Virus record (IMG/VR): IMGVR_UViG_3300025131_009739
Location: 1-64,000 of that record
Length of the DNA stretch: 64,000 bases
Source of the DNA: a virus
Strand: one strand, 5' to 3'
Part shown: one piece after another, positions 1 through 64,000 of the stretch
Numbering within the stretch: the first letter of the stretch is position 1
How the letters are laid out: every line of letters starts with the position of its first letter
The notes under the pieces: model-generated
What the model was told of the DNA's origin: nothing
The model's input: only the letters and a program-made list of their open reading frames with translations
Database searches by the model: none
Position numbers and translations under genes: made by a program

Positions 1-292
1 TTAAGCAGACCACTGTTGTCTTTGGTTTTTGCCCCTCCTCATAAGCCTTCTTGATCCATTTTTTAATGTCTCTCCCGTATGGAGGATTCATAAATACTGT
101 TTCACCTTCCCAGCTTTTACTAAGCCCGTCATCCTCTTCAGTATAATATTTTTCACACTTCGCAGTTTTGTGGGTAGCGCATGGATCAAGAGTAAACCTA
201 TGGTCAAGATTCAAATAGTCATATAATCCTTGAGGAGTTTCCCATTCTTCAGATTTAGAAGAAAACATAACTTCTTGTGTGCTCTTATTCAT
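1..292 (-). CDS. Phage Dam-like DNA N6-adenine methyltransferase (3' end runs off the window)
   Basis: Not in the ORF track. Manual translation from ATG 292: MNKSTQEVMFSSKSEEWETPQGLY...FTLDPCA...DDGLSKSWEGETVFMNPPYGRDIKKWIKKA; WxTP, LDPCA and NPPY motifs; ATGA overlap with the dut stop. Confidence 0.9.
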   Translation of the reverse strand, partial: MNKSTQEVMFSSKSEEWETPQGLYDYLNLDHRFTLDPCATHKTAKCEKYYTEEDDGLSKSWEGETVFMNPPYGRDIKKWIKKAYEEGQKPKTTVVCL

Positions 293-768
293 ACTAGCCC
301 CGTGCTTCCAAAGCCCCCATCGGAACGACTAGTGTTTAGTTCTGATGGATCACGATTAATTTCGTCAAGCTCACAGATTACAACTGGGACCAAAACAGCC
401 TGTGCAATTTTTTGGCCAGGTTTAATAATTTTTGTTGAACCTCCAATGTTATGAAGGTTAACAAAAACCTCGCCAGTATATCCTGGATCAACGACACATG
501 CACCAACAAGTAATTTTTGTTTATGAGCGATACCAGACTTATTCTTGATCTCTAACATATGATTTTCCGGAACAATAGCCTTAAGGCCAGTTGGCACCAA
601 ACAAGATGCTCCAGGTGGAATTTTATATTCCCCTTCAGGTTTCCAATAGCAATCAGGATCTTGATTTGGATTCGGACAATAAAATAGGTCCATTCCCGCA
701 TCGGTGGAATGCGCTCTCATCGGTAATTTTGCATTTTTTCTAACCTTATAAAATTTAAGTTTCATCAT
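289..768 (-). CDS. dut: Trimeric dUTPase
   Basis: AGMDL, KSG, VVDPGYTGEV and C-terminal RSDGGFGSTG motifs. Confidence 0.95.
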   Translation of the reverse strand: MMKLKFYKVRKNAKLPMRAHSTDAGMDLFYCPNPNQDPDCYWKPEGEYKIPPGASCLVPTGLKAIVPENHMLEIKNKSGIAHKQKLLVGACVVDPGYTGEVFVNLHNIGGSTKIIKPGQKIAQAVLVPVVICELDEINRDPSELNTSRSDGGFGSTGLV

Positions 769-782
769 AACTCCTTTATACC

Positions 783-811
783 ATTATACTTTTATACTTT
801 TTGTTTGTCAA
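783..811 (-). promoter_or_regulatory. sigma70-type promoter upstream of dut
   Basis: TTGACA (811-806), 17 bp spacer, TATAAT (788-783). Confidence 0.85.
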
Positions 812-1853
812 GTTTCTTTTGTTTTCTTTTTTCACTTTCTTTTTTACGCCTTTTATATTCAACATATTTTTCAGTTTTGCGATATTCTCTCTGCCATTCG
901 GCTGCAGCCTTGCGACGTTCAGGTGTATCTTTTTCTCGCCTGCTAGCATTGTTGCGTGCTTTATATTCCTCATACCATTCGGGATCTTCTTGTTTTTTTC
1001 TTTGAAATCGAGCTGTGGCCTTCGCACTTTCTTCTTTGCGCCACTCAGGATCTTGACTTTTTTTCCGGTACCGTTCGCGCCGGTTTCGAGCGACTTTTTC
1101 GCACCACTCAGGGTTATTCCGTCTTCTTTCCCGGGCAGCGGCCCTACTGTACGCATTTTGTCTTTCTCGATATTCTGGATCTTCCTGTCTTCTTTGGCGT
1201 TCCCGCTGCGCTTGGCGCGCGTTCTGTTCAGCCCGAATCTTAGGGTCTTTCCTCCTCTCTCGTTGTCTTGCGCGATCTTTCTTGAGGCTTTCTTCACCAA
1301 AAGCGGTGCACTGGTTTAACAAAAGAGGATCTTCAGATAGTTTCTGAAGCATTTTTTGTTCTGCCAGTTTCATCTCTTTGGGACTCTCAAACTCCTTGAT
1401 AACAATCCACTCCAAATCTTCTCTGCTCAGGGAGTGTTTTTCACAATGTCTACACAAAGTTGTCTTCTGACTACCATAATATCTAAAATGCTCTTTAGAA
1501 CGTTCCTCCATGCCTTGCGTTGTCGAACCAACATAGTAATGACCAGTAGAGCACTGTGCTTTGTACAAATGATTTGCCTTTTTGCTTTCACGCCACAATT
1601 TATTTTTTTCACGGAGATATTCTCTATTATTTTCACGATATCTTTTAGCATACTCTTTCAAAACATCTTTGTTTTTTTCATGATACAGTCTAGACTTCTG
1701 AGAAAGCATTTCCTTGTTTTCCTTGTGGTATTTCTTCATATAGGAAAGTCTACAAGTTTTACATTGAGAACAAAGACCGTCTCTCGTACTGTGCTTTTTG
1801 TGAAACTCGGTTGTTTCTTTTTCTGTTTTGCATTCACTGCATATTTTTTTCAT
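792..1853 (-). CDS. Free-standing GIY-YIG-type endonuclease with N-terminal Cys4 zinc finger and charged helical C-terminal repeats
   Basis: CSECK...CSQCKTC; HLYKAQCSTGHYYVGSTTQGMEERSKEH matches the GIY-YIG/R core; start 1853 chosen from ATGA overlap with the dnaE stop and GGAGGT RBS. Confidence 0.7.
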   Translation of the reverse strand: MKKICSECKTEKETTEFHKKHSTRDGLCSQCKTCRLSYMKKYHKENKEMLSQKSRLYHEKNKDVLKEYAKRYRENNREYLREKNKLWRESKKANHLYKAQCSTGHYYVGSTTQGMEERSKEHFRYYGSQKTTLCRHCEKHSLSREDLEWIVIKEFESPKEMKLAEQKMLQKLSEDPLLLNQCTAFGEESLKKDRARQRERRKDPKIRAEQNARQAQRERQRRQEDPEYRERQNAYSRAAARERRRNNPEWCEKVARNRRERYRKKSQDPEWRKEESAKATARFQRKKQEDPEWYEEYKARNNASRREKDTPERRKAAAEWQREYRKTEKYVEYKRRKKESEKRKQKKLDKQKV

Positions 1854-4800
1854 CCCAGCAACCTCCAATTATGTCTTATAGATCTCGAAGAAAATCCCCA
1901 CTGCTCATTGTAATCAATTTTGCACATATAAGGACGATTAATATGAATTATATCTTTTTCTCGAACTCCCCAACATCTGATAGAAGTTTGATTGCTCGTT
2001 GAATCAATCACATTAACAATCCAATACTCTTTACCGTTTTTTGTTTTTCTTCTTATAATTTCTCTCGGAATAAACCAAACAACCTGAAGTTCAGGGTCAT
2101 ATTCAGCGATAGGAGGAACAAAATATTCTTCAAGTTTGCTTTTTACACGCTCAGTCAACACAAGATCAATTGGAAAAACACCAGTCAAGTTAGCTTTGTT
2201 GGCAATTTTTTCTTCGACTGTAAAGTCTCCCTCTGGCCTATAAAGTTCAATGTTGTCATGTAGTTGTTTTTCCTTTTTTGGACGATCAACAACAGCAGCC
2301 GACCAAAAATGTTTCACTCCAGAAAACCTGTCATCAATCAATCCTTCTGCCGCGCCGCTCCGAACAAGAACGTCCAAAGCTTTCTTATTTAACTTACTGT
2401 AAATGATATCTTCATTAAACAACAGTTCTTCGATAGTGTTAAACGGACGATTCTGTACAATCTGTTCAATAGCTTTGTCTCCTAGACCTTTAACAGAAGT
2501 CAATGGTTGAATGAGAGTCTTACCATCTTCAGTAATTTCCCAAACTGTCCCTGAAGAATTTATATTGAGTGGCTGAATCTTAAACCCCATCGACTTAGCA
2601 ATGTTAATTGCTTTTTCTTTTCTGCTTTCAGGCTCCTTATCAAGGAAAGCGGCAGTCCACTCTACAGGATAATAATTAAGTAGCCATGCACACTGGAAAC
2701 TAAGAATACTATAGCTTACTGCGTGAGACTTATTGAAGCCATAGCCAGAAAAGTATTCAAATGTCTGCCAAAGTTGATCAGCCTGCGACATTGATAACTT
2801 CTTTTCTATACAGCCTTCAACGAATTTATTATAAATCTTCTCTTTCTTTTTTGATTCATCTCCAGCCCCTTTCTTTGTCAAATATTTTCGCAGAGCGTTG
2901 CCTTCGTCAAGGGAAATGTTTTTGCCAAGTTTGTGAGCCAGCAAAGCAATCTGTTCTTGGAAGATAAGGAACCCATGGGTCTCTTTTGTTACATCCTTTA
3001 TAAGCTTGTGAATGTAATTGACACTTCCAGGATCTCGCTTTGCGTCGACATAAGATTTGTCAACATCTGCGCCTAGGGGCCCGGGGCGGTATATTGAAGT
3101 GATGGCAGAAATATCAATCAGATTTTTCGGCTTCGCCCTCTTACAAAACTCCTGTGCTCCTTTTTCTGTGAATTGAAATATACCAGTCCACTTACCTTTC
3201 TGGAAAACATTTCTGTAAATATTTTGATCATTAAAATCAATAACATCGGGATGAAGTTTCTCGTTATAGAATTTCTTTACATTTTCAAATGTTGGATCCT
3301 CAACGCCGTGGTGCCTCTTGAGAATGTGTCGGATTGAGCCTTCAATCATTCTCAACGAAGCCAGCCCAAGAATATCAAACTTAATAAAGCCAAGAGGTTC
3401 AAGATGTCTTACGTTTTGCCCCTCAGACCAAGGAGTTTGCCTCACGCCGCCGCTATTAACAAGCGGCATCCACTTGTCTAGGCTCTCGCCTATAACGACG
3501 CCTCCTGCGTGCCTAGAGACGCTCCTAACCTGTCCTAGAAGGGCTTCAATATGAGTTTTGATGTTAGGGTACTTATTAAGGAACTTCTTCAAAGTCTCTG
3601 AGTATTCCATAACTTCTTCGAATGTTGGCGTATATACTCCTGATTTAATACCATGAACTTTTTTGGCAATTGGAGTTGCTTCAAAGATCATTTTCCCCGT
3701 CACATTATTAACTTCAATAAAAGGAACATCATAAAACTTCGATACGTCTTTGATTAAAGAACGAAGTTGTAGAGTGTTATAGTTTGAAATAGGAGCAACT
3801 GTGTCGGATCCCCATTCCTCAATCAACATCTCTTTCAACTCCATCGGATCACTTACATCATAATCAATATCAGGATAATCTGTTGCGTCTTTACGTAGGA
3901 ACCTTGAAAACAGAAGTCCATGTTTAATTGGATCAACCTGTGTGATATTAAGGACATAGGCGACGAGAGAACCTGCGGCAGAGCCTCTTCCTGGGCCTGT
4001 CAGTTGGACGGAAGACGCTTTGTCAGCAATCGCCTTCATTGTCAGAAAATACTTGGCAAATCCACGATCACGAATAACAAAAAGTTCTTCTTTAAGTCTA
4101 TCAACATATCCTTCTTTTTCATTAAGATCTTTTTCTTTTAGACCATCGAGACAATCTTGTGTCAGAGCCTGAATATCTGTTTTACCCGCAGGGACAACAA
4201 AACTTGGAAGTCTAACTTCATTATCTGGCATAAAGTCTTCGATCAGATCGTGAGCAATATATTCTGTTCTTTTGATTGAGTCCAACACAAGGTCATCATC
4301 GTAATCAAAACCAACCAACTTAGAATAGTTATGATATGCTTCCCACATCTGTTCGCCATTTTTTGGATACAATTCATATCCGACCTCTTCAACCCCGGAG
4401 GGAAGTTCAGCAGACATGTATTCTGGTAGGCCGCCTTTGCCTAGCCATCCAATCCTTTTATATAGTTCCCTGTCCTTCCAAGCGTCAGGGTTGGGATAAT
4501 GACTATCAGCGGTAGAAATAAGCTTTACATCATACTCCTTGCAAACCTGAACAATATACTGATTAAGCTCGTGCTGTTCGGGAATATTGTTCCATTGAAG
4601 TTCGCCATACCAGCGATCTCCGAATATGTTTTTCATGCGCTCTGTCGTTTGGCGCATGGCATTTAAAACAGCATCACCACTAATGTCCCTATAGTCCCAA
4701 TAATCACCAGCATAAACGCCACCAAGACAAGCACTAGAGGCAATAATTCCGTCGCCATATAGATCAAGAAGCTTATAATCAATTCTAGGGTAACGATAAA

Positions 4801-5257
4801 AGTTTTCATCTTTATAGCTCTCCGAAACTAATTTAAATATATTATTCAGCCCAACTTGATTTTGTGCAATCAAAATCAAGTGATCTCTTTTCTTCAGAAT
4901 GTCTACAACTTTTTGCTTTGAAGCTTTTTCATCTTCTATAGATAGTTCAATTTCGTTCTTGATCCCTTTTTTCTTTTCTTGTTTTGCTTTTTCGTATTCC
5001 TCACGCCACTGATCTAAGGAAGGGTTGAAGTAAGCTTCAACACCAAAGATTGGCTTAAATTTCTTGCCATCAGCCTGCATTTTGCGCGCGTGAAGAACTT
5101 GATAAGGCAATCCATTCATGTGGCCATGATCGGTCAATGCAAGGGCATTTCCGTCGTTCTCATAGGCAAATTCCATGTGGTCTTGTGGATATCCTAGACC
5201 GTCATTTAAGCTCAATCCGCTATGTGCGTGCAATCCAACAAATGGAATTTTAGTCAT
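1850..5257 (-). CDS. dnaE: DNA polymerase III alpha subunit (family C)
   Basis: PHP domain (LHAHS, LTDHG, TADSHY), GPGRGSAAGSLV, PDIDYD, RHAGGVVI, KFDILGL, YGFNKSHA. Confidence 0.97.
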   Translation of the reverse strand: MTKIPFVGLHAHSGLSLNDGLGYPQDHMEFAYENDGNALALTDHGHMNGLPYQVLHARKMQADGKKFKPIFGVEAYFNPSLDQWREEYEKAKQEKKKGIKNEIELSIEDEKASKQKVVDILKKRDHLILIAQNQVGLNNIFKLVSESYKDENFYRYPRIDYKLLDLYGDGIIASSACLGGVYAGDYWDYRDISGDAVLNAMRQTTERMKNIFGDRWYGELQWNNIPEQHELNQYIVQVCKEYDVKLISTADSHYPNPDAWKDRELYKRIGWLGKGGLPEYMSAELPSGVEEVGYELYPKNGEQMWEAYHNYSKLVGFDYDDDLVLDSIKRTEYIAHDLIEDFMPDNEVRLPSFVVPAGKTDIQALTQDCLDGLKEKDLNEKEGYVDRLKEELFVIRDRGFAKYFLTMKAIADKASSVQLTGPGRGSAAGSLVAYVLNITQVDPIKHGLLFSRFLRKDATDYPDIDYDVSDPMELKEMLIEEWGSDTVAPISNYNTLQLRSLIKDVSKFYDVPFIEVNNVTGKMIFEATPIAKKVHGIKSGVYTPTFEEVMEYSETLKKFLNKYPNIKTHIEALLGQVRSVSRHAGGVVIGESLDKWMPLVNSGGVRQTPWSEGQNVRHLEPLGFIKFDILGLASLRMIEGSIRHILKRHHGVEDPTFENVKKFYNEKLHPDVIDFNDQNIYRNVFQKGKWTGIFQFTEKGAQEFCKRAKPKNLIDISAITSIYRPGPLGADVDKSYVDAKRDPGSVNYIHKLIKDVTKETHGFLIFQEQIALLAHKLGKNISLDEGNALRKYLTKKGAGDESKKKEKIYNKFVEGCIEKKLSMSQADQLWQTFEYFSGYGFNKSHAVSYSILSFQCAWLLNYYPVEWTAAFLDKEPESRKEKAINIAKSMGFKIQPLNINSSGTVWEITEDGKTLIQPLTSVKGLGDKAIEQIVQNRPFNTIEELLFNEDIIYSKLNKKALDVLVRSGAAEGLIDDRFSGVKHFWSAAVVDRPKKEKQLHDNIELYRPEGDFTVEEKIANKANLTGVFPIDLVLTERVKSKLEEYFVPPIAEYDPELQVVWFIPREIIRRKTKNGKEYWIVNVIDSTSNQTSIRCWGVREKDIIHINRPYMCKIDYNEQWGFSSRSIRHNWRLLG

Positions 5258-5270
5258 TAATATGTGTCTC

Positions 5271-5540
5271 CTATTCCATATTCATGAGGTTTGAAGGATC
5301 GTTATGTATTACGGTCTCCACATCATATTTAGTTTCAATCCAACATCTTGCACCACAAGATAATGGTTTATGCGGACTGTATACAATTTTTGCAACTTCG
5401 TTGCCATTTTCATCACGAATTATAGCTTCGTGAGCATACCTGTTTTCTTTATACGTCTTGACAGTTAAACATGGCTTACTCTCACCAGTTTTTGTGTTCT
5501 TGCGAATAATATGTTGATTGACGTGAACAATAGTTTTCAT
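5271..5540 (-). CDS. Hypothetical protein
   Basis: MKTIVHVNQHIIRKN...KPLSCGARCWIET; start at 5540 follows an AGAGGT RBS and its own promoter. Confidence 0.75.
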   Translation of the reverse strand: MKTIVHVNQHIIRKNTKTGESKPCLTVKTYKENRYAHEAIIRDENGNEVAKIVYSPHKPLSCGARCWIETKYDVETVIHNDPSNLMNME

Positions 5541-5558
5541 TTTTTTACCTCTGCAGAT

Positions 5559-5587
5559 AATATAACACAACTATCTCTTCGTGTCAA
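5559..5587 (-). promoter_or_regulatory. sigma70-type promoter for the hypothetical-dnaE unit
   Basis: TTGACA (5587-5582), 17 bp, TATATT (5564-5559). Confidence 0.8.
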
Positions 5588-5598
5588 GCATTTTATTT

Positions 5599-5682
5599 TT
5601 ATATGAATAACAAAAAAGAAGCGCTGGCAATAATGCCAAGCGCCCCTATCAGTATTGAGACAAGCTCTATTTTTTCAATCAT
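5599..5682 (-). CDS. Small single-TM peptide (27 aa)
   Basis: MIEKIELVSILIGALGIIASASFLLFI; ATG lies 1 nt after the stop of the upstream gene and fills the gap to the promoter. Confidence 0.45.
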   Translation of the reverse strand: MIEKIELVSILIGALGIIASASFLLFI

Positions 5683-5683
5683 T

Positions 5684-6031
5684 TTATTTCTTCTTTTTCT
5701 TCTCAGGAAGTCCCTTGTGTTTAGTTTTAGCAAAGTCTTTAACATCAGACTCTCCCATTTCTGCAGCAGTTTTAGATACTTTATCAGAAGGACAGTCGCC
5801 CTCTTCTTGACATCCGCGAACCATGCCAAAAAATCTTTGTTGAGATTTAGATACGGACTTCTCGCTGATAGGCTCTTCGTCTTCCTCTTCTTCAAGATAA
5901 ACTTCCCTCTTCTTTGAAAATTCATCTTTTGCTGGTTCGCCTTCGCCAAATCCTCTTTCACTTAAGGCCTTTTCAAGCTTTTCAAGCTCTTCTTTGATGA
6001 TTTGTTTTAATTTTGACTTGGTTAGTTTCAT
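5684..6031 (-). CDS. Small protein with IIKEEL N-terminal tag and DUF3008-like basic C-terminus; candidate internal head protein
   Basis: MKLTKSKLKQIIKEEL...SKSQQRFFGMV...DVKDFAKTKHKGLPEKK; start at 6031 sits just below a late-type motif. Confidence 0.75.
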   Translation of the reverse strand: MKLTKSKLKQIIKEELEKLEKALSERGFGEGEPAKDEFSKKREVYLEEEEDEEPISEKSVSKSQQRFFGMVRGCQEEGDCPSDKVSKTAAEMGESDVKDFAKTKHKGLPEKKKKK

Positions 6032-6036
6032 ACTAT

Positions 6037-6044
6037 TAATTAGT
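6037..6044 (-). promoter_or_regulatory. Putative late promoter motif ACTAATTA
   Basis: 5 nt upstream of ATG 6031. Confidence 0.5.
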
Positions 6045-6063
6045 CCTGTTAATTCAAAAAAGC

Positions 6064-6960
6064 TTATAAATTGTCCTCGCCAATTGGGTTCCATTCGTGG
6101 TAGTCAAACAACGCTTTTGATGGTCTTTTCATGCCTTTTCTCATCTCCGAGCCCATATATTCACAATAATCTTCCCAATTGTCAATTTTGAAGTACCAAT
6201 CAACTTCCACGTCTAAAGCGCCTTCGAAAGATAAAGAGCTGAACACCTGTTCAATAGGAAAGTGTCTGGCCGACCACCTTTCCTCAATTGGAAGCATCTT
6301 TTCTGTCAAGCCTTTGCCTGGCACATATCTGCCAGTTCCTTCTTTTCTAAGTTCTCGTCTGCAGTTTTTAAAGTCTTCCGCATCAAATGTGAAACCTAAA
6401 TATTCGCCATTTTTGACTGTTGTGCTCAAAAATGATAAAATAAACTGCCTTTCACTTGATATTTGCTTTCTGTATGTTCTCAATATTTCTGGAGGATATA
6501 CGCCATACGGAAATGCTGTATAATATCTATTTGGAACAACATAAGTACTTATCTTTTTACTGATGCTGTATGCAACCAACGCTCCATATAATACACTCCA
6601 TCCCAAGCAATCTCTTTTATCGCGATCTTTTGAGTGTATTGGAACATAATAAATTGGGATTTGTTTTCTCGTCTCTGATGGGCGCGGATCCATGTTTCTT
6701 CCTAGCCAAATTGGATCTTCTATTACCTCGCCTATTCTGTGTCGAATAAGAGGTTGCATATCATCATGACAAACAATCCAAATTGTTTCACATCCAGCCC
6801 AGGCGCACTCAACGACTGCTCTCTCGACAGCGAGGTAATTGGGGGCAATGGGTGTGCAGGAATCATGCCAAGGAAAATTAAAATCTAGTGGCTGTCCTGC
6901 AACCGGTACGATTCCAGCTAAATGAAAAGTATGCTGTATGTTTGTTCCACTTTCAAGCAC
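6064..6960 (-). CDS. Divergent sugar-phosphate nucleotidyltransferase-like protein
   Basis: HLAGIVPVAG...P...LAVERAVVECAWAGCETIWIV resembles the NTP_transferase N-terminus, but the GxGTR loop is not intact. Confidence 0.6.
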   Translation of the reverse strand: MLESGTNIQHTFHLAGIVPVAGQPLDFNFPWHDSCTPIAPNYLAVERAVVECAWAGCETIWIVCHDDMQPLIRHRIGEVIEDPIWLGRNMDPRPSETRKQIPIYYVPIHSKDRDKRDCLGWSVLYGALVAYSISKKISTYVVPNRYYTAFPYGVYPPEILRTYRKQISSERQFILSFLSTTVKNGEYLGFTFDAEDFKNCRRELRKEGTGRYVPGKGLTEKMLPIEERWSARHFPIEQVFSSLSFEGALDVEVDWYFKIDNWEDYCEYMGSEMRKGMKRPSKALFDYHEWNPIGEDNL

Positions 6961-7858
6961 TTAACACTTCACTCACTCTTTTTAAATATCCTTCATGCCC
7001 ATCGGACTGAAAATAAATTTCTCTTTCCCTTCTATAGTCGAAAATAATTGATTCTTTATTTTCAAATACTGGTTTTTCATTTTTTTGGATTTCTCTGTGG
7101 GATGTCTCAATTTTTACTGAGTGGTAATTATATTGCTCTGGATTACTAGGCTTTCTTCCGTTTCTCGCTCCTCTTATACCAGCTTTTTTCATTAAATCTA
7201 AAACTTTAAATTTGACATATGTATCTGAGTATTCAAAATCTTCCAATTGTTCTTTTGTCATGTAAGACACTGTCACAAGATCTTTTCTCTGTTTGTCACC
7301 AGTTCTGGGAGAAGGATAAAAATAGATATCTTTTACAAAATTCTTCTCAGTTCCAAAATAGTCATATTCATGTTTCATGCCAGAACGTACATCTATCCAG
7401 TCAATAACTTTAAAATTATCAACTTCTTTCGGGTTTTCCAAGCCGTTGATATTTTTGCTATCAAATATTCTCAATTTATCAAACTTGAATCTTAGAACTC
7501 TTGAATTATCAGTTGTAATTTTAAAAAGATTGTTGTCTTCAATCCTCATTGAGTAAACTTTATCTGATGCCGGGATAAGGCCAGCGAGCGATAAACAAAA
7601 AACTAACTTTTCCCAAACTTCAAGTTTTGAGGTCCCAACAATCTTAGAACCAGTTGGTGTTGTCAGTTCATATTCTACGGCATCAACCAAATACTTGTCC
7701 AGTTTGGCGGTGGCGTCGAAAAAATCAAAAAAGTAAGGCTTGCCTACATCGTTCAGTATGATATTTTTTTGATTTAAAAATGCATAGCTTACTGCTTCTA
7801 AACTATTTCCAACAACCAACTCATCGACTTCGTATATATGATGATTTAGATCACTCAC
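6953..7858 (-). CDS. Hypothetical protein with degenerate Rossmann-like N-terminus
   Basis: EVDELVVGNSLEAVSYA resembles a decayed DxxVxGxGxxG motif; overlaps both neighbours. Confidence 0.7.
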   Translation of the reverse strand: MSDLNHHIYEVDELVVGNSLEAVSYAFLNQKNIILNDVGKPYFFDFFDATAKLDKYLVDAVEYELTTPTGSKIVGTSKLEVWEKLVFCLSLAGLIPASDKVYSMRIEDNNLFKITTDNSRVLRFKFDKLRIFDSKNINGLENPKEVDNFKVIDWIDVRSGMKHEYDYFGTEKNFVKDIYFYPSPRTGDKQRKDLVTVSYMTKEQLEDFEYSDTYVKFKVLDLMKKAGIRGARNGRKPSNPEQYNYHSVKIETSHREIQKNEKPVFENKESIIFDYRREREIYFQSDGHEGYLKRVSEVLSA

Positions 7859-8342
7859 GGTGCATACAACCAGGTATCATCTCCAGTTCAATTCTTCGAT
7901 ACGTTTTTAAAATTAATTTAGCGTACCGTACACCCTGCTGGTTGTTGCTCTTGTTTTTGCCGCGACATCGATAGCCAGAATTATAACCACATAAGCCAAT
8001 GCTTATATCTCCTCGACCATATTTATAAATCCAATGATGAAGTATTTGTGCGCCTTTTCTAATCGCCATTTCAGGATTTTTTTTAAGCTGACGACAGCTT
8101 ACGTATCCAAATTTTCTCGACCATTTTGGGATCACTTGAGTTAAGCCACAGGCTCCTGATTTGCTTTCTGCTTTTGGACTCCATCTGCTCTCAACATAAA
8201 TTAAAGCAGTTAATATAGCTGGATCGATATCATATTTCTCGGAATACTTTACAACTGTGTCCATGTGTTTGCATGCATACTCTGCATTTGGCATACCAAT
8301 TGACAACACGGCAGCACAGATTAATTCGGCATAAGTCATCAT
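7851..8342 (-). CDS. Lytic transglycosylase (SLT family) with hydrophobic N-terminus
   Basis: ALIYVESRW, SGACGLTQVIP and GYNSG motifs; start 8342 by ATGA overlap with groES. Confidence 0.88.
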   Translation of the reverse strand: MMTYAELICAAVLSIGMPNAEYACKHMDTVVKYSEKYDIDPAILTALIYVESRWSPKAESKSGACGLTQVIPKWSRKFGYVSCRQLKKNPEMAIRKGAQILHHWIYKYGRGDISIGLCGYNSGYRCRGKNKSNNQQGVRYAKLILKTYRRIELEMIPGCMHRE

Positions 8343-8611
8343 CCGTCGTGTACCACCCCACACACATGATTTTCTAAAACAATAGAAAATTCTTCTTCTC
8401 CTACCCTAATATCTTGAATCAGGTGACTGGGAGCAATAATTTTCTCGCCCTTTCTGGCCGCTACGGAACAGTCCGGACTTGCAGACAGTACACGCAAAAG
8501 TGAATATTCTTCAACTTTTTTATATCCCTCTGGCAATAAAACATTTGATTTTTCTTCCTCGTTTTCAAGCTTTTCCACCAACAGGTGCCTATTTCTTGGT
8601 TCAAATTTCAT
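8339..8611 (-). CDS. groES: GroES/Cpn10-like co-chaperonin
   Basis: MKFEPRNRHLLVEK...SNVLLPE...GEKII...FSIVLENHVCGVV; 90 aa, Cpn10 pattern. Confidence 0.75.
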   Translation of the reverse strand: MKFEPRNRHLLVEKLENEEEKSNVLLPEGYKKVEEYSLLRVLSASPDCSVAARKGEKIIAPSHLIQDIRVGEEEFSIVLENHVCGVVHDG

Positions 8612-8835
8612 GCTACTTCTCCTAAAAGGTTTTTATATGTCTCGTATTCTTCCTGTGTGAAAAAATGCCAATATCTCCTCTCGCACCTTTTGCAAAAAAA
8701 TTCCGCTCCAACAGATCCGTCAACAGACTTACGCAATTGGCCGCCGGAAAGCCACGCGTGCTTCCTCAGTCTAGTTCTGGAACCGTCACAAAGTTCGTTT
8801 GCCTCTTTTTCTGGTAATAAATAATTAAGTTTCAT
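8608..8835 (-). CDS. Small Cys/His protein, possible zinc ribbon
   Basis: C...H...CKRC; strong AGGAGG RBS and own promoter. Confidence 0.7.
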   Translation of the reverse strand: MKLNYLLPEKEANELCDGSRTRLRKHAWLSGGQLRKSVDGSVGAEFFCKRCERRYWHFFTQEEYETYKNLLGEVA

Positions 8836-8853
8836 TTTTTATCCTCCTTTTTG

Positions 8854-8882
8854 ATTATAGAATTTTTTGAAACAAATGTCAA
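8854..8882 (-). promoter_or_regulatory. sigma70-type promoter overlapping the nrdJ stop codon
   Basis: TTGACA (8882-8877), 17 bp, TATAAT (8859-8854). Confidence 0.88.
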
Positions 8883-11293
8883 CCACATTTTGCGTAGCCA
8901 CATTTAGCACAAGTTACACACCCATCTTGATAAGTCAAGCCTTCTTGTTCGCAAACTTCGCAGACTTTATCGCTCTCCACTTTTTCCCCATTTTGAATGT
9001 AGTTCTTAAGAATTCTCGCGACACACCTTGAGAAGCTGAACATGTCACTGTCTCGATCTTTATGGAGTTGTTCAACGAGGAAGCTTGGTTTTGCTCCATG
9101 CCGCAGTGCGAGAGAAATCATTCTTGTGAATGCTGAATTTGTTGGGTTGTCAAAAACGGTCACAACATCTTTGATAAAAATAGCGTCGTCCCCTTCGTCT
9201 ACTTGAAGATCGTATCTGTTGTTTCTGGTTTTAAAGGTGTGTTTTGTCAAAGTTCCATGAATATGTTTTTTTGGGATCTCGATCAAGTTTGAAAGACCTC
9301 CTAAAACTTCATATGGCTTGTCATCATAAATACCGATAAGAATTGTCCATTTTTCACCTTGGATAGTGGTATGGTGGATATCACAAAGAAGGTCTTTCGG
9401 TCTTTTCGGAGCACCATTTTGTGGAAATGTTCCCTTGGAATTTTTTGTTACGAGAACGCCACTTCTGCTTCCGTCAACATAAACTGTTATACCTTTAAGC
9501 CCTTTTTTCCACCCTTCGAAATAAAGTTTGCCTACAACACTTGGGTCGGTGCCCTTTGGTAGGTTGATAGTTGAGCTAATCGAATGATCTATACTTTTTT
9601 GGACGGCAGCCTGAATTTCTACTCTTTTTGGCCAGTCAATTTGGTCACTCTCAACAAAAAAGTCCGGGACTTCTTCCGTTTTTAGTAGATCTAGATATTC
9701 CTGCAGATTGTGGTGGAAAACATCGTATTCTAACCATTTGTCTCCAAGCTCATCGATGTAGTCCGGTGTAATATCTTTTTCGTTGTGAGAAAGCTTGCGC
9801 CTTCGTTTGTAAGAATTTCTAAAGACGGGTTCAAGTCCAGAGCTGGTTTGTGACATAATAGAAACAGAACCAGTGGGAGCGTTTGTAAGAATGGAGATAT
9901 TGCGTCTTCCAAATCTGGAAATTTGTTCCTGCAAAATTTTTGGCAGTTTCGAAATATAGGAATTCGATTTCTCTTTCTCCCAATCAAATACTGGAAAAGC
10001 TCCGCGTTCCTTTGCTAAATTAACACTTTCTGTATACGCAGCATCTCTTAAAGTTTCATAAATTTTTTCTATCACCTTCAAGGCCTCGTCAGAATCATAG
10101 CGAAGGTTCAGACATGCAATTGCGTCCGCTAGTCCATGAGTCCCCAGTCCAGTTCTCCTACCATTTTGACAAGCCTTTAAAAGATTTTTCCATAAAGCTC
10201 TTTCGTCCTTTGTATCACAAATTTTAATAATATTTTCGAGCTTCTCAATCTCAAGTTCCACCAAATCATCTGACAGTCTCATCGCTTGAGTTGCAACTTT
10301 ATAAAGTTTATTAAAATTAAACTTCGGATTCTTGAACGGCTTACTTACGAAATTTTTGAGATTGATCGAAATTAAGCGGCAACTATCATAAGCAGAAAGT
10401 GGTATTTCTCCACAAGGATTCGTCGTAATAGTTTTAAACCCGACATCAGCATAACATTCTGCTGGAAGGTTATTAATGATATTGTCCCACATCATGAGTC
10501 CCGGTTCAGCCGTTTTCGTTGCTGACTCAACAATGAGATCCCACAATTCTTTTGCTTCGATTTCTTTTGTTATGGTTGGGTTACTAGAATTGACAGGGAA
10601 CTGCAAAGTGAACTTTTGTTTATTTTCAACTGCTTCCATGAACTCATCACTTATTTTAACTGATACGTTTGCTCCGGTAACCTTCGTTAAATCGTGTTTC
10701 ATAGCCACAAATTGTTCAACATCAGGATGCTTTACGTCCATCGTGATCATTAACGCTCCTCGTCTTCCGTTCTGCCCGATCATGCGACATACATAAGAAT
10801 AGAAATCAGCGAAGGACCAGGCGCCAGTTGTAGTACCGGCAGAGTTGTTAACAGAGGCGTTTTCGGGACGCAATTCAGAAATGTCGAGCCCTACACCACA
10901 ACGGCGCTTAAACAGGTTAGCGAGGTATTTACCTGAATCAACAATTGAAGAAATATTGTCCTTCGGAGAATCGACGACGACGCAATTTGATAAAGAAACG
11001 TTAACGTAATTGTTTCCAATACCCATCATTGGAGAGCCTTGAGGAACAACGTATTTGAAGTTTTTTAGCAGTTCATATATATCGTCTTGTGAAAGCGCAC
11101 CTTTTCCGCCAAACTTTTGCTCCATTCTGGCAAATTCTTTCGCCATACGAACGTGCATATCGTTAGGGCTCTCTTCTACGAAGTCGCCTTTCTTATTTTT
11201 TAAGGCATACTTGGTCATCCAAACGTTAGCAGCCAGCCGATCATCGTTAAAATATTTTAACGCAGTCTCTTGTACATGTTCTTCACTGTGCAT
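8879..11293 (-). CDS. nrdJ: Class II (adenosylcobalamin-dependent) ribonucleotide reductase
   Basis: SLSNCVV, QNGRRGALM, TNPCGEIPL, APTGSVS, C-terminal CEVC...CAKCGYAKC; no NrdB partner in the window. Confidence 0.92.
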   Translation of the reverse strand: MHSEEHVQETALKYFNDDRLAANVWMTKYALKNKKGDFVEESPNDMHVRMAKEFARMEQKFGGKGALSQDDIYELLKNFKYVVPQGSPMMGIGNNYVNVSLSNCVVVDSPKDNISSIVDSGKYLANLFKRRCGVGLDISELRPENASVNNSAGTTTGAWSFADFYSYVCRMIGQNGRRGALMITMDVKHPDVEQFVAMKHDLTKVTGANVSVKISDEFMEAVENKQKFTLQFPVNSSNPTITKEIEAKELWDLIVESATKTAEPGLMMWDNIINNLPAECYADVGFKTITTNPCGEIPLSAYDSCRLISINLKNFVSKPFKNPKFNFNKLYKVATQAMRLSDDLVELEIEKLENIIKICDTKDERALWKNLLKACQNGRRTGLGTHGLADAIACLNLRYDSDEALKVIEKIYETLRDAAYTESVNLAKERGAFPVFDWEKEKSNSYISKLPKILQEQISRFGRRNISILTNAPTGSVSIMSQTSSGLEPVFRNSYKRRRKLSHNEKDITPDYIDELGDKWLEYDVFHHNLQEYLDLLKTEEVPDFFVESDQIDWPKRVEIQAAVQKSIDHSISSTINLPKGTDPSVVGKLYFEGWKKGLKGITVYVDGSRSGVLVTKNSKGTFPQNGAPKRPKDLLCDIHHTTIQGEKWTILIGIYDDKPYEVLGGLSNLIEIPKKHIHGTLTKHTFKTRNNRYDLQVDEGDDAIFIKDVVTVFDNPTNSAFTRMISLALRHGAKPSFLVEQLHKDRDSDMFSFSRCVARILKNYIQNGEKVESDKVCEVCEQEGLTYQDGCVTCAKCGYAKCG

Positions 11294-12695
11294 CTTTCTT
11301 GTTCCTCCCGTTTTTAAATTGTTTATATTTTTCTTTCAGTAAGGTCGCCTGCTCTTTAGTTTCCTTTGCTGCTTTATCTCTAGCTGCTTTAGCATTAAGA
11401 TCGTCGATGGATTCATCAATAGATTCAAACACTTTAATACAGACATTTGAAGTGTCCATAAATATAGGGTGTATCAGTCCATCGGGACCAAACCTATTTT
11501 TAGCAACAAACAATTTTCCAGTGTTTGTATTTTTGTGCTCAATTGTCCTGGAAATGGAAAAAATAAAATCTGCGACGAAACATTTGTTAAAGGCTTCGGA
11601 AATAGATTCCATTGTTATAACTTCAGCATTCAATCCAGACCTATTAGTTTGTGAAGCTGTCCAAACAGGACAGTCGAATATTTGAGCAATCGCTCTTAAC
11701 TCTTCATAAATAGATTCCAACTCCATTCTTTTCTCTTTACGAATAACATTTGGTTTTAAAAGATCTCCGTAATCAACAAGAACCATATCAACATTAAAAT
11801 CTCGTTGCCGTAATTTTTCAAGATGATTTTCTAAAGTTCTTGTAGAGGCTGACTTTGTTGGATATTCTTTAACAATCAAGCCACCTTCAAGGTCTTGAAC
11901 ATTCTCATAAATCTGTTCTTTGAACACAAACAAGTCTTTAAGTGGTACTCCCGTTATACAACTGTCATATCTTGATGCTACCATAGTATCGGATAATTCT
12001 AAAGTGTAATGGACAACATTTTTTCCTTCTTTTATTGCTTGAGCACCAAGATGAACCAAAACCATAGATTTTCCTGCTCCAGTCGGCGCAACAACCACTC
12101 CAAGCTCCCCTCTGCCAAGCCCGCCTTTCGTTATGTCATCAATATAATCCCACCCAGTCGTCACAGGGTTTCTAGATCTAATCTGAAATCTTTTTTCAAA
12201 ATCCTTCAGGTAATCATAGCCAAAATTGTTATCACATCCTAATTTGAGAGCATCGTTAATTGTACATGCAATCTCATCAAATGAAGAGCTTTTGAGAAGC
12301 CCAACACTTTTAAGCATGGCCTCTTTCAGTACTTGTTTCCTACAAAAATCAAGAGCAGTGTCCTTAATATACCCCTCTCCCTCAACTTCCATATCAGATT
12401 TATGAATTCTAGAAAAATAATCTCTCACTTGTTTTTGTGTAGCGTCATTTTCATCATCTAATTCAGAACGCATTATTGTTAGCATGATGCGAACTGTTGG
12501 GTGGACTTTATACTTCTCTCTGTAAGAGAAAACTTTCTCAATAAAAACACGAAGATACTTGAGTTCCAAGAACTGTATATCTAACACCTCTTCGATTTGA
12601 TCGCAAAAAATTCTGTCTTGCAGAATCAGTTGGCATAATTTTTCTTGAAAATCTTTGCCATATTTTGAAAAATCTACTCTCTCTTCTTTTGTCAT
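11283..12695 (-). CDS. dnaB: DnaB/gp41-like replicative helicase
   Basis: GELGVVVAPTGAGKS Walker A, VLVDYGDLL, WTASQTNR, AKNRFG. Confidence 0.92.
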   Translation of the reverse strand: MTKEERVDFSKYGKDFQEKLCQLILQDRIFCDQIEEVLDIQFLELKYLRVFIEKVFSYREKYKVHPTVRIMLTIMRSELDDENDATQKQVRDYFSRIHKSDMEVEGEGYIKDTALDFCRKQVLKEAMLKSVGLLKSSSFDEIACTINDALKLGCDNNFGYDYLKDFEKRFQIRSRNPVTTGWDYIDDITKGGLGRGELGVVVAPTGAGKSMVLVHLGAQAIKEGKNVVHYTLELSDTMVASRYDSCITGVPLKDLFVFKEQIYENVQDLEGGLIVKEYPTKSASTRTLENHLEKLRQRDFNVDMVLVDYGDLLKPNVIRKEKRMELESIYEELRAIAQIFDCPVWTASQTNRSGLNAEVITMESISEAFNKCFVADFIFSISRTIEHKNTNTGKLFVAKNRFGPDGLIHPIFMDTSNVCIKVFESIDESIDDLNAKAARDKAAKETKEQATLLKEKYKQFKNGRNKKDAQ

Positions 12696-12711
12696 AATTG
12701 CTCTTTTTTTT

Positions 12712-12788
12712 TGGTGCGCCCGGCTGGACTTGAACCAGAGACCTCCACCTTATAAGAGTGGCGTTCTAACCTACTGAACTACGAGCGT
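12712..12788 (-). tRNA. tRNA-Ile(UAU)
   Basis: 77-nt cloverleaf ACGCTCG-TA-GTTC/GAAC D arm, CCACT-CTTATAA-GGTGG anticodon arm (TAT), GGTTCAAGTCC T arm, encoded CCA; mismatches at 1:72 and 49:65. Confidence 0.88.
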
Positions 12789-12793
12789 GAATA

Positions 12794-12967
12794 TTAACTA
12801 TAAAAATATTTTATATCATAGTTATACATCTTCTTAATTTTTTTAACGACTGCTTTTGCAATCATCCTTCTAGAAATTTCTGAGGAGATATTTGTTGAAT
12901 AACTGTTAAAATCTTCAAGTATTTCAATTATAATTTTCTCCATCTCTCTATCTTTATCGTGAATCAT
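12794..12967 (-). CDS. Small hypothetical protein (possibly leaderless)
   Basis: MIHDKDREMEKIIIEIL...; ATG lies about 7 nt below the -10 box. Confidence 0.55.
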   Translation of the reverse strand: MIHDKDREMEKIIIEILEDFNSYSTNISSEISRRMIAKAVVKKIKKMYNYDIKYFYS

Positions 12968-12973
12968 TATTCT

Positions 12974-13002
12974 AATATACACTAATCTTCTTTCTTTGTC
13001 AA
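12974..13002 (-). promoter_or_regulatory. sigma70-type promoter for the small ORF, tRNA, helicase and nrdJ
   Basis: TTGACA (13002-12997), 17 bp, TATATT (12979-12974) with TG extension. Confidence 0.8.
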
Positions 13003-13872
13003 GTTCATTCTTTCCATGCACTTGTCATAATATTTTTTATCTAATTCACATCCGATAAAGTTTCTTCCTGTGTTGTTCGCGGCCATGGCAGTTGTCCCAG
13101 AACCAAGAAAACAATCCAAAACAGTGTCACCCTTGTTTGAATGTTTGGTGACTAACTCCTCAAACAAAGGCAGACTCTTCTGAGTTGGATGACATCTATC
13201 TTTTCCCGAATGAATTGGATACTGGTACATGCCGTTATCATACGAACTGTTGAAAGTAGGCTTTTCTTTCTTAACTCCAAGAAGAGCTATTTCCCTACAA
13301 TTTGTAAGATAATTAAGGCTGCTATTGCGAGGCTGCGGGTTTGTTTTTATCCACTCAACAAATCTCAGTTGCTTGAAGTTGGTTCCTTCCATTTTTTCCT
13401 TCAGATAAGATATCTTCCAGAGATCGAAGAATATAATACAAGTTCCGCTATTCTTAAGAACGCGATAAAATTGCTCAACAAACAAATCCAATTGTTCCAT
13501 GGAAAAATCAGAATCCCAAGAGCCAAAGTCAGTTTGAACAGCATATTTTTTGCCGTAAATGCTTCCGTACTTTAGATAATCTTGTTTTAGTTTTTCTAGT
13601 TGCTTACTACGTAAATCCTCCGGCACATTGCCGGCTTCAAACCATCGTTCCCATTCTTCAGCAGACTTATAGTTGCCCCACTCTTTTTCGGTTTTTACAT
13701 CGACCGAGCCAGACTTATTTTGTTGATTTACATGTTTGACCCATTTATCCATACCTGATTCTTTAGAGGTTATGTATGGAGGGTCAATTAGAACGAGGTC
13801 TATAGAGTTGTCTGGAATATCTAATAAAAACTCGAGACCTTCTTTGTTGTATATTTCAATATTATTCTGCAA
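12982..13872 (-). CDS. Beta-class amino (N6-A/N4-C) DNA methyltransferase
   Basis: IDLVLIDPPY precedes HPTQKS and VLDCFLGSGTT...FIGCELD. Confidence 0.92.
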   Translation of the reverse strand: MQNNIEIYNKEGLEFLLDIPDNSIDLVLIDPPYITSKESGMDKWVKHVNQQNKSGSVDVKTEKEWGNYKSAEEWERWFEAGNVPEDLRSKQLEKLKQDYLKYGSIYGKKYAVQTDFGSWDSDFSMEQLDLFVEQFYRVLKNSGTCIIFFDLWKISYLKEKMEGTNFKQLRFVEWIKTNPQPRNSSLNYLTNCREIALLGVKKEKPTFNSSYDNGMYQYPIHSGKDRCHPTQKSLPLFEELVTKHSNKGDTVLDCFLGSGTTAMAANNTGRNFIGCELDKKYYDKCMERMNLTKKED

Positions 13873-15313
13873 CTTGACGACTCATGACTTCTGGTTTTTG
13901 AAAATCAAAATGTGGTTCATTATCCTTAGAGCCCTTCTTTCTATTTTCTTTCGTAGTCATAAGTTCAGCATTTTCTATGGCTGTTTCACCGCCGTTAGCA
14001 ACGGATTTAACATGGTCAGTTTCGTACTTGCCTCCCCTGTAAAGATCAAGTATGTCAACAACATCTCCGTCTCTAGTTTTCCCACCTTGAAGTCCCCACA
14101 ATTCAAGCTTGTCATCGAATGTAAAGTTGTCCTTGCTGGTTCGAATCTTTGGTTTTTCACTTAGCACGCTATTGTTAATAAGCTCTTCTTTCTCATCATA
14201 CAGGTCTCTGCCGAAAAGCAGCGCGGTTTTCCTATAAAATTTTTGATCACCATAAGTCGTAGTCCAATGAATGTAAGACTTTTCTTCTTTCTCTTTTTCT
14301 ATAACAGTTTCAGCATATTCATTATACTTTGTATTCTTCGTTAGGAACCATGTCGAGAAGTCCTTATAATCGTCGATTTGGAGACCATACTCATCAACGA
14401 GGTAAATGACGTCACAGAGATTATGCCACAGTCCGGTTGTTATTTGGTTCTTATTCAGTACCGCAGCCCTACATTTTTTGACCTCTTTTAAAATATTTCT
14501 AACAGTTGTTTGCGTATTTGAGTCGACACTATTATTTTCTTCGTAATATTCATCCAAGGCTTTTTTCTTAAGACTGGTATCGAAGCTTTTGTCATGCTTA
14601 ATGCAAAGCTGCGCTGTCATTGATTCGTGAGTTCTTTTATCGTAGCTATTAGCATTTTTGAATACAAATAGAAAACCATCTCTAATAGTTGACATATTAG
14701 CAATCTCTCTAATAGTTGCCGCCAAGTCAGTTGGATTTGCTTGCCTCCACTCTTGGTGATTTAGCGGTATTGCTCTATTTACGTTCCTAAATATATCACA
14801 CATGGCATCTTTAGAAATTCTCCTTAGTATAATTTTTGTTAGCTGCTTGTAGTGGAGAACAGAGTCTTGCTCTTCTTCATCAAGATCTTTAAAATATTTT
14901 TTTATTCTCGCTCCAGTTACAGAATCCGGAATTAACGCTGGAAGCTTTCCTTCCACAAACCCACTGATCGAGCTTGCGGTGTTATTGCCATCAATGCTAA
15001 TCTCCTCAAACCCCTGATCTAAGACCCCTTGAAAATATTCGATATCTTCCTGAGATTTTTGTTCTTTGGCCCACCTAAGACAATCTTCTACCTTAGCAGT
15101 CATGACTCTTGAACCAACTGCTCCTCCAGTGATAAGATTGCCAACAAATTCTGAACACTGCTTTTTATCCCAACCTGATCCACGGTCAATGCCGCCATAT
15201 CTTTGAAAAGACCCATCCAAAAATGTTTTTAGATATTGTTTAGCAATCTGTTTTATGCTTTGTTTTTCTTCCTTTTCGTCCCAAGGATCCGCGTCAATTA
15301 TTTTATATGTCAT
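13862..15313 (-). CDS. DUF262 (GmrS/ParB-like) plus C-terminal HNH nuclease protein
   Basis: FQR...W, ISIDGNNT (DGQQR variant), IFRNVN..PL; C-terminal ETDHVKSVANGGETAIENAELMTTKENRKKG HNH motif. Confidence 0.72.
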   Translation of the reverse strand: MTYKIIDADPWDEKEEKQSIKQIAKQYLKTFLDGSFQRYGGIDRGSGWDKKQCSEFVGNLITGGAVGSRVMTAKVEDCLRWAKEQKSQEDIEYFQGVLDQGFEEISIDGNNTASSISGFVEGKLPALIPDSVTGARIKKYFKDLDEEEQDSVLHYKQLTKIILRRISKDAMCDIFRNVNRAIPLNHQEWRQANPTDLAATIREIANMSTIRDGFLFVFKNANSYDKRTHESMTAQLCIKHDKSFDTSLKKKALDEYYEENNSVDSNTQTTVRNILKEVKKCRAAVLNKNQITTGLWHNLCDVIYLVDEYGLQIDDYKDFSTWFLTKNTKYNEYAETVIEKEKEEKSYIHWTTTYGDQKFYRKTALLFGRDLYDEKEELINNSVLSEKPKIRTSKDNFTFDDKLELWGLQGGKTRDGDVVDILDLYRGGKYETDHVKSVANGGETAIENAELMTTKENRKKGSKDNEPHFDFQKPEVMSRQVAE

Positions 15314-15347
15314 GCTTAGTAAGCTCTCCTTTTATTTTATATTACTT

Positions 15348-15376
15348 ATCATACATCATCTTTTGCTTGTTGTCAA
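15348..15376 (-). promoter_or_regulatory. sigma70-type promoter for the nuclease-methylase pair
   Basis: TTGACA (15376-15371), 17 bp, TATGAT (15353-15348) with TG extension. Confidence 0.8.
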
Positions 15377-16327
15377 GCAAAATCTTTTCATTGTTGCAAA
15401 CATTTCTGACCAATCGTATGCACCAATTCCATCTTCAATCATCAAGCCGATGCATTGAGTTTTATTCAACTCAGGTGTCATCTCCTGAATTGCGTACTTA
15501 ATCTTTTGACTTGCCTGCACCGAGATAAGAGGAGTATATAACTGCATCATTTTATAATTTCTCTGTATTTTCTTCTCTCCGCTCAAAATATTATGATGAA
15601 CTTTTAATGGCTTCTCCACTGATTCACAAGCTTCAAAAAGTGTCTGGATCTCATGCGGATTAGCCTCTGAGAGGAACGGAAACCGCTTAGCAACGGTCTT
15701 TAAGCCCGCTCCCCCTACACCGTCTAGATTGTCGCTCTTGTCGCCGCAAATGGCCCTTGCAAGGGCGAAGTTGTTAGGGTGTATACCAAACGTCTCAACT
15801 AGTCTTTTGACGTTTATGAACTCAATTTGGACCGGCCTATAAACTACTGTTTTATCATTACAGAGTTGATAGAAATCTTTATCACTTGAAATTATAACCT
15901 TCTGAGCGTCCTTAAAATGCTGCATTTGTGCAACATAACTAATGATGTCATCTGCTTCAATTTTTTCAATCATGATCTGAGAAACCGGAAGACAATTGAG
16001 ATATGTTATCAGTCTTCGTTGCTGCCAAACTTTATTGTTTTGTTCTTCTTCCTCTGACATGATACGTACATTACGATTAAGACGAATGGGTTTTCTGCCT
16101 TGTTTATAACCTTTGTGCATTGTCTTTCTTTTTCTGCTTCCATCAGGACCATCCCAGCAGACCACGATATGATCAGGCTTCATCTCTCTACAATATTTTT
16201 GGAGAGATTTGAGAAAGCCAAATGCTCCTCCAATTGGCTGACCATTCGAAGCAATTGAAGGGTTAGATATATAAGCTCTCAAATAAATATTGAGAGCATC
16301 AATTATTAATATTCTTTTCAAAACCAC
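15356..16327 (-). CDS. 5'-3' exonuclease / flap endonuclease (Pol I N-terminal domain or T4 RNase H-like)
   Basis: LIIDALN, VVCWDG, YKQGR, EADDII, ISSDKDFYQL, GDKSDNLDGV.GAGLKT. Confidence 0.93.
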   Translation of the reverse strand: MVLKRILIIDALNIYLRAYISNPSIASNGQPIGGAFGFLKSLQKYCREMKPDHIVVCWDGPDGSRKRKTMHKGYKQGRKPIRLNRNVRIMSEEEEQNNKVWQQRRLITYLNCLPVSQIMIEKIEADDIISYVAQMQHFKDAQKVIISSDKDFYQLCNDKTVVYRPVQIEFINVKRLVETFGIHPNNFALARAICGDKSDNLDGVGGAGLKTVAKRFPFLSEANPHEIQTLFEACESVEKPLKVHHNILSGEKKIQRNYKMMQLYTPLISVQASQKIKYAIQEMTPELNKTQCIGLMIEDGIGAYDWSEMFATMKRFCLTTSKR

Positions 16328-16569
16328 CTTCTTTTTGGATACAACTTATTAATTTCGTCCATACAATCCCCTAATAAACGTTGATAAAATTTTTCATCTT
16401 TAATTTCTGATAGTGGAGGACTCCATGACGATTTAAGTTTTCTCCTTCCTGCCTTAAGTGTCTGTCTCTCGTTGCAATCAAAGAGCGGGCTAGGAAGCTC
16501 TACGTTGATGAGTCTAAATTTCATTTTTGGGAAACATCCCTTAAGATCCTCTAGAAATCTTTCTTCCAT
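16318..16569 (-). CDS. Hypothetical protein
   Basis: ORF fills the gap between the deaminase and the exonuclease; start uncertain. Confidence 0.6.
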   Translation of the reverse strand: MEERFLEDLKGCFPKMKFRLINVELPSPLFDCNERQTLKAGRRKLKSSWSPPLSEIKDEKFYQRLLGDCMDEINKLYPKRRWF

Positions 16570-16582
16570 ACTGTAATTAGAA

Positions 16583-16981
16583 TCACAATTTATAACATTC
16601 AAGCTTGCCGTCATCTGTAGTATAATATATCCTTTTTATTCCAACATGTTTTAAAGCTGTTTCGCACATAGAACAGGGTTTGCTCATTCTAAATTCGCCT
16701 GCCTTATCAACCCTAACAACATAAATATCTGTTCCTCGTGTTATAGATCTGTCTAAATTAAGAACAGCTGCCAACTCAGCATGCAATGTTGATATCCCCT
16801 TGTCCCGCTCACGAAATCTTTTACCAAAAGAGGAATAAGACCACTTATTGCGCGCGGCGTTTATAATATTGCCGCCCTTTACTAAAACTGCACCGTGACT
16901 AGTTTTTTCACAGCTGCCCTGTTGAGCTACTCTTTTCGCAACAGACAAATAACGTTGAGCCCTTGACATCTTTATCGCCAT
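16583..16981 (-). CDS. Zn-dependent cytidine/dCMP deaminase-family protein
   Basis: HGAVLVKGG, LHAE, SKPCSMC, GIKRIYY. Confidence 0.88.
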   Translation of the reverse strand: MAIKMSRAQRYLSVAKRVAQQGSCEKTSHGAVLVKGGNIINAARNKWSYSSFGKRFRERDKGISTLHAELAAVLNLDRSITRGTDIYVVRVDKAGEFRMSKPCSMCETALKHVGIKRIYYTTDDGKLECYKL

Positions 16982-17307
16982 CCAGTAAGATGATCATATT
17001 TTCGGGTTCGGCGCTTCATGCGGTGTCGTGGTGGTCGAATACGGTGATGGTATTGATGATTTGGCTCAAAGATGCCATGCCATGAAGAAAAATAAACGAT
17101 AGGACTTATCTGTCGATAGCTTGATACTTTTGCACACGGTACCACATCTCTGTACCATTTCTGATCATTCAAGAAAGGAATTACCAGTCCATGATAATCT
17201 GTTTCAACGTACTCAATTTCGCAATATTGTTCTGAAGGTATTTCCTCGACGTAGGCAACACAACTAACACTAAAAAGTAGTGGCAGCAAAAAAACCAGGT
17301 TTTTCAT
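16972..17307 (-). CDS. Putative lipoprotein
   Basis: MKNLVFLLPLLFSVSC signal peptide with lipobox-like Cys; Arg/His-rich tail. Confidence 0.55.
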   Translation of the reverse strand: MKNLVFLLPLLFSVSCVAYVEEIPSEQYCEIEYVETDYHGLVIPFLNDQKWYRDVVPCAKVSSYRQISPIVYFSSWHGIFEPNHQYHHRIRPPRHRMKRRTRKYDHLTGWR

Positions 17308-18440
17308 TTTTGTTCTTCTTGTTCGATATCGTAAAAATCCGATGCTTCACCTTGTCTCTTGTCAAATTTGAGTATAACTTCTTCGTCCATTATTTCTAAT
17401 ACTCTATCACGAAACTTCTTATTTGTCAACATGCTTTTCCATTTTGACGGCTGAAATTTTTCTTCCGTACCATCTTTATATTGTAGCGAATACCATGCTC
17501 CACTTTGTTTAAGACAGTCGGCACCTTTAATTGCCTCGAACCAACTCTCTTCATCTTGAATACCAATATCATCTCCCCATAAAATTTTAAAACTTGCTTG
17601 TCTGCCCTGAGTTCCAAAACGGCTTTTTTTGAGAGTAGCTTTAATTTCTGTTCCGACTCTAAATCCTCTTTCATCAAGTACAAAACTGGCCTTCGCTTTT
17701 CGTCCTGTAAGCCAAACGCGAAGAGAATAAGAATAAATCATAGCCTTCCCACCAGGCGTCATATAAGGTTCAACCATCGCTTCAGAAGGACTCCTAGTAA
17801 TATTTGTCTTAAGTTGGTTAAGCACTAGAAATGTCGACTGGCTATTCGCTATTGGAACAGTTAATTTAGACATTCCTTTAGCAAGGATGCGAGCTTTTAC
17901 AGCCATTGAGGACAAAGGATTGAAGTCGCCTTCAACATCACTGACGGATGGAGTCAGAGCAAGACTGTCCCAAATAAAAAGCATACGATTGTCATTATTA
18001 GCAAGAAGATCTTCGATTGTCTCGAGAACAAATTCTACGCTCTGTGCTTGAATATAAAGCAGGCTTTCTAAATCACAGCCTGTGCGCTCTAAAAAAGAAG
18101 GATCAATTGCTGATTCAGAATCGAAATAAACTACATCGATGCCCATATTCTGGGCGTTAGAAGCAACTTGTGCGGCCATGTAAGATTTTCCAGTTGATTC
18201 TAACCCTGCAATTTCAACAACTTTGCCTATCGGAATACCAGTTAACCGCCCACGACAAATAATTGAGTCTAACCAACGAGAACCAGTGGGAATCCAATCT
18301 TTCACTTCTGTTGGGTTGGCAGTGGTTAAATCATGCGCAACAGACATACCAGCCTTTTTATTAATAAGGTTTCGCATGTCCGACATGGAAAGTTTTCCTG
18401 CTTTGGTTTTGATCTTTCTCGTCATTGTTAAACTCTTCAC
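17304..18440 (-). CDS. recA: RecA/UvsX-like recombinase
   Basis: WIPTGS..LD, EIAGLESTGKS, FDSE, IWDSL, LNQL, TPGGKAM. Confidence 0.95.
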   Translation of the reverse strand: MKSLTMTRKIKTKAGKLSMSDMRNLINKKAGMSVAHDLTTANPTEVKDWIPTGSRWLDSIICRGRLTGIPIGKVVEIAGLESTGKSYMAAQVASNAQNMGIDVVYFDSESAIDPSFLERTGCDLESLLYIQAQSVEFVLETIEDLLANNDNRMLFIWDSLALTPSVSDVEGDFNPLSSMAVKARILAKGMSKLTVPIANSQSTFLVLNQLKTNITRSPSEAMVEPYMTPGGKAMIYSYSLRVWLTGRKAKASFVLDERGFRVGTEIKATLKKSRFGTQGRQASFKILWGDDIGIQDEESWFEAIKGADCLKQSGAWYSLQYKDGTEEKFQPSKWKSMLTNKKFRDRVLEIMDEEVILKFDKRQGEASDFYDIEQEEQK

Positions 18441-18952
18441 TTTTTCTCTAAAACTTGTTCTTCAACGCCCAAAAGTTCAATTTCAAAATTCAATGTTTTG
18501 CCGGCTAGCGGGTGGTTGAAATTTAATACAACAGATTCCTCGCCGACCGAATCAATTGTTGCAGTTACTGAATGGCCTTCAGGATTTTGACCTTGGACCA
18601 TGGCTCCTTCTTGAAAAGCAAAATCAGGAGGAAATGCTTGTATCGGTACCGACTGAACATGTTCAGATCTAATCTGTCCATAGGCTTCATTCGGCTCCAG
18701 TTTAATTTTTTTGACCTCGCCAACGGCCATCCCGTGAAGAGCCGCATCGAAACCAGGAATTAATTGACCTGACCCAACCTCAAAAGAAATACTTTCTTCG
18801 CGAGATCGGGAGCTATCAAATTCAGTCCCGTCATCAAGTGTCCCGACGTAATGCACGTTCACTGTTTGTCCATTTTCTACTTTTTTAATCTTCGTTTTTT
18901 TGTTTTTTACTTTTTTACTCTTTGTTTTTTTGTTTTCTGTTTTTTCACTCAT
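18437..18952 (-). CDS. FKBP-type peptidyl-prolyl isomerase (SlyD/SlpA-like, with insert-in-flap domain)
   Basis: VHYVGTLDDGTEFDSS, GQLIPGFD, EAYG, NFNHPLAGKTLNFEIEL. Confidence 0.93.
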   Translation of the reverse strand: MSEKTENKKTKSKKVKNKKTKIKKVENGQTVNVHYVGTLDDGTEFDSSRSREESISFEVGSGQLIPGFDAALHGMAVGEVKKIKLEPNEAYGQIRSEHVQSVPIQAFPPDFAFQEGAMVQGQNPEGHSVTATIDSVGEESVVLNFNHPLAGKTLNFEIELLGVEEQVLEKK

Positions 18953-19020
18953 TATAATTCACCCCTTTTGTTAAAATTGAGACATCTGTAACCCCATGCC
19001 TCCCTGCGGGTGAGAGAGAT

Positions 19021-19761
19021 TTACGAAAGAAGCTCGCTAAAAGCCTTATCCACCGAATCACCTGATTCAGTATTGTATTTCTCTATATTATCAGAGGAGA
19101 CATCATCAACATTCCCTGATAAATATTCATCAAGAATAGTCTCGACTTCTCCCGGAGTCTTGCGCTCAAAAAGCTTATCAAGATCTGGAATAGTATCCAA
19201 CCATTCAGCACATTGTGCCTCGTCTTCGCACAGCGGCGAAGGGCGTCGGCGTGGAGTAATCTCCGTTTGAGGAAACGATGCTCCTGCGGGTTTCCCGTAA
19301 CGAATTACAAGGTCTGTTCCGGTTTCGGAATCTGTAATATCGCCATATTCGGGATTAAGGACAAGATTAAGAAGCTTTTCATAAGCCATCTTACCAAACC
19401 CCCAAATGCGCACACCTTTTTCTTCTTCTCCGCGAACTACCACGGGAGCAAAAAAGCGCTGACGAGCAGACAAAGACTTGGCCACTTTAATGCTTTCTTC
19501 CGTGCCTTCTTTATAAAGCTTGCGAACGAAAGAATCAAGTGCGTCGTCCTCTCCAAAGTTTTTCTTTGGACTCAGAAAGCCTGAGTTGTTTCCAACATTA
19601 TAGTGAAACCAATAATCTTTGAAAGGATCGCCATCTGGAGTAGGAACGATGCGAATCGTTGTTTCTCCATCCTGCGGCTTCCAAAAAGATTCTCGGTTGT
19701 TACCGCCTCTGTTGTCTAGTTCTGTGCGTCGGGTGCGCATTTTTTCCATATCAATACCCAT
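19021..19761 (-). CDS. Single-stranded DNA-binding protein (gp32-like)
   Basis: FWKP..G...IRIVP, WFHY, VRIWGFGK, YGDITD..GTDL, acidic C-terminal tail ending AFSELLS. Confidence 0.8.
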   Translation of the reverse strand: MGIDMEKMRTRRTELDNRGGNNRESFWKPQDGETTIRIVPTPDGDPFKDYWFHYNVGNNSGFLSPKKNFGEDDALDSFVRKLYKEGTEESIKVAKSLSARQRFFAPVVVRGEEEKGVRIWGFGKMAYEKLLNLVLNPEYGDITDSETGTDLVIRYGKPAGASFPQTEITPRRRPSPLCEDEAQCAEWLDTIPDLDKLFERKTPGEVETILDEYLSGNVDDVSSDNIEKYNTESGDSVDKAFSELLS

Positions 19762-19789
19762 ATTATTTTCTCCTTTGTTTGAGTAGAGT

Positions 19790-19813
19790 CAGAATGACTA
19801 ATTTCTCATTCTG
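19790..19813 (-). promoter_or_regulatory. 5'-leader hairpin of the SSB transcript
   Basis: CAGAATGA-gaaattag-TCATTCTG perfect 8-bp stem just after the predicted +1. Confidence 0.6.
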
Positions 19814-19821
19814 CTATGTTC

Positions 19822-19850
19822 ATAGTAACACAATGAATTCTGTTTGTCAA
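19822..19850 (-). promoter_or_regulatory. sigma70-type promoter for SSB, overlapping the tubulin-like gene stop
   Basis: TTGACA (19850-19845), 17 bp, TACTAT (19827-19822); a second TTGACA-17-TATTAT lies at 20030-20058. Confidence 0.8.
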
Positions 19851-20746
19851 GTGTTTTTTTCATTTTTTTGTCGTTGGATTTCTGATGTATGAGCAATGAT
19901 ATAAACATAATCCTGCTCATACTTCGTTGCAAAAATTCCGTAGCCAGTCGGAACTTCATTTTTTATCTGCTCTCGAACTTTTTTCAAAATGTCTCCATCG
20001 GTTTCTAATTTTTTCTTATTTATAGCATAATAATAGCGCATTTCTTCAATGTTGTCAAGCAAATAAAATAGTTTTTTTTCACCATCCTCGTTGTTAGCGA
20101 TCCCGATTGTAGAGATTCGGTTGATGTCTTTAGGAGTAGAAAAATTGGTAGTTACAGGATCGTTATGATTGTAAACATTTATCATGTGTAATGTTGAAAC
20201 AATCATTTTATTCAGCCGTTCATAATAACCAATAACTGGTATTTCTCCTAAATGCTGTTCAACTTCAGGATTGCTAACAATATAAAGTCTCTTGAACAGG
20301 CCCGACCTCGCATACTCTTGCAAAATGTTAAATGTGGCCCACTCGTGTTCCCTTTTTTCTAACGGAAGAAGTTCTATTTCTGGCCTTATATATAAAATGT
20401 TTATGTCACAATGTTTAAGATGTTCTAAAATTCTTAAAGACGCCCCAGAAATGTCTCCGGCGCCGCCTATGACGAAAAGAAGCTCTCCTTTGACGTCTCT
20501 GAAGAAGTTATTCATATTCGGGCACTTTTCTTCATATTCTTCTGGACTACTTAAGCGAGGAAATTTGCAAACGCCATTTTGTTCATGTTTATCAGTTCCC
20601 CCTTCAACACCATATGACGCCCAAGACCAGTCTTCCTGTGTAGTGTTATCTGAGGCATCGATCTTATAAATTTTATACTGATCGTGTTTTGCAAACTCAT
20701 CAGCGATATTGCATCCAGCTTGTCCTAGTCCTATAACAGTATCCAT
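19847..20746 (-). CDS. Divergent tubulin/FtsZ-superfamily GTPase (PhuZ/TubZ-like)
   Basis: VIGLGQAGCNIAD T1 loop, IYKID, IGGAGDISGAS in place of GGGTGSG, YIRP, IVSN, LN. Confidence 0.75.
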   Translation of the reverse strand: MDTVIGLGQAGCNIADEFAKHDQYKIYKIDASDNTTQEDWSWASYGVEGGTDKHEQNGVCKFPRLSSPEEYEEKCPNMNNFFRDVKGELLFVIGGAGDISGASLRILEHLKHCDINILYIRPEIELLPLEKREHEWATFNILQEYARSGLFKRLYIVSNPEVEQHLGEIPVIGYYERLNKMIVSTLHMINVYNHNDPVTTNFSTPKDINRISTIGIANNEDGEKKLFYLLDNIEEMRYYYAINKKKLETDGDILKKVREQIKNEVPTGYGIFATKYEQDYVYIIAHTSEIQRQKNEKNT

Positions 20747-21945
20747 TACGCTATAAGCTCCGCAAGGTCTCCGAAATCTCTACCAGTTTTGACGTTAGTT
20801 TTAAACTTGCCAAATCTTGTATTTGAAAATTCGTTTATAATATTTTTCATAAGATGCTTATCGTCTGTGTGCAGGTCAATAACTATGCTGTCATGTACGC
20901 AAAAAGCAATATTTGATTTTCTGCCTTTCAGCATATCATGAATTTTAATCATTTTTTGTAAAATGAGGTCAGCACACGTACTTTGTATTGTGTAATTTAA
21001 TGCATGATGTTTATCTGCTGGTATCTCTCTGTTAAAACAGGTTTTTACAACTTCGCCATCCCAATAATCGTTCAAAACTTTATCTTTATCAAACATCTTT
21101 CTCAGTACTTTTTCATTTGGGTGCTCTTTTGAATTATAAAGCCAAGCGAAGATAGAATTTTTAATTTCTTGTCTCGATGAGGTTTTGTTTCCAGATAAAT
21201 GTTTTCTGTTCCACTCGTGTATATCTGTTGCTGGCTGATTTTTGTCTGACAAAGCCAACAAAGTCCTCAATTCGGCTCCGTTATAATCTAATTCGACAAA
21301 TATATCATTATTTGGTTTAATGATGGAGCGGTATTTTTTCGGAAAAGTAAGAATTGGGAAACTATATTTTTTTGTTGTTAATCTACCGGTCTTGGTCCCA
21401 AAAATATCATATTTTATATATGGCGAAATACTCTTAACTTTTTTCCTCCACTGTCTTGCCTTATATTCAGCAAGATGCGGCTTAAACCCATCTATGTCAA
21501 TGTTGAGTTTTTGTTGATTTACGTCTTCAACCACTTTTGTTAATAAAGTCAAAAATCTCAAATTTTTGGGCGGCAAAAAATTTTCAAAAACGTGTTTTGT
21601 AATTCGGTTTTTTACTTCACAAAATTCAAGTAAAAATTTCTTCGGTATCAAGTCATAAAAACAATTATCATCCAATGAAACTTTTGCCAGATGGATTGAT
21701 CTCATAAATGCTTTTATCTTCCTATTAACTTGGTTCCAGTCTTTTTTTATACTGGGGGGACAAACACTGTCAATAGATTTGCCACCACATTGCAGATGTG
21801 CGTATCTAATTTCTCTATCCCCGAGGAAAGATGCATAAGACCATGTTTTGTTAATTCCGTTAGGAAGTTCACGATTAAAGTAAAGATTTCCGTCATAGTA
21901 GACTCCTATACATTTATGTTTATTGTCTAGTGTTTGAAATAACAC
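20746..21945 (-). CDS. Minimal family-A DNA polymerase (palm/fingers motifs, no exonuclease domains)
   Basis: GTKTGRLT, ELDYNGAELR (motif A), RQEIKNSIFAWLY (B), ALNYTIQSTCAD, VHDSIV (C); GTG start. Confidence 0.85.
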   Translation of the reverse strand: MLFQTLDNKHKCIGVYYDGNLYFNRELPNGINKTWSYASFLGDREIRYAHLQCGGKSIDSVCPPSIKKDWNQVNRKIKAFMRSIHLAKVSLDDNCFYDLIPKKFLLEFCEVKNRITKHVFENFLPPKNLRFLTLLTKVVEDVNQQKLNIDIDGFKPHLAEYKARQWRKKVKSISPYIKYDIFGTKTGRLTTKKYSFPILTFPKKYRSIIKPNNDIFVELDYNGAELRTLLALSDKNQPATDIHEWNRKHLSGNKTSSRQEIKNSIFAWLYNSKEHPNEKVLRKMFDKDKVLNDYWDGEVVKTCFNREIPADKHHALNYTIQSTCADLILQKMIKIHDMLKGRKSNIAFCVHDSIVIDLHTDDKHLMKNIINEFSNTRFGKFKTNVKTGRDFGDLAELIA

Positions 21946-21981
21946 AAATTAACCTTTTTCGAATTAGTTTTCATATCTATT

Positions 21982-22010
21982 AATTTACACCATTTTTGTT
22001 TTTTTGTCAA
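21982..22010 (-). promoter_or_regulatory. sigma70-type promoter at the start of the replication module
   Basis: TTGACA (22010-22005), 17 bp, TAAATT (21987-21982) with TG extension. Confidence 0.72.
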
Positions 22011-22048
22011 GCTTATTATGATTTCGGTGGGCTGGTGCATGATGATAT

Positions 22049-23413
22049 CTATTGTGTAGTTTCTTCTTTCACATTGGGCATCACAGGTTTTGTCATAACA
22101 ATGGGATTTGTTTCCGGGAACCCTCTTAGCGATCTATTAATATACATTGCAGCGGCGGGAATGTCAAGTTCGCCAAAGCCGGTCGCAATTCTTTGAGCAC
22201 TTTTTAATATACGTCTAAATTTTGGCTCCTTAAAAAATACTTGTTCTTCGTATGATCGAATACGAAAATAAACTTCTAGCCAGTAGTCCGTACCATACTT
22301 GTCATTCACAGTGTTCATCTTAATACGGGAACGGGTCACAACTCTTTGAGTTATCTTATCAGTTTTCATACCGTAAGGGCATCTCTTATGGTCAGTTATT
22401 CTTACTACAGGATTTGCGGTAACAAATTCATTGTAATTGTTCACCATATTTGTTTTTAACTCACTTATGTCATTAAAACAAGACTTAGTATAATAGGACT
22501 CAAAAAAATGTCTGGAAGTTTCAGGGAATGCGTAGGCTTCGCCGCCGACTGAAAGTCCTTGGTTGAGAAATTTATCAACAGTCTCTTCAGTGTCAACACA
22601 CCCAGGCACTACTTTGCTAAGAAGCTCTTTCCCATCAGGCCTCTGCTCCAAAGAAGCAATGTGGTGTCTAATCCAGTACGTCACTGTGCGAGGAGATGCT
22701 ATGTTTGCAGTTAACCTCCATGGGGCATATTTGTTCACTAGAAACCCGTTTTGTGCTGCCGTGTTAACATAGAGTGGAAAATTTGGATCCTTTACCCACA
22801 ACATCCTGGCCTCGTCGCTATTATGATCGTTGGTTTCGAGCTGCACAGTTAAACCACTAATCAAGGAAGTACAAAGACTGCTTTTAATAAAAAATGTTTT
22901 AGTGAGTGAGTTTGTCGCGGCGTATTCTTTAGCAAATTCTAGAAATAATCTTGAATAATCGTCAAAATTTTGAACTAGTCTGGTTTTCACAGAAGTTTTA
23001 AGATAGACGTCAGAAAAAATAGAAAATATACTTTGCGCATATGGTCCGTACAACGTATCCACATCAACATAGCCGCCGCTGGGCTTTTGTATGGCAATTC
23101 TTATAATTCCAGAACGTGAACTTTTTCCCAGAACATCTGTTCTAACAAGGGCGCCTTGCACATTTTTAAAAGCAGTTGCTACAAAATCTAGCAGAAGTAT
23201 ATCTCCAACTTTATTTGCAAATGCAGATGTCGGCTGTACTACTCTTAATCTTTTTGATTTAGATTCGTTACTAAGATGGATTACATTACCTTGTTGATCA
23301 ATTTTGCCATATAAAACTCTGTGGTACCACATATTCAATGGTCTTGGAGTAAGAAATGGGTATTTGTAAATTTCGTAATTTATACTATCGTCGAAAGATT
23401 TTTTTGTTGGCAT
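22049..23413 (-). CDS. Hypothetical protein, probably baseplate-associated
   Basis: 454-aa ORF ending the tail/baseplate operon; function inferred from position only. Confidence 0.7.
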   Translation of the reverse strand: MPTKKSFDDSINYEIYKYPFLTPRPLNMWYHRVLYGKIDQQGNVIHLSNESKSKRLRVVQPTSAFANKVGDILLLDFVATAFKNVQGALVRTDVLGKSSRSGIIRIAIQKPSGGYVDVDTLYGPYAQSIFSIFSDVYLKTSVKTRLVQNFDDYSRLFLEFAKEYAATNSLTKTFFIKSSLCTSLISGLTVQLETNDHNSDEARMLWVKDPNFPLYVNTAAQNGFLVNKYAPWRLTANIASPRTVTYWIRHHIASLEQRPDGKELLSKVVPGCVDTEETVDKFLNQGLSVGGEAYAFPETSRHFFESYYTKSCFNDISELKTNMVNNYNEFVTANPVVRITDHKRCPYGMKTDKITQRVVTRSRIKMNTVNDKYGTDYWLEVYFRIRSYEEQVFFKEPKFRRILKSAQRIATGFGELDIPAAAMYINRSLRGFPETNPIVMTKPVMPNVKEETTQ

Positions 23414-23415
23414 TG

Positions 23416-26400
23416 TTACTCCACCCCCTCGGCTCTTAGAAGTTCAACAATCTTGTCGCGATTTTTCTCTATATCTTTAGCCAGTTGCGGTGTCACTTTT
23501 TGCCCTTCCATTGCGTGACCAGGTGCTACAACTCCGTCGCTGAGAGACTTATTCATGTGAGCAACTTGTTTTTTGGAGTCTGCAATCATTTTCTCTTTTT
23601 TGATGGCAGCTTCGGCAGCCTCAAAAGTGATATCTTCTGGCGGGGCGGTGAAGGCATCTTTTGTGGTGTCGGGTTTCCCAACATCCCAGGCTTGCACAAG
23701 TCTGACGCCGCCGACGGTAGACGTGGGCCGGGGCCCAGTCCCCGACCATGATGCGGCGGGGGCGACGGGAGTTATTGGTTTATTACCCCTGCCAGAATTT
23801 GCAGACGGTCGAGAATGACCTCCGAAAGATTGCCATAAACATTGCATGTTTGTCGTCCATTCCAATCTAGCGTCCAAAGCTTTGATCTCGTTTTTCGTTT
23901 TGAGAATAAAACAATATCCACCAATTCCTAGACCTATTTGTTCCTGTTTACTAAACCAAGTAAAGGGAAAAGAAATCTTTACATGTTTTCCTGGGACTAG
24001 AAGCGCATTACCATACATAGTGACATCATAATTATATGGCTCACCAAAAACATGGTAGCTATCAATGCCCTGTTGCTCTAATTTTGCTTCAAGATAATGA
24101 GGTTGGTTAGATCTATTCATTTGAAAATTTAAAATCGTAGAATTTTCTCGCCCAAGTTCAAGGTGGTAAACGCCACGTTTTATATCAGAGGATTTATTTT
24201 TAAACCACTTGGCAGAATTCGACGCGGCTTGTACGAGAATAAGCTCTCCTGTTTTTGCTTTGGATGAATCGTTTTCGGCAGCTGAGTTCCCAGGATCCGC
24301 ACCGGTTGAATCATCATTAGAATAATAATATGCATTGTCGTTTGCGTGGCGGTACTTCCCGTGGAGTTTAGAAAAAACTATTTTGTTGTTTATATTTTTT
24401 ATCGTTAAGTAAGATGGATAAGCGCGTACATTGACGTTTACGTTTCCTTCGTCTTTACATCTGCCCGTTAGTGCCTCCACTATCAGTTGAGTTAATGTGT
24501 CGTTGAGAAACGAATCAAAAAAGTATTCTGTTCTCCATTGATCGATAACATTTTCGAGCCAAAACTCTTGCCAAACTTTGAGGGTAATTGGAATTTTGGC
24601 TAGACTTTCCTTTACTACTTTTCGGTTTGCGGGGTTGGTAAATTCAACCTCTCCTAACAAAAATTTTACAGTACCTTTTTTGTTGCTGGTACCCCACCAA
24701 TCTAGATCCATTTCGTCTTTGTGCTCATACAACATTTCTAAAACTATATCTAAAAGATCTCCGTAGTAGAAAAAATATATATTTCGCGTGGATAAATCAG
24801 CCGGGGTTACCATTTTGGTGTATGGAATTTCGTTGGCGGGAGAAGAATCTCCTGCTTTTCTCGCCTCTGCTGCTTTTACGTTCGCAGCTTTAACTTGAGC
24901 GTCTTTTTCCATATGAGCCTGAGATTCTTGAGCAGCTGCCTGGTTTGGCCCAGCATTCTGTACAGCTGGTGGCGCAGGACCCCGCTGTGACCCCGCGCCA
25001 CCTGTAATGGCTTCGCCCTCAAGGACTGATTTTTCATCTTGTAAATCTAGAATTTTATTATTATTAGCCTCGAGTTGATTTAACTGTTCCTGTGCCGTCT
25101 CTCCTTGCGGAAGTTTCCCAAGAACTTCTATTTCTTTATCGATTTCTTTTAATCTATCTTTATTTGACTGCGCTACCGCTTTCGCTTTCCTAGTTGCAAA
25201 CCATCTATGAAGTTCACTTTCAGGTAGTTGAATAAAATGTAATTTATTTTCAGCAGTTAGTCTATCTAAAATTTTACTATACATTCTAGACATCTTCTTA
25301 GCTCTATAAATTGTTTGACCAACATCGGTCCTGTTGTGATACTCCCTGTTCTGCAGGTAAGTTATAATTCTTGTGGCGCGAGCTTTTCCGGATTCAATTC
25401 CAAATTGTTCTCTGAGCACATTTTGAGTTGCTTCCAGCTCAATTGCGGACTGCGCAAGTGGGTCACCAGTCATCTGCGTCCCTCCGCCTTGTTCTGATAT
25501 CTTTGTCGAAGCCTTTGGTCCCACGATGGCCTCGCCGGCGAAGTCTAACAGAGCTGAGATGCCTGGGGCGACCTCCTTCATTACCTCTCCCATGTTCTCG
25601 ACCCCTCTACCATACTGAGTTGCTTTTACAGCTTCTGCTTCTGCCGATATTAAGTCGTTTATATTCCCTCCTCCTTCTGCGTATGCATTAAGTTTATCTC
25701 TTTGTTCTGGTTTTAAATCTCCGAAGGCCGCGTTTTGTGTCTTTAAGAAGTGCTTCTTCTTCTCCATTTCTCCTTTGGCTGCGCCCTTATCAGCAGGAGT
25801 AAATAATATATTAGCAGCCCTCGATCTAAAAGATGTTTCAATAGAACCCACATAATCTATACTTAACTCAAATCCACCATCCGGAGCGTCAAAAATTGGA
25901 TTAATAGAATGTTTAAGAAGATTTAAATAAAGTTGCATCCTATTGGCTTTTAAGGCTGCTCTTAAATTGCGAGCTTTTTTATTCGGATTTGAGAAACCAG
26001 CACCTCTGTAAGCTTCAACTAATCGTTTAAAAGGAGGCGGCGTATATCCAACATCAACTCTAATTCGAAAGTATTTTTCATCATGCAGGAGATGCAGCTG
26101 ATCAGATGAGACTCCTTTTTTATCGGACTTTTTAATGACGGCTCTCCTAATTAAATCTGCAAACGAATATTTATGCCCCTTCTCTGTGTACATCTTGAAG
26201 AGAGCTTTCGGAGATTCGAAATAAAGTTTCAAGTTGCAGTGAACATAGGTATCTATTTCAACTGGTCGGACACCTTCAAAATCAAAAGTGAACGAACGAA
26301 AAGCAACACCTAACTTATGAGAATCAGTAACCCCTAAATTTCTAAGATTATTAAATTTAAGAGGAATAACTATATCTTTATCACTTTTTGCTTTCTGGGT

Positions 26401-26694
26401 TCCGAGTTTTACTTTGAAAATCTTAATCCAAGGCTGAAAGTCTCCAGAAATCGACTTAGGTACGTCCTGAAAAAAATCCTGCCCTGCCTTCCCATGTCCT
26501 CGAAGGTTATTAAGTATAGCAGTTGAATCCGACGTGTTTGGATCTGTTAGAGCTAGATGCTTATACTTTTGAGGAATTTCGGTTCCTTTTTTATTTGCGT
26601 ATAATTCAATCTGTTCGGCCAAATAACAAGCCTCTGCATATTCAGGTAGTTTCGACCGAGATTCATGCAGTATATGAGTATTCGATTTAGCCAT
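23416..26694 (-). CDS. Large baseplate hub-like virion protein
   Basis: 1092 aa; FFYYGDLLD and YNYDVTMYGNALLVPG...GIGGYCFILKTKNEI resemble hub-protein C-termini; follows the LysM-like wedge gene. Confidence 0.55.
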   Translation of the reverse strand: MAKSNTHILHESRSKLPEYAEACYLAEQIELYANKKGTEIPQKYKHLALTDPNTSDSTAILNNLRGHGKAGQDFFQDVPKSISGDFQPWIKIFKVKLGTQKAKSDKDIVIPLKFNNLRNLGVTDSHKLGVAFRSFTFDFEGVRPVEIDTYVHCNLKLYFESPKALFKMYTEKGHKYSFADLIRRAVIKKSDKKGVSSDQLHLLHDEKYFRIRVDVGYTPPPFKRLVEAYRGAGFSNPNKKARNLRAALKANRMQLYLNLLKHSINPIFDAPDGGFELSIDYVGSIETSFRSRAANILFTPADKGAAKGEMEKKKHFLKTQNAAFGDLKPEQRDKLNAYAEGGGNINDLISAEAEAVKATQYGRGVENMGEVMKEVAPGISALLDFAGEAIVGPKASTKISEQGGGTQMTGDPLAQSAIELEATQNVLREQFGIESGKARATRIITYLQNREYHNRTDVGQTIYRAKKMSRMYSKILDRLTAENKLHFIQLPESELHRWFATRKAKAVAQSNKDRLKEIDKEIEVLGKLPQGETAQEQLNQLEANNNKILDLQDEKSVLEGEAITGGAGSQRGPAPPAVQNAGPNQAAAQESQAHMEKDAQVKAANVKAAEARKAGDSSPANEIPYTKMVTPADLSTRNIYFFYYGDLLDIVLEMLYEHKDEMDLDWWGTSNKKGTVKFLLGEVEFTNPANRKVVKESLAKIPITLKVWQEFWLENVIDQWRTEYFFDSFLNDTLTQLIVEALTGRCKDEGNVNVNVRAYPSYLTIKNINNKIVFSKLHGKYRHANDNAYYYSNDDSTGADPGNSAAENDSSKAKTGELILVQAASNSAKWFKNKSSDIKRGVYHLELGRENSTILNFQMNRSNQPHYLEAKLEQQGIDSYHVFGEPYNYDVTMYGNALLVPGKHVKISFPFTWFSKQEQIGLGIGGYCFILKTKNEIKALDARLEWTTNMQCLWQSFGGHSRPSANSGRGNKPITPVAPAASWSGTGPRPTSTVGGVRLVQAWDVGKPDTTKDAFTAPPEDITFEAAEAAIKKEKMIADSKKQVAHMNKSLSDGVVAPGHAMEGQKVTPQLAKDIEKNRDKIVELLRAEGVE

Positions 26695-26701
26695 TTAAAT
26701 T

Positions 26702-27037
26702 TTACCCAATATTAAAATAAGTTAATGCCAGTTCTAAAGGCTGGGGTATGTGAATGGTGTCTCCAAGTTTGAAGTCTGACTCCAAAGGCTTTTTATTAAA
26801 CCAGGGAATAACCCACCAAACATCTACGGTGCCATAATGTTTATCAGATAGCTTGTAAAACCTATCTCCAACTGTCCATATGTGAGAGAAAATAGTAAAC
26901 TCATCCATTTCTTCAACTGTAGGATATCTAATAATTGGTGTAGATAAATGTCTAATTCTAGGAACTTTTCTGTTAAGAAACTGCTCTCTATAAAGATTAC
27001 TGTTATTCATTAATAATATTCTTGCATCATTTCTCAT
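26702..27037 (-). CDS. LysM-like baseplate wedge protein (gp53/tail X-like)
   Basis: HIWTVGDRFYKLSDKHYG...WWVIPWFN...GDTIHIP. Confidence 0.75.
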   Translation of the reverse strand: MRNDARILLMNNSNLYREQFLNRKVPRIRHLSTPIIRYPTVEEMDEFTIFSHIWTVGDRFYKLSDKHYGTVDVWWVIPWFNKKPLESDFKLGDTIHIPQPLELALTYFNIG

Positions 27038-27744
27038 TTGATAAGTTTTCCTGCAGCATTTTTATATATTTCACTTGTCTCACTATACGCGTCGCCCATT
27101 TCTCCCAGATCTGGAACTTTGTGAAGAAGGTGACCTTCCTTATAAGGGTATCCTGGATAATTGAATTTTTTATTTATCCAGGCTGGGCTTTTTTCATTCA
27201 CGGGCAAGTAGGAAAAACTCGCCTCAATATTTTTTGGCAACGCTTTTCCCTTTACCAGAAAGAACCCTTCCTCCATTACAAAACTATAATTAAAACCATC
27301 TATGTATCCTAGCATGCCACTATTAGAAGCTATAGAATAAGAATCCACACTTGATGGAGACGCATCGCGTACCCAATTAACGAGTCTCAATTTAAATATT
27401 GGGCTGCCGCCGACTTTTGGATAGAAACCTCCACCTACACCAGCACCTCTTACTTGTTCTGGATATAGCATGTTAGACAAAAGAGAAATTTTTCCTAGAT
27501 TTCTATCTGCTTCAATTATATCATAAGCTGGCAATACCCAGGAAATGTTAATCGTCCTTATTGTGCTTTTAAGTTTTCTAACAGGTTGTTGATTCATAAC
27601 AAAAAATTGTTCATCGTAGGATGTATTGAATTCTTCACTATAGTTTGTCAAAAAAGCTTTGAATGTAACATTTCTTCCACTATTAACGTGATGAATATCA
27701 AGATATAGTTTATTCGTTTCTGCAAATCCGTTTGTAATTTTCAC
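27034..27744 (-). CDS. Tail tube initiator / baseplate tube-like protein
   Basis: FKAFLTNYSEEF, RTINISW, LYP, P..KL, GYIDGFNY; directly after the tape measure gene. Confidence 0.6.
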   Translation of the reverse strand: MKITNGFAETNKLYLDIHHVNSGRNVTFKAFLTNYSEEFNTSYDEQFFVMNQQPVRKLKSTIRTINISWVLPAYDIIEADRNLGKISLLSNMLYPEQVRGAGVGGGFYPKVGGSPIFKLRLVNWVRDASPSSVDSYSIASNSGMLGYIDGFNYSFVMEEGFFLVKGKALPKNIEASFSYLPVNEKSPAWINKKFNYPGYPYKEGHLLHKVPDLGEMGDAYSETSEIYKNAAGKLIK

Positions 27745-27755
27745 TTTTTAGCCTC

Positions 27756-30032
27756 CTACTTTGTTTGTCTCGCTAATCCTAGATTAAGTTTTTTACCAGT
27801 GTCATTATTAAGAGAATATATCGTTCCATTTGGGTGGTCGAAAAGAACACTCCCTAGTTCTCTTTCGTTGAGTTTTAATACTACTTGTCCCCCTCCTCCG
27901 CCTCCTCCGGTGGCGCCGGCAACTCCTGCTTCTTTTAGAGCCTCAACAATAGCAATAGTTATCGGCTTCATCAGCATGGCGATGCCGGTATAGGCGATAT
28001 CGCCAAGGGCTCCGCCAGCACCGCCTCCGCCCGAGGTCGGTTCCATTTCGATCTTTGCAAGATCTTCATTGGCTTGTCGTGCCGTTGCTTCAAAAATGCT
28101 TTCAGTACCACTGTGATTTAATGGGCTCGTAGAGTCTTCGGCAGGTGAAGAATGAGCCCATTGGGATCGCACTTGTTTCAAAGCTTTCTTGTGAGCATCC
28201 GCATCTACCATGCCCATAGCATTACCAACTTTTTCGCCGGCGGCTTCGGCTTCGTTCCCCCACCATCCAAAGTATTCACCCAGCTTTTTCACGGCCCAAA
28301 TTAGGCCCGTGAGGATGGTCAAGACTACGCCGAAGCCTGCGAGTTTCATAGCGAACCCAACGGCGGTTGTGCCGGCGGCGACAGTGGCGAGAGCGGTACC
28401 CATGGTCCACAACATAGGAATTATAGTAAACACAAGGGTCTTAAACACACCAAATTTAAGTCCAAGTCCACCAAGAAGCATTGTCCAAAAGAAAATCTGT
28501 TTCCCACCTTCGCTCATCCCACTAACAAACCCTGTGAATGAGCTTACAGCATCTGTCACTGATTCAATAAACGGTTTCATTTCTATGACAAGCCCCATAA
28601 AGGCAAGCCTGAGTTCCTCCGCCATCGTCATTGCTTTCTTTGTCATATCAGCTAGATTCTTTTCTTTCTTTGCTGCTATTTCTGCTTCTTTTTGTATCTT
28701 TTTATACTCCGATGCGGTGGAACCAAGAAATTTAGTCGCTTCTGCCTGATCGGTGATTCCTGCTGCAGCCATAATACTCATTCGCGCATGATGACCTAAG
28801 TTTTTAAACACTGTTCCGGACTGCTTAAGGCTGGCTCTAACTGCCTCTATCCTTTCATCCTCGGCCATCATGACCATCTGAACACTGTTCAGATATGGCC
28901 CACCTAATATACCATTTAACCTTGCAACAGAATCAGCGGAACTTTCAAATGTGTCAAACTTCTCTGCCACTCCCAACAATGTATCCATTGAGGCACCAGT
29001 AGCTCGAACTTGAGCTTGCAAGTTAACAAATATCTTTTCCATTTGTGGTCCGCGAGATGCTAGTTGTTTTGAAGCCGTAACAAATTCTGAATAGAATTGA
29101 TTCAGAGGAACGTCTAATGTCTCTGCCACCTTAGCAAATTTCTTTAACTCTGCTGTGCCTTTCTTGCCTAAAACTTTAGTAAAAACGTCAAAGGCTGCAG
29201 CCGTAGTGTTTGCACTTACTCCTGCTATTTCAAGTTTTGCAACCGTATCTATTATTTCCTGTCGATAACCTCCAGTAGCATTCTTAAATTCTACCGAAGA
29301 AGCGATCAAAGCTTCAGAAGCCTTATAGGCTGCTTCCATGCCAAGCCCTTGTTGTCTTAAAGCTTCGCTAGCTTCCAGTACCGAACTTGACATTTCGTCG
29401 CTAGCTTGTGTAGATTTATGAAAACCGGCCACCAGCTGATCTTGTTGTTTGATAATGTCTTCCACCCATTCAACCGCAAAGCCCGCCATATAATCACCGA
29501 GGTTCTTCATATACTTCTCAATGATCGGGCCTTTTTTCTCTCCTTTTGCCAGCAACAACTCAAAATCTTTCTGAACCTTCTTTAATTTTGTCCCTATGTT
29601 GAAAAGTCCGCCAGACCACGTTTGAGTAAATTTCATACCAAATCCAGTTAGTTTTGAAACTTTATTGGCCCAATTATCAAATTCGCCGGCGCCGTCCTTT
29701 AGTAAATCTATTTCTTTTTCAAGCCCTACAATGCGATCTAATCTGGCTTTAAGATCTTCTCTCTGAGCTTGTACGGCATTCAATATTGCGATTCGTTGCT
29801 CTTCGGTTTTCCCGATCAATTGAGTTCTTAAATCAATTTCCGTCTGCGATTGCTGAATCTGTTCCTCGGTAAGCTTGCCCGCTAATCTCTGGACATTGAG
29901 CTTCTTCTGCATTGTATCCAGGGCGTTGCGCATCTCGTCTTTGTTGGCTATAGTAGCTTTTGTGAGCCGCTCCATAAGCTTAACTTCTTCAAGCTGTCTT
30001 TTTAGTTTTTGTTCTCCAGTTTCTTGAGCCAC
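27756..30032 (-). CDS. Tape measure protein
   Basis: 758 aa Ala/Lys/Glu helical protein with hydrophobic TM-like segment and FDTFESSAD..ARLN.ILG motif; canonical position. Confidence 0.78.
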   Translation of the reverse strand: MAQETGEQKLKRQLEEVKLMERLTKATIANKDEMRNALDTMQKKLNVQRLAGKLTEEQIQQSQTEIDLRTQLIGKTEEQRIAILNAVQAQREDLKARLDRIVGLEKEIDLLKDGAGEFDNWANKVSKLTGFGMKFTQTWSGGLFNIGTKLKKVQKDFELLLAKGEKKGPIIEKYMKNLGDYMAGFAVEWVEDIIKQQDQLVAGFHKSTQASDEMSSSVLEASEALRQQGLGMEAAYKASEALIASSVEFKNATGGYRQEIIDTVAKLEIAGVSANTTAAAFDVFTKVLGKKGTAELKKFAKVAETLDVPLNQFYSEFVTASKQLASRGPQMEKIFVNLQAQVRATGASMDTLLGVAEKFDTFESSADSVARLNGILGGPYLNSVQMVMMAEDERIEAVRASLKQSGTVFKNLGHHARMSIMAAAGITDQAEATKFLGSTASEYKKIQKEAEIAAKKEKNLADMTKKAMTMAEELRLAFMGLVIEMKPFIESVTDAVSSFTGFVSGMSEGGKQIFFWTMLLGGLGLKFGVFKTLVFTIIPMLWTMGTALATVAAGTTAVGFAMKLAGFGVVLTILTGLIWAVKKLGEYFGWWGNEAEAAGEKVGNAMGMVDADAHKKALKQVRSQWAHSSPAEDSTSPLNHSGTESIFEATARQANEDLAKIEMEPTSGGGGAGGALGDIAYTGIAMLMKPITIAIVEALKEAGVAGATGGGGGGGQVVLKLNERELGSVLFDHPNGTIYSLNNDTGKKLNLGLARQTK

Positions 30033-30044
30033 TTAAATTATCTC

Positions 30045-30371
30045 CTATTTAAATGGCCATTTTAAGCCAGATGAAACCTCAAACTTTCTTACTGCGCTAT
30101 CTAAAGCGTGTTTTGAAGCAAAAGTCGATGGGTTGTTTAAACCATTTTTCATATATGTTTGCATATATTTTTTTTCTGAGCCGAGTGCGCCCATGAATGC
30201 TTCAATTTGAGAGCGTTCTCCACGAACTCTTAAAGTGTTGCCAAAAAATCCTGGTGCAAACAGCCTTTCTAAAGCATGTTTAATGAGGGCGCCATAATGT
30301 AATAATGTTCCTTCATTTAGTTGACCATTTTTTGCAGCATTTAAATCTAATATTTTATCTTGAAGATCCAT
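30045..30371 (-). CDS. Hypothetical tail-region protein
   Basis: 108-aa ORF with GAGGAG RBS and upstream late motif. Confidence 0.7.
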   Translation of the reverse strand: MDLQDKILDLNAAKNGQLNEGTLLHYGALIKHALERLFAPGFFGNTLRVRGERSQIEAFMGALGSEKKYMQTYMKNGLNNPSTFASKHALDSAVRKFEVSSGLKWPFK

Positions 30372-30394
30372 TGGTGCGCTCCTCGACTAATAAT

Positions 30395-30404
30395 TATAAA
30401 TAGT
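30395..30404 (-). promoter_or_regulatory. Putative late promoter motif ACTATTTATA
   Basis: Intergenic, upstream of the tape-measure operon. Confidence 0.65.
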
Positions 30405-30429
30405 TCTTTAAAACGAAATTGTGAATAAA

Positions 30430-30619
30430 TTAACGCTTGTTAGCCTTTTCCATTTGAGTACGTTCGTTTTCAAGTTGCTTTAAAAGTCTCTTGGCAAACC
30501 AATTTCGTATTTTAACAGGCAAACTATATGCCTCGGTGAAGCTCCAGCCACCGTGATACTTCAAAAAGAAGAACATTTCATAAACCTGTCCTATGTATTT
30601 TTCACTTAGGCCAAAAAAA
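30430..30619 (-). CDS. Tail assembly chaperone C-terminal extension (probable frameshift product)
   Basis: FFGLSEKYIGQVYEMFFFLKYHGGWSFTEAYSLPVKIRNWF..RL; overlaps the 3' end of 30602..31459 across a T7 run. Confidence 0.7.
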
Positions 30620-31459
30620 CGCAGTTGTAAATGGGACATCGATGACTGAGGTAGCATTACACCCCGGACAAACAAAGTCGCACTCCATTTTAACATTTGG
30701 AGTTATTTCTGCGTAAACTCTTCTTAAATACCTTGAATCATATGCGAGCATATTATTTACAAAAGAACTAACAGTTTCCCTTTTCCCATCTCCGTTGACT
30801 GATATAATGAATAATTTCATTTGATCTGTCAAAACAGATTCTGGTAAATTATGTTTCTTTTTGCTCTCGCTTGAAAGTAAGAAATTCTTTTCGTCTCTTC
30901 CTGTCAATAGTTTGACTTCAACATTCACTTCAGAACGTGGCAGATGGATAATAAATGTATTGTTCTGTGTCTTTTCAATGTTTAAATCCTCTAACAGAGT
31001 TTTCTCAAGCTTGTTCACCTGTAAACCAGATAAATCAACTGCGTGTGAATTTGTTTCGGAGCAAGAAGGACACGCTAATGATACCTCATATTCTTCTCCA
31101 TAACCCGTGATCCTAGCAGCGACCACAAGTGCATTTTTATCACCAACATATAAGTCATCTACTTTGATTGTCTTATCAACTATTACATTCTGTAGAAGAC
31201 GATCAATAGCAACTCCTTTTTTCAAAAGAGTCTGAGAAGTTAATATATCTTCATCTTTCGCCGTCATGTAGCGAATTTCAATTGAATCCTGGTTATGTAA
31301 AGGGTGGCCTTCCGGATAGAATAGACCACCAGTTGGTAAATCAACAAATTCAGTTGGGGTCACAAAGGAAAAACCATCTGTTTTGTTTAGTTGTTCTACG
31401 GGTGCGTCTGCGTCGGGATTTGAGACCCCGAGGCGCGCTTCATTATTTCTAGCTGACAT
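30602..31459 (-). CDS. Tail assembly chaperone / T4 gp26-like hub assembly protein
   Basis: VDLPTGG.FYP, YMTAKDEDIL, GDKNAL..AARITGYG, two CxxC motifs, ends FFWPK. Confidence 0.8.
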   Translation of the reverse strand: MSARNNEARLGVSNPDADAPVEQLNKTDGFSFVTPTEFVDLPTGGLFYPEGHPLHNQDSIEIRYMTAKDEDILTSQTLLKKGVAIDRLLQNVIVDKTIKVDDLYVGDKNALVVAARITGYGEEYEVSLACPSCSETNSHAVDLSGLQVNKLEKTLLEDLNIEKTQNNTFIIHLPRSEVNVEVKLLTGRDEKNFLLSSESKKKHNLPESVLTDQMKLFIISVNGDGKRETVSSFVNNMLAYDSRYLRRVYAEITPNVKMECDFVCPGCNATSVIDVPFTTAFFWPK

Positions 31460-31472
31460 TTATACCTCTTTT

Positions 31473-31985
31473 TTAATGTATTGTAGCATAATCGTATTGT
31501 ACTGTTATGGTAATTTCTACCATATCATCACTTGTATAATCTAAATCTCCAAACTTAATGGCTTGTATCCATGGGTTCCAGAGCTTAAAGGTTTCAATTT
31601 CCGAGTTATTAGCTCCAAGTTGTTGTATTCTTAACTGGCCGTTCAAGGCACCAACTGAGTCTCTTTTCGACATGGTAAAAGGGGCGCCGTCTTCAGTAAC
31701 TGAAGGTTCTCTGTAGCCGCCGCGAGTTAAAGTCCTGTATAATTCTTTACCCACAAAAGGATCAACCGGGTCGACTAGAGTTATATCGATAGGCTCCCAT
31801 GTAACAACACCAGGATAATAGAATTTATGTCCAAAGAACATATGTTCTGCTGCGTTAACTGAAAATGCCGGCTTCCCTGCTGTCTTTATAACATAAGCAG
31901 GAATATCTGTACCACCTAAGTACAACAACCATCTATGTTTTCTTTTTGGTTCTAAAGCACTATTTGCCCAAAATTTTTCTGCCAT
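31473..31985 (-). CDS. Tail tube protein (gp19-like)
   Basis: EPKRKHRW, YYPG..TWEPI.ITL.D, FGDLDY...VEITITVQYD; directly after the sheath gene. Confidence 0.88.
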   Translation of the reverse strand: MAEKFWANSALEPKRKHRWLLYLGGTDIPAYVIKTAGKPAFSVNAAEHMFFGHKFYYPGVVTWEPIDITLVDPVDPFVGKELYRTLTRGGYREPSVTEDGAPFTMSKRDSVGALNGQLRIQQLGANNSEIETFKLWNPWIQAIKFGDLDYTSDDMVEITITVQYDYATIH

Positions 31986-32009
31986 TTTTTTATTATTCTC
32001 CCTCTATAA

Positions 32010-32019
32010 TATAAGTAGT
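32010..32019 (-). promoter_or_regulatory. Putative late promoter motif ACTACTTATA
   Basis: Intergenic, upstream of the tail tube gene. Confidence 0.62.
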
Positions 32020-32042
32020 AAAATGTTTAAAAAATAATTTTT

Positions 32043-35000
32043 TTAATCATCAAATGCAGCTCCAGTATCGGTAATAATGAAATCAAGAGCAATGAATTCA
32101 ATAGCTCTTGCAGGCTTCAAAAACACCTTAGCATATAGAATATTTCTATCAACCATCTCTGGCGTTGTCGTAGACTCATCAAGTACTACTTTGAAATCTG
32201 TAAGACCAAACCCGGCTTTAATATCATTAAGGAAAGTTTCAACTTGAGAACTGAACTTATTCCAAGTTGAACGCACATTTTGCTCAAACAATGTCAATGC
32301 CGCGATTCTAGAAATTTGCTTCTTCGTGTGAATCAACAATCGACGAACATTAATTCTGTCCAAAGCTGATGGAGTGACCTGAAGCGTTTTCTGGCCAAAT
32401 ATTACAATTCCTTCCGCTGGGAATGAAGCAATTGGATTAACGTTTGCAGAATAAAGTCTATCTCTATCTTGAGAAGTAAGATGTTGACGAACACCTACAA
32501 CATTAAGACCAGAAGCCCCCATAGTCAACCCGCCTCTTGTAAATCCAGCAGGAGCAAACCAAAGTGCTCTTTCTGCTTCACTGAAGGACATTACTCCAAG
32601 AGCAACAACAGAAGGAGGCATCCAAAGAATGGCGTTTGAGAGAGAATCTCTAACTTGTACCCATGGATAGTAAGCGCAACCATAGCTGGTGTTCAAATTT
32701 CTATTTTTCATGGTTGTTACAGCCTGATCAACGTTGCCGCGGCGAGCTGATTCAGCTGCGGTGCCTTCCGAATCGGCAACATGATCGTTTTTTATATCAA
32801 TAATTGCCAGGGCATCCCCGCGATTCTCGCATGTAAGCATCAAATGTGCTGTAAGGGCAGAATCTGTAAGACCAGGCATGGTGGCCAAATTATATTCCAC
32901 AGCCTCTGGGTCTTTAAGCGCGTCAATCGCACGATGAACTGTGTAAAATGCATAATTACTGGCTTCAGTTTTGCCCTCTAATAGCGAGTTTCTGAATGGT
33001 TCTTTCTCTGTAATATCTAAACCATCAAAACCATGAGCAAACACTGTAGTAAACCTATTGAATCGTTTAGTTTCAAGAAGGGTGCTTAAACTCCCGCTAC
33101 CATCGCTGTTGGCAGTAATCGATGTTCCAGCAGTACGACTGCCTGAAATATAATGCGCTCCGTGGCCGGTATCGCTACCACTTAAGTCTTCAAGGGTAAA
33201 CACCCACGCATCTTCAGTGTATGTTGAATCCGAATCAGGATTAAGAGCATTTGGTAGTAATCTAAGGACATCCTTAACGCTCGCATCATATTCAGTTGTA
33301 CCGCTTCTGTTTGTATCAGCTCCCCAATAAGCTTGTCGCGGAGAAGACAATCCGCCTTGAATTCCATGATGTCTCAAGGAAACTTTGGGGAAGAAAATCG
33401 AACCGGTGAACCACTTACCGGAACCTGCAACGCTGTGGGATCCGGTTGGGAACAATGCCCATTTCGCAGCTTGCGAGGCCTCAAAATGCCAGTCAATCGC
33501 ACCCGACATTAGAATGCCGTCACCTGCACCCTGAGCGAAAATCTTTGAGGCGTTGAAATGCGTAGTGGTGTCCATGGCTGCTTTGCGAATGTGGCCAAAT
33601 GCGCCACCCGGGGTGCCCCCGGCGCCCTGCTCGGCTGACCCGCTGAAAGACTTCACGCTTTTTGGTCTTTTATGGCCAAAAACTCCAACGGGGATAAACG
33701 TTGGATCCGTTGCGCCACGATCTACATCAACATTCATGTCGACATAAACAAATTTAGACATATTGGGATAGGCGCCAAATCTTTTCCATCTTCTTTCATC
33801 GTCATCCCAAGTTCGAAATTGATTACCAATTTTTCTTGCGACATAAGTGGGGGAATTAGGGTTCAAAGTACAATTTGAAAATATTTCAACAAATTGTGGC
33901 GCGTTATCAGTGTCGTCCAACTTTCGTATAGCAACTGTAAATGAACCATAAGGATCTTGCTTGTTTGTAGCAGGCTTAAGATCTTGAATTGAGACTTTAA
34001 GATTATTCTGGAGCCATTCTCCGCCGTCTAACCCTTTAAGTCTAAAAAGTTTTTGCATATTTTCAGGTTGATAAACGGCGTAGGCGCCCAGATCTTGTGA
34101 AATGAACCACCCGGTGCCGCCATGGGTAACTCCGTTAGAATCCACCATACCTATAAGGTTATTCCCCCATTTGTTGGCGCCGTCGTCTCTGCTATCTAAC
34201 CCAAGAATGATACCCTGGCTTGTGAGACCAGAAGCAAATAATTCCTCTCTATTTTGATCGAACGTTTCGCCCAGGAAATATCCTTTTGTGCTTGTTGTAA
34301 TGGTATCATTAACAAGTGTTGGGTTTGTGTTGAAAACGTTTCTAATATATCTTTCACTATTTCTATTAAAATTGAATGTAACTTTTTCTCCAACATCAGC
34401 CTGTAAAGCAGAACCGCTTCTGATAAGAGCTGTAAATTCATCGCTTCCATTTGAACCCGTGTTAATAAATATTGCCGACCCTGTGAATACAGTAGAGCCG
34501 GAATGTGGTACTGTTCCGGAAAGTTCAATACTCGTTTGATCGTTTAAATACCAAACTGCGGCCAACGAACCCGTTGAGTGACCAGAGGTGAGGCTAGTAT
34601 GTGGACTTGACCACGAATCAAAAAGAAATAATCCATAAGCACCGTTATTGGTGCCAACTGTTTTGGTCTTGGCATTTGCGCCCATGTCCCAACCGGCTTG
34701 ACCGGTGGAGTTTGCCGCGGCTTTAGAATTTTGAACACCAAGAAGCCTCACAACATTTAACGGTTGATTATTCCTCAACCAAGCTTGTGCAGCATATGCA
34801 GCATATGTAGGCGCAGTTTTGTTTCCTTCTCGCCAAACATCTCCTCCTTGGCCGCCAGGAACAGGCTCTCCAAAAATATCAACAAATTCTGAAAAAGAAT
34901 CTACCTGTACTGGCCTCATCGCGGGGCCGCGTTGCAATCGCCCAATAACAACTGGACCAATATCTCCGCCAACATTTGTACGTCGTGTATTATCAATCTC

Positions 35001-35048
35001 ATCAATAAAAACACCTGGTGAAACAAATTTAAATTTCTTAGCTGTCAT
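32043..35048 (-). CDS. Contractile tail sheath protein (gp18-like)
   Basis: FVSPGVFIDEID, YYPWV, WFAPAGFTRG, GQKTLQ..SALDRINVRRLL, KPARAIEFI. Confidence 0.95.
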   Translation of the reverse strand: MTAKKFKFVSPGVFIDEIDNTRRTNVGGDIGPVVIGRLQRGPAMRPVQVDSFSEFVDIFGEPVPGGQGGDVWREGNKTAPTYAAYAAQAWLRNNQPLNVVRLLGVQNSKAAANSTGQAGWDMGANAKTKTVGTNNGAYGLFLFDSWSSPHTSLTSGHSTGSLAAVWYLNDQTSIELSGTVPHSGSTVFTGSAIFINTGSNGSDEFTALIRSGSALQADVGEKVTFNFNRNSERYIRNVFNTNPTLVNDTITTSTKGYFLGETFDQNREELFASGLTSQGIILGLDSRDDGANKWGNNLIGMVDSNGVTHGGTGWFISQDLGAYAVYQPENMQKLFRLKGLDGGEWLQNNLKVSIQDLKPATNKQDPYGSFTVAIRKLDDTDNAPQFVEIFSNCTLNPNSPTYVARKIGNQFRTWDDDERRWKRFGAYPNMSKFVYVDMNVDVDRGATDPTFIPVGVFGHKRPKSVKSFSGSAEQGAGGTPGGAFGHIRKAAMDTTTHFNASKIFAQGAGDGILMSGAIDWHFEASQAAKWALFPTGSHSVAGSGKWFTGSIFFPKVSLRHHGIQGGLSSPRQAYWGADTNRSGTTEYDASVKDVLRLLPNALNPDSDSTYTEDAWVFTLEDLSGSDTGHGAHYISGSRTAGTSITANSDGSGSLSTLLETKRFNRFTTVFAHGFDGLDITEKEPFRNSLLEGKTEASNYAFYTVHRAIDALKDPEAVEYNLATMPGLTDSALTAHLMLTCENRGDALAIIDIKNDHVADSEGTAAESARRGNVDQAVTTMKNRNLNTSYGCAYYPWVQVRDSLSNAILWMPPSVVALGVMSFSEAERALWFAPAGFTRGGLTMGASGLNVVGVRQHLTSQDRDRLYSANVNPIASFPAEGIVIFGQKTLQVTPSALDRINVRRLLIHTKKQISRIAALTLFEQNVRSTWNKFSSQVETFLNDIKAGFGLTDFKVVLDESTTTPEMVDRNILYAKVFLKPARAIEFIALDFIITDTGAAFDD

Positions 35049-35091
35049 GTTTTACGTTCTCCTCTAGGACACAATTGTAAATGAATTCTTT

Positions 35092-35101
35092 AATAAATAG
35101 T
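35092..35101 (-). promoter_or_regulatory. Putative late promoter motif ACTATTTATT
   Basis: Intergenic, upstream of the sheath gene. Confidence 0.65.
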
Positions 35102-35124
35102 TTGTGGAAGACTGAAAATCCATC

Positions 35125-35991
35125 TTAATCTCGATAAAATCCCCGCTTGTCAATATGCTCTGGGATATCTCCGACAATAACACGTTCTCTCGGTGTTTTA
35201 ACCTCAACTGCGTTCTCTCTTATAACTATTTTTGGTTGTTCTTGATTTTTCCCTTCACCGATAAGATACCCCAATACTTTAATCTCAACTTTAGTTTGAT
35301 ACATTCTTTCATCAGTCTCTAAAGAAGAGACATTATTTTCTTGAGAAAAGTCTTGTTGTATAAAACTTTCATATCTATGGTCGTCTTTTGTTAAAAGAAA
35401 ATAATTAATGCCACCAGTCTTTGTAATGAACGGAGTTATCATCTCGTTCATTTGTTGTTGGTATTCAGATCTTAGCGTAATAGCATATGTTATATCAATA
35501 TACACTGGTATTGGTATTGATATTGATTGATAAACAACCTTTTTGTTCTTTGTTGGAAAATTATTTTGCCCTCGCGATCTAAAAGAATCTGCGTTGGCAA
35601 AGTTTTTTGTTTTATCTTGATTTATCCTACGTGCAATTGTTATTGAGCCGCCTTTTTCGTCAGAAACTGGGGGAATATGCCCATAAAATATACCTTTTTT
35701 TGCCGGATCTTTAACTACTGAAGTTCTTTCGACGGTAATAACCGGCAATATAATAGAACCAGAAATACTCCTTATTTCTGATCTATTTTTTGTTTGGTGA
35801 ACTCTTTCTGATGCTACCCAAATTACTTCTGTTTTTTTCCAACCTTTGTTTGTTGTAGAATATATATTTAGATTGTTATCGATATGCTCATACATTGCCG
35901 TATCAATAGTTTCTAAAGTGGATGGTGTAATTATTCTTTCTTCAACTATGCTAGGGTCTGCAATGCCTGTATGTTTATGTCTAGTTGGCAT
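35125..35991 (-). CDS. Tail terminator / sheath stabiliser (gp15-like)
   Basis: ILPVITVER, PVYIDITYAITL...QQMNEM; between neck and sheath genes; start by TAATG overlap. Confidence 0.65.
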   Translation of the reverse strand: MPTRHKHTGIADPSIVEERIITPSTLETIDTAMYEHIDNNLNIYSTTNKGWKKTEVIWVASERVHQTKNRSEIRSISGSIILPVITVERTSVVKDPAKKGIFYGHIPPVSDEKGGSITIARRINQDKTKNFANADSFRSRGQNNFPTKNKKVVYQSISIPIPVYIDITYAITLRSEYQQQMNEMITPFITKTGGINYFLLTKDDHRYESFIQQDFSQENNVSSLETDERMYQTKVEIKVLGYLIGEGKNQEQPKIVIRENAVEVKTPRERVIVGDIPEHIDKRGFYRD

Positions 35992-36479
35992 TAGAAAAGC
36001 CCCTCGCGAGCACGTATGCATTTAGCAGTTATTTCCATTCTATTGTTAATTTGGCCAAATAGTTGTTTTGGTTCGTTCAGGGAAACAATCTCATAATGAA
36101 TCTCGCCATACAGAACAAAATCTCCCTCTCTTACAAATAAATTTTGGTCTTCAGTTAATCTTCTCTTATGAAAATGAACGATTATCGAACTTTGTTTGTC
36201 AACACCAACATTGCTCATCCAAGCTGTTTCTAAATTTTCCCATTCTACTAAAGCGTAAACTCTTATTGGAGGCAAAAATGTCTTCTCAATCGCTTCTCCG
36301 TATAATGAATGAAAATTGGTGTGTTCTATGCTTATAGGATAATATAAAATTTGTTGGCCTATAACTCTTTCAACAAGCTCATCATTAACCTGCTTTACTA
36401 GATCGCGTTCCTTTTTTCCAACAAACAATGGTGGAGGAGGCTGAGTTGGTTGAGACCATTTATTTTTTTCGCTAGCCAT
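35991..36479 (-). CDS. Head closure / neck protein (gp14-like)
   Basis: GQQILYY, LYGE, VREGDFV; position after the gp13-like gene. Confidence 0.7.
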   Translation of the reverse strand: MASEKNKWSQPTQPPPPLFVGKKERDLVKQVNDELVERVIGQQILYYPISIEHTNFHSLYGEAIEKTFLPPIRVYALVEWENLETAWMSNVGVDKQSSIIVHFHKRRLTEDQNLFVREGDFVLYGEIHYEIVSLNEPKQLFGQINNRMEITAKCIRAREGLF

Positions 36480-36488
36480 TTTTTAAAT

Positions 36489-37808
36489 TTATCCTACAAA
36501 TATTGTCATTGGAATTTTTTGTTGAACATTTTTAGTTGATTCAAGTATTGTAGCGTCTGTTTCTACTAGTTTGCTGTAAGTCAGTTCGTCAAGCGTAGTC
36601 TTTAGCTCCTCCCTTAACTTTTCTTGTTCGTCTTTTGCTTGAGATAGTAAGTCGCTCGCATTTAATGTTACAGATTCTCCTGGTATTGGGATGGTTTGAA
36701 ACTTGCCTCTAACCTGACCTAACATTTCCTTTGTTAAAGATAAAGCAAATCTACGAATCCACTGTTTACCAATAGAATTGATACTAGAATATGGTATATT
36801 TGCAAATGGAATTGTGTTCATATTGTTAATACCATCGGTACCCATGGTTCTATCATGATCTGCGTCATCCCATGCATCCTCATCTATTGTAAACTTAAAC
36901 CATATTTTAGTTGGCCCCACTTTGGCTGAAGGTGGGAAAAGTCTAAGTTGATTATTTTTTAATTCATAGGAATAATGCGAATTTCTTGTATAAATTGCGC
37001 TTTCAAATGCTTTAGACTGAAGCTTGTTTTGCCACACTGGAACGATTTGAAACTGAGAATCATCTGCCCATTGGCCATAAGTCTGAAGATTGCCAACTGT
37101 GTTTAGGCCTCCATAATACCCATAAAATCTCCACATTGCATGAGGTGTTTTATAATAAACTTGTCTAATTGTAATCTTTCTCTTGTCTGCTTTATTATAA
37201 AAAGGAAAATAATCATTATCTGAATCAACTGATGCAGAATAAATAATGGCTTGCAAATCATAATCCTGTTGACCTTGAGCAGTGCCAAATGAAGCTGAAT
37301 ATTCAAATTTATCCCCTCCGACTCCAATTTCGTTGCCGACACCTAGGCTAACTCGTTTTTCATATGAGAGTCTAAATCTAGAATATTTTAAAGCTGCCCC
37401 TGCTCCTGCATGTACAAACTCCCCATCTTCTACTTGTCCGTAAGACAGGCTGGAAGAAAGAGGAGAATTGTTCTTTAATTGACCTCGCCAATCGAAAGAG
37501 CCTGTTGTGTCTCCCAAAACACTTCCCAGAACATTCTTTGTTTGATGTATGTTAACAATATAAGAATATTCTAAAACAGATTCTTCATAAGCTGCGTAAA
37601 CATTTGAAGATGATAATTCAATATCTAATACATCTCCACCTAATTTTTTATAGGTATATGCGACTTGGGCTGCAGCGCCTTCTAAGAATTCAGCAGAGCC
37701 AGTGTACATGCCGAAAGGCACTACTGAAGATACATGGCCGGCGGTCCCAGTGGCCGGAAGCCTTACTGCGCTCGTCGTACTTGATGGTGATAAAGTTGGA
37801 ACTGCCAT
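36489..37808 (-). CDS. Head-tail adaptor / neck protein (gp13-like)
   Basis: KLGGDVLDIEL, QWIRRFAL..KEMLGQVRGKF..IPIPG..VTLN. Confidence 0.8.
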   Translation of the reverse strand: MAVPTLSPSSTTSAVRLPATGTAGHVSSVVPFGMYTGSAEFLEGAAAQVAYTYKKLGGDVLDIELSSSNVYAAYEESVLEYSYIVNIHQTKNVLGSVLGDTTGSFDWRGQLKNNSPLSSSLSYGQVEDGEFVHAGAGAALKYSRFRLSYEKRVSLGVGNEIGVGGDKFEYSASFGTAQGQQDYDLQAIIYSASVDSDNDYFPFYNKADKRKITIRQVYYKTPHAMWRFYGYYGGLNTVGNLQTYGQWADDSQFQIVPVWQNKLQSKAFESAIYTRNSHYSYELKNNQLRLFPPSAKVGPTKIWFKFTIDEDAWDDADHDRTMGTDGINNMNTIPFANIPYSSINSIGKQWIRRFALSLTKEMLGQVRGKFQTIPIPGESVTLNASDLLSQAKDEQEKLREELKTTLDELTYSKLVETDATILESTKNVQQKIPMTIFVG

Positions 37809-37831
37809 TCATTGGATTCTCCTGTACACAC

Positions 37832-37839
37832 TAAATAGT
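37832..37839 (-). promoter_or_regulatory. Putative late promoter motif ACTATTTA
   Basis: Between the MCP terminator and the neck gene. Confidence 0.65.
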
Positions 37840-37881
37840 TTGACATGAAAGTAAAATCCTTGATATAGGACATTCTTATAT

Positions 37882-37911
37882 AAAAAAGCCCCGGGCCGAA
37901 ACCCGGGGCTT
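37882..37911 (-). terminator. Rho-independent terminator after the major capsid gene
   Basis: AAGCCCCGGG-6 nt-CCCGGGGCTT stem followed by a U run on the minus strand. Confidence 0.88.
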
Positions 37912-37942
37912 AGATTAGTCTAACTTTTCGAAAAAAGCTATT

Positions 37943-39760
37943 TTAGACTAGGTCAGTCACAACAACAAGACCGTACATATCTGCACGAACCATCTTCTTG
38001 GCGTAACGCGTCATGACACCCTTGCGGGGCACGAAGTCTTCTACACCGAAGATTGTAGGAGTGACTTGAAGTGGTACATATGGAGCATACACATACCCAC
38101 TTTCAAGGAATGATCCGCCCTTGCGTCCAACAAGAACAAGATTCCTAGTAAAGTAAGGATCAACGTATACGTCCCACTTCTTGCTAAGGCTACCAGTCTT
38201 GACAGTGCCAACCGTACCTCTGTCAGCATCACCTGTTACATCGGCGCGGAAGCCAGCTGTGAATTCAAGAATATTAGCAACCTCGGGACTCACTACGATA
38301 AAGTTAGCCCCACCGCGAAGCGTCTTACGATGGATCTGAGCAGACACATCGTTAATGGTCTCGACAAGAGTCTCATACCATTCAGACACAGTACCGGTGA
38401 AATCAGGTGCTGCAGTAGCAGCGCCTACTTCTTTACCGGTCAAGCGGGCAACAAACTTACCAGCATGGCGTGACCAATAGTACGTACCAGCAGTAGCACC
38501 CTTCACAAGATCCTCAAGAATCTCGCGATCAATTTCAAGAGCAATCTGCTCTGAAAGGATACCAGTAAGCTCAACCTCTGCATCGAGGTTGTGATACGCA
38601 TTAAGGTCCTGACCGAGTTCCGGAGACCATTTGGCCTTCAGTTTCTTGGTCATCGCCGTCACAGACACGCTATCGACTTTGATATCGATCTCGGGAATGT
38701 CGGCATCAGCCTCAAGTCCCCACTGATCTTGACCAACGATAGAACCAATGGTGTTTCCAGCGGAAGCAGCAACAGTTCCCTCGAAGTTGTCAACAATCGG
38801 GAAAGAGAAGTTGTGTGTATAGCCAACTGAGCTTGACACGTTAGCGATAGAACCGGCGGAGGCCACTGGAATCGCTCCAGCTGCCTCAGTTACGGTAGAA
38901 CCACTATTGGCAAAGATAATAAGCACCTTAGTCTGCTCTCCTGCTGTTTGAGTAGGATCAAGACGGGTCAAACGACGTACCATATAGCCAGATTTAGTAG
39001 CTCCAGGCTCATAATCAGAAGCACTAAGCGCAACAAGATTGTGCTTATTGATTCTGGTGCTATTGGTAGCATCTACCAAGGACGAGAGCGGAACTGTTGC
39101 CGCTACATATGAAGAGCCAGAAAGATCTGGATCAAACTGTACCAGCTTATCAGCAAGAGCAGTATAAGTGGCACTAATGTCTTCCTGGGTGGAAGCTAGA
39201 CCCGAATTTGACGTTGCCTCGCCAATTCCAGCGGTACCAGAAGCAACAACCGTCACTACTACACTAGACGCACTACCAGTTGGGGAAGAATAACCATTAT
39301 TCAAGGAATAAAAGCCATCTTCAGCGTTCTCATCATCAAGGTTCATACCCCCAGTGATTTGCTGACCAACTTTACCGCCGCCAAAAAGTGACTCGTTAGC
39401 TACGAGATCTAGACGATTTTTATTAAACTGAAAGTCTAGAAAGAAAATGAGTCCAGACGGGAGACTCATTGGCTGCACAGATACAAGATCATTAGCAATG
39501 AGCCCACCAAAAACTCGGCGGACAATCGGGAACGCGACGGCTGCAAAGCCTTCCACGTCACCACCAGCGCCCATAGTAGAAGCCTCGCGAAGAAGCTCCT
39601 TGGCCTGGTTTTCAAGAAGACGAGCCATGCCATTACGCGTGGAGTCCTCAGTAAGACCTTCTAGAAGTCCGGTTCTTTCCCACTTCTCAAGTAGGGTAGC
39701 ACCTTCTCTCTGGAGGTCTCTATTAACAATACCCTCAGTAAGGGTTTCTAAAACAGACAT
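37943..39760 (-). CDS. Major capsid protein (gp23-like)
   Basis: LLENQ, VSVQPMSLPSGLIF, KLKAKWSPELGQDL.AYH.LDAE.EL, YAPYVPL, GVMTRYA. Confidence 0.97.
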   Translation of the reverse strand: MSVLETLTEGIVNRDLQREGATLLEKWERTGLLEGLTEDSTRNGMARLLENQAKELLREASTMGAGGDVEGFAAVAFPIVRRVFGGLIANDLVSVQPMSLPSGLIFFLDFQFNKNRLDLVANESLFGGGKVGQQITGGMNLDDENAEDGFYSLNNGYSSPTGSASSVVVTVVASGTAGIGEATSNSGLASTQEDISATYTALADKLVQFDPDLSGSSYVAATVPLSSLVDATNSTRINKHNLVALSASDYEPGATKSGYMVRRLTRLDPTQTAGEQTKVLIIFANSGSTVTEAAGAIPVASAGSIANVSSSVGYTHNFSFPIVDNFEGTVAASAGNTIGSIVGQDQWGLEADADIPEIDIKVDSVSVTAMTKKLKAKWSPELGQDLNAYHNLDAEVELTGILSEQIALEIDREILEDLVKGATAGTYYWSRHAGKFVARLTGKEVGAATAAPDFTGTVSEWYETLVETINDVSAQIHRKTLRGGANFIVVSPEVANILEFTAGFRADVTGDADRGTVGTVKTGSLSKKWDVYVDPYFTRNLVLVGRKGGSFLESGYVYAPYVPLQVTPTIFGVEDFVPRKGVMTRYAKKMVRADMYGLVVVTDLV

Positions 39761-39785
39761 AATTTTTCCTCCTTTTAAACTGTTT

Positions 39786-40787
39786 TTAAGAGATACCAGC
39801 TAAAGTTTTCCAACGATCTTTAACTGGATCTAGTTTCTTTGTCTCACTGTTACGGCGAGGCAAAGTTGTTGAAGAGCGTTGAATTACTTCGCTTAGTGAT
39901 TTTGGAGTTCGCTTGCGCGAAGCTCCCACAGCGCTTTGAAGCGTTTCATAAATAACTTTTGCTTCTTCAACCGAATCAGCCTTAGACAGAGCTTCGACAA
40001 TTTTATTTCTTTGTCGCTCATTCAGGGAGGTGCCACCCAAAACACGATTCGTGTACAAAAGCTTAGCATTTGAAAGATTTACTTCTTCAAGTTTTTCTTT
40101 CAACTGCATAAGCAAGTTCTTATATTTTTTGTTTTTCTCTAAAAGTTTGTCATTTTTTGAAGTTAAAGATTCAGCTTTTTTGAGATACTCTTTTTCTCGC
40201 GCAAGTGGAAGTGGATTTTCTTCTTCTTCCAGCTCTTCCTCTTCAGCTTCTTGCGCAAGAGCGATGTCCGCATTTTCTTTATCACGTATACTATTCGAAC
40301 CACCTCCAGGAACGCCAGATGGAACTTGTTTGATATCAACTGTCAAGGCTTCAAGAATATCGGCTAAATCTTCTTCGCTCAACTCAATTTCTCCACCTGT
40401 TTCCTCTTCCTCCTCTTCTTCTAATTCTTCAGCCAAATCTTCTCTATCAATTAGTTCATCAGGATTCATGTCCTCGTCTTGAAGATCTTCTGCTAATTTT
40501 GTTAGATCAATGTCCACTACTTCACCAGCCGAAGGACAAGGACATAGATCAGTTCCTTCTGTGGCTGCAGATGGTACATCAGGGGTTTCTTCTTCAGATT
40601 CCTCATCTTCCATGCCTCCCATTTCTTCTTCCGCAAAAGGATCCTCCACTGGCTGTTCCAACAAAGAGCTAACAGCCTCTTTGATCTCGTGAGAATACTT
40701 CTCAACAATCGCTGATTCAGCATTTTTTAACGCTGCTTCTTTCAAAGCTTCGGCATCAATAATAGCCTGTTCTAACATTTCTGACAT
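39786..40787 (-). CDS. Prohead scaffold/core protein (gp22-like)
   Basis: Acidic coiled-coil; EVNLSNAKLLYTN; ends RWKTLAGIS; immediately upstream of the MCP. Confidence 0.8.
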   Translation of the reverse strand: MSEMLEQAIIDAEALKEAALKNAESAIVEKYSHEIKEAVSSLLEQPVEDPFAEEEMGGMEDEESEEETPDVPSAATEGTDLCPCPSAGEVVDIDLTKLAEDLQDEDMNPDELIDREDLAEELEEEEEEETGGEIELSEEDLADILEALTVDIKQVPSGVPGGGSNSIRDKENADIALAQEAEEEELEEEENPLPLAREKEYLKKAESLTSKNDKLLEKNKKYKNLLMQLKEKLEEVNLSNAKLLYTNRVLGGTSLNERQRNKIVEALSKADSVEEAKVIYETLQSAVGASRKRTPKSLSEVIQRSSTTLPRRNSETKKLDPVKDRWKTLAGIS

Positions 40788-40817
40788 TTAATTAACTCCT
40801 AGAAAAATATGCATAAA

Positions 40818-40825
40818 TAAATAGT
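40818..40825 (-). promoter_or_regulatory. Putative late promoter motif ACTATTTA
   Basis: Intergenic, upstream of scaffold-MCP. Confidence 0.65.
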
Positions 40826-40906
40826 ATGTTTGAACAGTAAATGACATTTTATATTTTATTCCAATTTCTTAATTCTTTCTTATATATATTCAATATGCTG
40901 AAGATT

Positions 40907-42895
40907 TTAATCCATTCCATAATATTCAATGATGACAGTTAATGTGCCAGCGGATGAATTAGTTGTGCCGTTTCCTGTACCAGCATTACAAATGTATACA
41001 TACTGATCTGAAGAGCCGTTTCTTACAGTGTCCCTGCATATCCAAACTTCTTTTGGATCATTTTTCAAATCAATATCTTCTGCGCTGGCGCTGTCTGTAC
41101 TATCAGTATTTGTTACTCCGGCGCCTAGTAATTCAGTTCCGGAAGAAATAGAAGAATCCGCGTTGGTTCCAGAAGTTGCAGACATTTGAACATTTACTGC
41201 GTGTGTCGACAGATTGCTTGCAGTTTTTACCACGGCAACAACGCTTGTTATAATAGCGTTCGCTGGAATTTTAACTGCCGGTAGTTCAACAATAACTGTA
41301 TTGTCGCCGCTATCAGCATATCTAATGTCCTGATCGATAGTAATAATATGTTTACCAGAACCAATACTAAATAGACCGCCGGCAGGGGTCATAGCGATGT
41401 CGCCGTCAGGGGAAATTGTTAAGTGGCCGGCGGTTCCGCCGCTATCTTCAGTAAGTATTGTCGTTGCGCCGTTGGCTGTAGTGGCAATTGCAAAGTAGTT
41501 GTCTGTGTTGTCGGCACTCTCAATTACTAGGTCGTACGACGACGCCGCGTCGGGTGTGTTGAGTATCATGCCGATGTTTGTATCAGCGCCCGTAGCGACG
41601 GCGCTGACTCCTATGCAAAAAGACGTGCCATTGGTGTGACCGGTGGCGGTGAATCGTCCGCCCGTACAGATTCCAAACCCGGCGTCTTCGGCATAAGAAA
41701 ATGTAGCAGCTGCGTTGATACCGGACAAGAAGTTAACTCCGTCTGTGGCTGTTGTGTTGTCCACCGAGCAATAGATGCCAGTAGTAAAATTGGGGCCCTC
41801 GCCCATGCCCGGATAGTTCCCGGCCGTAGATGCACCTGTTTTATCAACATCAACATGAAGACCAATTACGTTGGCGAGGTCTGTGTCAGAATAGTTTTTA
41901 TCTATACTCATGCCAGTGGTGCCGCCATCAGACTGAACATGCAAAGCAATCGCGCCTGTTGCAGAGGCATTTTCTTGTACAATTTCAACAGTGTTCCTGG
42001 TGCTAGTATTTGAAGAATCATCCTCAACGTACAAAGCATTTCCAGTTGTTAGGCCGGCAGATGTTATGCTAACCTCACCTCCGGAGGTAATTACCAATGC
42101 AGGCGCTGTGCCTAGAGTGCCGTTGCCATTTTCAATGATAAGTTTATCACCGTCGCTGTCATCGCAGCCAATAGCCCATAAGGTGCCGCCGCCAAGTTGA
42201 AATTCAATTTTTGGATCCCCGTTGGCGGCAGTGTTGTTAATTTTGAGAGCAGTGTTGGCGCCGTCGCCCTTTAATTCAAGACCAACGTTGTGATCATGTG
42301 TCATAGTAATATCTGAGTCGGCGCCAAAATATAATGCAGCCGCGTCGTGACCCAAGCCAACATCTCCTGAAATGCTTCCAAATGAATTGGCGCCGGCGCC
42401 CAAGGACCAATCAATAACTCCGTCATCGCTGTCGCCACGAATTTCAAAGCCAGTTGTAACAGTGCCATCGTATTCAGCAACGCTCATACGGAGCTTGCCT
42501 CTTTCTGTCCCGTTAGAAGCGTCACCAATAAAAGTAGTGATTCTAGCAAACTCTTCTTGCTCTCCAGCATCATTATCGCCATACCAACTTATTGTTCCAA
42601 TATTATCATCGTCTGCGGCTGTTCCAGCTGATCTATCTTTCTTGAGCGTCAGCCAGGCACCGTTAATATCATTGGTGGTGTTCGTTATAGTAACATTTGG
42701 CTTGTTAGCGGTGGCCGATTCGAAAGTGGGCGCCTCGCCTTTTGAAGTAATAGAACCACTAACACCTAAAGTATTACTAAAATGTGCGGCTCCTGCAACT
42801 TCAAGACCTCCTGAGCCAGAAATTACTCCAGCGGTATCGACTGGCTGATCAACTGGGCTGGAATCAAATCCTCCACCTTTTCCAAAACTAGGCAT
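40907..42895 (-). CDS. Fibre/decoration-like virion protein
   Basis: 662 aa, Gly/Asp/Thr/Ala-rich beta modules shared with 51493..54177. Confidence 0.7.
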   Translation of the reverse strand: MPSFGKGGGFDSSPVDQPVDTAGVISGSGGLEVAGAAHFSNTLGVSGSITSKGEAPTFESATANKPNVTITNTTNDINGAWLTLKKDRSAGTAADDDNIGTISWYGDNDAGEQEEFARITTFIGDASNGTERGKLRMSVAEYDGTVTTGFEIRGDSDDGVIDWSLGAGANSFGSISGDVGLGHDAAALYFGADSDITMTHDHNVGLELKGDGANTALKINNTAANGDPKIEFQLGGGTLWAIGCDDSDGDKLIIENGNGTLGTAPALVITSGGEVSITSAGLTTGNALYVEDDSSNTSTRNTVEIVQENASATGAIALHVQSDGGTTGMSIDKNYSDTDLANVIGLHVDVDKTGASTAGNYPGMGEGPNFTTGIYCSVDNTTATDGVNFLSGINAAATFSYAEDAGFGICTGGRFTATGHTNGTSFCIGVSAVATGADTNIGMILNTPDAASSYDLVIESADNTDNYFAIATTANGATTILTEDSGGTAGHLTISPDGDIAMTPAGGLFSIGSGKHIITIDQDIRYADSGDNTVIVELPAVKIPANAIITSVVAVVKTASNLSTHAVNVQMSATSGTNADSSISSGTELLGAGVTNTDSTDSASAEDIDLKNDPKEVWICRDTVRNGSSDQYVYICNAGTGNGTTNSSAGTLTVIIEYYGMD

Positions 42896-42915
42896 ATTAG
42901 TACGTTCTCCTCAAT

Positions 42916-43377
42916 CTAAGTTGTCCCATTATCAAGATCAGTTGTAAGGCCAGATCCTGTAAGATCATACATCTCACGTCCTTCAATACCAGTTAACGCT
43001 GCAAATAATTGAAAACCAGACCCAGCATTTAATGCTGTAATATATACTTCTTTACATTTAACAGGAAAGTTCATAGACTCTTCATCGCCATCCAGCTGAA
43101 TATAATGGTGCGCGCTGATCACATTTGCTGAGCCCGGGCCATGGACAAGGCCACCATTTCCAGTTGTTGCAGCGGAACTAGTAGAATTAAAATGTACTCT
43201 TATTTTTGGGGTTGCGCCTGATCCGGATGCAATAACTGTAAAACTATTTGTCACTCTTGGAAATTCAACTTTTACTTCTTGCGCGCCGCCGATATCAGCT
43301 GACCCAGTTATCCATGGTTGGCCAGAAACCATATAAGCAGCTGAATTTCCTAATCCTGATTTATAATTATGTGGCAT
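42916..43377 (-). CDS. Small virion protein (possible capsid decoration)
   Basis: Gly/Ser-rich beta-type 153 aa protein; late motif and AGGAG RBS upstream. Confidence 0.6.
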   Translation of the reverse strand: MPHNYKSGLGNSAAYMVSGQPWITGSADIGGAQEVKVEFPRVTNSFTVIASGSGATPKIRVHFNSTSSAATTGNGGLVHGPGSANVISAHHYIQLDGDEESMNFPVKCKEVYITALNAGSGFQLFAALTGIEGREMYDLTGSGLTTDLDNGTT

Positions 43378-43405
43378 ATTTTTCTCCTACTCACAGCTCT
43401 TTTTA

Positions 43406-43618
43406 TTAATTAGTTTCTTGTTTAGCTTTCAACTTGTCTAAGACAGCTTTTCTTCTCTTTTTAAGCCTTCTCTTAACTTCAGATGGTTTTTCATAATACC
43501 TTCTTTCTCTAGCCTCTTCAATGATTGTTTCTTTCTTTACTTTCTTTGTGAATCTTTTTATTGCTCTCTCAATATTTTCGCCTTTTCGAATAACTGTCTC
43601 TACATTGATTGATTTCAT
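43406..43618 (-). CDS. rpsU: Ribosomal protein bS21
   Basis: V.IRKGENIERAIKRFTKKVKKETIIEEARERRYYEKPSEVKR; 70 aa, basic. Confidence 0.9.
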   Translation of the reverse strand: MKSINVETVIRKGENIERAIKRFTKKVKKETIIEEARERRYYEKPSEVKRRLKKRRKAVLDKLKAKQETN

Positions 43619-43623
43619 ATTTC

Positions 43624-44058
43624 TTATCCTTCTGCCAATGTTTTCCACATATTAGCATTTTTCATAAAGCCTGATATATCGACTCCAGGATCACTTGGGT
43701 CAACACCGGAGAGGGCGGACTGTGGCGAAGTTGTATCTCCTGGAGTTCCAGCGTTTGCTATTGGGGCTGTGCCTTCAAACAAATCAACTCCGTTATAAGA
43801 GCTTTTACCAATAGCATCTAGCATCTTTTTTCTTGTTTCGTTTATCTTTTTAGATTTCTTTTGTTTTTCTTGCAGTTGCATTTTATTAATTTTATCTTCG
43901 TTATCTTGTTTTTGCTCAACAACTAATTGCTGTGTTCCTCCGAGGCCTTTTACAACTTCAGCGATGACACTAGATAAAATACCTTCCTCAAAAAGAGTTT
44001 CCTTTACGCATTCTTTAATAAGTGGTTTTAACACTTTTTTAAGATCTGTCTTTTTCAT
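43624..44058 (-). CDS. Hypothetical head-module protein
   Basis: N-terminal LKPLIKECVKE, C-terminal WKTLA. Confidence 0.75.
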   Translation of the reverse strand: MKKTDLKKVLKPLIKECVKETLFEEGILSSVIAEVVKGLGGTQQLVVEQKQDNEDKINKMQLQEKQKKSKKINETRKKMLDAIGKSSYNGVDLFEGTAPIANAGTPGDTTSPQSALSGVDPSDPGVDISGFMKNANMWKTLAEG

Positions 44059-44061
44059 TAC

Positions 44062-44391
44062 TTAACCTTTTAAAATCCCAGCCATTTTTTTCCAACGTGA
44101 GAAAGTGTCAGACTCTTGAAGTGGAAGCGCTAATTGTTTTGGCTCCCTTGCAGGTTTAGTTGCAGGTGGCTTTTCGGACTTGCCTAATCCTTTGACACCT
44201 CCAGTTACACTTCCAAGTTTGGAAACCCAATGTTTAATTGTGTCCCACGTGCCTTCAGTAACAACGCCTTCATTGAGCTGGTTTTCAAATTTTTTCAAAT
44301 CATGAATCATTCTCTCTAAAAGAAGGTATGTTTCAATTTCTTCTTTAATAACCCGTTTAATTGACTTTTTTGCAACTTTGTCATTCGACAT
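44062..44391 (-). CDS. Hypothetical head-module protein
   Basis: N-terminal IKRVIKEEI, C-terminal RWKKMAGI. Confidence 0.72.
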   Translation of the reverse strand: MSNDKVAKKSIKRVIKEEIETYLLLERMIHDLKKFENQLNEGVVTEGTWDTIKHWVSKLGSVTGGVKGLGKSEKPPATKPAREPKQLALPLQESDTFSRWKKMAGILKG

Positions 44392-44392
44392 T

Positions 44393-45004
44393 CTATTTGT
44401 TCCTTAATATATTATTTAATGCACGGTTTATTCGGTCTGCTTTTGTGAATATATCTTTTGTAACATTTTCATGAAGTTGTCTTGGTGTCATATAAGCACC
44501 AGTTGTTGAAGGTTCTGAAACCATATCAAAACAAATCAGTTGAAAATCATCTTCGACCATTGTATTTCCTTCAGATTCGTGAACTGAGCCCATTCCTCTC
44601 GAAGAAATGCCAAGTTTTACTCCAGCATTTACAAGTTCTTTTAATACTTGACCAGAAGGAGTATTAAGAACTTGAATTTTCCCCATTACAGCGCCCTTGT
44701 CCCACCAAATATCAGTTACAAGGTGAGAAGCATTCTTTAAATTAATAACTGAATCATCGGGATGGTCAAGTTCGCCTAATGCTCTTCGTTCTTTTACAAG
44801 TTTTTTATAATTATTCGTTTCTCTCTCAAGAATGGGGCCGGGATAGACGCGCCCATTACCATTTCTGGTATCTGCCCTCTGCATAACACCACTAAGGAAC
44901 ACATGACCTTCTTTAACCATTTTCTTTTCGGCTTCAGTTAGGAAATCTTGACAAACGCCGCCTTCACAAAGTTCATAGTATTCTCTTAATAGCAATTTTG
45001 ACAT
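44393..45004 (-). CDS. Prohead maturation protease (gp21-like)
   Basis: NGNGRVYP, ALGELDHP, NASH, LGISSRGMGS, FDMVSEPST; start moved to 45004 (MSKLLLREY). Confidence 0.95.
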   Translation of the reverse strand: MSKLLLREYYELCEGGVCQDFLTEAEKKMVKEGHVFLSGVMQRADTRNGNGRVYPGPILERETNNYKKLVKERRALGELDHPDDSVINLKNASHLVTDIWWDKGAVMGKIQVLNTPSGQVLKELVNAGVKLGISSRGMGSVHESEGNTMVEDDFQLICFDMVSEPSTTGAYMTPRQLHENVTKDIFTKADRINRALNNILRNK

Positions 45005-45006
45005 AG

Positions 45007-45078
45007 TCACGATCCTTTGCAGCACCTTCTCACTGGCTGCAGCATCCATTTATTATCTGTCCAAATGTTTAAATTCAT
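45007..45078 (-). CDS. 23-aa small ORF MNLNIWTDNKWMLQPVRRCCKGS
   Basis: Not in the ORF track; GGAG RBS 6 nt upstream; stop lies 2 nt before the protease ATG. Confidence 0.5.
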   Translation of the reverse strand: MNLNIWTDNKWMLQPVRRCCKGS

Positions 45079-45349
45079 GTTTAACTCCGTTGTCTCCAAA
45101 TAGTGTACATAAGATATAAGATGTTCCAGAACTCAAACATCCTAATAGAAAATAATTAACAATATTATTATCAAATATAAATAGTTCTGTATACCTGTTT
45201 ATGCCTACTAAAAATACACCAACCCAGAATCCCACACACATGGGACAATGGAAGAAATGATGTTCTGGTCTTATTTTATCGAATACTGAACCATACACCA
45301 AAATTTGCGTTAAACCGTAAGCACAAAGAATAAAATATATTAGCCCCAT
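45053..45349 (-). CDS. Small membrane protein with CPMC motif (DUF1360-like)
   Basis: Three hydrophobic segments; FHCPMCVGFWVG. Confidence 0.7.
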   Translation of the reverse strand: MGLIYFILCAYGLTQILVYGSVFDKIRPEHHFFHCPMCVGFWVGVFLVGINRYTELFIFDNNIVNYFLLGCLSSGTSYILCTLFGDNGVKHEFKHLDR

Positions 45350-45350
45350 T

Positions 45351-45899
45351 TTAATACCTGTAAAATGATGTCATACCATAAGGACCGCGAATATATCCCG
45401 GGATAAGAGATCCTTTTCTTTCTTCATGCGGGACTTCTCCAAGTTCTGTTGAATCTTCTGAGCTTGGATCTGTCAATTGTTCTATTTCGTCCTCTTCATC
45501 ATATCCATATATGGCATAAAATTCTTTTTCTTCTTTTAAGTATTCCCATATATTATACAATGCGGAGTCTATAGCGCTTATCTCTTCATTTATCGATACA
45601 GCAAGTTTAGCTTCTAACGACCCATAAATATTACCACCTTGAATATTTGCAAGTTCTACGACACCTCTCTTTCTTAAGAAAGAAAACAATCTTTCTTGGG
45701 CTTCATATACTTGATCTGAAAAATTCTTTTTAGCCAATGCTAAAACCTTTTGAGTTGCTGGTATTATAACAATATCTATTTCTTTATGATCAAAAATCAT
45801 TACGTTGCCATCAAGACTTTTTCTAGCATTTAAACTAATAGTTTCCTGAACGGGCTCCATGTTGGCGGCCAATTTATTTATTGTAATATTAATAGCCAT
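45351..45899 (-). CDS. Hypothetical head-module protein
   Basis: 182-aa ORF tightly packed between portal-downstream genes. Confidence 0.72.
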   Translation of the reverse strand: MAINITINKLAANMEPVQETISLNARKSLDGNVMIFDHKEIDIVIIPATQKVLALAKKNFSDQVYEAQERLFSFLRKRGVVELANIQGGNIYGSLEAKLAVSINEEISAIDSALYNIWEYLKEEKEFYAIYGYDEEDEIEQLTDPSSEDSTELGEVPHEERKGSLIPGYIRGPYGMTSFYRY

Positions 45900-45901
45900 T
45901 A

Positions 45902-46723
45902 TTAACTTTTAATCTCTTTTACTAAATCTTGAATTTTCAAAACTTTATTTATTAAAGCTTTATCAATTTTTTCTTTTTTAAAGTTTTCTAGAATACTCAT
46001 AACTTCTTTTGTTTTTGTCAACATGTCTAAATCATCTTGAACTTCTTTCATGTCCAAAGCACTTGAAATGTTTTCTTTGAGTCTGGTTATTTCTTCATTT
46101 AAATAAACTTTTAATTCTATACCATTATCTAAAAAAGAAGTGATGTATTTATTTAAAAGTGTTTTCTGTTCTTCTAGCAATTTTTCTGAATATTTGCCAT
46201 TAAATCTCTTAACAAAAGACTTATAGACCAAATTACCCATAGTTTTCATATTTGTATCTTCTTTCTTGTTTCCATAAGTTAGTCTTCCAAATATATTTTG
46301 CTCAAGCAAAATTTTCTTCTTAATTGAATTAATATTGAAAACTTGATAAATCGTTGCTAAATCTTTATAGTTTGGTACGAAGTTTGAAAAGATTGATTTT
46401 GATACTATTTTATTAATTTTGTTAATTAATTTAGTTTGTTCAGCAAACAATCTTTTTTTATCAATGGTAGAATGCTCTTTCTTAACTTCAAAAATTAATT
46501 TTTCTGCCATGTTTGGAGACAGACCATATGTCTCATTTAAAGTACTATAAAGTTTTAATTCACGATAAAGAAGAGTGTCTTCGTTAAAATGTTCTTTGAT
46601 AACTAAGATGATCTGATCTTTGTTTTTGTCATCTTTATTAATAATCGACTTTGTTAGTTCTCTTATCAAAGATTCATAAAGAAAAGCAGTATTACGCTTC
46701 TTGTTGTGTTTTAGTTTCATCAT
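45902..46723 (-). CDS. Hypothetical helical head-module (prohead core-like) protein
   Basis: KHNKKRNTAFLYESL N-terminus; directly downstream of the portal gene. Confidence 0.72.
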   Translation of the reverse strand: MMKLKHNKKRNTAFLYESLIRELTKSIINKDDKNKDQIILVIKEHFNEDTLLYRELKLYSTLNETYGLSPNMAEKLIFEVKKEHSTIDKKRLFAEQTKLINKINKIVSKSIFSNFVPNYKDLATIYQVFNINSIKKKILLEQNIFGRLTYGNKKEDTNMKTMGNLVYKSFVKRFNGKYSEKLLEEQKTLLNKYITSFLDNGIELKVYLNEEITRLKENISSALDMKEVQDDLDMLTKTKEVMSILENFKKEKIDKALINKVLKIQDLVKEIKS

Positions 46724-48662
46724 CCTTTAACTCCAATTCTGCAATCAAATTTCGAACCTGATGGTTGACTTCAAATAGTTTCACTTCCTCATTATAAGTA
46801 GTATCTTTTTCTTCAGTTAGCCCTCTTCCCAGCGTTAATAAGTCTGAGGCCCCGGGGTATATATTTCTCTTTGTATTTTTGCCTGTTTCATAAGCAAATT
46901 GAGATCTCATGTTGCTTCTTCTAGCTGCTCTTTTTCTCCCGTCATCCGTTACGGGTTTATACCACTTTCCTTTTGATTTAGAAGTTGTAGTTTTACCATC
47001 TTTCCTTCTTTTTGCCTTATACCAATCTTCATCACGTTTAGCCGGAGGGGTCAAAAGAGCTGTTTCGGCTTCTTCGGCCGGGGCCGCTTCTCCCCCAAGT
47101 TCTTCACCACCTAATTCCTCACCACCTAATTCCTCACCTCCGAGTTCTCCTCCAAGCTCTCCTCCAAGTTCTCCTCCAAGCTCTGCGCCGCCTAGGCCAG
47201 CTTCGTCTCCAGCAGCTTCTTCCCCGACGCCTTCGAGTGAAGCTTCAAACTTGCGATCATAAAATAGCTCTCGTTGATTCCTCTGGAACTCTTCGTCAGA
47301 AAGATTAAATACATTCTTAGCGACCCAGCGCTTGCTAAAAAATCCTTCTGTAGCAGAATTAGCTGTATCAAACTTTGTTTTCCAGTTCTCAAGCTCTTGA
47401 AGTTCAGCAATTTTAGACGGATTATTCAGACTTAACTTGAAAGAAACCAAATCTTCATTTCTAAAACCTAAAGTAAACAAATGAACAATGCCAATTTTTT
47501 CTAACTCTGAAACGATTGACCTTTGAAGTCTTTGGATTGTCCTTGCAAAACGAATATCTTTTTGGGCAAGAGTTGTTTTGTCTTCCTCCGCTCCTTCTCC
47601 TCTGAAAAGATAAGCCTGCGGGATCTTAAGTGCTGCAAATAATTTATCTTTTAAATATTTGACATCATCAATGTCTCCGGTATAAGAGCCGCCTGCGACT
47701 GTTTCAATCTTTGTTCCCGTTTCACCTCCTCGAACAGGGATAAAATAGTCTTCTTCTATGCTCAAAGGATTATAACGTAAATCAACACGACCAGTACTAG
47801 AATCAACAACTTGGTTACGCTTCATTTGCGTCATGGCCTTTTGCATGAACTGTTCGACATCTTGTGCTGGAATGCTCCCAACATCAATATAAAAAGCTCT
47901 TCTTTCCGGGGCCCTAACAATTCTATATGCCATCATAGCATCTTCCAAAAGAATTAACTGGCGCCAAATTCTTCTTGCCGGCTCCAAAACGCTTGTACCA
48001 TAAGGAGCATACTTATCATTTCCAAGTACACGAAAATGAGCAACTTGCCAATTTTCTAAAGTTAATCCTGCAGAGTTCCATTGATATTGAATATAATTTG
48101 GATTCTCGGGATCTAATCCTTCTAGTCTTTCAACTTCGGAATTGGGGATTCCAATTGCATTTCTAACTCCAAGCTCTTCATCGATATCTATATACAATAT
48201 ATAGTCACCGAACTTACACATTGTTCTGGCCCAGCCAAAAAGATTAAATTCAAGATTAAGAGTTTTGCGATAAAGGCTATCAAGAATATTTTTTATTTCT
48301 TCATTTGGACACCGTATTGTTAAAAGTGATTGTAGTTCGCTCGAAGTTGTCATTTCGTCAGCATACACATCCATAGCAGAAGCTATAATTGGTTCATATT
48401 CCATTTGTTCAAAATCTGCATATCTTTCAATGCGATTTTGATTTGCCATTATGTTAGCGGTAAGATTTTCAAACGGATCATATGATGTCTTTTTGAACTG
48501 TTTGCCGGCGGCCGATTGAAATTTGTATTTATCTAAATTTCTTCTCTTGTCCTTTTTTGGGGATTCCCTACGATAATTAATAATAGGGCCTGATAACAAC
48601 CTTGTTAGTCTTTTAAATAATCCTGATTCTGGATTTCTTGGATTGTTTGTTTTTTTAGCCAT
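46692..48662 (-). CDS. Portal protein (gp20-like)
   Basis: EDAMMAYRIVRAPERRAFYIDVG, EDYFIPVRG, IDDVKYL..KLFAALKIP, DIRFARTIQRLQ. Confidence 0.95.
   Translation of the reverse strand: MAKKTNNPRNPESGLFKRLTRLLSGPIINYRRESPKKDKRRNLDKYKFQSAAGKQFKKTSYDPFENLTANIMANQNRIERYADFEQMEYEPIIASAMDVYADEMTTSSELQSLLTIRCPNEEIKNILDSLYRKTLNLEFNLFGWARTMCKFGDYILYIDIDEELGVRNAIGIPNSEVERLEGLDPENPNYIQYQWNSAGLTLENWQVAHFRVLGNDKYAPYGTSVLEPARRIWRQLILLEDAMMAYRIVRAPERRAFYIDVGSIPAQDVEQFMQKAMTQMKRNQVVDSSTGRVDLRYNPLSIEEDYFIPVRGGETGTKIETVAGGSYTGDIDDVKYLKDKLFAALKIPQAYLFRGEGAEEDKTTLAQKDIRFARTIQRLQRSIVSELEKIGIVHLFTLGFRNEDLVSFKLSLNNPSKIAELQELENWKTKFDTANSATEGFFSKRWVAKNVFNLSDEEFQRNQRELFYDRKFEASLEGVGEEAAGDEAGLGGAELGGELGGELGGELGGEELGGEELGGEELGGEAAPAEEAETALLTPPAKRDEDWYKAKRRKDGKTTTSKSKGKWYKPVTDDGRKRAARRSNMRSQFAYETGKNTKRNIYPGASDLLTLGRGLTEEKDTTYNEEVKLFEVNHQVRNLIAELELKDDETKTQQEA
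47091..47192 (-). repeat. Coding tandem repeat GGEL/GGEEL in the portal C-terminal tail
   Basis: LGGAELGGELGGELGGELGGEELGGEELGGEELGGE; 12- and 15-bp DNA units. Confidence 0.85.
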
Positions 48663-48670
48663 ACTCTTGT

Positions 48671-50245
48671 TTATCCTTTAAGAAGCCATAAGAATTCTTT
48701 ATTCTTATTTTTTTCATCTGTAGTTCTTATTGGTTTGTGTCCTTGCATTCCTGGAATAGTTGTGTTTATAACACTATCAGACTTGAACATTGCGCTTAAA
48801 CATGCCTTTTGATAGTCTATTTTCTTTTGATTCTCCACAAATACAGTATCTTTAATCCAACAACCCATCGCAAAAGACATAACTAAATCATCATTTCCAG
48901 CTCTCATAGCTTGTGCCTTTCCGTTGTTCCAAATAAAAGTCTTGAATTCATTATAAAGTCTAGACGAATACGTTATAATTAGCTTGTTCCTCACAAATTC
49001 CTCCATTTTTGCAACAATGATTGGTCTTGTTTTTAAAGAGGTGGTAAATCCTGCAACACTATTCGATCTATATTCTGCAGTTAACTGATCAACATATTCA
49101 TGAGTAGATTTAATTGAGTAATAAATGTTTGGATAATCTATATCCTTGAGTTTATCTAAGACAGCGAAACCAACTGAGTTGTTTTCAACCACCAACAAGC
49201 AAGATCCATATTCTTTTCCTGCATCAGAGAGTATATTTGCGAATATATCCGGAGCTACTTTTCCTTGATATTCTGCGACCACTTCAGATGTTTCTAATTT
49301 GAAAACATGAAAAACTGAATAATCCTGGCCATCGCCGCGTGCGACATCGGCTGCTAGCATATATGTGTTTTCTGGCTTGTATTCTTCCCAGATCCAAAAA
49401 TTTCTATCAAAACCAGTTCTATATTTTGGCTCTTTAATATTCTGTTCAATATATTTTATGTCATCCGGGTGCAAAACAGTTTCGCCAGAAGTGTTAAAGT
49501 TGCATTCCAGCTCTTGTGCGATCTGTCTAATTGACATATTTTTGGTTTCTTTATCGAACCAACCTTGATCTCGATCAGGGTGTTCGTCCCACATTAATTT
49601 TATTGGATGAAAATCATTTCTTCTTGCCTCGGCATCAATATATGTTTTATAGAACCATCCTCCAACGCCATTTGGAGTGCTTAGCGAAATACAACGACCA
49701 CCAGTTGAAATCGTAGGATAAAGCCCCGTCCATAACTCTTCAAGGCCGTCGACATGGGCGGCTTCATCGATAACTAACAAAGATAGTGCTTCTGAACGGC
49801 CGGCATCCCCAGAAGTTGACGAAGCCTTGATCTGTGATCCGTTACATAATTCGAAGCTTGTTCTATTATCGACAACAACTTTAGTTATTTGCATCCAAAT
49901 TGGAAGACGTTTAATAATAGATTTGACTTTTTTTACAAGATTCCCTGCCGTGCTAAACTTTGTAGCCATGACAAGAATATTTTTGTCACGATGAAACATC
50001 ATCATCCAAACAACATATGCTGCTGTAATTGTGGATATACCAAGTTGGCGTGCTTTTAAAATAACATTAAAACGATAATCATTAAAATCATTAATAAGAT
50101 CTTTCTGATAATGATATAACTTAAAAGGAATCAACCCTTTCATTGGGTGAGAAATCTTACAATAGTTGTTTATAAAATAAACTGGATCCTTACCACTTTT
50201 AAGGACCTCTTTTGTGACTTCTTTTTTTGTTAACTGATAAGACAT
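48671..50245 (-). CDS. Terminase large subunit (gp17-like)
   Basis: LKARQLGIST, LLVIDEAA, STPNG, QELEC.F, AADVARGDGQDYS, NDDLVMS. Confidence 0.95.
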   Translation of the reverse strand: MSYQLTKKEVTKEVLKSGKDPVYFINNYCKISHPMKGLIPFKLYHYQKDLINDFNDYRFNVILKARQLGISTITAAYVVWMMMFHRDKNILVMATKFSTAGNLVKKVKSIIKRLPIWMQITKVVVDNRTSFELCNGSQIKASSTSGDAGRSEALSLLVIDEAAHVDGLEELWTGLYPTISTGGRCISLSTPNGVGGWFYKTYIDAEARRNDFHPIKLMWDEHPDRDQGWFDKETKNMSIRQIAQELECNFNTSGETVLHPDDIKYIEQNIKEPKYRTGFDRNFWIWEEYKPENTYMLAADVARGDGQDYSVFHVFKLETSEVVAEYQGKVAPDIFANILSDAGKEYGSCLLVVENNSVGFAVLDKLKDIDYPNIYYSIKSTHEYVDQLTAEYRSNSVAGFTTSLKTRPIIVAKMEEFVRNKLIITYSSRLYNEFKTFIWNNGKAQAMRAGNDDLVMSFAMGCWIKDTVFVENQKKIDYQKACLSAMFKSDSVINTTIPGMQGHKPIRTTDEKNKNKEFLWLLKG

Positions 50246-50255
50246 TCATCCCTTA

Positions 50256-50807
50256 TCATTGCTCTTTTTTTCTGGTGACGTTTTTTGGCTTTGGTCCGTT
50301 GCCAAGAGAGATCCACTTTTTAACTGCGTCGTCAAGCCTGTCTTTGTCGCTTTCGGCGCATAGCGGTTCGACTCCCTTAAGCCCGCCAATTTTATAAAAT
50401 TGTTTTGCCTGAACCCAAGTTCTAATGTTGCTCATGTGTTGAACCAAAATATTTGATTCGCCTTCTTTTGTAAGAGATAAGGAGTTATTTGTTATTGATT
50501 TATACTCTTTTTGCAAATACTTTTTAATATTGTTGAGCATGGTATTAATTTCACCTTCAAATTTGTTCCTGTTGTGAACTTCTTTTAATTTGGTTTCTCC
50601 ATGATATTCAATACAAAGCGAATCGCCATAATATTTAACATTGAAGCCGTCCATAACTCTTGAATCAAGGATAGGGTTTCCTTCTTCTCTTTTAAGCCCT
50701 ACTTTTCTAACCTTGCCATCATGAGAATATTCTTCAATGTGAGAACCGTCATAAGCATTTGCTGCGGCTTGCGAAATACCTTGAATTATGTCTAAAACAG
50801 TGGCCAT
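50256..50807 (-). CDS. Hypothetical protein
   Basis: 183-aa ORF directly upstream of the terminase gene. Confidence 0.72.
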   Translation of the reverse strand: MATVLDIIQGISQAAANAYDGSHIEEYSHDGKVRKVGLKREEGNPILDSRVMDGFNVKYYGDSLCIEYHGETKLKEVHNRNKFEGEINTMLNNIKKYLQKEYKSITNNSLSLTKEGESNILVQHMSNIRTWVQAKQFYKIGGLKGVEPLCAESDKDRLDDAVKKWISLGNGPKPKNVTRKKEQ

Positions 50808-51201
50808 TATTTATCTCCTATATTTGGTCTCCAGCCAGATTCCCAACGTTCTTCTCTTTCATCAACATACTGAAGAAAACATTTAAAACAACAATCATAT
50901 TTATTCATGTATATGTCATCCTTAATGTTGAAAGAGTAAATATCACAAACCGGACAGGTTCTATTACTTCTCTTTGTAATTAGTTTCTTGCTAATCAAAA
51001 ACCCGTCTTTTTCTATCTTTTCAGTCTTGTCTTTGCTCTTGCGTTGTTTTTTTGCAAATTCTTCAGCTTGTTCAATATATTTCTTTTCTTTTTCATCGTT
51101 CCAATTGCTTCGTGGATGACTTACTGCTTCCTTGCCATATTTTTTTTCAATGGCTTGTTCAACTTTTGCTACGTAGTTGGGATCTTTGTTTTTTTTTTCA
51201 T
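50807..51201 (-). CDS. Zn-finger hypothetical protein of about 130 aa; start ATG out of frame across an A10 tract
   Basis: Open frame KDPNYVAKVEQAIEKKYG...CPVC...CCFKC...GWRP extends well upstream of the listed TTG; ATG at 51201 is one base out of frame. Confidence 0.65.
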
Positions 51202-51219
51202 TATTATAACAAAGCTTTA

Positions 51220-51426
51220 TTAGCTTTTGTCTTCAGTTTCTTCAGTTTCCTGAACAGGTTCATCCTGTGAGGGGGATCTATCAGAAAATAGTTTAACCGC
51301 CTGGGAAAGAAGCGCAGCTTCTTCTAAGTTATAAGCACCTCTTTTTTGAGCTAGTTCAACACCTTGTACTAGCATACTAAGAGCTTGATTAGCAGTTTCT
51401 ATTTGTTGTTCCTGTTTGTCTGTCAT
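51220..51426 (-). CDS. Small hypothetical protein
   Basis: 68 aa, VELAQKRGAYNLEEA; AGGAG RBS; possible TTAACA-16-TATAAT promoter at about 51462-51489. Confidence 0.72.
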   Translation of the reverse strand: MTDKQEQQIETANQALSMLVQGVELAQKRGAYNLEEAALLSQAVKLFSDRSPSQDEPVQETEETEDKS

Positions 51427-51492
51427 GTTATAAATCTCCTATTATTACAAGCACACTCATAATTATAACAAATTATGGGCGTTTGTTAAGCA

Positions 51493-54177
51493 TTAAAAGC
51501 TAGCGCCATAAAGCTTGATAACAAATTTACCAGCGTTATAAGTGCCACCAGAATTTGCACCAGTGCCATTAGCAAGATATACGTAATGCGAATTCGCAGA
51601 AAGAGCAGAACAGTCTAGTCCAGCTGCGCTCGAGCGCGTCATACCTACAGTCCAAGCTGCAGTGGCGGGAATGAGTGCAACTTCAGTTGTGCCGCTGTCG
51701 TATAAAGCATCTTCTGCCAAGGAGTTAGAGCTTGTAACCAAATCAATATCAACTGCGGCATTGTCATCTGCGCTGTCGGGCACTTCAATACAAGACATTT
51801 CTGCTTTGTAAATAACACCATTGACGGCCGTGGTAATTCTTGTTAAATAAGCTGCAGCTACATCATTTTCTCCAATAACATCTTTAAGGGTGCCTGAATC
51901 AACAATGCTCCCAGCGCCAATGTCAACTAATATAGTTGTTACAATTTCGCCATTAACTCTGGCTACGTGTAAAGTTGGCGAAACAGCGTCAAAGCCGCCG
52001 CCAGTAGCAGTTGCAGTTGCTGTATTCATCTTAATTTCAGGATAATCTGGTCCATTTTGCGTGTCTCTGCCGCCAAGAGTTAAAATAGATAGCATCGAAG
52101 GATCATTCGCAACTTGGAATGTGATTTCCCCGCATTCATCGCCGTTCACGATATCGGTTGATTTTACTTGTATCTTTGCATAAGTATCTGAACTTCCGGC
52201 GCCATCTGCACCAGTCCAGGTAATATTGCCCAGAACATCGTCGGCGGCGACTATGCGGTCATATGAACCGCCCCAACCGCGAGTTTTAGCAAAAGTTAAA
52301 TGTGGTCCAGTTGCATCGTTTGCACCGTTGCTGACATAAATTTCTGGCTTCTCTGTTGTTTCACCTGATGATATAACCCAGAAAGTGCTAGCTTTTGTAT
52401 CGAGAACTGGAGAACTATAATCAGTGTTGTACCCCAAAGTGAAGTCTGAGTCGTTCCCGAAGATAATATTTTTTGCGTCTGCAGTTGATATATCACCAGT
52501 AAACGAGGACTTGCCATCATCATCTATTGTAAGTCTTACTGTAGGCGCGCCGGCATCATCAGCGTCTGATGTGGCAAAAACAATTTTACCGGGGGAGGAA
52601 TCAGCATCTGACACGGCATCATTCGCGAATTCGATATAAGAAGACAGGGTGGCGCCGTCGTCGTCATCGACTCCATAAGCTTCAATACGGCCTAATATTT
52701 CACCAGCAGTAGTGTGATCGCCGCCTGTAAAAGTATTGATTGCGCCAGTACCAGCTTTTTGAAACTTGAGGACGCCGGCATGAGCTGCTGTGGCAGTAGC
52801 AGACCATGCGCTTAATTCAAGAGAAGGTTGTCCAGAGACTTTACTAATTTCAAGCGTAGAGCCCGGGGCTGGATTTCCAATACCAATACTACCATCGCTA
52901 CCTTGAAGGAAAAAAGCATGTGTATTGATATTAGACTCAACGCGAAAGTTACAGTCAATGCTCGAGTCGTTAACAGTAACTTCACAAGCTGAAGAATTTG
53001 CAACGTCTTCGCCACCAATGCTAAGAAGGTTCATAAGCTGCGCCGCTCCGGCAGTTCCGGCAGCCATGACATGAAATTTAAGTTGACCACCTTCGTCGTT
53101 GTCGGTCACATCACTAGAAGTTGCTATTATTTGAGCAAAGACTGCTTCCGCGTTGTTGCTTTTGTCGCCGGAGAACTTAATTGTCCCGAGAATGTCATCA
53201 TCGTCTTCTCCAGCGCCGTTATCTAGTATGAAGTGAAGAGTTGGCCCATGGGCCAAATCACCCACAGTTTTAAGAGTTAACACTGGTTCGGCGTGCGCGT
53301 CGGTTTCCTGAGTCAAGGTAAGGCCTGAATCATGGTCATGAGTCAAAATAATGTCGCTGTCGGCTCCAAACTTAATCGAGGCGCCATCAGTAGTAAGAGA
53401 CAAATCTCCAGCGCTGGAAAGAGCCATTTTTTCTGCTGCAGTTTCTGATGCAGCTGTTTTGAAACTTAGCTTAGCGGCGTTGTTGTCGGCAGCATGTGCA
53501 GCCGTCGCGACAGCTTCAATACCAGCACATACCAAAGTTGCGTCTCCGGCGCTGTCGTCGCCACCCTTGAAATCAATTGCTCCAATAACTTCTCCGTCGA
53601 GGATCTCGTCTTCTTCGGACTTAAGAGTTAATTTAATAGGAGTGTTATCTGCTGTGGCGGTATGCGTTAAAATAAGCCCTGTGTTATGTTCATGAGTTAA
53701 AGTTATTTCCTTGCTGGCGCCAAACCAGATTTCGACGGCATCTGCAGCGAGACCAAGATGGCCAGCACTTGTTAGTCGCATTTTTTCAGTTGCAGTCTCA
53801 GACTCTCCAGTCAAGAAGCTCAAATACGTTTCGTTGATTGTTGAAGTAAATTGCCTCTCCGCTACAGCCTCGATTCCTGCCGCCACCAGAATGGAGTCGC
53901 CTTCAGCGGATGCATCTGGCGCCTGGAAGTGTATGGCGCCAAGCTTCTCGCCGGCAGATTGAATGGTGTCGTCGGACTGGAATGTAAGAGTGGGATATCC
54001 GGCGGTTCCGCCATGTTTTTTCAAATTTAAACCATAGTCGTTTACGTGAACAAGTTTAATTTCTTTATCGGCACCAAACTTGATTTCAGATGAATCTGAT
54101 GCGAGAGCAATGTTGTCTTCGATATTGATGTCGGTAGAGGACACGGCGCCGATATTTGTTACATAGAGTGTACTCAT
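51493..54177 (-). CDS. Tail fibre-like protein with repeated beta modules
   Basis: 894 aa; repeated FGADxxIxLTH and LGxIxF.G modules. Confidence 0.75.
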   Translation of the reverse strand: MSTLYVTNIGAVSSTDINIEDNIALASDSSEIKFGADKEIKLVHVNDYGLNLKKHGGTAGYPTLTFQSDDTIQSAGEKLGAIHFQAPDASAEGDSILVAAGIEAVAERQFTSTINETYLSFLTGESETATEKMRLTSAGHLGLAADAVEIWFGASKEITLTHEHNTGLILTHTATADNTPIKLTLKSEEDEILDGEVIGAIDFKGGDDSAGDATLVCAGIEAVATAAHAADNNAAKLSFKTAASETAAEKMALSSAGDLSLTTDGASIKFGADSDIILTHDHDSGLTLTQETDAHAEPVLTLKTVGDLAHGPTLHFILDNGAGEDDDDILGTIKFSGDKSNNAEAVFAQIIATSSDVTDNDEGGQLKFHVMAAGTAGAAQLMNLLSIGGEDVANSSACEVTVNDSSIDCNFRVESNINTHAFFLQGSDGSIGIGNPAPGSTLEISKVSGQPSLELSAWSATATAAHAGVLKFQKAGTGAINTFTGGDHTTAGEILGRIEAYGVDDDDGATLSSYIEFANDAVSDADSSPGKIVFATSDADDAGAPTVRLTIDDDGKSSFTGDISTADAKNIIFGNDSDFTLGYNTDYSSPVLDTKASTFWVISSGETTEKPEIYVSNGANDATGPHLTFAKTRGWGGSYDRIVAADDVLGNITWTGADGAGSSDTYAKIQVKSTDIVNGDECGEITFQVANDPSMLSILTLGGRDTQNGPDYPEIKMNTATATATGGGFDAVSPTLHVARVNGEIVTTILVDIGAGSIVDSGTLKDVIGENDVAAAYLTRITTAVNGVIYKAEMSCIEVPDSADDNAAVDIDLVTSSNSLAEDALYDSGTTEVALIPATAAWTVGMTRSSAAGLDCSALSANSHYVYLANGTGANSGGTYNAGKFVIKLYGASF

Positions 54178-54190
54178 ATTTATCCTTCCT

Positions 54191-54238
54191 TAAATAGTAT
54201 TATATATAAATAGTATTATATATAAATAGTATTATATA
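54191..54238. repeat. Three perfect 16-bp tandem repeats TAAATAGTATTATATA, each containing the late motif
   Basis: Copies start at 54191, 54207 and 54223, between two fibre genes. Confidence 0.92.
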
Positions 54239-54247
54239 TAAGTATCT

Positions 54248-57200
54248 TCACTGCCATTTATTCTGCCCCGGCGAATAGGGGTTATAACTAAAAGCGTCTA
54301 CAAAATCTATAATCTTTACATTGCAGTCATCGCTAATAGTCACCGTTTTTTCGCTTCCAACTGTAATTGGTCCAATTAAAACAGCATTGTGATTTGCTGG
54401 CAAAACCGCTGTATCTAGGGTTTGGCGATTAGCTATAATAGATCCTGCAACCGTACTCGCCTCCAGGATCCCATTGATATCAATTGTTGTGGCAGTTAGA
54501 TCGATTTCATCAGTTGCTCCAATAGAAAGCACAGTCGCGGAGGAACCATGAATAAATTGTGATGCATCGTTAAACTCAATCTTATTGGTAGAGGCCATTA
54601 ATAGCGAATCAGCAGAGCCATCAATTCTAAAGATCTCTGTTCCGCCGGTGTCTTTGACAATTAGATCATCTGTAGCTGACATATCGAACGTTGCATGCGT
54701 TGTACCGGCCTTCTTTAAGTTGACTAAATCTCCACCAGCATCAATGTGAACATCATCACTAGCATCAAGAATAATGTCGCCGCCACCTACAGCAATTGTC
54801 ATATCAGTCCCATCAGAAGAGATTTTGTCGGCCTGGCCAGTTCCATCGAATGTTAATGGAATGTTAGCAGGGATCTCAACAAATGCTGCAGCTGTCAATT
54901 TGATGTCTGCGCCAGAAGTAATGGTAAGATCCGTATTATCACCTTCAATCTTTTCACCAGTGCCAAAAGTTATACCTACGTCGGCAGGAACGACAACATC
55001 TTCAACTGCTGTCAAATTAATGTTATTACCAGAAATAGTGAGATCGGTTCCGTCGCCTTCAATTTTTTCACCGTCGTTGCCGAAAGTCAGACCGATATCA
55101 GCAGGAATGTTTATGTCTCCGCTAGAGCCAACAGTAATTGTCAGGTCGGTGCCGTCTGACTCAATCTTTTCGGTAGTTGCAAAAGTCAGGCCGACACCGG
55201 AAGGGATGTTAACGTCATCGACCGCCGTTAAATTAATGTTATTACCAGAAATCGTTAGATCAGTTCCATCACCTTCAATCTTCTCGCCGTCGTCTCCGAA
55301 CGTGAGGCCAATATCAGCAGGAATGTTTATGTCTCCGTTCGAGCCAACAGTAATTGTCAGATCAGTACCATCCGACTCAATCTTCTCGGTAGTTGCAAAA
55401 GTCAAGCCAACACCTGAAGGAATGTTAACGTCCTCTACCGCCGTTAAATTAATGTTATTACCAGAAATCGTTAGATCAGTTCCATCACCTTCAATCTTCT
55501 CGCCGTCATTACCGAAGGTCAGACCGATATCGGCAGGAATGTTTATATCACCGCTAGCACCAACACTGATATTAATATCAGTTCCGTCAGACTCAATCTT
55601 CTCGTTTCCTGATCCATCCAGGACAAGTCCAACATTTACTGGGATGATAACATCATTTGTGGCGGTGAGGTTTAAATGCCTGCCTGACCCAATTGTCATA
55701 TCAGTACCATCAGATGAAATATGTTCGCCGCCTTGATCATAGAAATAAAGTTTTCTGTCATCTGCAATTCTTATGACTTCATTGCCATCATATTGTTTGA
55801 ATACAAGATCGTCACCATCAACTTTTAACTGAAAGAAGATCTCAAAGTTGGTGGTATCCATATCAAGCGCAAGCTGGGCTACGCCACCATCCATGAATGT
55901 CACATCACCGGTCCAGGAATCGATATCAATACCATAAAGAGCATCAAGTGTTATTTTATTGCCTGATGCTATTATAAGACCATTAGAGCCATCGCCGACA
56001 ATGTGCTCGCCTGAATCTTCGCCCCACTCAAGCTTGGAGGTGGCGCTATTAATTCTAATATCTCCCCCCGCACTAAGTATCAAATCTGTTCCGGTACCCT
56101 GAATCCATTCGTCCCCATCATCCTTAAATTTTAACTTAAGATCATCAGTAAATCGTACAACCTCAGTACCATCGTATTGCTTAATTACTAAATCTTTACC
56201 ATCAACCCCCTGCTTAATGACTCCCTCTCCAGAATTCTGATGGGAAAAATCTATTTGGCCGGCCGCACCTCCGAATTTTATTGTAACATTGTCACCATCA
56301 GCATCAAGGATGATATCGTACAAGGAGTCTAAAATGATGTTTCCGGCCATGTCGCCTGACCCATGGGCTGTTTGTAGCGTGATGCCCTTCAATCCGTCCA
56401 ATGTCAGATCCCCATTATTAGCATCGATTATGAGATCCCCCGCAGAACATGACCATGTTGCGCTTTCTGCAGAAGTAATAGTAACTGGAGAGCCAGCAAT
56501 AGTAGCCCCTTCGTCGCCGTCATGAGTAATTGTAAAATCGGCGTCGACGCCTAAAGAAATAAGAGAACTATCACTTGAAAGAGTCAGGTCATCACCAACA
56601 TTGATATCGCCATCTGAACTATAAATAACTGCTTTGCTATTCACAACAGTGCCGCCGGAAACGCCATCAAGCAAATTCAGTTCTTCGGGAGTGGAAGAAA
56701 CCGCTGTGGTACTAGCAGCAGCTAAGACAGGTAGACAATATGTACCGGCATCCATGGCTGGTAAATTAATTGTTGCATCAGCTGTGGGGTCAATGATTGC
56801 CAATGTCGTCTCGTGGGCGTTGGCAGTGGCTCCTTCGAAGACAAAAGCGTTTGTCACATCAATCGTCGTTTGGTTTATAGATGTTGTAGTGCCGTTGACA
56901 GTCAAATCGCCTGTTACCGTAAGATTGTCATTAACAGTGGTCTCAGAAGTGGTGTGGCCAATAGAGATTGGCACGTTAACCGTTGCAGTGCCAATAGTGA
57001 TACCGTTAGTAGTATTTGAACAATCAATATTGAAGGTGCTGGTAGAATCTAACGAAATAATACTTCCATCAGCAACCAAATTCGCCGTAATTTCGGTGTC
57101 ATTTGCGGTAGTGAATGTGCCGTCGACAACAAGATTATCACTAATATGAACGTTTCCATCGGTAATATCCAATGCGTTTTGACCATTTGTTCCAACAATT

Positions 57201-57523
57201 GTTAGTTTTTCTTCAGATGCGTCCCATAAAAAACTATCGCCAGATGTGGCACTATAAAAGGTGACGTCATGACCTGAACCATCGGACCCGACAACCATAT
57301 TATCGTTAACAGTAAAGGTCGTACCATCATATGTAAGATTAGCCTCGCCATCGAGTTCAGTTGTGGCGTTGCCTATCGTGACTAGTCTGCTTTCTGTCTT
57401 GTTATTAAGTGCGGAGACGGGCAGGACGGCATATCTATCTAAATAATTCTGTACGGATTTCCATAGTCTTTGTATTGACCAATTTCCAATTGTCCCTTTC
57501 GTGCCATGGCTTTTACTGGCCAT
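54248..57523 (-). CDS. Long tail fibre-like protein with internal tandem repeats
   Basis: 1091 aa, Asp/Gly/Thr/Ile-rich; EKIEGDGTDLTI repeats. Confidence 0.78.
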   Translation of the reverse strand: MASKSHGTKGTIGNWSIQRLWKSVQNYLDRYAVLPVSALNNKTESRLVTIGNATTELDGEANLTYDGTTFTVNDNMVVGSDGSGHDVTFYSATSGDSFLWDASEEKLTIVGTNGQNALDITDGNVHISDNLVVDGTFTTANDTEITANLVADGSIISLDSTSTFNIDCSNTTNGITIGTATVNVPISIGHTTSETTVNDNLTVTGDLTVNGTTTSINQTTIDVTNAFVFEGATANAHETTLAIIDPTADATINLPAMDAGTYCLPVLAAASTTAVSSTPEELNLLDGVSGGTVVNSKAVIYSSDGDINVGDDLTLSSDSSLISLGVDADFTITHDGDEGATIAGSPVTITSAESATWSCSAGDLIIDANNGDLTLDGLKGITLQTAHGSGDMAGNIILDSLYDIILDADGDNVTIKFGGAAGQIDFSHQNSGEGVIKQGVDGKDLVIKQYDGTEVVRFTDDLKLKFKDDGDEWIQGTGTDLILSAGGDIRINSATSKLEWGEDSGEHIVGDGSNGLIIASGNKITLDALYGIDIDSWTGDVTFMDGGVAQLALDMDTTNFEIFFQLKVDGDDLVFKQYDGNEVIRIADDRKLYFYDQGGEHISSDGTDMTIGSGRHLNLTATNDVIIPVNVGLVLDGSGNEKIESDGTDINISVGASGDINIPADIGLTFGNDGEKIEGDGTDLTISGNNINLTAVEDVNIPSGVGLTFATTEKIESDGTDLTITVGSNGDINIPADIGLTFGDDGEKIEGDGTDLTISGNNINLTAVDDVNIPSGVGLTFATTEKIESDGTDLTITVGSSGDINIPADIGLTFGNDGEKIEGDGTDLTISGNNINLTAVEDVVVPADVGITFGTGEKIEGDNTDLTITSGADIKLTAAAFVEIPANIPLTFDGTGQADKISSDGTDMTIAVGGGDIILDASDDVHIDAGGDLVNLKKAGTTHATFDMSATDDLIVKDTGGTEIFRIDGSADSLLMASTNKIEFNDASQFIHGSSATVLSIGATDEIDLTATTIDINGILEASTVAGSIIANRQTLDTAVLPANHNAVLIGPITVGSEKTVTISDDCNVKIIDFVDAFSYNPYSPGQNKWQ
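54930..55720 (-). repeat. Coding tandem repeat: 216-bp (72-aa) period made of two alternating subunits
   Basis: EKIESDGTDLTITVGS.GDINIPADIGLTFG.DG alternates with EKIEGDGTDLTISGNNINLTAV.DVNIPSGVGLTFATT; near-identical DNA at 55201 and 55417. Confidence 0.88.
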
Positions 57524-57677
57524 TTTCTTCTTCTCTTTTTAACTCTTCTTCCCAAAGTTTGTTAATAACTTCCCAAACATGTTCTTCACCAATTTGTTCT
57601 GTCATCTCATGAAGATTTCTCCAAGCTTCATCCAAAGTTAATTTATTTTTATTATATTCTACACATATCAAACACAT
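57513..57677 (-). CDS. Small CxxC hypothetical protein
   Basis: MCLICVEY...; start at 57677 by TAATG overlap. Confidence 0.65.
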   Translation of the reverse strand: MCLICVEYNKNKLTLDEAWRNLHEMTEQIGEEHVWEVINKLWEEELKREEENGQ

Positions 57678-58138
57678 TAGTCTCTCTCTCCTATTTCTAC
57701 TGCTGCATAAAAAATCACAACTGATGTCACAATACCCGCTACGACACCTCCAGCAAACCACCAATGAGAATTTTTATTTGGTCTTTCTAAAGCAAATTTT
57801 TGGAGCCTGTTAACTTCTTCATCTTTAATTTTCAATATTGAATCATATTTTTGTTTTAAAAAATCGACTTCAACTTTTACTGTCGAAACCAAAAGATCGC
57901 ACCTGATCTCTTCTTTCTGTTCTATGTGAGCAGTTCTTAACCTGCATTGTGCAGCATTATATTCTTTCTCTGCAATCGATTGCGCAACAGCAGCTGAATT
58001 AAAAAGGACTCCAGGAAAAGGAGCTATTTCACCTTGATTCATTGGTTTAATTTTTGGCGTCTCTTGAGCAAAAACCAACAACGGAAAAGTTATAAGCAAA
58101 ACAGTAGCTAATATTTTATTCAACAATTTCAAAACCAA
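57677..58138 (-). CDS. Membrane protein: signal peptide, coiled coil, C-terminal TM (spanin-like)
   Basis: Hydrophobic N-terminus ending VFA-Q; WWFAGGVVAGIVTSVVIFYAAV; start may be a few codons downstream. Confidence 0.65.
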   Translation of the reverse strand: MVLKLLNKILATVLLITFPLLVFAQETPKIKPMNQGEIAPFPGVLFNSAAVAQSIAEKEYNAAQCRLRTAHIEQKEEIRCDLLVSTVKVEVDFLKQKYDSILKIKDEEVNRLQKFALERPNKNSHWWFAGGVVAGIVTSVVIFYAAVEIGERD

Positions 58139-58520
58139 AAGTCTCCTTAACTAAATAGGCTAACTCTTGTGGTTCGTCAGAATGTTTTTCAACAATTTCT
58201 TTAATTCTTTTCTTTTTATTTTTGTCGAGAGTCTCATTCTTCTTTTTTAACTCTGTCTCAACTTTTTCAATTGTTTCATTAAAAACTTTATTTAAGTGCT
58301 CTTTTTCTTTCTTCTCTGCTTTATGAACTTCGTTTATGACATTAATTTGTTTTTTGTAGCTATCACTTCTTATTTCTAAAACTCCAATAGCAGCAGAACC
58401 GTCTTTTTTAAAAACAATCCAAAGAACATAAGTGTATATCAAAACAACTGGAAAGTACCAATAAGTTTTTAGCCAAAGCCAGCTCTTCTTAGCAGAGAGC
58501 TTAAATGTTAGCCAGCTCAT
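58116..58520 (-). CDS. N-terminal TM plus coiled coil protein (i-spanin-like)
   Basis: YWYFPVVLIYTYVLWIVF followed by a Lys/Glu coiled coil. Confidence 0.62.
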   Translation of the reverse strand: MSWLTFKLSAKKSWLWLKTYWYFPVVLIYTYVLWIVFKKDGSAAIGVLEIRSDSYKKQINVINEVHKAEKKEKEHLNKVFNETIEKVETELKKKNETLDKNKKKRIKEIVEKHSDEPQELAYLVKETFGFEIVE

Positions 58521-58720
58521 TCTTCTTTAAATCCATGCTTCCAAGCTGTGGCCATGTCAACCAGCGCTTGAGTACCAATATATGCCAGTGTAACAGCAAC
58601 CCAATTATCACTAGAAACAGAACCATGAACAGCAAGTCCTGTTGCAGTTAACCAAGCCAAAAATTTTCGACTTATAAATCTCTCCACATGTTTGTCCGCA
58701 AAAGCTTTTAAATTAGCCAT
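58517..58720 (-). CDS. Holin-like small membrane protein
   Basis: 67 aa, ISRKFLAW motif, two TM segments. Confidence 0.6.
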   Translation of the reverse strand: MANLKAFADKHVERFISRKFLAWLTATGLAVHGSVSSDNWVAVTLAYIGTQALVDMATAWKHGFKEE

Positions 58721-58756
58721 AATAATTTCTCCTTTTTAATATTATATTATCTAGTT

Positions 58757-58963
58757 TTATTTATCTAAAAACAACTCATATTCCAACAAACTTTCATCTA
58801 GTTTGTCAAGAGCATATTGTTTTTCATTATATGAAGCGAATGCATCTTTGTACGCTTCTAAGACGCGGGCTGCCTCTTCAGCAATCCTTTCTAATTTAGC
58901 ATTTTTCTCCAAAATTTCTTCTAGTGACAGTTCGCTAGTGACAAGTTTTTCAGCTGTTTGCAT
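58757..58963 (-). CDS. Small coiled-coil hypothetical protein
   Basis: MQTAEKLVTSE...; GGAGGG RBS upstream. Confidence 0.6.
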   Translation of the reverse strand: MQTAEKLVTSELSLEEILEKNAKLERIAEEAARVLEAYKDAFASYNEKQYALDKLDESLLEYELFLDK

Positions 58964-58979
58964 TTTGTATGTTCCCTCC

Positions 58980-61900
58980 TTAATAATTAACATAAGCAAA
59001 GTTACCCTTCTTTTCAATCTCAATTGTCATATCTACACAATCTTTCAATGTGTCCAAATGAGAAATGAGAAGAACAGTTTTGAAATATGATTTGACCATA
59101 TCTAAGATTCTAATAAATCCTTCCATATTTTCTTCGTCTAAAGCCGTTGCTGGCTCATCTAATATAAATAGATCCGGCTTTGGCAAACTTGACACATTTA
59201 ATAGTGCCAAACGAATTGCCATGGCTGCAATTGTTTTTTCTGAACCGGATCCTAATTCAATTGGTCTCGCATCAAATTTTGGATGCTTAATAAAAATCTC
59301 GAGTTTTTTGTCCTCTGCTTCAAAAAAGACCTGGAAGTCAACAATGTTGGCCAGCACTTTCGAAACTTCTGCATTAATATATGGTAATCGCTTTTTGATG
59401 ATATCATAAGCAACTCCATTAGAGTGTACACATCTCATAAATAAATCATAAGCAGCATATTCTTCGCGAAGATCATGAAGCTCTTGTTTGTTGTTCTCAA
59501 GATTTGTTAACATCTGTTCAATTGAACCATGCTCTTTGGAAAGTTCAATGAGACGATTTTGGCATTCTGACAAGTTTTCTTTTTCTCTCGTTGTAGCTCT
59601 CAAAAAATTATCTTTTTCAAAATTTAATGCTTCCAGATTTTCAATTGCTAACTTGTTCTTATTATATTCTACCACTTTTTCATTTAGTTGTTCAATCTCT
59701 TTTTTAAACCCAACAATTTTTGTTTTATTTTTTTGTATCTCCAGCTCATATGAAGAGTTTTCAGAATTTAGCTGACTTTGCTTTTCAATAAGCTTGTCAT
59801 ATTTTTCAATGTGTTCTTCAATCTTTTCTGGATTTAGTTCTTGAATTTCAGAAGATGTTTCTGTTTCTGTATTTCTTAACTCATCAATTTCTTGTCTTAC
59901 TTCATCAAGCTGTTTCAAGGCTCCGTAAGCATCTTTGATAAATTTGCAATGAGAAAATTCTTCGCCACAAGGAACTTCTTCTAAAAGTGCTGTTTTACCT
60001 TCTTTAATTTTTAGTTTGGTTTCATGCACTTTAATATCATTACAAATTAAATTTAATTGATTTTGTTTTTCAACAACAATAGATTTGTTATTTTTAATCT
60101 CTTCAATATCAAAATCATCATCTAAAAAGCTTCCAATTTTATCTAAAGTATCATTATTGTTCTTAATGTTTCCAAAAAACTTTTTATTCCTTCCAGTCAA
60201 CAAATCTTTTTCTTTTTTGTTTGTTTCTAAAGATTTTTCTGTTTCGTCTATATCAATCATTTCAACTGGAATTATATTTATTCTTTCGTTAATATCATCG
60301 ACTTGTGATTGATATGAATCAATCTTCTTTTCTATTTCTTCGCATGTGCTCTCTTGACTTTTATTTTCATTTTCAATTGCAACAAGCTTTTCATTTACTT
60401 CTTCTATTTGTTTATCAAATTCTGTACCCTCTAGTCTTTTAAGCATTCCTCTTAAATCAGCAACATCATCTTTTGCTAATTTAAACTTGCGTTCAAACAT
60501 TTCTAAATCTAGAAACTTGGCAAGAATTTCTTTTCTTCTTGTAGAGCCTTCACTAATAAACATAAGAGAGCCAAGTTGCGAAGCCATTGATGTAAAAAGA
60601 AAATCATCCAATGTCCCAAACATCTTTCTTATGCTTTTGTCAGTATCGTTTCTTGATAAACCATTCAAACTAATGTTTTCTCCAACAACTTCATCGCGCC
60701 TCGAAAAATCTATATCTGTTTTTGCTTCAACCGTTGTGCTGCCATGAAGCTTCTTTTCATATTTTTCTGTAGTTCTTTCAATTTCATAAACGTTGTGTCC
60801 AATTACAATCTCTGCCTTGCCTCTGCAATTGTCTTTTGTTTGATTAATCAGGTGAAGGTTCTTGCGATTGTTTTTGGAAGTCGAGTTGTACACAGTGTAT
60901 AATAAACTATCGATAATGCTTGATTTGCCTGAAAAGTTCTTTCCAAAAATACCAACAACCCCATTTAAGTTTTCAAAATTAATTTTATTCTTTTTACCAT
61001 AATTGAATAGATTGTCCCATTCAATACTTTTAAGTCTCCAATTAATATTTCTCGCCACTTCTTCATCTTCCTCAACAACAGAACTATATTTTGTATTGAG
61101 GTCCAAAACTTTTTCCATCACTTCATCGCTAGGATCGTAGTCTTTAAGATAATCTTTTATAAGTCTTTTTTGAACTGCCATATCTCGCAAATTTTCTTGA
61201 AAGATGTTCTTAATAGAATCATCCATATCTGCTCCATCACTGGTAGCTCTGTTTAAGAAAGTCACACTTTCTGGTTTAAATTTGGCCTTTGCCACATCAA
61301 CTGCTTTTTTTAATATGTCCAATGAGAGATTCTTATTAGAAACTAAACGAAGACGAGCGCCATCTGGAACTTTTATTTTGTTGGGGATTCTTCCTTTTGG
61401 TGTAAGATTAACAGTGATAAACGGTTTTGGGTTTATAAAAGAAACATGCTTGCAAGTAAATTTATCTTTATCTTGAACGTCCCATATCAACAAACCTTTA
61501 TCATTTGTCTCTCCTTGGTTCTGTTGAATTGTACTACCTGGATAACGAACCCTACCTTTAAGATCTAGCACCTGATTTGTTTTGTGAATGTCTCCAAGAA
61601 AAGCAAAATCAAATTTATCAAAGATTGATATATCATGATCTCCATGTTCCATTGTCCAACCGAGATCAGTTTTAACTCCAGAGATCGATCCATGATAAAG
61701 AGCAATATTAATTTTGTTTATGTCAGTTGGTTCAACCCACTTGTCTTCGTCAAAAATTGAAAGCACATTCAAGACAAACTTATCACCCACTAACACCTCA
61801 CCAGATGCCTTTAGGAGGCACAGATTTGGGTGTTCTAGGGCCTCAACGATAGGAGTGATGGCATCTTGCCTACTCGAGTTTCGGAGGTTTCCATCGTGGT

Positions 61901-62135
61901 TTCCGGGGATGACATAAGTGGGTGCAATGTCCGCTAAATTCTTGAGAAAGTTTGAAGCCATCTCAAAATATTCAGGACTCAATTGAGTTTTTGTATGTGC
62001 GAGATCTCCACAGTGAATAATACAATCGACTTCTTCCTCTCGCAACTTGTCGTATATTTGGTCGAATATTATACGATATTCATAGTGGTATTTTAAGTTG
62101 CGGATATGCGTATCCGCAAGGTGGGCGAACTTCAT
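58980..62135 (-). CDS. Fused Mre11/SbcD nuclease and Rad50/SbcC ATPase
   Basis: ADTH, GDLAH, GNHD, LGDIH phosphoesterase motifs; GKNFSGKSS Walker A, coiled coil, LFILDEP Walker B, ISH. Confidence 0.93.
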   Translation of the reverse strand: MKFAHLADTHIRNLKYHYEYRIIFDQIYDKLREEEVDCIIHCGDLAHTKTQLSPEYFEMASNFLKNLADIAPTYVIPGNHDGNLRNSSRQDAITPIVEALEHPNLCLLKASGEVLVGDKFVLNVLSIFDEDKWVEPTDINKINIALYHGSISGVKTDLGWTMEHGDHDISIFDKFDFAFLGDIHKTNQVLDLKGRVRYPGSTIQQNQGETNDKGLLIWDVQDKDKFTCKHVSFINPKPFITVNLTPKGRIPNKIKVPDGARLRLVSNKNLSLDILKKAVDVAKAKFKPESVTFLNRATSDGADMDDSIKNIFQENLRDMAVQKRLIKDYLKDYDPSDEVMEKVLDLNTKYSSVVEEDEEVARNINWRLKSIEWDNLFNYGKKNKINFENLNGVVGIFGKNFSGKSSIIDSLLYTVYNSTSKNNRKNLHLINQTKDNCRGKAEIVIGHNVYEIERTTEKYEKKLHGSTTVEAKTDIDFSRRDEVVGENISLNGLSRNDTDKSIRKMFGTLDDFLFTSMASQLGSLMFISEGSTRRKEILAKFLDLEMFERKFKLAKDDVADLRGMLKRLEGTEFDKQIEEVNEKLVAIENENKSQESTCEEIEKKIDSYQSQVDDINERINIIPVEMIDIDETEKSLETNKKEKDLLTGRNKKFFGNIKNNNDTLDKIGSFLDDDFDIEEIKNNKSIVVEKQNQLNLICNDIKVHETKLKIKEGKTALLEEVPCGEEFSHCKFIKDAYGALKQLDEVRQEIDELRNTETETSSEIQELNPEKIEEHIEKYDKLIEKQSQLNSENSSYELEIQKNKTKIVGFKKEIEQLNEKVVEYNKNKLAIENLEALNFEKDNFLRATTREKENLSECQNRLIELSKEHGSIEQMLTNLENNKQELHDLREEYAAYDLFMRCVHSNGVAYDIIKKRLPYINAEVSKVLANIVDFQVFFEAEDKKLEIFIKHPKFDARPIELGSGSEKTIAAMAIRLALLNVSSLPKPDLFILDEPATALDEENMEGFIRILDMVKSYFKTVLLISHLDTLKDCVDMTIEIEKKGNFAYVNY

Positions 62136-62161
62136 CGGACTCCTATTTTGCCTCTCTTGTT

Positions 62162-62190
62162 ACTATAACACAAAGTATTTTGCTTGTCAA
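62162..62190 (-). promoter_or_regulatory. sigma70-type promoter for the SbcD-SbcC fusion
   Basis: TTGACA (62190-62185), 17 bp, TATAGT (62167-62162). Confidence 0.82.
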
Positions 62191-62447
62191 GGATTAATAT
62201 TAAGATCTTCTTCAATCTCTTGCAACAAGTTCAAAAGCGCATCAAAACTTGCTGCAGCTTCCGGCGACCACTCCTCTGTTGTGAGCGACCTTAATTGCGA
62301 TAACAACTTCATTGCTTCTGTGGCTTTGTTCTCCGGAGGCATTTTGTAGCCGGGTGGCAGACGCTCTGAGGGATTAAATTCACTTTCATTAATATTTTCA
62401 AGCTCTTCTTTAATGATTTCTTTTAATCTTTCAGTCGAGATCTTCAT
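62187..62447 (-). CDS. Small protein with IIKEEL N-terminal tag
   Basis: MKISTERLKEIIKEELENINE. Confidence 0.72.
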   Translation of the reverse strand: MKISTERLKEIIKEELENINESEFNPSERLPPGYKMPPENKATEAMKLLSQLRSLTTEEWSPEAAASFDALLNLLQEIEEDLNINP

Positions 62448-62625
62448 TTTCAATTTCCTTTATTTGTTGTTGAATATAAGAAGCAGCTTTAAAAAAGACA
62501 CTCTTCGCCAAATTGTAATCGCCATTTGTATTTTTAAGAGTCATGTTAACAACTTCTTTTGCAAAGTGTTCTACAATAGCTCTTCTATCGCCTTCGCTTA
62601 AATTATTTGTGGTGGTTAGTTTCAA
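62431..62625 (-). CDS. Small hypothetical protein
   Basis: TTG start overlapping the upstream stop; MKLTTTNNLSE. Confidence 0.55.
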   Translation of the reverse strand: MKLTTTNNLSEGDRRAIVEHFAKEVVNMTLKNTNGDYNLAKSVFFKAASYIQQQIKEIENEDLD

Positions 62626-62870
62626 TCTATTCTGCCACCGCTGCGTTCATGGGATGCCTTAAAAACAGCATCTAAGAGATCGTGGGCCGCAATATTAAAT
62701 TTCTGTATAACTTCTGGACCGACTTTCAATTCGTCTGCCAACTTAATAAAAAAGTCTTGTGAAGACCTTAACATTTTTTGAGCTTGTTTTAAATCGTCAA
62801 ATCGTCCTTCGGTGATTTCCTGAAGTTCTTCTTTAATAATTTGTTTAAGTTGAGACTTGGTTAGTTTCAT
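62622..62870 (-). CDS. Small protein with IIKEEL N-terminal tag
   Basis: MKLTKSQLKQIIKEELQEITE; ATGA overlap with the primase stop. Confidence 0.75.
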   Translation of the reverse strand: MKLTKSQLKQIIKEELQEITEGRFDDLKQAQKMLRSSQDFFIKLADELKVGPEVIQKFNIAAHDLLDAVFKASHERSGGRID

Positions 62871-63808
62871 TGCAACTCTCCTAAAGCTTCGTATAATAAG
62901 TAGTCATCAGAACCGCATAATGACGCTTCATTTTTTCGTTTCAAAAACTCATCTTTTGTCATCGACCCAATGTCGTCATAGCCGGCTGTATTTATTTTAT
63001 ATACTTCAATTCCATAATTCAATAAGTCTTTTATTATCTTCTTTGATTTGTTCTCGGCATCAACATCTAAACCAATATAAATTGGTGTATCATTCTTTAC
63101 GATCATCTGAAACAACTTTGAGTTCTCGCGCAAAGTAGAACCAAGAATTGGAACAGCATTTGGGCCAGCAATTATTGCATCAAAGATGCCTTCAACAATC
63201 ACAAGATCTTGATCGAGGTCTAGGTAAAGTTCATTAAATATTATATCTTTTGATACTGGAGGGTTGAGATATTTTTTCCATGCACCATTAAATGCTCTTG
63301 CAACAAAATAGTTTACATAACCTTCTTCATCAAAAGATGGAATGATAACTCTGTTATTATATTTTCCATTCATGCAACATCCAATTTTCCAACGAAGAAT
63401 CTCTTTCTTTGTTATTCCTCTATTCTTCAAATAATTTAAAGCAGGCGTCGTTACCAAAGGAAGGTTTTCATTTGCAAGAGATATAAATTCTTTTGGCAAG
63501 TCAAATCTTTGTATTTGTTCAGTTTCATCGTCTTCTGAAAATATATCATCAAATTTTGTTACATCTTCTCGACCATTTAATTTGTCCCATTGTTGAAGTG
63601 TGCGAAAATCACCATACTTTCTTACGAGACGCCGAAGAGAGCGACCATAATAATCACAAATCCAACACTTAAAAGCATCTTTCTCTAAATTAATAGAGAA
63701 TTTTCGTTTATGATGTTTGCATTTTGGACAATAAAAAAGGTGTTCATCGTTTGAATGATGAAATTTTCCAAAAATACTTTTTAGGAGTTGGAGCTTCTCT
63801 CCTTCCAT
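62867..63808 (-). CDS. DNA primase (zinc finger plus TOPRIM)
   Basis: CPKC..H...CWIC, YLKNRG, RVIIP, IVEGIFDA, LDVDA, DDIG. Confidence 0.9.
   Translation of the reverse strand: MEGEKLQLLKSIFGKFHHSNDEHLFYCPKCKHHKRKFSINLEKDAFKCWICDYYGRSLRRLVRKYGDFRTLQQWDKLNGREDVTKFDDIFSEDDETEQIQRFDLPKEFISLANENLPLVTTPALNYLKNRGITKKEILRWKIGCCMNGKYNNRVIIPSFDEEGYVNYFVARAFNGAWKKYLNPPVSKDIIFNELYLDLDQDLVIVEGIFDAIIAGPNAVPILGSTLRENSKLFQMIVKNDTPIYIGLDVDAENKSKKIIKDLLNYGIEVYKINTAGYDDIGSMTKDEFLKRKNEASLCGSDDYLLYEALGELQ
62897..62904 (-). promoter_or_regulatory. Putative late promoter motif ACTACTTA inside the primase 3' end
   Basis: About 26 nt upstream of the IIKEEL gene at 62870. Confidence 0.5.
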
Positions 63809-64000
63809 AAATTATAACCTGCTCTCGCGATAATTAAACTGTCTGCCCGATCATAAGAACCAGGCTTGGGATTACCTTGTTTTGTATATTCTACCACAAA
63901 ATTTGGTTCGTTGTCAAGAATATATTGAAGAACGACCTGTTTTGCCTTTTCTCCACGAGGAATTTTAATACCATTTGATTTTCTAGCAGTTGATGCTCCA
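63781..64000 (-). CDS. C-terminal fragment of a RuvC-like Holliday junction resolvase (5' end outside the window)
   Basis: Manual translation GASTARKSNGIKIPRGEKAKQVV...YDRADSLIIARAG; DxxD C-terminal motif; stop at 63781-63783. Confidence 0.65.
   Translation of the reverse strand, partial: GASTARKSNGIKIPRGEKAKQVVLQYILDNEPNFVVEYTKQGNPKPGSYDRADSLIIARAGYNLWKERSSNS

Follow-up and report, generated by a model that had tools for sequence, protein, structure and literature searches.

The shared leader of three small genes

The question raised by this locus is why three small, otherwise unrelated genes should begin with the same peptide. The window, which is the whole stretch of DNA that was analysed, comprises 64,000 nucleotides (positions 1 to 64,000 of IMG/VR record IMGVR_UViG_3300025131_009739) from the 165,872 bp genome of an uncultured marine T4-type phage. 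Three small minus-strand ORFs in it, designated A, B and C, have a common N-terminal MK(L/I)TKxxLK(Q/E)IIKEEL that is followed by (I/L)xE. Our best reading of this leader, or tag, is that it would be a new, longer variant of the propeptide that in T4 serves as capsid-targeting sequence (CTS). The features concerned are the following:

62622..62870, minus strand: gene A, 82 aa; leader MKLTKSQLKQIIKEELQEITE|G, then a helical-hairpin cargo; 43.6-48.6 bits against the tag HMM
62805..62870, minus strand: leader of A, 22 residues; tag core plus the sites IKE14, LQE18 and ITE21
62431..62625, minus strand: 64-aa ORF between A and B; begins MKLTTTNNLSEG; 1.7 bits against the tag HMM
62187..62447, minus strand: gene B, 86 aa; leader MKISTERLKEIIKEELENINE|S; 28.8-42.2 bits against the tag HMM
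5684..6031, minus strand: gene C, 115 aa; leader MKLTKSKLKQIIKEEL, acidic linker, ISE|KSVSKSQQRF junction and DUF3008-like cargo; 36.5-41.6 bits against the tag HMM

The N-termini agreed with the preliminary description, which had claimed a tag on three otherwise unrelated ORFs, and beyond position 22 the three proteins gave no mutual BLASTP match at E<=10. Also borne out were its claims of an (I/L)xE site after each strong tag (ITE21 in A, INE in B and LSE25 in C, with IKE inside all three tags) and of a likeness in DNA between two of the tag starts (62841-62870 versus 6001-6030, 26/30 identical). Over the 48 nt of the tag, identity was 41/48 for A and C, 36/48 for B and C, and 31/48 for A and B. 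For gene A a single full-length homologue was found (66% identity), the remaining matches covering the tag alone; the cargo of B recurs in the metagenomic proteins P0004 and P0021, which bear the canonical tag, and residues 50-115 of C match phrog_30268 (8e-21). In the AF2 model of A (helices at 5-47 and 52-77, pLDDT 76) the tag is the beginning of a long helix that runs on into the cargo, with no detachable segment. The 64-aa ORF between A and B is possibly a tag remnant without the core.

The core pattern [LIVM]K..[IVL][KR]E[EC][LIV], which was picked after inspection of the data, has exactly five matches in the 165,872 bp genome, all on the coding strand and at most 31 codons from an ORF start, versus none in 50 codon shuffles. 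A chance or compositional likeness was ruled out by this result, together with the hundreds of independent N-terminal cases described below.

Conservation of the leader and diversity of its cargos

The same leader opens hundreds of small, otherwise unrelated proteins on IMG/VR contigs. An HMM scan for cargo diversity had been proposed in the preliminary description, and diversity was what the scan returned: a 30-column leader profile matched 12,377 protein clusters at E<=0.001, and 123 cargos, taken after residue 22, fell into 110 BLASTP clusters, 100 of them singletons. No match was obtained in a Pfam search of 127 tagged proteins (0/127), and the tag itself is covered by no Pfam or PHROG model. 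The Met sits exactly 7 residues ahead of LKQIIKEEL in 130/151 IMG/VR matches, and leader positions 1-5 (MK[IL]TK) are near-invariant though they lay outside the search pattern; the consensus and the per-position conservation were derived from 124 independent tagged genes. A variant of the leader is exemplified by MKKSELKQIIKEEL. Copies of the tag without the Met were also found internally, in multi-unit chains.

In the GTDB genomes (596 Gb) there were only 4 true N-terminal tags, every one on a marine MAG contig, and a cellular origin of the tag was ruled out on this basis. The other 25 stretches were internal chance matches, for example in CPR proteins and in an ~800-residue Eggerthella/Cryptobacterium protein. 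When 50,697 phage records were searched by tblastn for a cultured carrier of the tag, nothing relevant emerged, and none of the papers searched prints the motif or ties a CTS to marine phages.

Synonymous codons vary freely within the tag of the 124 genes (CAA 65 and CAG 59, GAG 66 and GAA 58, six Leu codons used), which implies that selection acts on the peptide. The codon for E14 is skewed, being GAA in 117/124 tagged genes, perhaps because a GAG-GAG string, which resembles a Shine-Dalgarno sequence, is avoided. An RNA or translation-initiation signal, or an N-degron, was ruled out by the varying synonymous sites and the Met-less internal copies.

The shared 5' gene ends could alternatively be a DNA-level recombination junction for the swapping of cassettes, of the PeSL or mini-gene type, with conservation of the peptide as a by-product. 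Tagged genes do occur in tandem arrays in recurrent hyperplastic slots, where one genome can have as many as eight different ones at sites distant from the head module, and such a junction would also fit the identity of A and C at 41/48 nt and the sharing of 70% of tag codons within a locus versus 55% between loci. However, a PeSL-like junction needs border DNA that is conserved independently of coding, whereas here the amino acids are invariant across genomes and the codons are not, 30% of the codons differ even within one locus (codon identity 0.70), and the DNA upstream of the tagged genes showed no conservation. The strict reading frame, the N-terminal Met and the ψxE sites would likewise be left unexplained, and as such we regard a recombination junction as extremely improbable.

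Candidate cleavage sites and the prohead protease

The phage encodes both a protease and a capsid protein of the T4 kind:

44393..45049, minus strand: prohead protease, T4 gp21 family (PF03420 Peptidase_S77, 7e-31; phrog_207, 3e-54)
37943..39760, minus strand: major capsid protein (MCP), Gp23 family (PF07068, 3e-73)

We propose the protease as the enzyme that would remove the leader. In T4, exchange of the Glu at such sites for Asp abolishes cleavage and leaves targeting intact. IKE14 is invariant across the tagged genes, and [LIVMA]xE with its E at position 21 or 22 is present in 74/124 of them (40/124 for the strict [LI]xE at that place); in 25/124 tagged proteins the stretch from residue 17 to residue 40 lacks [LIVMA]xE altogether. 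In the MCP, six [LI]xE sites lie in residues 1-59, the last being LRE59|A, and six in the other 546 residues, and the density of such sites per 100 aa was 3.7-5.1 in the scaffold-region proteins versus 0-1.2 in the portal and outer proteins. These distributions agree with the cleavage rule of T4, which is L/I-x-E (PMC9026906).

Exchange of leaders on a DUF3008-like cargo

Homologues of the cargo of C start with MK[SP][YF]x[QE][FL] in 94/120 cases, and T4 IPII and IPIII start with MKTYQEFIAE (read from AF158101). In 82 of those homologues [LIV]xE lies exactly 3 residues ahead of SKSQQRF, as it does in C (ISE|KSVSK). In the protein P0195 the 22-aa tag is fused directly at E22 to KSVSK, and leaderless DUF3008-like homologues begin exactly at this E22 junction. 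T4-like cyanophages carry the DUF3008-like cargo behind MK(S/P)(Y/F)xQF, similar to the MKTYQEFIAE of T4, in genes every one of which is annotated as hypothetical, and a comparative paper on cyanophages makes no mention of internal or core proteins (PMC3037559). The cyanophage leader precedes the same cargo domain as in C, with the same [LIV]xE|K(S/A)VSK junction, but differs from that of C in sequence and belongs to another phage lineage. Its resemblance to the T4 CTS is at residues 4 and 7, which have been reported as targeting determinants. By analogy only, then, the cyanophage leader may be said to back a reading of the tag as head-targeting.

Genomic position and the head module

The carriers of the tag are T4-type marine myoviruses; Peptidase_S77 was identified in 27/38 tag-bearing contigs of >=30 kb, among them 4/4 that were >=90% complete, a co-occurrence that may merely reflect lineage. 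In 12/20 relatives the immediate neighbour of the protease gene, on one side or the other, is a canonical tagged gene; these slots match the location of the core genes 67, 68 and 22 in T4 and are inside an otherwise rigid portal-protease-scaffold-MCP block. The segment for packaging and the protease (4.4% of the genome) holds 42/94 tagged genes with readable context, and tagged genes are also concentrated near the terminase, these enrichment figures counting related phages as independent. About half of the tagged genes are among replication genes, namely between primase and SbcCD, behind SbcCD, or in the 298-aa/DnaE slot. In the present phage A, B and C themselves are outside the portal/protease slots; two other proteins of interest, D and E144, are placed there, and the head module also contains a scaffold candidate:

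44062..44391, minus strand: D, 109 aa, occupying the variable slot behind the protease; N-terminus KKSIKRVIKEEIE, C-terminus SRWKKMAGILKG
43624..44058, minus strand: E144, conserved and core-like; helix MKKxxLKKxxKPxxKEC at the N-terminus, disorder in the middle and a W-K helix at the C-terminus
39786..40787, minus strand: scaffold candidate, 333 aa, ends DRWKTLAGIS; highest [LI]xE density (5.1 per 100 aa)

Looser versions of the tag had been suggested at the starts of D (IKRVIKEEI) and E144 (LKPLIKECV). Both stretches are present, but their kinship to the tag is marginal: D scored 2.6 bits against the tag HMM, and hhalign aligned 9 columns of the E144 family to the tag with a probability of 26%. 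Based on these weak statistics, D and E144 were rejected as diverged tags. E144 is kept in 16/20 relatives, has 4.9 [LI]xE per 100 aa and was modelled by AF2 as extended helices (pTM 0.21); the AF2 models of A and E144 show nothing but helices and favour none of the readings considered here over another. The slot after the protease is occupied in relatives by canonical tagged proteins or by proteins with the terminal C-motif of the scaffold, and D and several other proteins of this slot end in that motif, RWKxLAG. In Flavobacterium phage immuto, the nearest cultured relative, the slot ahead of the protease shows no more than a diverged leader, MKKSQIVKAVQEVLEEM, and the scaffold-position protein ends SRWQKLAGIIK.

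These positions bear on an explanation in which the targeting is the same and its purpose another. The tagged proteins would be accessory 'filler' of the prohead core or scaffold, like gp67 and gp68, that help to build or size the core and are then chopped and expelled with no delivery to the host. Canonical tagged genes do hold the positions of gp67, gp68 and gp22 beside the protease, many cargos are short, acidic and of low complexity (62% with pI<6), and the RWKxLAG ends of D and its counterparts would suit such a role, as would the likeness of the cargos to T4 gp67, in which 'DLIKEEKI' precedes a poly-acidic tail. The cargo of A also matched the 'GRFDxL' of T4 gp68 weakly (19 bits, E=0.007, in a single comparison); no PHROG or Pfam match linked D, E144 or the tagged proteins to gp67 or gp68. 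A filler, however, has no need for >12,000 distinct cargo clusters or for folded cargos such as DUF3008, which in cyanophages exists independently of the leader, and the arrays of tagged genes, with as many as eight different members, resemble the internal-protein loci of T-even phages with their diverse defence-related proteins (PMC3012670). Given this evidence, we consider a role confined to filling the core unlikely, though worth keeping in view.

Late motif and transcriptional context

Four sites flanking the tagged genes are relevant to their expression:

62897..62904, minus strand: late-promoter-like motif ACTACTTA, within the 3' end of the primase gene and 27 nt 5' of the A ATG
62162..62190, minus strand: predicted strong sigma70-type promoter (TTGACA-17-TATAGT, TG-extended), directly 3' of B and ahead of an SbcCD-like nuclease gene
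6037..6044, minus strand: motif ACTAATTA, merely 5 nt from the C ATG
5624-5639, then 5559-5587, minus strand: terminator-like hairpin, then strong sigma70-type promoter, after C and before a 99-aa gene and DnaE

The coding strand carries 26 copies of the motif ACTAnTTA and the opposite strand a single one; the typical place is 22-46 nt ahead of the genes for the tail tube, the sheath, a connector-like protein and the scaffold candidate. The preliminary description had placed this virion-gene motif upstream of both loci. For A this was supported, the spacing of 27 nt being typical and the same motif standing ahead of the syntenic tagged cassette in a relative (G009), but not for C, where the atypical 5-nt spacing of ACTAATTA makes promoter function doubtful. 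Nor did the tag co-occur with the late motif more generally, as had been thought worth checking: ACTAnTTA was found <=60 nt upstream in only 10/124 tagged genes from elsewhere, which is approximately the background gene rate in this genome, and no general enrichment was seen. The promoter at 62162..62190 is predicted to drive the SbcCD-like nuclease gene, which would insulate the tagged cassette from this downstream early gene.

The late motif without general enrichment, the location of about half of the tagged genes between replication genes, and a run of 16 almost invariant residues, exceeding what T4 needs for capsid targeting, would all be compatible with a leader that is an interaction helix for some partner other than the capsid, such as a host hub protein or another phage machine; the proximity to head genes would then reflect insertion-tolerant sites. 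Such a helix leaves unexplained both the (I/L)xE sites at a fixed distance and the coincidence of E22 with the leaderless DUF3008 start. It is further opposed by the protease-flanking slots inside the rigid portal-protease-scaffold-MCP block, by the T4-CTS-like leader that cyanophages put on the same DUF3008 cargo, and by the predicted transcriptional insulation of the cassettes from adjoining early genes. We judged a non-capsid partner to be quite unlikely.

Proposed role of the leader

On balance, the leader MK(I/L)TKxxLKQIIKEEL-xx-hydrophobic-hydrophobic-x-E is probably a capsid (prohead-core) targeting propeptide, the counterpart of the T4 CTS in 'far-T4' marine myoviruses. The portable head-address tag of the preliminary description thus gained support from its context, namely the N-terminal placement, the conservation of the peptide, the gp21-family protease, the sites, the protease-flanking slots and the leader swaps, but lost that of the late motif in C. 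In the mechanism that we propose, the amphipathic N-terminal helix would bind proteins of the scaffolding core, such as E144 and the 333-aa scaffold candidate, during prohead assembly, and any leader-bearing protein would co-assemble inside the shell. The gp21-family protease would cut behind two glutamates, that of IKE14 and the one that closes the hydrophobic-x-E at residue 21 or 22, and the mature cargo would thereby come free of the core. Cargos that are basic or compact would remain with the DNA and reach the host when it is infected; acidic cargos would perhaps be expelled like the core peptides of T4. Because the leader alone would suffice, it could be taken up by new genes, which would build up in a small number of hyperplastic slots.

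That tagged cargo is loaded for injection, as the preliminary description supposed, is something we also infer from sequence; many cargos are acidic and so could be expelled core filler like T4 gp67. Counting against the targeting reading as well is that 62% of the cargos are acidic, versus the basic IPII and IPIII of T4. It is possible, although we would not presume it, that the leader is a universal packaging address in ocean T4-type phages, in which case the >12,000 clusters would be a catalogue of head-packed proteins that are co-injected with the DNA. The proteins of this catalogue could be anti-defence or host-takeover effectors, recognisable from their sequence alone. A second address, MKLLLENWRxYLxE (like the capsid protein's own propeptide), and the C-terminal RWKxLAGI may act alongside, giving a modular, multi-label loading of the prohead; ENWRxYL stands at no N-terminus of this genome.

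If the proposed role is correct, one short motif would flag, by the thousand, candidates for packaging or injection among the proteins of marine phages that are abundant and uncultured, and since an injected protein is active ahead of all phage gene expression, these would be prime candidates for counter-defence. The discovery of the injected proteins of T4 needed decades of genetics. The T4 principle of one CTS for many cargos would also reach a distant lineage with a different and much more conserved label, which raises the question of the label's binding partner in the scaffolding core.

Comparison with known systems

In T4 the CTS is borne by the internal proteins IPI, IPII and IPIII and by Alt (Mullaney and Black 1996, reviewed in PMC9026906, PMC3012670 and PMC5694885), and it has already been suggested in the literature to be an evolutionary device by which T4-like phages package varied proteins. 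Like the CTS, the marine leader is a short N-terminal propeptide common to otherwise unrelated proteins that ends in L/I-x-E, in a phage whose prohead protease is of the gp21 family and whose capsid is of the Gp23 family, and its very diverse cargos are in hyperplastic loci that are often away from the head module. In contrast to the 10-residue MKTYQEFIAE of T4, MKITKSQLKQIIKEELxxψψxE is unrelated in sequence, about twice as long and far more conserved, and it offers at least two potential points of cleavage; it further occurs on genes next to the protease and, repeated internally, in multi-unit chains, and spans >12,000 clusters. The T4 CTS has an aromatic residue at position 4 and F at position 7, whereas the tag has T at 4 and Q or K at 7. 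The two did not align, and the tag is therefore an analogue of the CTS and no sequence homologue of it.

The tagged genes that adjoin the protease in 12/20 relatives are placed like the genes of T4 gp67 and gp68, which are flanked by portal gene 20 and protease gene 21, and like that of the scaffold gp22. The similarity extends to the proteins, which are small, helical with acidic or disordered parts, and dense in L/I-x-E, gp67 having both the 'DLIKEEKI' and the acidic tail. Unlike gp67 and gp68, to which no significant homology was found, the tagged family extends to arrays distant from the head module.

In the giant phages phiKZ, 201phi2-1 and SPN3US, the ejection proteins have lineage-specific propeptides of 79-160 residues with the cleavage motif S/A-x-E (PMC5694885). 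These are N-terminal, are cut after Glu by a gp21-related protease and have been proposed to target the prohead, as we propose for the tag, and paralogues among them have identical N-termini and diverging bodies (PMC5694885). The giant-phage propeptides do not constitute one portable consensus (PMC5694885), whereas the tag of the marine phages is short and is a single, portable one.

Tagged genes in a T4-type genome

The window spans the first 64 kb of one viral contig (165,872 bp) in which the minus strand holds nearly all genes. The phage is a T4-type myovirus, encoding TerL, portal, a Peptidase_S77 protease, a Gp23-family major capsid protein (MCP), sheath and tail tube, and its closest cultured relatives are Flavobacterium phage immuto (MCP identity 48%), Microcystis phage Mel-JY01 and Rhodothermus phage RM378. 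Three small genes had been described as sharing an N-terminus while being unrelated downstream, and all three ORFs were present, with no mutual similarity past residue 22. Below, the tag (or leader) is this 22-residue N-terminus, MK(L/I)TKxxLK(Q/E)IIKEEL with an (I/L)xE site, and the cargo is the part after it.

Tagged genes and the prohead protease gene
62622-62870, minus strand: gene A, 82 aa, begins MKLTKSQLKQIIKEELQEITEG
62187-62447, minus strand: gene B, 86 aa, begins MKISTERLKEIIKEELENINES
5684-6031, minus strand: gene C, 115 aa, begins MKLTKSKLKQIIKEELEKLEKALSER
44393-45049, minus strand: prohead protease, Peptidase_S77 (gp21-family; PF03420, 7e-31)

A is predicted to form a helical hairpin with the tag as the beginning of a long helix, and the C-terminal half of C is a DUF3008-like domain (phrog_30268, 8e-21). 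A tag-core pattern, devised post hoc with the data already seen, had five matches across the entire genome, each close to an ORF start on the coding strand, and none in 50 codon shuffles. Between A and B, a 64-aa ORF (62431-62625) starts MKLTTTNNLSEG; as it looks like the leader minus its central LKQIIKEEL core, it may be a decayed tag.

Distribution and conservation of the tag

With A as query, a word-based protein search returned one true homologue and dozens of proteins alike in the first 16 residues alone, often identical there. A degenerate DNA pattern for LKQIIKEEL identified at least 118 stretches in IMG/VR, and among the IMG/VR matches listed Met lay exactly seven residues before the core in 130 of 151. 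Conservation and codons were counted in 124 non-identical complete ORFs among these matches, in which positions 1-5 (M-K-[IL]-T-K) were nearly invariant though outside the search pattern, and positions 19-22 were hydrophobic-hydrophobic-x-E. Synonymous codons were free to vary (CAA 65 and CAG 59; GAG 66 and GAA 58; six Leu codons). The tag is thus a widespread feature conserved at the peptide level. That it marks a DNA-level recombination junction is unlikely, given that, of the codons at conserved residues, 45% differ between loci and 30% within loci.

The 123 cargo sequences compared fell into 110 BLASTP clusters. None of 127 tagged proteins matched Pfam and few matched PHROGs, all of unknown function; the tag itself is covered by no family in either database. 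A 30-column tag profile matched 12,377 clusters at E<=0.001 (50% identity clusters; 1.84 billion representatives searched). The common leader on unrelated small genes is confirmed and extends beyond this genome. The best profile matches string two to four tag-plus-cargo units together, with Met absent from some internal tags. Four such metagenomic proteins of 290-630 aa (P0042, P0044, P0047 and P0096) carry their two to four units in one reading frame and, in view of the Met-less internal tags, look like polyproteins whose units the protease could separate. The same Met-less tags, together with the free synonymous variation, make an N-degron or a translation signal an unlikely explanation of the tag. 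The tag was found in none of the cultured phages in the collection searched, its sequence was nowhere printed in the literature searched, and GTDB genomes (596 Gb) held only four true N-terminal tags, every one on marine MAG contigs.

Cleavage sites and the leader of the DUF3008 cargo

The T4 prohead protease, gp21, cleaves after the Glu of L/I-x-E, reducing core proteins to fragments and removing 10-20-residue propeptides from internal proteins (PMC9026906, PMC5694885). In the MCP here (37943-39760), residues 1-59 contain six [LI]xE sites, the last being LRE|A, and the other 546 residues contain six more. Per 100 aa, there are 3.7-5.1 such sites in the 333-aa scaffold candidate (39786-40787), p273 and the head-module proteins D (44062-44391) and E144 (43624-44058), versus 0-1.2 in portal, p662 and p153. 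This distribution fits the gp21 rule. Within the tag, I12-K13-E14 is invariant; among the matches listed, 74 of 124 tagged sequences have a further [LIVMA]xE whose Glu is residue 21 or 22, and 25 of 124 have none between residues 17 and 40.

Among the best 120 homologues of the cargo of C, 94 start MK[S/P][Y/F]x[Q/E][F/L], six carry the MKLTKSQL-type tag, and some are leaderless, opening directly with the conserved core. The T4 internal proteins IPII and IPIII begin MKTYQEFIAE in the T4 record, and targeting in T4 is reported to depend on residues 4 and 7 (PMC9026906). Of the 94, 82 have [LIV]xE placed exactly three residues ahead of SKSQQRF; the junction in C, ISE|KSVSKSQQRF, is the same, and in the metagenomic protein P0195 the 22-residue tag is fused at E22 straight to KSVSK. 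One mature domain with an identical junction thus bears, according to lineage, either the tag or a leader resembling the T4 capsid targeting sequence (CTS). The gene for one protein with an MKSFKQF leader is located in a replication region typical of T4-like cyanophages, and by analogy with T4 we infer that the cyanophage leader is a CTS too. In T4-like cyanophages, DUF3008 proteins (L183 10001-10549; homologues P0196-P0310) have a T4-CTS-like leader, a basic linker and [LIV]xE just ahead of the conserved core, a combination suggesting that cyanomyoviruses have a CTS-bearing internal protein that has gone unreported.

Genomic positions of tagged genes

Peptidase_S77 was encoded by 27 of 38 tag-bearing contigs of >=30 kb, including all four that were >=90% complete; the rest are pieces of genomes with estimated sizes of 150-190 kb. 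Complete or near-complete genomes had 3 to 12 tagged genes each. Head-module order was conserved in 20 relatives (portal, p273, p182, p98, slot 1, protease, slot 2, E144, S21, p153, on to scaffold and MCP), the slots being variable gene positions, and in 12 of the 20 canonical tagged genes occupied slot 1 or slot 2. The S21 gene encodes a ribosomal protein S21 homologue (43406-43648; phrog_21469, 8e-11), whose position between E144 and p153 is kept in most of the 20. Among 94 tagged genes with readable context, 42 fell within a segment made up of the stretch between a 183-aa gene and TerL and the stretch between p98 and E144 that includes the protease, both with their end genes, 4.4% of the genome, an enrichment whose nominal p-value is inflated by synteny common to the relatives. 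Other tagged genes lie in tandem arrays in recurrent slots: that from primase to SbcCD holds A and B here and three tagged genes in the relative G009, and that between a 298-aa gene and DnaE holds C here and three in the relative G008.

It is possible that the tag is an interaction helix for a partner unrelated to the capsid, although this would leave unexplained the ψxE sites at fixed positions, the junction at E22 and the slots beside the protease. The best available reading, supported by convergent context, is that the tag is a candidate capsid-targeting leader.

Looser tags and other terminal motifs

Looser tags had also been proposed on D and E144. The likeness is weak (2.6 bits for D; for E144, an hhalign probability of 26% across 9 columns), but D does sit in slot 2, where relatives have canonical tags. 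The C-terminal ends of D (SRWKKMAGILKG), E144 (MWKTLAEG) and the scaffold candidate (DRWKTLAGIS) are related, sharing a motif, R[WM][KQ]xLAG(I), that is looser in E144. Relatives, and the cultured phage immuto (SRWQKLAGIIK; L175 7725-8966), keep this motif in the protein at the scaffold position. It may act as a second address for the capsid interior, this one C-terminal. E144 is predicted to consist of extended helices and disordered linkers.

A second portable N-terminal leader, MKLLLENWRxYLxE, occurs in G009 on four or five small genes that lie in tandem and otherwise differ (L171, G009:C1:165000-172361, ORFs 6127-7064 and 5254-5964; L173 1-394). It resembles the capsid protein propeptide (this MCP, LLEKWERTGLLEG; T4 gp23, LLNKWKPLLEGE) and is at no N-terminus in this genome.

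Expression signals

The coding strand has 26 copies of the motif ACTAnTTA and the other strand one, the typical position being 22-46 nt ahead of tail tube, sheath, connector-like and scaffold-candidate genes. Given this bias and placement, it is a candidate late promoter, unlike that of T4 (TATAAATA). Three tandem ACTATTTA copies, 16 nt apart (54191-54230), precede an 894-aa gene (51493-54177). The preliminary description placed the late motif upstream of both remote tagged loci. This holds for A, where it lies 27 nt upstream, within the end of the primase gene, and is also present at the syntenic G009 cassette, but the copy at C is just 5 nt from the ATG, and elsewhere, among the matches listed, the motif is within 60 nt of only 10 of 124 tagged genes, a frequency not above that of genes across the genome. 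Strong sigma70-type promoters directly follow each cassette (62190-62162 for A/B; 5587-5559 for C), with a terminator-like hairpin also after C, so the cassettes look like separate transcription units.

Comparison with T4

T4 genes 67, 68 and 22 are at positions corresponding to slots 1 and 2. T4 gp67 (L174 2282-2524) has a DLIKEEKI segment, whose IKE coincides with a predicted gp21 site, and then a poly-acidic tail; it resembles tagged acidic proteins adjoining the protease in relatives (e.g., L122 5590-5940). If the tag is capsid-targeting, a real alternative to injected cargo is that many tagged proteins resemble gp67 in being expendable filler of the core; 62% of cargos are acidic. As a candidate capsid-targeting leader, the tag is classed under the T4 CTS and internal-protein principle, as a variant of it.
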